A DNA stretch of 57,462 nt, counting the filler, from Bipalium vagum (Eukaryota), in the NCBI GenBank assembly GCA_037834085.1. It is 3 parts of 3 records of this genome, joined end to end, with 100 filler letters (N's around TTAATTAATTAA, not from the genome) between each part and the next. Parts side by side here need not be neighbours in the genome. Positions count along the whole stretch, not along the records: positions 39,544 to 57,462 come from JBBMKC010046556.1; 2 more parts are not named here. The stretch is one strand, 5' to 3'. Under the pieces are notes generated by a model. That model was not told where the DNA came from. It did not search any database and worked only from the letters and a program-made list of their open reading frames with translations. The first letter of the stretch is position 1, and each line of letters starts with the position of its first letter. A program made the translations under genes and the position numbers. Positions 1 to 57,462 of the stretch are shown here, one piece after another.

Positions 1-339
1 TCCCGTTTGGATGTTAATATTTGGTTGCCTTTCTTTGATTAATAATGACTCACAGATCTTTCGTTCATCATTATTATTATCATTATTACTTATTATTAAC
101 TTAAATTTTTCTGGACATAGGAGAAAGTATTTTGTTTTCTCATTTATTTCAGATGGATATTCTAAATCAACTACATATATATAACAAATATATGAAACAA
201 GAGATTATTTGTTTTGCATTGAAAGCTGTGTTTGATTCTATATTGCCGTCGGCGAAACCCACTTCATTCCCAAGTAATGATGATTTCTTAAATTACTTTA
301 CGAAATCGGTTCTACCGCCAATAAATAGGACCTTTTATG

Positions 340-750
340 AGTTTTCATGTGTAAAGGGGATCATTCGGCAGCTGATAACGACCAGGGAGGTCGTTAACGA
401 CCAGATCAACAGTTTCCCTCTGGACGTTTAATCTCAAGTGTCTTGGGTCGTGGGACCCCAAAAACCACAGAATTCTCAAGAAGTTAGGTTTGGAAGAAGA
501 CAAAATTAATAAAATAGCTGCGAATCTTATAGCCTCTGCAATTGCAGAAAGCTATCACATCTATCTCTAACACATTAAGACTCCTTTTATTCCCACTTCT
601 TCTCTTGTCCTATACTGATATACGACATACTTATCGTACATACTTATAATAAAATCGTCATTCCTCTTATTTATTGGTACTATTATAGGTGTGTAATTGC
701 ACCAGTTATAGTGTTCACCATGTAAGAGAACCCATAACTGATTGTTATTT
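340..750 (+). mobile_element. 3' fragment of an RLE-type non-LTR retrotransposon (NeSL/Utopia/R2-like)
   Basis: 442-570 translates LGSWDPKNHRILKKLGLEEDKINKIAANLIASAIAESYHIYL*(H), resembling the LGSWDPxN...I..S..IY..H C-terminus of NeSL/Utopia-clade ORFs. It is frameshifted relative to ORF 132..431. Boundaries approximate. Confidence 0.65.
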
Positions 751-1699
751 CATATAAGACATAACCAATTTTCTTTACCGACTGACCTTTTTATGAATAA
801 TGTACTTATTGCCTTTATTTTAATTGGAATGCTGTAAATGTCTTCGTATGTTTGTGAGGGTGAGTTTGATGGAAAAAGATGACTTGTGAATTTCCCACCC
901 ATGATTCTCACCTTAGAAAAGAATGGAGGCGAGGGACTTTCACAACATCTGAAACCAGGCCTCGAAGATACCTGAACCTTCAATCAAGGCAGTTGGACTC
1001 TCAAAGAGGGAAAAGTCACTTGCGTCTGATCCATCCATGAATTCTATCATACGAAGGGTTGGAGATCACTGACTGGATAATGGTGGACCAAAGACGACTG
1101 ATGATGACCAAGGAACTAGGTCGAATTCCAGGGGAAGTACTAATTACCTATATGGGATACCAAGTGATTGAATCACAATGGGATAAATAATTAGTATCGG
1201 AACTTGATGATATCTCCAGGTTGTCCTGGACCGAGGATTGACCAGGGAACTAGGTTGATTTCTGATTGATACAGAAAATATCCTTATTATTGATGATCCT
1301 TTATGGTTGATCTCAATGGGATATAAATCCTGTTGTCATCAAAAACTTTTTTTAAAAATCAAAAACAGATGAAAAATAACTCAAAGATGTATTCAACATT
1401 TACCAGAAACTAATCAAATTGACGAAGAAACGTTTTTTGATGTGGCATAGTTTGTAATATTAAATAAATCGTTGTAAACAAAACTAATTACCTAGAATAT
1501 TTAAGTAAGCTAATAAAATAAACATTCAACATGCAAAAAGAGGAGAAAAAACTATAAGAGCCTATAAAAATATAACATAAAACTGATGTTTATCATTATG
1601 ATCAAACTTCTAAAATTTATTATATTTATGAATTTAATGGTTGTTATTTTCATGGATGTTTAAAATGTTATAAAAAAGAAGTATGTAAAAAAGAACAAC

Positions 1700-2340
1700 G
1701 TAAATTATGTAAAACAATGGAATTTTTAAATAATAGAACTTTAGAAAAAAAGAATTTCTTTTTTCATGAATTAAGTTATATTTATTATTTATACAGATAT
1801 TACATCTATTTATCTTTTGATCATTATTTTTTGAATTACTACAGTTAATATTTTTTACATAGTGATTACAGTTTATATTTATTTTTTCCATACAAGTTTT
1901 AAATAAACCAAATAATATTTTATGAAAATTTCCTATTTCCTGTTTAAAAGGTAAAACTGGTAAATGAAAATTTCCTGGTGGTAAATTTTTACATTTCATA
2001 ATTTCAAAATTTAATTTTTAACATATTCTTCTGGTGAAATACAAATATTTTTATAGGATGTCCAATTCGATATTTATCATATTTATTTGGATATAAAGAA
2101 ACAAAATCTACATATTTTATTTTTTTATTTTTCATGTATAATTGAATAGGTTCAGTTCTTCCTCCATAAGAGACATCTTTAAGTTTTAGTTTATATAAAG
2201 ATGGATCAATTTAAAACTTATTAAAATCAGAATTTTCTAAAATATATTTATCATATTCACACTACCATATTTCTATAAATTCTAAATTTGTATTTATCAT
2301 TAAAATATTTTATAATATTATTCTTTTTTCTAAAGTTCTA
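1700..2340 (-). mobile_element. Polinton/Maverick-type protein-primed DNA polymerase B fragment (degenerate)
   Basis: The minus strand gives LKDVSYGGRTEPI (about 2145-2183), YVDFVSLYPNKYDKYRIGHP (motif A) and KCKNLPPGNFHLPVLP...KILFGLFKTC (ORF 1634..1999). These are typical pPolB motifs, broken by frameshifts. Confidence 0.8.
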
Positions 2341-2499
2341 ATATTCTAAATCATCGATTAATTCCCCATGGGCATTAGTTTGTTTTAATAAAAAAGTTGT
2401 GTTACAAACGGGGTACACTTTGTTACCTAATTAAAATTGGAAAATAAAAAAACACAAAAATGGGTCATTTCAATCAAAATTTAACCATTTTTAAAGCCT

Positions 2500-3000
2500 T
2501 TTTGAAGGATTTTGAAAAAAGGAGTTTTTTCATTGAAGACGATATCTCCCAAAACTATCAATCTTTTGAAGAATTATACCCTTAGAATTTGTGAAGGAAA
2601 CAATTTTGGATAAAATTCAGTCATTCTGCTTAATTATTTTTTGCTCAATCGAAAATGGCAGTTCATCGGACCAAAGAATCGTGATGTATGTCGCAAGCGA
2701 AACGCTTCATGAAAAATGTATAAACCCTCTTTTTCCATAATATCAATCAATACTTGAACCACTTGAAATTTAATTAGCTTGAGTTTCAAATCCTTTTAGA
2801 CAATGTTCCTAACTGACTTCTTTTCAATTTTAAGGTTTCGATCTATTTTGCTAATTGATTGTCGTGGATTACGCCTGATTCTTTCGCGAACAATTTTTAT
2901 ATTGTTTTTTGAATGAGAGATTTATAAAGTGCTTCAGAATGTTCGATACCGAACTTTCATGTATTTTATTATTTCCAAACAACCGCTTTGTTTTGCAATC
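2500..3000 (-). mobile_element. Tc1/mariner superfamily (maT/DD37D-like) transposase remnant
   Basis: Minus-strand pieces IKIVRERIRRNPRQSISKI, ILWSDELPFSIEQKIIKQND and GDIVFNEKTP resemble the maT-type FSDEKxFxxE..NxQND and GKTPL motifs. Many stops. Confidence 0.6.
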
Positions 3001-3077
3001 CATTGCAACCAAAAACCAAGATATAGTATTTGTTATAAATATCTAGAAGTGGTATAAGACAATAGAAAAATATTATA

Positions 3078-3626
3078 AAGGGTTTTCCAAAAGAAGCTTT
3101 ACTACTTTTAACATATTAAATACTAAGTAGTTTTAGTTTATATACTTTTTGTAAATTAATATTTAACATTATTCTAGCTAAACATTCGAAAATTAAATAA
3201 GGATCGTTATAATATGCAACAACAGGCAGAAATTGTTAAAATATTTTATATAAAACAGTAGTTCAATTTCAGTAACAGTTAATAAATTAAATGCAAAATT
3301 TGTTGATTGGCCTCCCAGATCTCCCGATTTGACGGCTCCAGACTATTTCTTATGGGGATATCTAAAAGATAAAGTTTATATTAATCAACCAAAAACTATT
3401 ACACAACTCAAAGACAACATTTCGGAACAAATCGTTATGATCTCAATTGACTTATGCCAAAAAGTTATGCAAAATTCCATAAAATGGCCCAAACTCGTAA
3501 GGCTGCCAGAGGCGGTCATTTTAATGACATCATATTTAAAATATAATTTTTTATAATGTTTAAATAAAACTACTTGGCTTTTTAATTTTTATGCACGGAG
3601 AAAGTGACTTCTTTTGGAAGACCCTG
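3078..3626 (+). mobile_element. Internally deleted rosa/DD41D-like Tc1/mariner element with TIRs
   Basis: TIRs AAGGGTTTTCCAAAAGAAG (3078) and CTTCTTTTGGAAGACCCTG (ends 3626) are each flanked by TA. Inside is WPPRSPDLTAPDYFLWGYLKDKVY. Confidence 0.85.
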
Positions 3627-4040
3627 TAATATAAAAAATCTATAGTAGTGATTAAACTTTTATATTTAAGTAAATCATTCAAAACTTTTCCGTACTCTAT
3701 AGGATGAGACAAAATAGCCTTGATCACACCTAAGTCTTGAAAAGATATTTACAAACTGTATATAAGTAGAACATGAGTGACATAATTTTATTAATATAAA
3801 TAAAGATGGTAAAAACCTTTTCTGGATTTTCAATATTTTTTGATGTCACACAAAACATAATCAAAAATTAAAAACAAAAAAATTTTATTCGGTACCAATA
3901 CGAATTGGATGAAGCAACTATTTATTTCATTAAATGTCTTTGATAGAGTCAGTTTTTATAAATAAATGCAAACAAGTTAAAGCTAATTTCAAAAAGGATA
4001 AAGCCCATGTAGTCATTAAAATTATCGATTCAACAGTTTT

Positions 4041-4217
4041 CTATATTTCTGATTCGCTTGTCAAGGACAGGTTTCTGAGAAGCTGATTTGATTGGGCAGG
4101 TTTCGACCGACGCTTTTGTCTGTCCTTGCCTGATGTTAACAGAGCGGATGTTTCGTTGTTTCTGGAGGCAGCTGAAGAATTAAACGAATCATTGGTACTA
4201 ATGGAAGGCTGGTCAGG
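4041..4217 (-). CDS. bark: Terminal coding exon of the bark-like gene (not in the ORF track)
   Basis: Acceptor ATTTCAG| then PDQPSISTNDSFNSSAASRNNETSALLTSGKDRQKRRSKPAQSNQLLRNLSLTSESEI*. Phase 0 matches the donor at 6809. AATAAA on the minus strand at 3921-3926. Confidence 0.8.
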   Translation of the reverse strand, partial: PDQPSISTNDSFNSSAASRNNETSALLTSGKDRQKRRSKPAQSNQLLRNLSLTSESEI

Positions 4218-7200
4218 CTGAAATATTACATTATCAATTTTTTAATGTAAATCGTTTGATCAAAAGTTGAATATTGACATTTATAAAGCGTCATTTTCAT
4301 GTGCTAACGTTTCATCGACGGTGCAAAGTCTTCATATACAAATAGTACAGTTTGAGTGCAATGAATCAAGACTATCGATATCGGTTGATAGAAACGTTGA
4401 TGTTCACAGATTTATTCTAGATCTTCGAAAATCATACGATAGCAGAATATTTTTCCGATCTCAAAACTTCAAAATATGCCTACACACTTTCGCGTGAAGA
4501 TTTTTTCTTCAATGTGGACACTAATCTAACGCATATTCCAATAAAAGATACTGTGGTGCAACTCAACGCTTAAATTTTTGAAGCAATCTCAAAGCATATA
4601 TATGATATTGACACTGATTTGATAAATCATCAATATATTCACACAAGTGAGAAAAAAGTAGCAAAGTAGCCGGTTGTTTAAAATACAGATGTTTCCTGCA
4701 TTAGAGATATCTGATAATGTCAAGGAATTTCCTTAGAAAATTATCTAACAGTTACCCAAGATTACTATATTATACATGGTATTTCATAAATATGTATACA
4801 CGTTTGAAGCAAAAATAATCAAATATTTTACAACCGAATTTATTTTTTTTTCCAGACATTTATAAAATATTTATATTTTTCCAATGATTTATCTACAATA
4901 TTATATAAAAATGATTCAAGTTCATTGAAGAATTGATTAATTTTTTTTGTTTAAACGTGTAAAGATATGTATGAAACACCCTGTAGTTTATTTGCAAAAA
5001 TTTCTTAATGACAATAAAGTAATTCATAGCCTTTAAGCACCTTTCATTCTGATAGTGAAACTACTCGTACAAAACATAAAGCAATCGATTACTTGGTGAC
5101 TGAAAGCGTCGAATAGCTGACAAATTCTCACTGTGACTACTCTACTTTTCCATTATCAAAATTAAATTGTTTGGTCAGATGTTCTCATGTCCGGAAGAGG
5201 AGGATGTTAAAGAATTCCAAACAATTTTTTTTCAATGACTGATTTGATTGCATAAAACATGATCTTTTCGTAATTCAAAAAAATTTCAAATGCCTCCTGT
5301 ATAATTTGAAAATAAAATTTTTTTTTACTGAAAAATCTTTAGATTTTTGATATTTATTTAACTCTCGTTAATTCCTTGTCTCAAATTTACCACGCGATTT
5401 CTATTAAGAGATTCCGAATGTTATTGTTGAAGAAGAAATTTTAATTAAAAAAACATTAATAGGTTTATTTTAATATAAGAAGCAACTCATTACAATTACA
5501 TATGAAAGATAATATCGTTCAAATGACTGGCGAGACTTTTCTCACAAGATCTTATTCTTTCGTCAAAATTCTTTATCGTTTTCATACATGAACTCCTGTT
5601 CAATACGGACAAAAATTCGAGAACTTAGGGATAATTTTGGTCCGCAAAATCGTCCCATAGAAAAGACAATCCAAAACATTATTCAGAAATTTGAAGACAC
5701 TAGATCTGTGTTTGATATGCCTAAATCATTGAGTTTGAAAACCGCACGTTCAGATGATAATGTTGAGATAATTAAAGAAAATACAAAGGAATACCCAAAA
5801 TTGTCAATTCGACGCAGTTCACAACAGCTGGATCTTTCCCAAACATCAGTTTGCCGAATTTTACCGGAAGATTTGGAACTGAAACCATACAAAATTCAGT
5901 TGACTCAGTTTTTAAAACCCACAGACATGATGAACGTTGTATGTTTGTCCACTGGGTCCTCAAAAACAGAGAGGCTGATCGAAATTTCTGCAATAAAATC
6001 ATTTTCAGTGATGAGGCCATTCTTCTCTTCCAAAATTGTTGTATTTGGTCTTCTGAAAATCCTAGAGAAATTAAAGAGCAAATCATACATCCACAACGTG
6101 TTGCTGTTTGGTGTAGTCTTTCATCTGACAGTGTGATTGGATCTTAGTTTTTCGAGGACGAAGAAAAGAATTCATGTACAGTGAATGGGGAACGATATCT
6201 CAAAATAATAATAAATTTTCTATGGTCTCATTTGGAAAACATAAATTTAGATAAATTATGATTCCAACAAAACATATCAAACAACAATATCTTGAAGGTA
6301 AACAAAGTTTATCTCAAATTATCTCCAAAAACAGTAATATCCACTGGTCACCAAGTTCATGTAATTTGACAACGTTGGATTATTTTCTTTCGGGATATGT
6401 TAAAAGCAACCCACAAAGCATTAAACAGTTGAAAGATAATATTCAAGAAATGATTAGCGAAATTGGGTCAGACTTATCTATGCAAACAATCGTTTTGAGG
6501 AAATAAATAAGATCTTATGGAAAAAGTCTCAGCAGTCATTTGAACGATTTTATCTTTCATATATTGCTTTTTATATTAAAATAAAAATTTTTATGTTTTT
6601 AAAATTTAAATATGTTTTCCTCAACAATAACATTCGGTAGCTCTAATGAAACACTCTTTTCATATATCAAAATTTCTAAATCCCTTCATCCTCAGGTTTT
6701 CAAAAGCTTTCAACTAGTTACTTTTTTCTGTTCATGAGTAAACACAATTTTAAGTTTCTTTTTAACAAGCATGAATTGGAAAAAAATTAAAAAAAATAAA
6801 AATTCTTACAATTGAACGAATCATCATAGGTTTGTTGCGAGTCTTTACAGATGGATCCAGAAGAGGATCAACCATTGTATGCATGCGCGATGGATCTTCA
6901 TCTAAATAACCAGAAGCCAAATGAGAACGAGATCCTGTTGATCGAAATAATTGAGGAACATCAGGCTGGGACAATTTCAACTGACTGCCAGGAGGAACTT
7001 GTACAAAGAGTGCTTCCATAGATGCTCCAGAAAATGTGGTGTTTAATGTAGAAGTCTTTGGCTTACCCCTTGGATCATAAGGACTTTTTTTAGGATTGGG
7101 CATTTGGGAAACCATTTCAAGATCACGGACAATTGGAGAAGAATCGAAAGAATCTAGAGACCTCTGTAAATTGAAAGTGGATCTGTAAACTGATCTTAAG

Positions 7201-10200
7201 AATGTTAAAGAAAAACTTTTGGTTTAGTTATGGCTTCCTTAGCATCAGTCAGCGTGTTACGCCTCATTTTCATGACATCATCATCATATTTGCTTCGGGT
7301 TGATGAAAGAATTGATTGCACAGTTCCGGTAGTTGTAACATTCTTTGAATATAAATTACTGCTACTGGCCACAGTACTTCCTATTCCTGACAGATTATCA
7401 GCCTTCCAATTGACAATACCAGAATCAAAATTCAGATTCTGATTCTGGAAATGGTGTTTCAATTCCGTGCATCGAATGAGAAAGGCTTTGTGGCGCCTCT
7501 TAGAATTTCGAAACCAAAGAGCGAAGCACATCACGATAACAATAATAAATATTATTGTTAATATTATAATAGCAATTAAGATCTCCAGTTGGACAGATTT
7601 ATATACCCCATACGGAGCTAATCTTATAGTTAAGATCAGTTAAGAAAAGAAAATTCTTACATTTCTGACAAATGAACTGAATCTTCTGATCGCACTGAAA
7701 TCCTTCCAACCAGTTGGACCGTATAGCTGGGCATCGTCCAGCAAAAGGAATATAACTATGTACCCAGGCTCGAGTATTCCAGGAAAATCTATTTATCCAG
7801 TAATAATTGTTTTGCCATGATGCCATGAAGTCACCCAACCATTGAACAATGTCTCGAGAATCTTTAATATGAAGTTCAAGTTTGAGCTGAAGAAAATTGA
7901 TTAATACCTGCTAAAACGGAATCGACATCTGATTGACAAAAGTTTTGAGCTTCTTGGTAGTCCAATGGAGCACCGAAGTAAAAATAGCAGTTTTTATCAT
8001 AAAATTTCCAAGTTGGAGGGCAATAAATGCCATCACCCAAAACTGTGGTATTCGTCTAATTATATTAAATATTTAATCTTAACAAGGTTTATGATTGAAA
8101 AATTTAAAAATTACCTAGAAAATGAAAATTGTAAAAAATATTTAATGTAATTTTATTTTATCAAGATTAAAACTAAATAAGAAGATTTTATGTTGGTGAA
8201 TAAATTCGTCCTGCTTTTTGTATCATTCTGTTATTTATCCTAACTTATTATATAAAATTACCTTATATGTATAATCTTATATATCTATATATCTTGTTTA
8301 TCTAAATCAGTTGTAATAATCAATTGTCTAAAAAATCGCGTTTATTTTACATCACCCTATTCTGAGTCTTTAATATGAAATAGATTTGATAATTTTGAGA
8401 AAATGATTTATATCACCAATGCATATCTCTAAACATGTATCGAAATAGATAATTTTATAATAAAATAGAAAATTTAAAGTTTAAGTGAAGAGTTATTATA
8501 TCCATTACTATAAAGAAGTGGTACTTTTTAAAATGAAAATTACTCTAAGATAATGAACGTTATTATAAAATTTATAATTAATTATTAAAGAAATATTTAC
8601 ACATTAAATAATGTAAAACTTTAAAGTTTGGTCTTTTCTCCTTTCAAAGCAATACAAAATTGAATTCTTCGAAGCATTGACAGAAATAATATCTTCAAAT
8701 ATTTCAGTGCTAGTCCATCCAAAATATTATCAACAATTCTCTCCAAATCAATCAAATTTTTTTTGATTTTGTCGATCTACTTCTATTTTCATTAGTCTCC
8801 AAACATTTTTAATTGGGTTTAAGTCTGGAGCGTTTCCTGGCCACGGAGTAACGGCTATATTAATTGAAACTAACAAATCTCTTGTTGACTTCAAGGTATT
8901 GGGTGTTGGTAACATCTTCCTAATGCTCGATAGAGGTTTCTCTAATATTCCTTGATACGATTTGGAGTCAATCTTGCCTGGAAATTCTACCAAAATTTAT
9001 TTTCATTTGGTTCTTATAACTCCCCATACCATTAAACGCGGATTCCATTTTGGTTTTATGGTCTTGACTTGGACCAAACTCCAACACGATATAAATAATA
9101 AATATATATAATAATAAATAATAAATAAATAAATAATAAACATTCGTCCCTGAAAATCCATCGACCAAATCTTGTCTTCTGGCAATCTTTGCACCATTTT
9201 ATTCTTTTTTCTTTATGAAGTTGGATCAATTTTGGTACAAATTTTGCCCCACCTCATTTATTAGGTGTATTAGTATGATTACGGCTTTTACAAAAATTTC
9301 TTTTTCATTAAAACAAAGTCAGAATCATAATAATACACCAAATAATTATTTTCTTATTGTACTTGTAGCTGCTGTAGGACGTCCTCTCTTTTTCGTTTCA
9401 TAAGCAATTTCATTTGATGACATATGAACAATCTTCAAAGCTAATTGTGAAAGTCATCTTTTATCATTAATTCCATATCTCTCATGATTGTTTTTCTAAA
9501 TTGTCCGGTGAGTTTCAAAAACATTTTGATGTCAGTGATCCCGAGGGAAATGGGACGTCCAAGACATTGTTTTGAAGGTCTCATTTTTTAAAATGCTAGA
9601 TTTTAATAAAATTTAATTGGAATAAATGTTGTAATCAAAATTTACTATATTATAGTTTTTCCAAACAAGGTATAACAAATGAATTTCTAAAAAATCTCAT
9701 TTATCTAATTATATTCACCATTTTAAATGTTTCTCTTCAGAGGCATTTTTCTATAACAATGGGTATAACAAAAAAATCATTTAATTTTCTAGATTATTCT
9801 GTCTTAGAAATATACACTAATGAAAATATACTAAACAAAATAAGTGACTACCTTACTGATAAAATGTTATTTAATCATTATATTATGTTTTCTTTAAAGG
9901 CTGAAATATGAAATGAAATATTGAAAATTAAAAATAAAAGATTTAGTGAACAAAGAAAATCAAAGGTAATCAGAACATACTAACTGTGTAAAAGTTAGAA
10001 TAGTCCACGGGAATTAAATATTTATCATCAACTCGATCCCAAACTCGACCTTGTAAAAAATAGATAGGACTTTCACCCCACCAATTGTTAGTGGCAATAA
10101 TGGTGTCAGGGCGATAACAGACACATGAATTTCTTTCAAACATGACAACCCATCCAGTTGGGCATTCTCTTTCCAAGGGACAGGTTTTACCCGGATTAAT

Positions 10201-10587
10201 TTCAGCTTCTCTGTTTAAATATAAAGATGGTTAAGCTGAAATAAGAGATGCTAAAAAATAACTGTCAACATTATAGTTAACAAATCTGGCACATTTCATA
10301 TGATCACAATTATTATTATTAAAAGAAATTATTATTAACATTTTATTTAATAATCTTTTAAAATAAATAAAGATCATTTATTATAATTTTTGTAATTGAC
10401 TTTCAATTTGTGCAGGTTCATCAAAAGAACAACTTTTAAAATTTCATTGTTTTTATATATTATTATGTGATATTATAATTTCTTAAGTAATGTAAGCAAT
10501 ATGTCATATACTTATAATTGTTTTACTGAGCTCTAAAATCTTAGTATTTTTACACACTATTTTAATTACTACGATTTATTATTATGA

Positions 10588-10654
<67 letters not shown>

Positions 10655-13600
10655 TAGTGATAGTCTTACTTCATGATTGATCGATTTCCAACGACTAGCT
10701 CGAAATCATTTTTTAAATTACGAAAGTAATTATTATTGAAAACATTTTTGGAATTACCACAAAAAATAGTGGCAGAGCGAGTATAATTTATGGACCAGTT
10801 ATCATAAAATCCATTCCATAGGTATAGTGATTTTGTACTAATATTCTCTTCTCCACTAATATTCAGCATTACGGATGCTCGATTTTTGTTCAAATAATTA
10901 TACGCAAAGGGATTCATTGTAATTCCTTGGATTTTGATAAGATCTCTGTTCTCACAATCATTATTGGCAAAAAAGTTTCTTTCCACTCGTGCTGTACTAA
11001 TATAATTTCCTGAGTAATGAAAAAAATTATGAGACGAAATTTTTTTGATAAATGCTTTATTCTTAATTATTAATTTTAATATTAAGATAATTAAAATAAC
11101 GCAATTAATCTTTTAATAATTAAGGTTACCATCTTTTGGTGGTAGAAAAATCCTTGCTGGAATTCTTTTAACATAAAAAGTGAAATGCAATTGGCATAAA
11201 TCTTCAGAAAAACACAAATTATTCATTATTAATGGGTCATTCCATAAGCCCCATTTGGGGATGTCCCCTAAGAGTGAAATTTGCACTTTATTTAAAGATT
11301 TTATGAAATATAAGTTAATTTAAATCACTGCAGAGACATTATATTGTAATTGAGCATTGATCAACTTTTACTTTGCAAATTTTTTTCTTCTAAATTTCAT
11401 CTCAAATTTTTATGAAACTTATGCATAGTTTTAATAGGTGATATATCAACTATTATACACTAAGTAAATCAAATTTCTTTGCCATCTTGAATTCTGGAAT
11501 GAAATGAGATAATGATATGAAAAATGGCATACGCGCGGTAAGCAAATTAAATAGTCAAAAATACAAATCAGGAATTTAGTCTTTGTTAATTCCTTTTAAT
11601 TAATATAGAAGGGTCTATAAAAATATCGTTTTTAAAAAAAGGATTTAGCGACAAAAATGTGATTGAGTCATTTATGTTGCTAAATATTTTGTTTTTTAAA
11701 AACAATACTTTTAGAGACTCCTCTATATTTAGCAATACGTAGGTAAATAATATATATATATATATAATTTTTTTAATTGACCAAAAATAAAATAAAATGT
11801 TATTTCATGGATAATGAAACTGAATATTAAAGATTTGTTAAATTCCTGGTTTTGAGAGAGTTAATGTCATTGTTATTATAAAGTTAGTACAAAGATAATT
11901 ATTCTTTGTCGGACTCTATTTATCGTTGAATTAGTTACTTTAAAGGTTAGAGACTAATTGTTTTGAATGAGGAAAAATCATGACGTTTTAAAGAAATTGT
12001 TGTTGCAAGAAATACTTTTAATATATAATAATAGGAATATAATTCAAATAACGGTATTATTTTAGTTAGGATAAAATCAATATTAATAAAAAATGATAAT
12101 ATTAATGGAAAATACAAATAATATAATAATAAAATAAAATATAATAAAAGAACATAATGGAAAAAGTCAATTGATAATAATGATCTCGATCAGTAAAAAC
12201 AAAAATGAAAGCCAACAGATTGAAATCTCACCAATTAATTTCAAAGGACTTCCAAGTGTATTGTTTATTATAACATTATTAGTGAAATTCACTCTGATGG
12301 CTCTGCTGATGCCGCTGGAATACAAATGAAGTTCTAAGCCACCTCGATTTTGGCGAATATAATTGTTTGCCATATTCAACTCACGACAATTCTGAAGTCT
12401 TATTAATGCTACAGGCTCGGCCGTAATATTTAGCAAAGGACTTCCTCCATTATCGATAAATCGATTGTAATAAACATCTATTAACGGATTCATTTCGCCA
12501 ACCGCAGAAATCTGAATTCCACCTCCCTGATTTCTGGTGAAACTCGATTCAGCAATGCGATGCAACGTAAACTCATTAACATCCGGAAAATTAATATCCG
12601 GAGAAATCGGAACTGTTACAACTTCCATAATGAAACCATGATATTCACTGGCAGGACTGGCGTGTAAATGCAATCCCAAAATATCATAGCCTAATTTGGT
12701 CACATAAGGAGGCGAATTAAAACTGGAGTAAAAACCATAACCATCATCATCGGGAATAATTTTTGCATTGAGATACGCGAGCAATTCAGTGGTGTTGAAA
12801 GCTTCTCCATTGAATAGTTCGATGGAATTTTTGGTAAACGGATCATAAAATAAGTTGAATTGAAGAAATCTCACAGCAATTTGCTTATTTGGAATTTTGC
12901 TTCGAATCAACTTTGTGCAGGCGATAGTTCTATACGAATAACGATAGTACAAAATTAATCGATCATTTACATAAATATCTTTATCAATATCACACATGTC
13001 TGTCAATCCCAAGACATTCGAAGGCAATGGTGATAGGCGCATGGGTAACAGTTGTTTGACACCACTAAGAGGATCAGTGGAATCACCATTCAACAAGGTA
13101 ATGGATGCTCCATATCCAATATTATCGACAAAACTGGAATTGGTGATGTGCACATAGATTTTCGGTGCAATAATATCGATTCCATTCCAAGCACATTTAT
13201 CAATATTGACAAATTTTATGGAAGGACTGGCATACGTTGTCTGAATTGCTGATACAAGTTCCCCATGAAGTACACCGGCTTTTGTTATATTAGTATATTC
13301 AATATAAGACCGGTCATCCTCGCTTGGTCGACTAGCCAGACCAGATTCCGGAGCAACAATTCTAATGTTTCCCCAAAACCTTTCATTTTTTTCGAGAAAA
13401 TCTCGCTCACATTTCAGAAAAACAAATTCTCTTCTTACCAAACACTGAAAAGCATTGTAATTCAGTCTTTGAACACAGTCATTAATCACAGATTCGAAGC
13501 CTCGACAAGCATAACGTGTATTCCAAATATATTTCACCACAAAAGGATTATCATATCCATACAACTGATAATCCACCAGATAACTTCGACGAATTCTCGG

Positions 13601-16600
13601 ATTATTGGCTTTTAAATTCATATGTCGACAGAGAACACTACCAACTTGTTTTGAAACCTGATCGTCACATAAATAATCCCATCTCTGAGCGGTTTGATTG
13701 AAAAATTGTACAAACCCTTCTTCCTGGAACTTTCCTCCATATAAGCGCAGTTGAACGTTATTGTTTTCAGAGTTGACATCTCTTTTCACTCGAGCAATTG
13801 ATGGGAAACTCGTATTGAAAAGATGAGGACGCATCACAATCGGTCGATGTTGAACACCCCTGGCAATAAGTTTGCCCAATACCAAAATTCCGATATTTGG
13901 CATAAATTCCAGAGTAACACCAGCATCAATTCGAAGTTCCACTCCTGGAAGAACTGTTAGATCGGACTGTACAACATAAGGCTGGGGTCTGTTCTGGAGA
14001 AATAGATTCCTATGAATTCGTCCACCCAAATGATAATTCAAATCGATTTCCATAGATGGGATCGATCCCACGTAAACCTGATATGTTTGCGAATCGCTTT
14101 CCAACAAAAATCGATCGAAAATGACATTGGCAAAATTGTTCCAATTTTTAGCATCGAAAATCAAATTTCGAATAACATTCACATTCGTGGAACCCCAAAA
14201 ATTCTCTCTTGCGTCAAAATAATTCTCTAGCTTATTCGTGATCATTCCTGCTACTAATTCATATTTGAATTGGTTTTTATTGTCAAATATATTTCTTATC
14301 ACCGTAACGTTTTGATTACCGAACACCCCTACGGTATAACAATTGATTTCGTTATCAAATGAAAAACTTTTCAGAGAGCATCTATTGTTCACGATATTGT
14401 TATAACCAATATATCCAATGACGGGATTGGCCATTTCTGTCTGACTATAACTATCAACTTCTATGATGAATTTGCAATTTTGATTGTTCTGTATGGTATT
14501 GTGTGAAATGTTGACAAGTTTCTCCATTCCTTGCAGAGACAACAGACCCTGTTTGATGCAATTATTGTTCATGAATCTATTGTTGACAATGTTCAATTTA
14601 AGAAAATATCCATCGACAATGGCTTGGAAATTGGTATTATCGACCAAATAATTGTTCAGGAAATCGATGGAATGGTCAATATTGGGAAGATAGCGCCAGT
14701 CAAATCGTGTACTGACAAAAGGCATCTGGATGTGAATTTTGGCTCCGTGATTCGACTGAAACCTGTTATTTCTCATCCAATATTGCCAGACATTGTTGGA
14801 AAATGGAACGTGATTGTGCTCGGCCACAAAAATGTTACCATTGGAAGAGAAGATACAATTGTCAATGGTATAATAAATTCTACATATACGAGCGGTCGAT
14901 TCAATATCAAGATTGTCTCCGTATGTGGGAAAATAAAAATCGCTGGCAAACGAAGACACACTCGGGATGTGTAAAGCATTTTGAGAATTGTTGTGAAACA
15001 GAACGTTAAGGATTTGCAAATTCAATCTGCTTTGGCGTGGCGAGTAACTTCGATTCTGACTATCTGTAGCTGTGTTATAATGAGTTATTGTCATTCCAAC
15101 AGTGTTTTGGGAAATATTGGAATTAGTGATGGACAAAGTGGTGGGAAAGTAATACATCATACCATTTGCAGTAGTGGTATTTCGGGCTAATTTGTTGGTG
15201 GTCCACAGTTCAGTAAAAGATTGGGCTTGTACAATAAAAGACAGCCGTCCACTTCTTGTTCCATTAAGAATAAAACGTATAGTTAAATAACGATTGTTCG
15301 AAAGAACAGGAAAACGAGTTAAATCATTGGGTATCATCCATGTAATGCTTGATCCTAGATTTGGATTTCTTAACTGATCAACAACGATATGATATGGGTT
15401 ATCGAAAATGGTAACATTTTCCACAGAAAAATCTGGATTAAAATCGATAATAGTCATAAGCAATTGTTGTTGATTATTGATGTCTGACCCCTTTAATTCA
15501 ATCCAATATGTGGTCTGTAAAGGGATTATCATTTGAATATGATAATACTTCTAGTTCTAACCTGTTCTGGTTCATATCCAACCGACATGAATAGGACCTC
15601 TATACCCGTTGGATGGATTGACAGATAATTCACAGTTCCAGCTACCGGAGAGAGCATATTTAATGTTTTCAGCATAGAGTTTCTTAAATCGAATAACTCT
15701 TCTTCCGAAAATCTTGGATCGAATTTAAAACCTGACAGCTTGTTACCAATAAAATAACATTGATTAAATTCGATCCACGGTGTCTTGGTAATAAGTCCAG
15801 AACCTAAATTATTTTTGGATACGATATTTGTCATTTTATTGAAACTCAGCATGTCATTATGCCCAATTGAGAGCCCATCCGAAAGACTTGATGATATCTA
15901 AGTAACATGAAAGCTATTGAAAACATAATATATTGATAAAAATCGTACTAATAAATCCTGAATAACATGCTTGTTAAAATCTACTTGCACAGCTGGTTTG
16001 AACTCATTGACGTAATAATCTAATAGACCAGCTTCTTCCACAATTAATTTTGACAATGTTGATTGCTCATTAGTAAGACTGATTCTCAGTCCAGCCCAAC
16101 CTGGTTTGTGACACCTGACATTGACAATACCCACTGAACACGTGTGTTCGGAAGGATTGTCGAATTCACACTGATCGAATCTTGTCATCCAACTTTGACA
16201 ACGCACAGCTGACATTAAAACTGTGTCGTTAAAAACATTTCCAATTTTATTGGATTGAGATATTTCCCAATCCTAAAACGAGAATTATAAAATAAAATTA
16301 TAATGCATCTAATTATAATTAGTAAACTAATCTTGAAAACAATCTATTGAAAGGGTCTTTACATTTAGCGAATATTTCAAGTTGTCAGAAGAAAATAATG
16401 AATGATTTGTTTTAATTTGATATGGTTTTTTGAATTTTTTATGATTTTAATAAATTAAGGTGGGGCAACCAGTAAAATATATGTGTAATATATAATTTTA
16501 TAAATAATTCTTAGATAAATAATAAAATCAATGAAAATAAAAAATAGTGTGATAAAATTGTTATAATGTAATTTACAAATAGCTATAAAGTACTCTATAC

Positions 16601-19600
16601 CATTGGATGGGCCACAAATCCCAATTCTGCACAGGCTATTCGTGCTGATATTAAATCGAAGTTGTTGTCACAGATCACACCCCATTGTCCATTGAATTTA
16701 ACTCGTAAAATTCCCTGGTGAGATTGTCTATCTTCTCTATATAGAGTTGAGTTAATGAGTGTCAAATTGACTCCACTAGAATCAATTTGAGACTGACTGA
16801 TGATTTGCAGCGATGGTCCTTTCGAATTTATAACACCCTCATTCTTCATAAACATTTTTATGTTCCTATCACTTGTACCAAGTCTAAGTAAAGAGCCCTA
16901 AAACCGTTTTCAGGTAAATAATGAAATCATTGAAATTGAAAAATAAAATATTTTACTTGAACAAATAAGCCCAGCGAATTCTCAAACTCCAATTGTACAC
17001 CTGCTTCAATTGTGAGAACTGCTCCTTGAGGCACAAAGATATCCCTAGTAACTCGATAAGGTAAACTATTGTATTCCAGAGTGACTTTTTGCTCCAATTT
17101 CAAATCAATACTGCCTCCAACTTCTAAACTATTTCCATCTCGGAATTTATGACGATATTGAGGATCAGTATCGGAAAAAATATTGGATTCCAACACAGGT
17201 TCTTTCAAAACAGGAAAATACTCAATTTTAGCCAAAGAATATCGAGAATGATGATCGAAAATTCTTTTGAAAATGAAGGCGTGAATTTGTTCCCATCTTG
17301 CGTTGTTGAAGTCTTTAATTGTTCCCCAAAAGTTTTTCGTTGCATTAATGATTTGATTTGCATCAACCATTTGAGTAGAAATCTCAAATTCTGAATTGGG
17401 ATTTTTTATTAAATTTCTGGTGAAAATCACATTGGAACTGCCAATGCCTATCACTGATGATGTATGACTTCTGGGGTTCAGGCGACGCTGAGAGCTCTGT
17501 ATTCTATGATATAATTATGTAAATTCTATAATTCAATGGTCACCAGTCTTACGTGTTGTTAAAAAATCGATTCATAGAAACAGAGCAAATTTGACCAAGG
17601 CTGTTCGGAGACAAGCGGGCAAATAGTACAAAAGAACCAGAATTCTGATAGAAGTCATTGAAATTAATTTTGTACGATATGAGCAAATGTCGATAGATGA
17701 GTCTTTGCTCATCAAAATTTATTCCATTGTCTATGTAAATGGCACCGCCGTTTTTGTGTCCCGTAAAGGAAGAGTTGATGACATTGCCAGTCATTTGACC
17801 AACTGGGGACATGAATATCCCATGCCAATAATTGTTCTCAAAAGCACTAAATCCAACTGTAAAGTTTGTCAGTAACTAAACAATAAAACAAATAATAAAA
17901 TATTTCGAACTTTTCTTCATAATGGAAAACAAATTAATATTTCATTATTATATTATTTTTATAATAAATATATGTTTTATACGAGATATTCGACGAAGAT
18001 GATTAATATTTTATTTATTGAGTAGTCTTTTAGTGAAAACCAAATATCATAAGAAATTCAACAAGCTTAGGGTTCTTGGTCTGTTGAAAAAAATCCATTC
18101 TTTCAAAATTTGATATTGTAAACCACTGTCAAATCTACAATTTAACAAAAATTGATCTTTGGTATTGAGTGTGTTAGTCCATGATAAAATAGAAATAACA
18201 ATATCAAATTTAAATTTTATCGATTTGCATTTCGATTTTTCGTATGATTATTAGAGTTATCTAAAGAAATCAAACAGTTGTATAATTAACCAACAGAAAT
18301 AAATGTAATAATTTTTTGTTAAGAATACTATAATTAGTATTTATAATTTAAATATTTCTACATTTTTCAAATAAGAAAATTTTAGCTCTAATATATTTAG
18401 AATTATAAAGTATTTAAATAATAATATAAAAAATGATGTTTTTTCCGTTATCGAAAAACAAATAATAAGCATAAAAATAAACCTTGTTTTGATTGACAAT
18501 AGACGAAACCATCTCAATTCCATTTTTTCCATTGTTCGCAAAAGAAGAGAAATTGACAAGAATGTTCATAAAAGAGCTGGAATTGTAAAATCTTATACCA
18601 TTCCACAAATTGTCTTAAAAATCAAAATAAACACCAAAGGGACATTATCAGTCAGTACTTTCAAAACTGGACAGGAAAACAGTGTTTTCTATAGCATCAT
18701 TTCCAAATCTCGTCATGAGCCATGTAGGGTTCCAGATATCCAAACCATGTCCTTGATTATTAATAAAGTTTGATGAATTTACGATTCTTGTTCCACCCGC
18801 TAATGTTATATTGAGACCACTTCTGTCATTACTTTGAAACCTGTTCCAGATATCAATTCAATAGTGTCCAATTAATTACATATTATGATTTCAGAGCGTC
18901 AAATAAATCCCAGTTTATTTTCTTATCAAAATAAAATAAAAAATTCTCGTTTAAAATTTTGTAAAAAGAATTATACTAAAAAAAATTATTAAAATATTTT
19001 ATGAATTTTTCAGATTAGTCAAAAAGAATAAAAATACTTGATTTATTTGTTCTGATTAAAAAGAAAATAAAATATTTACAAGCATTTATGGACCAATATA
19101 TCTGCTGAGCCATTAACAATTGCTAATCCTGCTCCATACTGATTGTTAGTGAAATTAGAATTCAATACCTGGGCATAGAGACCGAGGTTTTCGATTCGAA
19201 GCCCATGTTGCACATTTGAATCAAACAAAGAATGTGTTATGACAACTTCTGGGTTCGTATCTAAAAAAGTGAGAGTTTACAGAGACTGTCTGATATCATA
19301 AAAACGATTCATTTTAATAATCACTTTATTAAATATACTTTGGAAGGGCATACAGACTCAATCAGAAATGATCATTGTGTTCTTTTCACTATTTTTACTT
19401 TTGGGTGATGAAGTATTTATTGAGAGACTTTTATTTAGAGATTTAATTTGGTGTTATTTCCATAGTGATGAATTCGGCTGGTGTTGTTATTTCCAAATAA
19501 TCCCTTTGTCTCAGAAATCTTTGAAATGGTTTTACAAACAAGGGTTTTTTTATCGATCACAAAGAAAAATAAGAATTTTGAGAAAAAAAAATTCCTTTTA

Positions 19601-20872
19601 CTGGTAATTTTTTTCTTTTGCCTGATCATATCAACCTTATCATCTGTCCTAAAACTATTTTTAAGGTGGAAACAGTAGCAAATTTGGTTGAATTTCATAA
19701 CATTTAAAGTAAAAATTTAAAAACTATGATTTATATTTTATTTTATCTGTAGAATTATCTATCTAACATAACACAGAACTACTCTACGACCACCATTTTG
19801 GAAAATTGGATTCCTTTGAATCATTGTCTCATAAAATTAGAAAGAATTATACAACATAAAATAATAGAAATGAGTTATTATTAATAGTAATTATTATTAA
19901 TAATAGTATGAAAAAATATTCTTGAGCTTTAAAACAAATCTTGATAAGTGTCATAATTTTATTTAAGTTAAGTTAAATTAGTAAAATAAATATTAAAATA
20001 TAAATTTATTACCATAAGAATATAAAATAGAAAATTTTCATTGAAAACCAGAATAACTTTATTTATTTATTATATATAATTATATATAATATTATGTATC
20101 ATATTAAAAAGAAAAATAAGTAAAATTAATTTTGAAAATAATGTCAATTTTAAAATTAGTTTTATCCAAAGATTTAATTTTATCCAGTTTTTCTTAAAGG
20201 GGTACCTGCATATTTTATTGTAAAATTAAAAATAAATTAAAATGCCTAAAAGTCATCAAGTTCTACCATGTATAAGTCCATGTATAAAGTAATGCGAACG
20301 ATTGACGTTTGATGATGCCAGTGACGACAAGATTAGAAACCCCGGTACTTGATTATTTAATTTTTTAATCTTTAATAAAATAACAGGAGTTTGGTGTTTA
20401 AAGAATATACTAAATCTAATAAAAAATAAGGAAGAAATTAAAACCGGGTTTAGATTTATATGATATGAATTTATTATATTAAAACTGGCAATTATATTTA
20501 AATAACGCATTGTGCATTTTCATAATAAAAAAGTTAAAATAGAAATATACTTGTGTTAACTGAAATCTGCAGAATTCCTCTAAAGCATTTATGAAGAGAT
20601 GAACATTTAGATTGAGTAGGGTCTTTCTTCCAGTGATATCTGACCATAATACTTCCCGAAACAGACGAAACTCCTTGATAAAGTGGACCGTAATAAACTC
20701 GATTCATATTCGAATATATTGATTGAGTATTTGAGTTCGTAAAATTCCAAATTGCAAGAGTTCTTTTAGTCGACTGGTCAATAATATAAATAACAGCCTC
20801 CGCTGTTGGGTCCCTTATAGCTTCTAATAATTTAATTGAAATGACCTGATTCGGTTTATCTGTTGAAATTGG
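4041..20872 (-). CDS. bark: Protein bark beetle/anakonda-like type I membrane protein (SRCR, CUB-like and beta-helix repeats, C-type lectin-like domain, TM); 5'-partial, 17 exons
   Basis: Exons: 20551-20872, 19080-19260, 18659-18840, 18483-18613, 17553-17875, 16957-17503, 16601-16897, 15949-16272, 15562-15897, 12232-15514, 10670-11009, 9985-10210, 7908-8055, 7661-7861, 7217-7617, 6810-7163, 4041-4217. All introns are GT-AG with matching phases; total 7773 nt (2590 aa plus stop). SRCR domains: GQWGVICDNNFD...ACAELG and LRLYGG...WDYLCD. Repeated NATKNFWG/DARENFWG/ATNNWWG and PYxVxxD motifs. CPPTWKFYDKNCY lectin-like start, TM ILIAIIILTIIFIIVIVMCFALW, C-terminus ESEI*. Confidence 0.9.
4775..4983. 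mobile_element. Tc1/mariner-derived MITE (about 209 bp) in the last bark intron
   Basis: About 40-bp imperfect TIRs (CATGGTATTTCATAAATATGTATACACGTTT / AAACGTGTAAAGATATGTATGAAACACCCTG), with TA on both flanks. Confidence 0.8.
5460..6660 (+). mobile_element. Degenerate rosa/DD41D-like Tc1/mariner transposase
   Basis: Frameshifted ORFs 5588..6136, 5851..6147 and 6258..6506 contain the HTH region, DLELKPYKIQLTQ, IIFSDEA, HPQRVAVWC and WSPSSCNLTTLDYFLSGYVK. Confidence 0.85.
8620..9590 (-). mobile_element. Degenerate Tc1 (DD34E) transposase in a bark intron
   Basis: PWPGNAPDLNPIKNVW (ORF 8748..8993), MVWG (9003..9197) and upstream RGRP and FSGTN/DE-like segments. Confidence 0.75.
10590..10650. 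repeat. (ATT)n microsatellite
   Basis: Perfect TTA repeat run. Confidence 0.95.
12232..15514 (-). CDS. bark: 3283-nt internal exon of the bark-like gene (beta-helix repeats, SRCR, CUB-like region)
   Basis: ORF 12167..15532, trimmed to acceptor TTTACAG| (15515) and donor G|GTGAGA (12231). Confidence 0.9.
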
Positions 20873-21429
20873 CTAAAATTTTCATTAACCTTATAAAATG
20901 TAATGGATCAAAAAATTAATCAAGATGAACATATTTCCTTTTAAAAAGTTTTTAATCATTTCAATAATAATGGACATTTTAAATGTGTACAGAATTTTTG
21001 GTAAATTTCAAAAAACCACAAAAATTAATTTGGTAAATTTTATTATTCAAAAAACTTAGTTGATGGAAAAATTATAAAGCATTTTCAGCTCGAACTTTTT
21101 CAAAGAAAACCTTTATAATCAAAATAATTACATTTCAATTCAACACATTTTTCCTAAAGTTAAACAGTTTTTATATTATGACCGGACTAAAGAAAGATTG
21201 TATTTATAATCTTATCACGATTCAGGAAGACCCAATCTTTCAAAGAGCTTTTTTGTAAGAACTTTTTCAACTTTTTGAAAACTCTGCTGGTATAATGTTG
21301 TAAGAATATCAAGATTAAGGGAGAGTTTAAAAACATACACTGTTGGTATATTTTTAAATAATATAATAAATAATAGTATTTATAATTATTTATAAATAAA
21401 TTTTCATCCTCAACATATATTATTTATTA

Positions 21430-21529
21430 NNNNNNNNNNNNNNNNNNNNNNNNNNNNNNNNNNNNNNNNNNNNTTAATTAATTAANNNNNNNNNNNNNNN
21501 NNNNNNNNNNNNNNNNNNNNNNNNNNNNN
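21430..21529. other. Artificial contig linker N44-TTAATTAATTAA-N44
   Basis: Exactly 100 bp. The central 12-mer puts stops in all six frames, and the same structure recurs at 39444. Confidence 0.9.
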
Positions 21530-23211
21530 ATTATGATTAATACCGTAAAATATTGTAAAATAATAAAAAAAATATTATAATTTTCTTTTGAAGAAGAAAA
21601 GATTATAATAATGAGAAAAAGTATAAATAATTAAGTCTAGTCTATTTTTCAGACGTGATGAGTCAATAATTAATCACATTTTTCAAGTTAATCCATTAAA
21701 ACAATTAAATCTTAAAATACATAAAAAACTGTGTGCAGGCATTTTAATAATATTATCCACAGATAAATATTGATATCTGAAATTTGTGTATCGAAATTTG
21801 ATGAGATATTCTCTTTAGTCAAACAGGGTTACAATTCTTTAGTGTGAAATCAAGTAAAATAATTAATTAAAAAATTAATGATGATAGTAATACTATAGTG
21901 ATTTGTCATTTAAATGTCTCTGAACATTTTTTAATACGGAAAATGCAGTATGTGAATAAATAATAATAAATTAAAAAATAATAATAACAATAAAAAAATA
22001 TAATAAAAATAAAAATAATAATTATTATTAAACAATAAAAATATAATACTAATAAAAATAGTAAAAAAACAATAATAATATTATTAATAAAAATAAATAT
22101 TTATAAATATTAGTAAAAAAAATTATTTAAATAATTTTTTCGCTTAAAAAATGATGAAAAAAGATGAAAAATAATTTCATGAAGTATGTGGAAAATGAGC
22201 ATCAAATACATAATAAATGATTATTATTTATCATTTGTCAAACCCGGAAGACAAGCAATGGAAGAATCTCGAAAGTATAACTGTTTGCAATGAATATTTG
22301 GACTTTCATCTCAGAACACGCCCAGAGGAACCGACTCTGGAAAATTCTAATACTGAAAATTCACAGAAATTCCTTATTGAAAACTGACAATTTACCAAGT
22401 CCCAGATGACGAAGTCGGGGCCAGAAAATGTTTCATATAATACTTTTCAGCCCTTGGTTAAGCTCTTTTCGTCGGTTTTGGTTTTCTTTTCAAAACTGGA
22501 TATTTTTTGAATTAATTAAAAATAAATTAAAATTAATTAGAATTAATAAATATTATTTATATTACTTTTAAATTGATTTTTCTTGCGCATTCCACGAACG
22601 GTGAATATTAATTAATTAATTTAACATTCTTCAATGAAAATAAGATACAGATGATGATAACCATTGTCATGGAATTATTTATTTTTGTTTATTTTATTTT
22701 TATTTACTCAATCTTAAATTTCTGAAAACGTAAATAAACAAAAATTATTCCATTGAAGCGACGTTTCAGAGCAAAAATGAATGACGAGTATGAGAAAATC
22801 TTTCTTTTTGTCCAATCTCTTAATTAATTATTAAATGATAATTTTATTTGTAAATTAAAATAAAAAGACAAAGAAGAGAAATTTAAATAATAAACGTTTT
22901 TTTAATTTTTATTAATAAAATTAAAGATAAAATCAATTAACATTTTCATCAATTATCAAAGAGATAATTAGAGAGCGAGAAATGATGATAATTAATAATT
23001 AGAGCCTTTTATTTATGGAAATATTACTATATTATTTTCATAATGACAACGATGGAAATATCAGAACAATTTCAATCTTAAAGATCTTGATGATAACATG
23101 AGAATATTCGGTTTTTCTATTAAAAGGGGAACATTAAATTGTTTTAAGTACATAATAGTAAAATAATAATGAAGAAATTATAATTGTGATAAAATTAAAA
23201 GGTTATTACAA

Positions 23212-23359
23212 NNNNNNNNNNNNNNNNNNNNNNNNNNNNNNNNNNNNNNNNNNNNNNNNNNNNNNNNNNNNNNNNNNNNNNNNNNNNNNNNNNNNNNNNN
23301 NNNNNNNNNNNNNNNNNNNNNNNNNNNNNNNNNNNNNNNNNNNNNNNNNNNNNNNNNNN
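23212..23359. other. Assembly gap (N run)
   Basis: Run of N. Confidence 0.99.
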
Positions 23360-24826
23360 AATTATTTATTATTATAATTATTATTAATATCAATATTTTT
23401 GGTATATAACCGTTCACTTACATAACAAAGCACTTCACAACCTAATGTTGTAATGAGGAGCGAAGGAAATTAACGAAGTGACTGTGGAAATATTACCGAC
23501 CGATTTAATTGGAAATTTCGAGAATGAAGTAAGCAGACACCAGGTCCGCGCTAAGCGAGAATGAAGCGATATTCGAGCAAGATGCAGGCGAGAACTGTGC
23601 ATGCCAAATATTTGTTTACCAACTTTTCACTGGTTCTGTGCTGCTTGCCAAATGTGCATCTTCACTGTGTATTTTTCAACAAATTCTACGACAAACGTGA
23701 CGAATAAAAGCGGAATTTTCTCGTCAGATTTTTGTGTCGTCCTGAACCAAGTTTTATCTCGACAAAATCGATTTTTCATTGATTTTTCTTTGATTTGAAT
23801 ATTCTAATGTAAGTCTGATTTTTGATTTGATTTGATTTCTATTTAACATTGATTATTTTCTTTTATTATTAATTATTATTGCACAGTAATAATAATAATT
23901 AATAATCGCTTTTTGCTTATTAAAATATAAAATATTTATGACTTCAAAGTCTTTTAAGATAATTCAACGTACTGTTGTATTTAGAATTTTATTAATTATA
24001 GTTAATAATAATTATTATAATATTTATCTTTAGAAATCCCTTTTTTCAAGGATTAGTTAAATAAAAAATATAATTATAAATATTAATTTGAAAAATAATA
24101 ATATTTATTTTAAATAATCATTCTTTTATTAAAATAAAAAATCTGCGACTATTGCTAAAGATTAAAATGTTAAGAGATCATTTATTAATAAATATTAATT
24201 AAATATTACCTTTATAATTAATGTTGAACGGCAATATTAATTTTAATTTTTATTTTTAAAAAAATATTTATTATTAAAAAATATTATCCATAAAATTATT
24301 ATCAAAATGTTACAAAGTTAGCAAAATAAACAAGATTTTCCTGAAAAATTAATTAATTTCATTTGTCCATTATTATTTATGTAAACATTATTATTATAAA
24401 TATTATTTTGTTTAAATCGAAAGAAATAATGTGAAAAAATTCTTCTTCTTTAGAAAAAAAATTTCGAAAAATTTTGTAATATTATATTTATATCACAAAA
24501 ACGTTTTCATTTTGCGGAGACTTTGCATTTTTATTTTTTATTTCAACGAATTTAATATTTTCCAAGAAATAATCCTACCCTAATTACAGAGCTTCACCAT
24601 TACGAGAATTATTAACTATTATCTTTTTGTGAATATTCTTCTTAATTATTATAACAAAAAATAGGGCACAGAAAATAGAAAGATATTTGTAAAAAGGAAT
24701 TATTTTGTTTAAAAAATAATTGAGCAGGAATATCATGTAAAAAAAAGAGAAAATGATGTTTTTAATAATAACTATTAATATATATCCAAAGAAAGTATAT
24801 TGTAAAATTTTATAATAAATAATCAT

Positions 24827-25290
24827 ATTAAGTTACAAACTAAAGTCGCGACCCTCGAAAATTCTTTAAAAAAATATTTATTAAAAAATAACAAACAACA
24901 AATTTTAATCGAAGTAATCACCATTGGGGTCAATAATGTTTTGCCATATTTGTGGCAGTTTTTCAATACTTTGGCAGTAGAATTCGGTCGGCTTTGAATC
25001 AAAATATGAGGAAAGGCGAATTTTGATTTCGTTGATATTGGCGAAGTGCTTTCCAGACAGAGAATGTACTAGCGACCAGAATAAGTAATAGTCACGTGGA
25101 AAACATCTGGGCTATACGCTGGGTAAATGAGACGTTCCCAGCTCAATTCCTTGATTCTTTCAAGCGTTCGAAGTACTACATAGTTCTGTTGTAAGATTAC
25201 GCTTCTTCTGAAGAGCTTGCGCCAAAAGTTTGGTGTAATTTGGCATGCACTTGCTCCAGTTGTTTTGAATAGACTTCATTATGTTATTAA
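24827..25290 (-). mobile_element. mariner 3' fragment
   Basis: ELSWERLIYPAYSPDV and KKLPQIWQNIIDPNGDYFD* are typical of mariner C-termini. TIR-like TATTAAGTTACAAACTAAAG near 24827. Confidence 0.75.
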
Positions 25291-26721
25291 TATCCTAAAT
25301 TGTTAGAAAATTATTGTACGGAAAAGTATCTAAAAAATTTTTTCTAATAAAAAAAAGTTAATTAGAATTAAATAATTAATTATTCATTTCTTTTATAAAA
25401 TTTCTCATGTATTAATTAATTAATTTATTTTAATTCAGTAATTTTTACCAATGAAAGTAAATTAATGAAAATCTTTAATAAAAATGTCGGATAAAATTTT
25501 GAAAATAATTTTCTCAAATGTTTTAATTTTATTTTTTCTAATATTTTTTAGAAAAATTTAAGCTTCACACCAATCATTAATTTAAATATTGACTTTTAAT
25601 GTTTTATGTTCGTGTGTTTGTATAATACCGCCTCGTAATATATATTTAAAAAGTTATAATCGATATTTACTCCACCCTTTTAACCTAAGGGGTTAGAAAG
25701 GATGATCCTAATTATTATAAAATTATTATTAAGTAAAAGAAAAATCAATAAATATAAAGAAAAATTAGTTTAAATAATATATGAAATTTAATTCTGATTA
25801 GTTTTTTTTCAATTTTTTCAAAAATATTATTATTTCACAATTTTTATTAATTTTTTTATTATTAAATAAATGTTTGTGATTAAAATTATACTACATATAA
25901 TAATATTTTTTAAAATTTGTATCCATTATTTTATATATTTTGTTTAAAATAATAAAAAGAAAAGAAAATTTATGCTGGGAAAAATGTCAATATTAAAAAA
26001 TAATAAATAAAAAGAGGAATTAAAAAAAATCAAATAATAGATAAAAAAGACTAAAATAATCAATTATTAAAATATTAATTAATTTATTTTTATTTTTAAT
26101 AAATTTTTAGTTTTTCTGTTTTTAGTTAAATAACCTTGGTAACAAAATTTGCCTATCACAAATAACACAAAAGTGATAAAAAATAATTTAATAAAATAAA
26201 ATAAAGATCTTTAGAAGAGTAAAGGTTCATTACACTTAAGAATTTTATTTTTTATTAATTTTTATTACAACTCTGCACAACAACATTGATAAAGTGATCG
26301 GTTTTGGAGTGGCACGGAAGATCAATATTATACAAAACGTAGGGACGAGAATAAAAAAACTGAAGATCCCCCCTAAAAATCTGTCAGCAAAAGCGCTTTC
26401 AATCACATTTTTCATTGATTAAACGCTCCACCTTTCAATCAGTTTTCTCTCTGTTTTGGTTTGACTCCAAAAGGGAAGCCAGGTTTGCAGGAAACGTCTT
26501 ATTCTTGGCCATGAATATACTTTTCATATTTATATAATATTTACAGTTGAATAAAATAAATATTTTGCAACACAACAAATATTTCCTTCAATTACTCGGT
26601 TTTCTTTCAGTCATATTAAAACAAAGATTTTATATAATTACAGTCTTCAATGTAATTTTATAATATATTATAATGATTATAATGTTAAAATATAATTCAA
26701 TTTTAACAAATCCTCTTCAGA

Positions 26722-40542: not shown

Positions 40543-41646
40543 TTAGTAAATCGTACCATTAGAAGGTTCAAAACGATAGCAATTAGTCCAGCTTACCTTG
40601 TAGGTTTTATCTGGTTTGGAAGGTTTCTGTTGTTTAACTGAAATGGTAACATTGTTTTTCTGTACAACGGAATCTATTGGAATAGAGTCTGAACCTTCGT
40701 GAGTTTTTTTATGTTTGGCCAAATGATCACTTCTCATGAAACGTTTATAACACAAAGGACAGACGAAGCGCTTTTCACCGGTATGGGTTCTCATGTGTCT
40801 TTGGAGCTCGTCTGATCTGGTGAATGATTTGGAACAGAGATGATACGTACAAACGAATGGACGATCATTATTGTGCCATCGGATATGGGCTTTTAAATGA
40901 CTGGTTTTTCCGTACGTTTTGTGACAAATATAACAGATGTGAACCTTTTTTGCACCGTTAAGATTGGTTCGAGAATTGAGACCTTGGTGACAGTTGGGAC
41001 ATGTACATTTTTGACATTTTCGTTGGCCTATTTGCGAAATACTGGTCTGATTTGAAGGAACGGACAATTTCGTTTGATTTGTCAGTAAGGCTGATATGTT
41101 CGGTTGTGGACTGTGACTTCTCATTATTTCAACGGGTGATGAGAAATCTTTACAACTCAATAAAGACGGAAGAGAATAGGGATAAGAAAAACAATTGATC
41201 GATCTGCGATAAAACGGTTCGACACGATCATCAACACCTTGGGTCGACAATGAATTCATCAATGGTATTTGGTTCTTGGAATCCAACGGTGGAATTTCAA
41301 TACAAGGTTTTCGGGCAATTGGTCTGATAGGGGTATTGTGACAGCCATTATGTTTTACCGTCGCCGTTCCAGTTGTTATCTGACAGGTACTGGTCAAATT
41401 TTGATGAACGAAAAACTTTTCCGTCGTTCTTTGCAGAGCTGTCATTTCTGGACTTTGCCAGAAATCATTGGAATTGACGAGAAATCTGGTCGAAACGTTC
41501 GACTGAGACGGCATATAACACAAATCAATCGATGGAGATATTGATCCTGAGATAAATTGTGAGAACTTATTACCGAAAAAGCTTGGAGAATTCGGCATGA
41601 CTTGCAGCCCAGACGGAATGTTGATAACAGCTGATCCGGAATTCAT
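40543..41646 (-). CDS. sp5: Sp5/buttonhead-type C2H2 zinc-finger transcription factor, 367 aa
   Basis: Btd box [11 protein letters not shown] and three Sp-type fingers ([42 protein letters not shown]). A splice acceptor TTTGTAG| lies just upstream (41650). Sp family membership is certain; the Sp5 subfamily call is inferred from the R/K-C-x-x-C-x-CPNC box and [11 protein letters not shown]. Confidence 0.9.
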
Positions 41647-41982
41647 TTTCTACAAAGGGAAAAAAGAAAAAAATTAATTGACAATTAAAACAAAACGTTT
41701 CTTTTTTCTTTTTCTTTTGTAAAACGAAGAACATTCAATGCCAAAGCGATGTGCAGTGGATATTATTTTTTTCAATAAAAAAAATCTGTAACAGACAAGT
41801 TATTTCAACGAATTTTTGTCGCTGACATTGTCAGAAATGTCCCTCTTTTTAATGTTGGGGATAAAAGAAAAATAGCTCTTCCATAACCCAGACTTTCGAT
41901 ATATTGTTTGCCAGAAAAATCAATGGCAAATTAAAAAAAATAAAAACCTATTATTAGTGATCACAATTCAAAGTCAACTCAC

Positions 41983-42235
41983 TTGGAAATCGGGTAATAA
42001 ATTGATCGGATCTGATTGATTGATTGATCGATTTAATTGTATCCAAAGCAAAAGTAAAGGAGAAAATAATCACGACGGCCCGTTAACGTAGAGAATAGGT
42101 TTCGATAAACATTGACAAGAATATTCTGCCGGACAACATGAAATAATAATACTGCAGAACAAGCTCTGTGATGGATAATTTATATATGGTGGCTATAAAT
42201 TTCAACAACTTTGTACATTTAAACGACCAATCATA
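41983..42235 (-). promoter_or_regulatory. Probable sp5 5'-UTR exon and core promoter
   Basis: Donor CAA|GTGAGT at 41982, TATATAAA (minus) at 42179-42186 and CCAAT at 42227-42231. No in-frame ATG lies in the exon. Confidence 0.6.
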
Positions 42236-42344
42236 ATCCGCTAAACGCAAGATGAGGCTTTATTATTATTATTATTATAATAATTATTTCAGGAACAGCT
42301 ATCGAAAAGTACAGCATGATTAACAAGCATTTGATTGCTGTATG

Positions 42345-42595
42345 GATAAACACAAACACAAACACCCACAATCACACACACACACATTAACAAACACACT
42401 CGTGCACATGAACATACAAACAATCAAGCGATCTCGCGACAAACATTTTACAGTTATTAAACAAACATATTCACACATGCACACACAGGCATGCACCGAT
42501 CAGAATTTTTTTCAGTTGAATTTAGTGCTTGGTATGTGTGCACAATGTATGCGTGATCGTTTGTGTGTATGCGAATGAGAGATAGAGAGAGATGA
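42345..42595. repeat. CA-rich / GA-rich low-complexity tract upstream of sp5
   Basis: Degenerate (CA)n followed by (GA)n. Confidence 0.7.
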
Positions 42596-42644
42596 TGCAA
42601 AAACGGTTTGAAACTATAAAATTTTCTAATCATAACTTTATCAT

Positions 42645-42860
42645 CCAGATCAAAGTAGGCGTACCGCTCTAGAGACATAAAAACCGGCTGCAGAGAGGCG
42701 GGACCGGCATCAAAGACCGATTGAAAGAGCGCGAGAGAGAGAGCGCGGGTTATTGTTTGTATGGCGGTATCTCGCTAACCAATTAAATCAGGTGGTTACG
42801 ATGGCGGCAACATCAAAGAAACGCTTTGATCTCTTGATATGCGCCGCCGATCTAATTACA
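42645..42860. promoter_or_regulatory. Candidate Wnt-response element: clustered TCF/LEF HMG sites, Helper sites and a GC box
   Basis: ATCAAAG at 42649, 42709 and 42812; CTTTGAT at 42824. TGGCGGT at 42762, TGGCGGC at 42802, GCCGCCG at 42843. GAGGCGGGAC at 42695. The whole cluster sits in a GC-rich island. Confidence 0.75.
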
Positions 42861-44731
42861 GGAGGTACACACTGGGCACACACAATTAATTGAAAAGTTT
42901 TTTTTTGTTTTTTTTTGGGTTCTTTTTTTTCTCGATGCTATAGTTTTTTTTATTTATTTGAAGACACTGGAGCTCGGTCGTTCTCAAAATCAGTGGTTTT
43001 CACCATATATTACCGTTTTAATCTGTGTCGACTAAAGATGGAAATGAGCGAATGGAATTTTGTATTTACATTAAATTTTATATTCACATTAAAACAAAAT
43101 ATGGAAATCGTACGGAAAGAAATATATTCTGATTTTACAAAATATGGACAAAAATACGGTTCTGTCGTCAAGTGAAACATTTCTGGTATTCAGAAATCGT
43201 TTAACAACGAAAAAAATACTTTTCTTGTCAAATAATAATAAAAATTAAAATTCATCAATAAATTAATATAAAAATAGAGCTCTGATTTCTGTGTTGTTGG
43301 TTTCTTGGTTTGTCAAATTATACCAAAAAAAAAATCAAGCTTAATTAAAATTAATTAATTAAATTAATTAATTCTTTCTAAATTCCGATTTCAAATAACG
43401 ATTTTTGCCTTTGATTAATGTTTCTGAAATTAATAATAAAAATATCAATAATATCAATAATAATAAAAATATTAATAATATCAATAATAAAAATAAAAAT
43501 AATAAAATATCAATAATATCAATAATAATAATAATAAAGATTGGGAAAATCTTTTCAAACATTTCTCCACAGTTTCTTTTCGTATGGCTTCTTCGTTAGC
43601 TTTTGTTGTTTGAATTCCCATTGTCATAAAATGGAATTTTGTCGTGATGATAAAAATTTGACATCGGTGATTTTTTTTTCTGCTTTTTCTGCCGTTCAGA
43701 TTTTTTAATTACAAAATAAATCGACATAATTTTATTAAATGAATGATGATTGCATATGAATTATTTTGTCCAGAATTTGTTTAAGTTTGCAATCGAGTCC
43801 GTGAAAGCATTCGTACTTAATTATCTGACATTAATGAAGATTATAAACAGCCTTTTCCATTTCCGACAGACGACAGTCAGATTAGAGCGTTGGTACAGAG
43901 AGTTGGGTTGAATAATTGTCATCAATCAATAATGTGTTATTCACATTGGCTACATTATTATTATTAATAATAATATTATTATTATTATAATGGGCGGTAC
44001 ACGCTTACCGATGTATGGACGCGTTTGATCGTTCCGACACTAGAACAAATACCAGATAGGTAGAGCGATTTGGAGATTGAATGCGAGTTCAATTGATTCG
44101 ATGTTGGCCTCATATGCCGGGTGGATGCGGTCCGACTTTCAACAATTGCGGTATTTTTTGTTTTACTCAATCTTGTCAGTGGTCTTTTTCAAGTTCTCTC
44201 GCTTCAAGTTCTCTTTGCTCGCTTGCTTGTTTCGTGTTCGATCTGAACAGGCCTGACATGGATTGGTGAAGGAGATTGGGTATTATAATTATTATTTATT
44301 ATTTTTTTCATTTTTATTTTTTTTATTATCATCAGAGATATTGGAAGAATAATTCGAGGAAAATTGTCCACACTTTTTTCAATTGTCTTTTTGGATTTTC
44401 CATTTTGATCTTATCCGAAATCACGAATAAATTTTATGCATCTGATTATATCTTGATTGACTTGCCATTTGAATTACAATACCATTTGGCTCGGTCATAT
44501 AAATTGTACGAAGAATGCAATACGGAAAATCGGCGAGAACAATTTTCACATGACGGAAAAATGTGAATAACATTAATTTTTCAGGAAAGTTTGTAATTTA
44601 ATTTATTTGTTTTAATTGAAAGAATATCATTTTGGTTGATATTGATTTTTATTTGAATTTGAACCAACCAAATGTTAAGAAAGAAAAAATGAAATAATAA
44701 TGATAATAACAAATAATAATAATAATAAAAA

Positions 44732-44732
<1 letters not shown>

Positions 44733-44776
<44 letters not shown>
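44733..44776. repeat. (AAT)n microsatellite
   Basis: AAT run. Confidence 0.9.
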
Positions 44777-45221
44777 CCTTTATTAATGACCAATAAGATT
44801 GAATCTTTTATCAAATTTTCCCCTAAGAATATGGAGGAACTATGTCACAGTTTCTAATAAATGTTTAGGTTGGTCTTTCATTGTTCTTTAACTGCATTAA
44901 ATGATTTTAATAAAAGATTCAAATTTTATTTGTTAAAGGTTAAAGTCTGCAAGTTAAATATTCGAAAGTAATTATTGAATTTGTAACTTAAAAGGTACGA
45001 TCAATAAAAATAAAAAAACAATTATTTAAAATATGTATTCAACATCTGAAACTGTTGGCCGGATAATTAGATTCGGAAAAATCAAAGACGGGCGCATCTT
45101 TGTCACGGAAAAGAATTTAAGTTGAAAGAAAGGTGTGTTATTCATAAAAGGAGGTTTTTCAAAAACAACAGCGCTTTTTAAAAATTCTGAAATATTCAAA
45201 ATATCCAACTGAAAAATAAAT

Positions 45222-46112
45222 ATAGGGTGTTCCATAAGAAGCTTTACTGTTTTGAATTCAGTTTGTTGCGGATAATGCATGACGATTTGCATTTAAAAGC
45301 CTATAAGATTAACTTAGTGCAACAGATTAAAGAATCAGAATCAATATTGCCGAAATTATTAAAATTGGTTATTAGATCGATCGCTTGGTGAAAAAGCATT
45401 TTGACCAATGAAGCTCACTATCGCTTGAGTGGAGCAGTAATCAACAAACAAATATGGGCCACAGCAACCATATGTTTTGATGGAGGAAGCATTACTTTCA
45501 CCAAAAATAACTGTATGATGTGAAATATGACCAAGAGATGGAATTGATTCGTACTTTTTTGAGTATGGTGTGAATAAGACAGTTAAAGTGAATGGAAAGC
45601 GATTTTGACACATGATCGAAACATTTATGCACCCCAATCTGATTGATTATAATGTTGCAAATAATTACTTTCAGCAGGATGGTGCCACACCCAATACAAA
45701 TAGTAAAGAAATCGCATTATTGCAAGAAAAATTTCCATCTCATCTAATCTCTCGTTTCGATGATTTTGATTGGCTTTCTAGATCTCGACTTAACGGGTTC
45801 GGACTATTTCTTATGGGGATATTTTAAAGATAAATTCTATGCGAATCATCCATCAACAATTACACAACTGAAACTTAACATTTCTGCAAAAATCGACCTG
45901 AGTTCAAAATGTTGTGAAGAATGTTATAAAGAGCCGAAAGCTGTAATCCTGCCAGAGGCGGTCATTTGAATGACATCATATTTTAATTGAAAATTTTTGT
46001 AATGTCTGTCTTTACATAAAAGTATAAATGAAACCACTTTGCTTTGTTAATTTCTTTCTACGGAAGAACAAGAACGAATGAAAGTAGTAAAGGTTCTTTT
46101 TGAACAACTAAT
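45222..46112 (+). mobile_element. Degenerate rosa/DD41D-like element with TIRs, same family as 3078-3626
   Basis: Ends TAGGGTGTTCCATAAGAAGCTTTACT and AGTAGTAAAGGTTCTTTTTGAACAACTA. Motifs YFQQDGATPN and DYFLWGYFKDKFY. Shares CTGCCAGAGGCGGTCATTT(G/T)AATGACATCATATTT with the copy at about 3505. Confidence 0.85.
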
Positions 46113-47399
46113 ATATAATATAAACACAAACAGTTAGTTATGATTTCCATGCTTCTAATTATCTCATAAAGGTTATTTTCCGAGACAAGAATTCCGAGTG
46201 GAAACATAACACAACACCAACTATTTATTCCATTAGGTTTTCCAACTGTTAATATAATATAAATAAATAAAATATTGGAAACATTTTCGATTATTTTATT
46301 TTTATGTTTATTTTGAGAAAATCAATCTCTTATTGATATTATCGAATTTTCTATGACCTTGAAAATTATAAAGCTAATTTATTGGGGAAAGATATTTTTC
46401 CAAAACAACCAAATTAAAGAATTTTTTGTTTATATCGATAACTTAATATATTATCGAGTATCCAACAGAATTGGAAACCACGAAAGGATAGATTACAGTA
46501 AATTGATCCAAAATACCGGTGCCATATAATACTTTCTTCATATTTTATCAAATTTTGATACCAGGACTCCAGCAAATTCCATTATGGAAAACATTGATCT
46601 GTTGAAAACCAGTTGACGATTTTATGACCCTGTCTACAGTAAAGTAATCATTAAGTCACAGTATCAAAACAGTATAAATGGCAAATATAAACAAATAATG
46701 TATTTAAATTAATTGAGATTTCGAGGATAGTTGATTTAAACAAATTAAAAATATCAGCTGAACGTATTTTCCCTCGTATTGGATATGCACGCAAAAATGG
46801 TAAAGTGATCCAGCTAATCAATGGGCACAGGCAAATTGACCAATGCGCTTTCCTCTCATGAATGGCACGAATTGGTAAAGGTTCCAAAGTAACGACAGCG
46901 GGGTGTCCTAAATAGGACATTTCCAATGAATATTGAGGAGGAGCTTCTGTTTCATAAGCTGTAGGGATTGTTTAAATATAGCGGTATCATACGTTGATTA
47001 TGTAATTCTGAAATTTTATACATTTTTAAAAAAATTATTGATTAAATATTTTACGTTGTTTTTCCATATTTTTCCAATGTTATTATTATTATTATTTATT
47101 ATTTATTATTATTATCATTATTATTGTCACAAAAGTTATGAAAGATATATAATTTTCTTTTTGAGGTTGAATCTAACGTTTTTCATTATTGAACAAAATC
47201 ATGTATCACTGGTAACAGATAAATATATTGTTACCCTACATTTTTGCTTATACACCGCAGCTTATATATACGAGAATTATTGAATTCAGGGGAAACTCAC
47301 AACACGGCATTTGCATGAGTTCGACTTATCTATGTAAATTTGTAATTTATAAAAACTACGGAACAAAAAAATTTATTGACGTTTTGGTCCAATGCAAAT

Positions 47400-47830
47400 A
47401 TTTTCTATCCAATACTTGATGATATCAGACCCAATTCATTTTTTTTCGTTTCCTGTGACCAGAACTTCTTTGGGAAAACACTTTTAGACATATTTTTTCA
47501 ATTAAATATCAGTCAAGGTTTGTATTTTTCAACATCGGCTGTAACTCAAAATACAACTGTAGTTAGCTTGACATCAGATGATCCTTTCCTCTCAACTGTG
47601 TAACCACTGGGCATATTGACACTGATGCACACCTCATCAATATTGCCGATATGGTCAAAATCGACCCATATATATAGCATTTTTGATAAGAAGATTAAAT
47701 ACTGTCATTTTTTCTTCCCAATCCTTCAGAAATTTCTGTTCGTTAGATCTGACGATTCTTACCGATAAATTATGTTTTCCATGAAAATATGAACCAACAG
47801 TTTTCGTTGACTTGAATAATATTTTCGAGT
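47400..47830 (-). mobile_element. pogo/Tigger transposase fragment
   Basis: IGNIDE...NMPSGYTVERKGSSDVKLTTVVF*VTADVEKYKP matches the pogo DDE N-terminal motifs. Confidence 0.7.
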
Positions 47831-50800
47831 TTTTTTGTATTCATTGATATTATGAAATTTGAAAATGTTATTGATTTAACAATATTCAAACGAATTTGAT
47901 TAAAATGGTATGTATTAATTTTAATAAGTTTCTAAAAGTACATGTTACAGCATATGCATGAGTTCGGCTTCGGGTAGGTCAGACTTTTTGGAGATCAATA
48001 GAACAACTTCCACGATCGCTTTAGTAGGTTCATTTAAATATTTATAACTTTAAGGGAAAGACTTTCTAATAACCCTTTTTATTAAATGATTTTAGAACTT
48101 AAAAGAGTGTCAAGATTCCAGTTCTCATGGAAGTCATTGTTGTCTGGTTTAATAATGATTTATTCTGTTAGACACATTTCGGTCCTGGGGAACTGCGATT
48201 TTGCGTGTCTTAAAAGAGCTTGTAACGAAGTTACTGTTATATCCTAGGTCGATATAATTAAGGCATACCATTCTTTTTAAAATCACAAATCAAAGGTTGC
48301 ATCGCTCTGTAATTGAGTTTTCATTTTTTATTCTAACCTTTTCCAAGTAACATCCACGACATCTTCCTGATCTTTAATTTCAATATCCTGGAACGAGTTC
48401 CACAATTTAATTTTAAAAGAGATTGTTTATGTAAAACATTTGAATTGATGTGACCCGTTTTATTATGATACAAGGAACACTTAATTATAAAAAAAGCGAT
48501 ACATGCACACTAATCAAAGTATTTTCCTTCGTTTGATATTAGCTTTTCCTATTTGACTGGCATTTTAGGAGGAATTTTTAACAGAAAAACGATTCGTCAA
48601 TCGAAATGATTCATTCATTGACCTAATTTTCTATTTCTTCATAATTTCTGAAGTGCTGTTTCGAAATCCCGTGTGCCATTGATCGAAACAATGATTATTT
48701 TTCATTTATAATTTTTTAATTAATATTTTTACGTTTTTAAATATTTTTTCTTCAGAGAAGACCTCAAGAAACATTTCATAATAACTGATAACTGATTGGG
48801 AAAGCAACTTCTTCAATTCATTAACAAGTGACTTATATTATTCCAGATATGTGAATATTCTTTTTCCTCTGCAACTCTCCCGTCTCAAAATATCAACATT
48901 TGCTTCATTATGCTTACTCTACGATTTACCACTTCAATGATATGAAGCGTCACGCTTCCTCCCTCAATATTGTACTGAAACCCACAATAATTCCGTCATA
49001 CGAAGAAAGTTTGACTTTCAGTTGACCTCAGAGTTGGAATGAGTCTGTATCCTAGACTCATGTTAAGTACCCTAGAAATGTTTCTGCTAAACATATGTCA
49101 ACTGACCTCTAAATAGATGCAGATTAAAAATATCTGTTTTAACATTTGTACCATAACACATATACGGTCAGACGTGGCTGGCAATTAGGTATTATTATTA
49201 TTATTATTATTAATATTATTATTCTAATACATTTATTGAGAGAACTGACTTTTTGGTGATCTGATAAAACTACAAAGTGTATGACGGTTGGAGCTCACGC
49301 ATTGATAACAATCTGTAGTATGCGGTTCAGCATCTCAAACCTCCTTTAAGAACCTAGTGATACTACAAGTACAAAGTAATACATAATAAATATTATCTTT
49401 AAATATAATTAATTCTTCTACGAATATTCTCTGAAATCTGTCCAACAAAATATTATTAATAAAAATTATTATTATATAAAAAAATATGCGACTTTATACA
49501 ATTTTTTGAGTCATAAATTAAATAATATAATTGATAATAATATCAAATTTTAAAAATAAAAATAAATTAAAAGCAAATTAATAAATATTACAAATAAGTT
49601 AGTTAAGTTAACATTTAAAATAAAAGTAATAATTAAAAATAAAGGAATTATATTAAATCTTTATAATAAAAATAAAATAATAACTAAATTAAAAAATAAT
49701 TAAATAAACAATACTAAAATATTAATTAATATTATATAATTAAATTATAATAAAATTAAAATATAATAATTAGATAATTAAATAAAAAATAATAATCAAA
49801 CAAAAACAAATTATTAATTAATTAATTAAATTGTAATAATAATAAATTAAAAATAATAAAATAATAATAGTATTTAACTAAAAATAATAATTAATTAAAT
49901 AAATAATTAGTAATTATATTAAATATATCAACGCATTAAAAATAAAGATAAAAATTAAATTTAAATAATAATAAATAATTATTAAAATCGTAATAATTAA
50001 ATTAAAATAACAAAAATAATAATAAATATTAATTAAATTATAATATTAATAAATAGATATAATAATTAAATGAAAATATTTTATATTATATTTATTAAAA
50101 ATAAAATTTTAAGCTAAATAATTTGGATAAATTATAAATAATAATGATTAAACTAGAATAATAATAAAAATATTTTAAAAAAATATTATTTTAGTTGGAT
50201 ATTGTTTTGTCAGGCCCATAAGCAAAGTGCCACCTTCAAAATTATTTGTAGTAATAAATAAAAATATAATAAATTGCAAAAAATATAAATAAAAAAATTG
50301 ATAACTTTTCTACGCAAATTCTCATTCTGAAGTCAGTCCGCATTGAAGAGCGCGCGCAAAATGTTAATTACAGACAAAAATGTTAATAAAATATAATAAT
50401 AAAAAAAACAGAATGAAAAAATAACTGATCATAATGGGTAGATTAAACCTTTTGAAACCATTTCATCTGATACACTTACTGAGCCAGCTTTAGCAATAGA
50501 CCGTTTAACTTTAGACCGCTCTTTAAAAGAAGTACGTGAACAAATACGTTAAGTATCAAAATCAAATGTTATTCTTACAATGATCAATAGACAATGATCA
50601 ACAATGAAATGGCGATGTTATATTATTTTATTATGAACTAAATATATTATATATATTGAAAAAATAATAATAATTATTGAAGCAATTATAAAGTCAACTT
50701 TATCATGATTAAATTAAGCAGAACCAAAAACCCTCTGAAGAATATATTGATTGAAAAATTGATTATGATCTTCTCACAATTTGTTGGTATAGAGTTTTTA

Positions 50801-51247
50801 ATTTTTTTTGAAAAAACTATTTATTTTTTATTTTAAATTCTGATTATATGTGGAAATTATTTCAGAGTTCCTTTTTGATTTGGTTTTTTATTCATATAAA
50901 AATACGATTTCTACAATTTTTAGTATTATTTATTTAAAAATTTGTGGATTGTATTATTTTATTTAATTATTATGTTTAACATTTAATTATATATTATAAA
51001 TATTTTTTGGTAATTATTATTGTCATTATTATTATTATTATTTAATAATTAATTTAAATCATTTTATATACTAATGCAATAATCTCTAAATATAAAAATA
51101 ATATTTCTTCAATATTAAATTTTTTTAGAAATAGTTAAATTAATAATGCACAAAAAATTTTAAATAAAACATTTAAAAATCACTTAAAAATATTTCAACG
51201 AATTATTATTTGTTACATAAGTTTTCGTGGTTTTGAATTATATATAC

Positions 51248-51850
51248 TGGGTGATTCATACGTTCAGGAGGAAATATATGTATGAGTATTACTTTTTATA
51301 CCTGAAAATTAATAGATTTAATTTCAAATCGTTTTGTTTAATGTAATCGATTTTTATTTAAGTTATATGGATTTTCAGATTCGTATAATATTAGTGGAAT
51401 TATATTTAAGAAACAATCAATTAGCAGCTGCTAAGCTTTGTGCCTACAAAATTCTACACAAATTGCCAGATTCTAGTGTAATAACTGTTACTAGATTAAT
51501 CAAAAGATGTAAAGAAACGACATCGTTTTGATAGGCCTATTTTTGAAAAAAAATCTTGGAGTTAATTTTGAAGATAAACTCAAATGAAAACAGAGAAACA
51601 ATGAATTGGGTATGGCTAGCTCGGTTTATGTGAAACACAGGGTTTACCATAATTTTACATGACGAAACTTAGACGAGCTGAACATTCGAATAGCGGAATT
51701 GATAGCAAATATCAATCAAGATTAATTGAGACGATCAGTTCATAATCTACCAACAAGATTGGAATGCGATATGCAGAATAAAGGTGGCCTAACTAAACAT
51801 TAGTACTTTAATTTGATGTTATGTACATGTTATTCATTAATGCTGTTCCA
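51248..51850 (+). mobile_element. Degenerate rosa-like Tc1/mariner remnant
   Basis: TA-CTGGGTGATTC end, an HTH-like ORF at 51334..51531 and the C-terminal LDELNIRIAE...RLECDMQNKGGLTKH*. Confidence 0.65.
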
Positions 51851-51889
51851 AATATTTTTTATTAGGTTTAAATTTATTTACTTTGTGAT

Positions 51890-52200
51890 GTATAGGTAAC
51901 CATGCATTTGTAGGCAATAAAAATCTTCAATTACTAAAAATAATGAAAATTCAATCGATAATGTCATAAGGACCATTTGCAAATATCCACCAGTTTATTG
52001 AACCCTTTATTCAAGAAATTTTTAGATCAACTTAGCAAAAAATAAATAAACCACTTTTTAGGTACCTTTCCTCAGAATTAATAGAGGAAAAAATAGACAG
52101 CGAGCGAAAAAAGATAAAAATCTGTTGGTGCAAGGCCTGGAGAATACGGAGTGTCGAATAACAATTCAACCAATCTTAATTTAGGAGTTTGGAGACCGTC
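51890..52200 (-). mobile_element. mariner 3' fragment
   Basis: TPYSPGLAPTDFYLF on the minus strand at about 52110-52155. Confidence 0.65.
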
Positions 52201-55200
52201 ATTGGATTGGTGTTAATCCTCTTATGCAAATGTCTGTAAATTTGACAATTGTCATCTTCAACGAATGCAATCAATTAGTCATCATCGATATTGAGTGTCT
52301 GACCTGTATAAAGTGTTCCTTAAAAATTTTATTTTGTATTTTCGAATTTCTCTTATTAATATTTTGCAGTAATCCAAATCCAAACATGTTTTTCAAACAC
52401 ATCATATATTACCTGGACTCCCTCTGTTCTCGAGTGGTGGAAATGGTGTTTTGATTAATCTGACTCTGAAATTCCAAGCTGTCAAATTTAATTGGAATGA
52501 AATGACTTAAGAAACTGTTCTGTTCCTCTTTAGCAGAGCAGAAAAAGATGTTTCAAATAAATATATTCGGTATTAAAAAGTTTGATACAGTAAAACAAAA
52601 CCAAGAAATAAACGAATCATGAAAATTAATGTTACAACATAATAATGAATATTTCAAGAAAAATGGAAAAGAACAAGAAATGAAAAAATAAAATCAATAT
52701 TAGTTTGAAACAATTTTGACTTTGAAAATAAATTAATTGGAGGTCTAATTTCATTATGAATGTCCACACAGAAAGGGAAGAAAAAAATGCCCACAAAACC
52801 AGTAGGTAGGAACAAGCCAAAATCTTCTCCGAAGGATCAGAAATATCAAAGACTGGATTAGGCGAAAGAATTATTTATCCAGATATTTATTAAAACAAAA
52901 ATCAGTTATTCTTCGCCAAATAAAAACGCCATTTTAGGGTCAGAGTCAAGAGATGGTGGAAAAAAGATGTTCAACGTGACACTGATAATTTAGGCAAAAG
53001 AAAGAATTTGGTGATCATGATGAGGTCTTATAGTGCAATTCAGTCTTGCCAAAACAACCCTGAACAATTTTAGTGGCCATGTTATTCTAATGATTTTTAT
53101 CAAAGATATCAGCACTTGAGGTGAAGTCATTCTTGATTGAACAATTTCGGCTTTTTCGGTAACCGCTAATTTTTTTTATAAATAATGTTGTAATTAAATG
53201 TTTTTAATCTTCAAGATCTTCAAAACTTTGATCATTGAAAGACTTTATCTGAACATCTGTTACTAGACATTTTCAAGTCGTTTTGAGGGGTGACCCAATC
53301 CATACTTCACGTATTTTCTTTCGTTTTTTAATGATTTCTTATATTTTTATTTTAGATTTTTTTCTTTTTTTTAACAAGAACAAAAAGATCTTTTGTTACA
53401 GTAATTGTTTTTAGTAGTACACTAAGCCCACCCTGACCATTGTTTTCGGTACACCTGGGCTGGTTTCAGACCCATGGCCTACAAAGACGTCTGTTGGCGT
53501 TCAGACCCACTTTTGAATTTTTTTTCATTATTATGTGCAAGATTAGATTAAAACAAATTATTATTTTCTTTATTATTCAGAAAGCCTTTGTTTGTAAAAG
53601 GTTGAAAATATAAAGAAATAAAATATAAATAAAATATGAATAAAAGATAAATAAATTAAATATAAATAATAAATTAAAGATAAATCATTTAAATAAAAAT
53701 ATATAAAATAAAAAAAAATTAATTAATTAATTATAAATAAAAAATAAATCATTTAAATATAAATAAATAACCAGAAAAAAACTGAAAAAATAAAAATAAT
53801 ATAAATTAAAAATAAATAAATTTTACAAATATAAAAAAGAAACATTAAATAAATATTTATGTAAATATAATATTTATTTTTTCAAGGCATTTACAATTCC
53901 TCTTTAAGCGTCTTCTCTTTTCTTTTATATGGTTAATGACTCTTCGAAGACATATTCAAGCAACTAATTCAATCGATGATCTTTGTTAAAACTGTTAATA
54001 GTAATATCATGACCAAGGTCTTTATGGCTGACTCCAAAAACTAAGTTGATTTCTTCAATTATCCAGTCCCACTTTAAAATCAACAAAAGATAAATCCAAA
54101 AACGTGTTTATTTATATCCTTATTCATACCAAAGTTGTCACGAAATATCTCAACAATATTTTCAGTGCGAATATTTTAATATTAACGAAACCCCAAAATT
54201 GTATACCTCACATCGTAATTAAATAAATTAATTTTTTAGTCTAAAGCTTTATTAAATCGATAAACAACACAACAGCAATAATCAAGTAATAATATCTCAA
54301 GTTTCAAAACAGAGTTAATATCCCTAATGCTCCTGACTAACCTCAAAACTAACTGATCCTTCGTATATACCACAGTGTTCTTAAGAATATCTCCATACGA
54401 CACACCATTTAAATCAATTAAAATGTTAGCCCAGGTAAAAGAAATAGAAGTGAGATGAAATCAAAATGAAATAAAGGTGAATGAAATATATTAAAAATAA
54501 TTGTCTAATAATTTACTAATGAAATAATTCACGTTAACTTTGGTCGATTTCGGTTTGAGCCCCACGGAATTTCACCGATTCTACCAACCTTCAGAGTTCG
54601 TGACAGACCCGAACAAAATCCCGGTCAGAAGGAGGTGTAATACCAACTGAACAATGGTTAAAAGTTTTCACCACAATCTTTGAATTCGACAAGTATGATC
54701 TTGGACTTATTATTTTTCTGAGAGCTGATTTTAACAGGTAGCTATAGTCATTAAGGCCATTATATGTCAGAACGGAGAGCTGATTGCTTTTCTGTGTTTC
54801 TGGTTATTCAATTTAACAAAAAAATCAAATATTTTGTCCCATCTGAGAAGTAGTTATCTCTGAAAATCCGATGCTTGTGAAAATGGAAAGTAATGAACAC
54901 CAGGTAAACAGTGTTCAGGAAATCTAAACAAACGATAATCGGTAGAAACCAAGTACATTCCAGTCACAATAATTTGCTCCGGGTAACCAGGACAAATATT
55001 ATAGTGATGGTAGACAATGATCTTAGCATTTGCATAATTTGGATCCTTTCCGTTTGTTTATTACGTTTTATGGAGGTACATGTTCTAATTAATATTTTGG
55101 ACAGTTTGCAACACATTATAAGTAATAGAATACTTTATAAAATTCACATATAACTAAATATTATGAATTGTTCCCTTTTGTCGTCCATACTGTTAATTGA

Positions 55201-55311
55201 ATTTTAGCAGAATTTATGATGTTGTTCCGGAAATAGTGTCGTTTTTGTCCCTGTCATTTATTACACATTATTTAAAAAATTTTTCTTTTGTTTTAAAGCG
55301 TTTATCAAATA

Positions 55312-56430
55312 TTAGGTTGTCCAGTATGAAATTGCTGATTTTTCATATTAATTTTCAAATTAAAGTTAATCACAAACGTTAACAATAAATTGTTTGTTTA
55401 TATTTACCAAATTAAAATGTAACTTTCAAACTTTAATATAAATATAAAAGTAAGCATATTAATTTAAAGTAAGTTTTTGTTATCGTTCTTTACCAGGCAT
55501 GGTTGATCAAAATATTCGAGTATGCATATTATACGAGTTCAAACTTAACCACAATGCATCAGAAGCAACTCGAAACATTAATGTTGCATGGGGTGAAGGT
55601 AGTATAAGCGAAAGAACACAGATATGGTTCAAAAAATTTCGAGACGGGGCCTAAGTCTCCAAAAACAAGACCGCGGAAGATCCAAGTCCCCCTTAAATGA
55701 AGCCCAATTGAAGTCGGCTGTCGAAGAAAATACCAGAACAAATGTGAGAGAACTTGCTCAAGTTCTCAATGTGTTCAAATCAACAATTTCCATCCATCTA
55801 AAAGGGATTGGTAAGATTAAGAAGCTTGATTCATGGATTACCCATGATTTAACAGAAAATCAACAAAAATATCGATTGCAAATCTGTTTGTCATTAATAA
55901 ATCGGAACCAAATTGGTCCCTTTTTGTCTCGTATTATTACATGCGATGAAAAGTGGATTGTGTACAACAATCGTAGACGATCAGCGCAATGGTTAAATGC
56001 TGATGAGAAGCCGAAAACCATGTCTAAACCAAGGTTTCACTCCAAGAAGACTATGATAACTGTGTGGTGGTCTGAGGGTGCCTTAATACATTACAACTTC
56101 TTGAAATCATGTGAAACAATTACCACACAGTCATACTGTCAAGAAATTGAGGCTATGCACACAAAGCTGATTAAAAAAACAGGTCTTGTAAACCAAAAGG
56201 GCCGATCTTGCTTCAGGATAATGCAAAACCACATGTTTCTAAAGTAACCGTACAAAAATTACATGACTTACAGTACGACGTTTTGCCTCACCCAGCTTAT
56301 TCCCCAGATCTGTCACCTACAGATTATCACCTGTTCCAGAATATGGATGCATTTCATAATCATAGAACCTGCTATGAAAAAGAAATAGTTATGCGTAATT
56401 TTCTTATACGGATATTAAATGGGCCATAAA
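55312..56430 (+). mobile_element. mariner (DD34D) element, near-complete transposase pseudogene
   Basis: TIR TA-TTAGGTTGTCCAGTATGAAATT. ATG at 55499 (MVDQNIRVCILYEFKLNHNASEATRNI), then WITHDL, TCDEKW, QDNAKPH and HPAYSPDLSPTDYHLF. Two frameshifts; 3' end lost. Confidence 0.92.
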
Positions 56431-57405
56431 GACGCTCACACAAATCTTTAACCAACAATACACGCAGAGAAGTAACAACAGACAAATGATACAGTATTGG
56501 TTTAAAAAATTACTCGATAGAAATAAGACCTGCGAAGATCATGAGTGAAAGACTATCCCCGAAAAGGACAAATAAAAGGTTTTGTCTCGAACTGGTGTTC
56601 CATTTATAAAAGTTCGTGAGCTTGCAGAAGAAGTTGATGACTTTATTGAAGCAACTTGTGAGAAATTAGTAAATCAAGAAAGTTGAACAAGTAGGTTCCT
56701 CATCAATTGTACAAAAACAAAAAATATCGTTTATTTGAAGCTGCGTCTTCGCTCAATTTACAAAATAATAGTGATCCATTTCTCAACCGCAATGTGAAGT
56801 ACGATGAAAAGTTGATTATATATGACTACCGAGGTCGCTCAACTCAATGGTTAGACCATGGTCAAGCTGCACAACATTGCCATAAACCAAATTTACATTA
56901 AAAGAAGATGATGATGATGGTTTGTGGTCTACAGCCGATCTCATTCGTTACAGTTTTCATTACTTGGACGAAACCATTACGACAGACAAATATTGTTATG
57001 ATACCAACGATATGCGCTTGAAACTTTGACAACATTGGTTATTGTTAGTCAAAGGAAAAGACCGATTCTTCTCTATGATAACATTTATTCGCATGTGGCA
57101 CAATCGACTTCACATATTTCAAACTAGTTAGGATACGAAATCTCATTCATTGTACTTGTAAGACCGTTTATCCATTGATCACCAGGGAAACTTCTTGAAG
57201 AGAAAATATTTTAGAAATCCATATGATGCCATAAAAAACCTTCAACGATTTCGTCGATTGCAGAACTCAAGAATTTTACTCAACGGCTATAAATAAACTT
57301 CGGTTTTATTGGTTAATTTCGATTAATTAAAATTATTCGATTTTATTAAAACGATGCATCCAAAGTTCAATGTTAAAAAGCGACATTACTTTTTGAACAA
57401 CCCAA
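56430..57405 (+). mobile_element. Second, more degenerate mariner copy with 3' TIR
   Basis: YDEKLIIYD...QWLD...HKPNLH. Terminal CATTACTTTTTGAACAACCCAA-TA. Confidence 0.8.
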
Positions 57406-57462
57406 TAATACTCTACACAGATGTCTTGTGAAAATTATTGTGTGGGCATGAATTTAATAATA

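Follow-up and report, generated by a model that had tools for sequence, protein, structure and literature searches.

A candidate Wnt-response element with paired HMG and Helper sites upstream of sp5 in the flatworm Bipalium vagum

Introduction

The regeneration of the planarian body axis is among the leading models of positional control by Wnt signals, and planarian sp5 is a posterior gene that depends on beta-catenin-1 (PMC6821139). In S. mediterranea, sp5 expression drops after wnt1 RNAi, and the gene is among the few down-regulated ones that carry Homer Tcf3/Tcf4 motifs in their promoter element (PMC9849279). Ivankovic et al. (2024) have shown a planarian sp5 promoter together with an enhancer that lies some 3 kb further upstream, without motif analysis; according to the same report, just two planarian enhancers have been characterised even partly. 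Which bases upstream of sp5 might receive the Wnt signal? In the literature searched, we found no base-level description of a planarian Wnt-response element.

A stretch of Bipalium vagum DNA (assembly GCA_037834085.1; 57,462 nucleotides, filler included, hereafter the window) raises this question directly. An initial annotation of its third part, a 17.9-kb piece from JBBMKC010046556.1, had noticed an island of TCF-type motifs at positions 42645-42860 next to a gene resembling sp5. It had proposed that the island is a bipartite Wnt-response element, in which TCF proteins read HMG sites and GC-rich Helper sites together. Here we analyse the gene, the island, and the flatworm TCFs that could read it.

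Results

A proposed three-exon sp5 gene lies below the island

An Sp-type open reading frame occupies 40543-41646 on the minus strand, where the mechanically called frame of 367 aa runs into an intron. Translating the exons one by one, we propose a three-exon gene encoding about 390 aa; for comparison, the planarian Sp5 proteins P0001, D. japonica Sp5 and P0004 have 389, 393 and 387 aa, respectively. The proposed features, in the order of transcription, are as follows.

42227-42231: inverted CCAAT box, ahead of exon 1
42186-42179, minus strand: TATA box TATATAAA, 459-674 bp from the island
about 42160-41983, minus strand: presumed exon 1, 5'UTR only, beginning at GTTCTGCA and ending at the donor CCAA/GTGAGT
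41982-41650, minus strand: intron 1, with the acceptor TTTGTAG ending at 41650
41649-40597, minus strand: exon 2, with the ATG at 41646, 350 codons, a Btd box (CTCPNC), three C2H2 fingers and the donor AAG/GTAAGC
40596-40450, minus strand: intron 2
40449-40327, minus strand: exon 3, encoding a conserved 40-residue C-terminal tail that ends in ...EDIDIESI, then a stop codon

The tail encoded by exon 3 is common to the planarian Sp5 proteins P0001, P0002 and P0004. This block, 83% identical to a related planarian sp5 transcript (L001), was first taken for a conserved 3'UTR; that assignment was rejected, as the block encodes the C-terminal tail. At the other end of the gene, GTTCTGCA lies 26 nt past the TATA box and matches the 5' end of the L001 transcript in seven of its eight bases. 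Transcription would presumably start at this point, and the HMG cluster would lie at about -490 to -690 from it. The gene nearest to the island is sp5; further upstream there are only transposon remnants, of the mariner transposase type.

The protein predicted from the open reading frame has Pfam zf-C2H2 matches, three fingers and a Btd box, and an N-terminal Sp box was not seen in it. Its best matches are four planarian Sp5 proteins (67-71% identity), D. japonica Sp5 and P0004 among them, and later named matches are mostly Sp5. A quick tree joins it to the Sp5s of planarians (support 95) and to trematode orthologues (97), beside Thermobia Sp5/Btd. The opposite half of this tree contains Sp1-4 and Sp8/9, and the deeper split between the halves is weak (77). 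Three C-terminal C2H2 fingers, the Btd box and closest relatives that are Sp5 proteins place it in the Sp5/Btd subfamily. Judged by its predicted protein, therefore, the gene is an Sp5 orthologue, in agreement with the initial annotation. The published S. mediterranea sp5 primers (PMC9849279, supplement) show at least 4 mismatches in 20 against the window. The peptides that these primers encode are all present in P0004, which is thus Smed-Sp5; the window Sp5 and S. mediterranea Sp5 are 67% identical. The window thus belongs to another triclad, at a fair distance from S. mediterranea.

Four HMG sites and two perfect Helpers form a compact island

A motif scan of the island, written in plus-strand letters, finds ATCAAAG at 42649, 42709 and 42812 and CTTTGAT at 42824. 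Helper-type 7-mers occur as TGGCGGC at 42802-42808, GCCGCCG at 42843-42849 and TGGCGGT at 42762-42768. All four TCF cores and all three Helper or Helper-like motifs of the initial annotation are thus present exactly where it had placed them. Its estimate that the island lies about 460-670 bp upstream of the putative TATA box also agrees with the distance measured above; as transcription of this gene runs along the minus strand, positions upstream of it have the higher window coordinates. The putative sites, each given on the strand on which it reads as HMG, Helper or GC-box-like motif, are listed below.

42648-42655, minus strand: HMG/TCF site 1, CTTTGATC, at about -489 to -495 from the presumed transcription start, without an adjoining Helper
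42695-42703, plus strand: GC-box-like GAGGCGGGA, matching GGGGCGGGG in 7 of 9 bases, 5 bp from HMG site 2
42708-42715, minus strand: HMG/TCF site 2, CTTTGATG, followed directly by GCCGG and then by CCCGCC
42762-42768, minus strand: orphan Helper-like ACCGCCA, which fits RCCGCC, with the nearest HMG sites 43-46 bp off
42802-42808, minus strand: Helper 1, GCCGCCA, a perfect GCCGCCR, directly after the 11-bp HMG site 3 (FF0)
42811-42818, minus strand: HMG/TCF site 3, CTTTGATG followed by TT
42824-42831, plus strand: HMG/TCF site 4, CTTTGATC, in the opposite orientation to site 3 and separated from it by 5 bp
42843-42849, plus strand: Helper 2, GCCGCCG, again a perfect GCCGCCR; it follows the CTTTGAT of site 4 by 12 bp and the 11-bp site by 9 bp (FF9)

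The module around the inverted pair reads TGGCGGC-aac-ATCAAAG-aaacg-CTTTGAT-ctcttgatatgc-GCCGCCG. Site 3 and Helper 1 together give CTTTGAT-GTT and then immediately GCCGCCA, so that two HMG-Helper units stand back to back in the order Helper-HMG-5 bp-HMG-Helper. The initial annotation had called this arrangement near-symmetric. The order of the motifs is indeed as it was written, but the HMG-Helper spacers are unequal (3 versus 12 bp); the module is therefore mirror-like and lacks true symmetry. In naming the pairs, we used the definitions of Archbold et al. 2014 (PMC4154663), with 11 bp for the HMG site and 7 bp for the Helper; FF0 and FF9 are our own reading of the two pairs.

The known bipartite pattern asks for a GCCGCCR (or RCCGCC) motif no more than about 12 bp from an HMG site; the island has two perfect 7-mers of this type, at 0 and 9 bp from the 11-bp HMG sites. 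Their orientations and spacings, FF0 and FF9, are among the working ones (AK2-9 and FF0-11, with AK6 and FF0 the best). Furthermore, the HMG sites form a cluster of the CTTTGWWS type, with four CTTTGATS in 216 bp. The CCCGCC beside HMG site 2 belongs to GAGGCGGGA, which makes a fair GC box; positions 42695-42703 are accordingly listed as a candidate Sp/KLF site, which could serve Sp5 autoregulation, or as a candidate weak Helper (CCCGCC on the minus strand). Two copies of the SOX- or FOX-like CATACAAACAAT are also found near the island.

The cluster exceeds chance expectation

In the 17.9-kb piece, CTTTGAT occurs at 11 sites on both strands, four of them within 185 bp. The longer CTTTGATS 8-mer is present at all four island sites versus one of the seven sites outside. 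Dinucleotide shuffles of the whole 17.9-kb piece never gave four or more sites per 200 bp (0/1000). Shuffles of the island alone (n = 20,000; GC 0.44-0.50) contained on average 0.03-0.13 sites and reached four in 0/20,000 cases, and two same-orientation pairs of an HMG site followed by a Helper likewise appeared in 0/20,000 local shuffles. The earlier remark that such GC-rich 7-mers are rare here holds as well: GCCGCCR is found just twice in 17.9 kb, both copies being in the island, each just 3' of an HMG site and in the same orientation. The site cluster is real and statistically exceptional, far beyond chance.

A cluster that arose by chance and has no function, or an island that belongs to a different, unrecognised plus-strand transcript, would nevertheless be conceivable. 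A rough Poisson estimate from the 7 outside sites in 17.7 kb predicts tens of chance four-site clusters per ~1 Gb, a genome size that we assumed. By the same estimate, however, such a cluster would fall within 1 kb of a known Wnt target with a probability of about 1e-5, and chance becomes negligible once the two correctly oriented perfect Helpers are counted in; on the plus strand nearby, no coding or RNA gene was found. We consider both of these readings very improbable. No internal repeat accounts for the sites, and internal duplication as their source was therefore rejected. An RNA gene was rejected too, Rfam giving only a chance-level snoRNA match (E = 0.94) and the search no tRNA.

Another HMG-box factor could in principle use the same sites, for instance a SOX dimer on ATCAAAG-N5-CTTTGAT, and the element would then not be a Wnt/TCF target. 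Inverted repeats with a short spacer can be bound by SoxE dimers, WWCAAWG is compatible with both the SOX and the TCF consensus, and the two SOX- or FOX-like CATACAAACAAT copies are close by. All four sites, however, have the TCF-optimal form CTTTGATS and not the SOX-preferred AACAAT/ACAAT. Moreover, adjoining Helper motifs are a TCF-specific feature (PMC4154663), and sp5 is already known as a target of beta-catenin, its S. mediterranea promoter carrying a TCF motif (PMC6821139, PMC9849279). A SOX-type reading hence seems highly unlikely to us.

Related sp5 loci

The flanks of six further Sp5-like genes from animals (Calicophoron, Paragonimus, Mesocestoides, Penaeus, Battus and Rotaria) were searched over 10 kb on each side. 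Within these ~152 kb, no group of at least three HMG sites per 250 bp was found, and HMG-Helper pairs occurred only singly, in Penaeus and Rotaria. The trematode sp5 orthologues thus have no such cluster within 10 kb, and the arthropod and rotifer controls were likewise blank. Since these controls come from C-clamp-bearing animals, the absence in trematodes says little. Among planarian loci, L001 and L002 are mRNAs, which carry no promoter sequence. A further locus (L003), genomic or unspliced, has 69% coding identity and only 527 bp upstream of the ATG, and its non-coding DNA cannot be aligned with ours. The N-terminal 149 aa of the window Sp5, used as a query for genomic fragments of close relatives, gave no match, and no contig on record was found to encode P0004.

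A planarian TCF carries a complete C-clamp

Bipartite reading presupposes a TCF with a C-clamp. According to a previous report, planarians and other flatworms are the only invertebrates whose TCFs lack a C-clamp (PMC5996498), and in the literature searched no paper was found that connects planarians with Helper sites or the C-clamp. Scanning metagenomes for the KKPLNAFM coding pattern returned 119 TCF loci, none of which is a flatworm TCF; every transcript-type TCF among the 119 carries a C-clamp. One locus (L114) is that of a bdelloid rotifer. A few GC-rich loci with vertebrate-type TCF exons (L033 and L035, for example) may represent vertebrate, perhaps human, contamination.

A profile of HMG-to-C-clamp segments (A3) was then compared with 1.84 billion representatives and matched 370 proteins at E <= 1e-30, of which a long-protein subgroup was named by exact-sequence look-up. 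S. mediterranea TCF-2 (P0392, 965 aa) has its HMG box at residues 398-466. Its C-clamp, KKCRARF...WCKPCRRKKKC at 570-597, is complete: none of the four cysteines is missing, and alignment A4 shows each invariant column retained. Planarians, through this protein, do have a TCF of the C-clamp type (four Cys, KKCRARF...WCxPCRRKKKC), and the generalisation in PMC5996498 is therefore wrong for the TCF-2 paralogue. C-clamps were also found in the TCFs of trematodes (Schistosoma mansoni 'pangolin', Heterobilharzia, Dicrocoelium, Clonorchis, Paragonimus and Opisthorchis) of cestodes (Taenia, with T. solium 'pangolin', and Mesocestoides) and of a monogenean (Cichlidogyrus). Beyond S. mediterranea, the tally comes to nine neodermatan TCF clusters in eight genera. 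The initial annotation had named a C-clamp in the TCFs of the species as a check on its own proposal; among flatworms, a canonical C-clamp is found in the planarian S. mediterranea, in flukes, in tapeworms and in a monogenean.

From the HMG box to the C-clamp, the linker measures about 100 aa in Smed-TCF-2 and 34-310 aa in the parasites, as against 23-25 aa in fly- and vertebrate-type representatives. With so long a linker, the spacing rules established in flies may not transfer to flatworms and could be looser there.

Helpers or GC boxes?

The GC-rich motifs could instead be bound by Sp5 itself or another Sp/KLF protein, or could be idle, within what would still be a TCF Wnt-response element. 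The finger helices of the window Sp5 (KTSHLKAH / RSDELQRH / RSDHLAKH) are canonical, and under the Sp1 recognition code such helices read GGG-GCG-GGG. A fair GC box of this kind, GAGGCGGGA (7/9), sits 5 bp from HMG site 2. In Hydra and mouse, Sp5 binds its own promoter and interacts with TCF, its motif being GGGxGGG (PMC6338789). Cooperation of Sp5/8 with TCF is also known from these animals. Furthermore, the published role of TCF-2 is in photoreceptors and the CNS, that is, neural and not posterior; this role counts against the bipartite explanation, as do HMG sites 1 and 2, which have no perfect Helpers.

The two motifs that flank the inverted pair, however, fit the Helper consensus perfectly over 7 bp and GGGGCGGGG in only 5-6 of 9 bases. 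Neither contains a GGGCGG or GGGxGGG core, so that 42695-42703 is the sole GC-box candidate. Each also has the same orientation to its own HMG site (FF0 and FF9), which the Helper model predicts and the GC-box model does not, and planarians do possess a TCF with a C-clamp. We therefore regard binding by Sp/KLF proteins, or idle GC-rich motifs, as unlikely for the two flanking motifs, and return to the Helper reading below.

Discussion

The present study suggests where, and in what form, the Wnt signal might reach sp5 in a flatworm. The island is very probably a TCF Wnt-response element, as its four TCF-optimal sites upstream of an orthologue of a known Wnt target indicate. That its HMG sites and Helpers are read in a bipartite manner by a C-clamp TCF appears fairly likely. 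Taken as a whole, the explanation that the island is the Wnt/beta-catenin cis-regulatory module of sp5, with Helpers read by a C-clamp TCF, is in our view a likely one. We infer TCF occupancy, Wnt dependence in Bipalium vagum and Helper reading by the C-clamp from motifs and from related systems.

Mechanistically, the HMG boxes of TCF molecules would engage each of the four CTTTGATS sites. Where two of these, sites 3 and 4, form the inverted pair, a TCF-2-type protein would also touch the flanking GCCGCCR Helpers with its C-clamp, and this contact is expected to raise both affinity and specificity. Where beta-catenin-1 is high, that is, in the posterior, the bound TCFs would recruit beta-catenin and activate sp5; without beta-catenin-1, they would repress sp5 or stay silent. 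The GC-box-like site next to HMG site 2 may add Sp5 autoregulation to this scheme.

How new is such an arrangement? The Wnt dependence of planarian sp5, the TCF motif in its promoter and the Helper case of human SP5 have all been published; thus, the mechanism is a known one and not new. The initial annotation had supposed that the grammar was undescribed in flatworms at sequence level, and this is correct in part. The literature searched makes no connection between planarians and Helper sites or the C-clamp; on the other hand, the TCF motif in the S. mediterranea sp5 promoter and the Helper dependence of human SP5 were already on record. What the island offers is a candidate for the first Wnt-response element of a flatworm at base level. 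At only about 200 bp, it is compact enough to be a possible Wnt reporter or a test case for planarian transgenesis. Besides, since flatworm TCFs carry a C-clamp, searches for combined HMG and Helper motifs should sharpen the prediction of Wnt targets, those of parasitic flatworms included.

A broader proposal can be made only tentatively, and we hold it to be rather doubtful. C-clamp- and Helper-dependent activation of Sp5 might be an ancestral bilaterian part of the feedback loop between Wnt and Sp5 that planarians and humans have both retained. Flatworm TCF-2 would then read Helpers through a C-clamp on a long tether (34-310 aa versus ~25), which might relax the spacing and allow back-to-back pairs such as those seen here.

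One known system is the sp5 promoter element of S. mediterranea (Pascual-Carreras et al. 2023). It belongs to the planarian orthologue, is defined by ATAC and ChIP, and has a TCF motif. In contrast to the island, however, it has been published as a list entry and a browser view, without sequence, site number or Helper analysis.

The Sp5 promoter of Hydra resembles the island in having a cluster of TCF sites upstream of Sp5; it has five of them, responds to beta-catenin and is autoregulated via GC boxes (PMC6338789). Its sites, on the other hand, are spread over ~3 kb. The W-CRMs of Drosophila (nkd-IntE, nkd-UpE and others), which are bound by TCF/Pangolin, share with the island close pairs of SCTTTGWWSWW and GCCGCCR. 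FF0 is one of the two configurations that TCF/Pangolin binds best (PMC4154663). These modules nevertheless belong to other genes in another phylum, and there FF activity falls steeply with spacing, so that FF9 would be sub-optimal.

A counterpart in grammar is the human SP5 promoter, a target of TCF1E and TCF4E. It depends on the C-clamp and on Helpers, with functional HMG-Helper pairs AK7, RW1 and FF1, and a C-clamp mutant of TCF1E binds it weakly (PMC4154663, PMC4267635). Human TCF1E prefers FF0-11 (PMC4154663). Like the island, this module belongs to the orthologous gene, is promoter-proximal and combines several CTTTGWWS sites with HMG-Helper pairs. It differs in having no alignable sequence, and the likeness is thus one of grammar and not of homology. 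The planarian island, a candidate element, has FF0 and FF9 back to back around an inverted HMG pair, and the planarian C-clamp sits on a linker of ~100 aa, unlike that of the human SP5 system. Since human SP5 and, apparently, its planarian orthologue are both under Helper control, the age of this grammar becomes directly testable.

Third exon of sp5

The listed 367-aa sp5 ORF enters intron 2 of the gene (window 40450-40596, minus strand), and the coding sequence has a further exon:

40327-40449, minus strand: sp5 third exon, coding for a conserved 40-residue C-terminal tail whose last residues are EDIDIESI

This tail is common to planarian Sp5 proteins. The DNA of the third exon is 83% identical to that of L001, a transcript of sp5 from a related planarian, against 73% for the remaining sp5 CDS. 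L003, a Logan contig of 2548 nt carrying sp5 from a related planarian, retains intron 2, and its called protein (P0003) terminates in ...DKTYKV by read-through into that intron. Therefore, since intron 2 is retained, L003 represents another planarian's DNA, either genomic or unspliced, rather than mRNA.

Sequence surroundings of the TCF island

Frameshifted remnants of a mariner-type transposase are present upstream of sp5 at window 55624-56429 and 56707-56901 (Pfam Transposase_1, E = 7.5e-22). Thus, the DNA upstream of sp5 is transposon-littered intergenic sequence. ORFs at 45359-45969 (45.4-46.0 kb) also resemble transposase by eye, with no match in Pfam.

The following features flank the TCF module or lie in the stretch that separates the TCF island from the TATA box:

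42209-42215, minus strand: TACAAAG, a weaker HMG-type site (WWCAAAG), ~25 bp upstream of the TATA box
42340-42490: low-complexity stretch of ACACAAAC type, adjoining the palindrome TCTCGCGA
42432-42441: core-promoter-type palindrome TCTCGCGA, downstream of the TCF island and upstream of the TATA box
42781-42787, 42853-42858 and 42885-42892: homeodomain-type sites CAATTAA, TAATTA and AATTAATT, respectively, flanking the TCF module

Elements of wnt1-dependent genes are reportedly enriched for homeobox motifs. The three homeodomain-type sites listed above may be due to chance, as the density of TAAT in 42770-42900 is not above that in the rest of the same AT-rich piece.

Besides, a 23-nt inverted repeat (78% complementary) has its arms at window 42413-42435 and 42741-42763, 305 nt apart, thereby enclosing HMG sites 1 and 2. 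Common to both arms is a 12-mer that resembles a forkhead or SOX motif, CATACAAACAAT (TGTTTGT). A FOXG motif has been listed for the regulatory elements of S. mediterranea sp5 (PMC9849279).

TCF-type sites at other Sp5 genes

An optimal TCF site, CCTTTGATC, occurs within ~20 nt of the 5′ end of the related planarian's transcript (L001:18-26); the matching position in the window has no TCF site. In Rotaria, a bdelloid rotifer, the start codon of an Sp5-like gene is preceded by one CTTTGAT-N4-ACCGCC pair at a distance of ~960 bp (L128:9033-9049).

C-clamp in flatworm TCFs

A canonical C-clamp, the domain that reads Helper motifs, is present in S. mediterranea TCF-2 (P0392, residues 570-597) and also in five other flatworm TCFs (P0338, P0361, P0390, P0378, and P0340). 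This observation contradicts a previous report, which denies flatworm TCFs a C-clamp (PMC5996498). The linker between the HMG domain and the C-clamp is unusually long in the flatworm proteins, spanning 34-310 aa, whereas the linkers of fly- and vertebrate-type TCFs measure ~25 aa.
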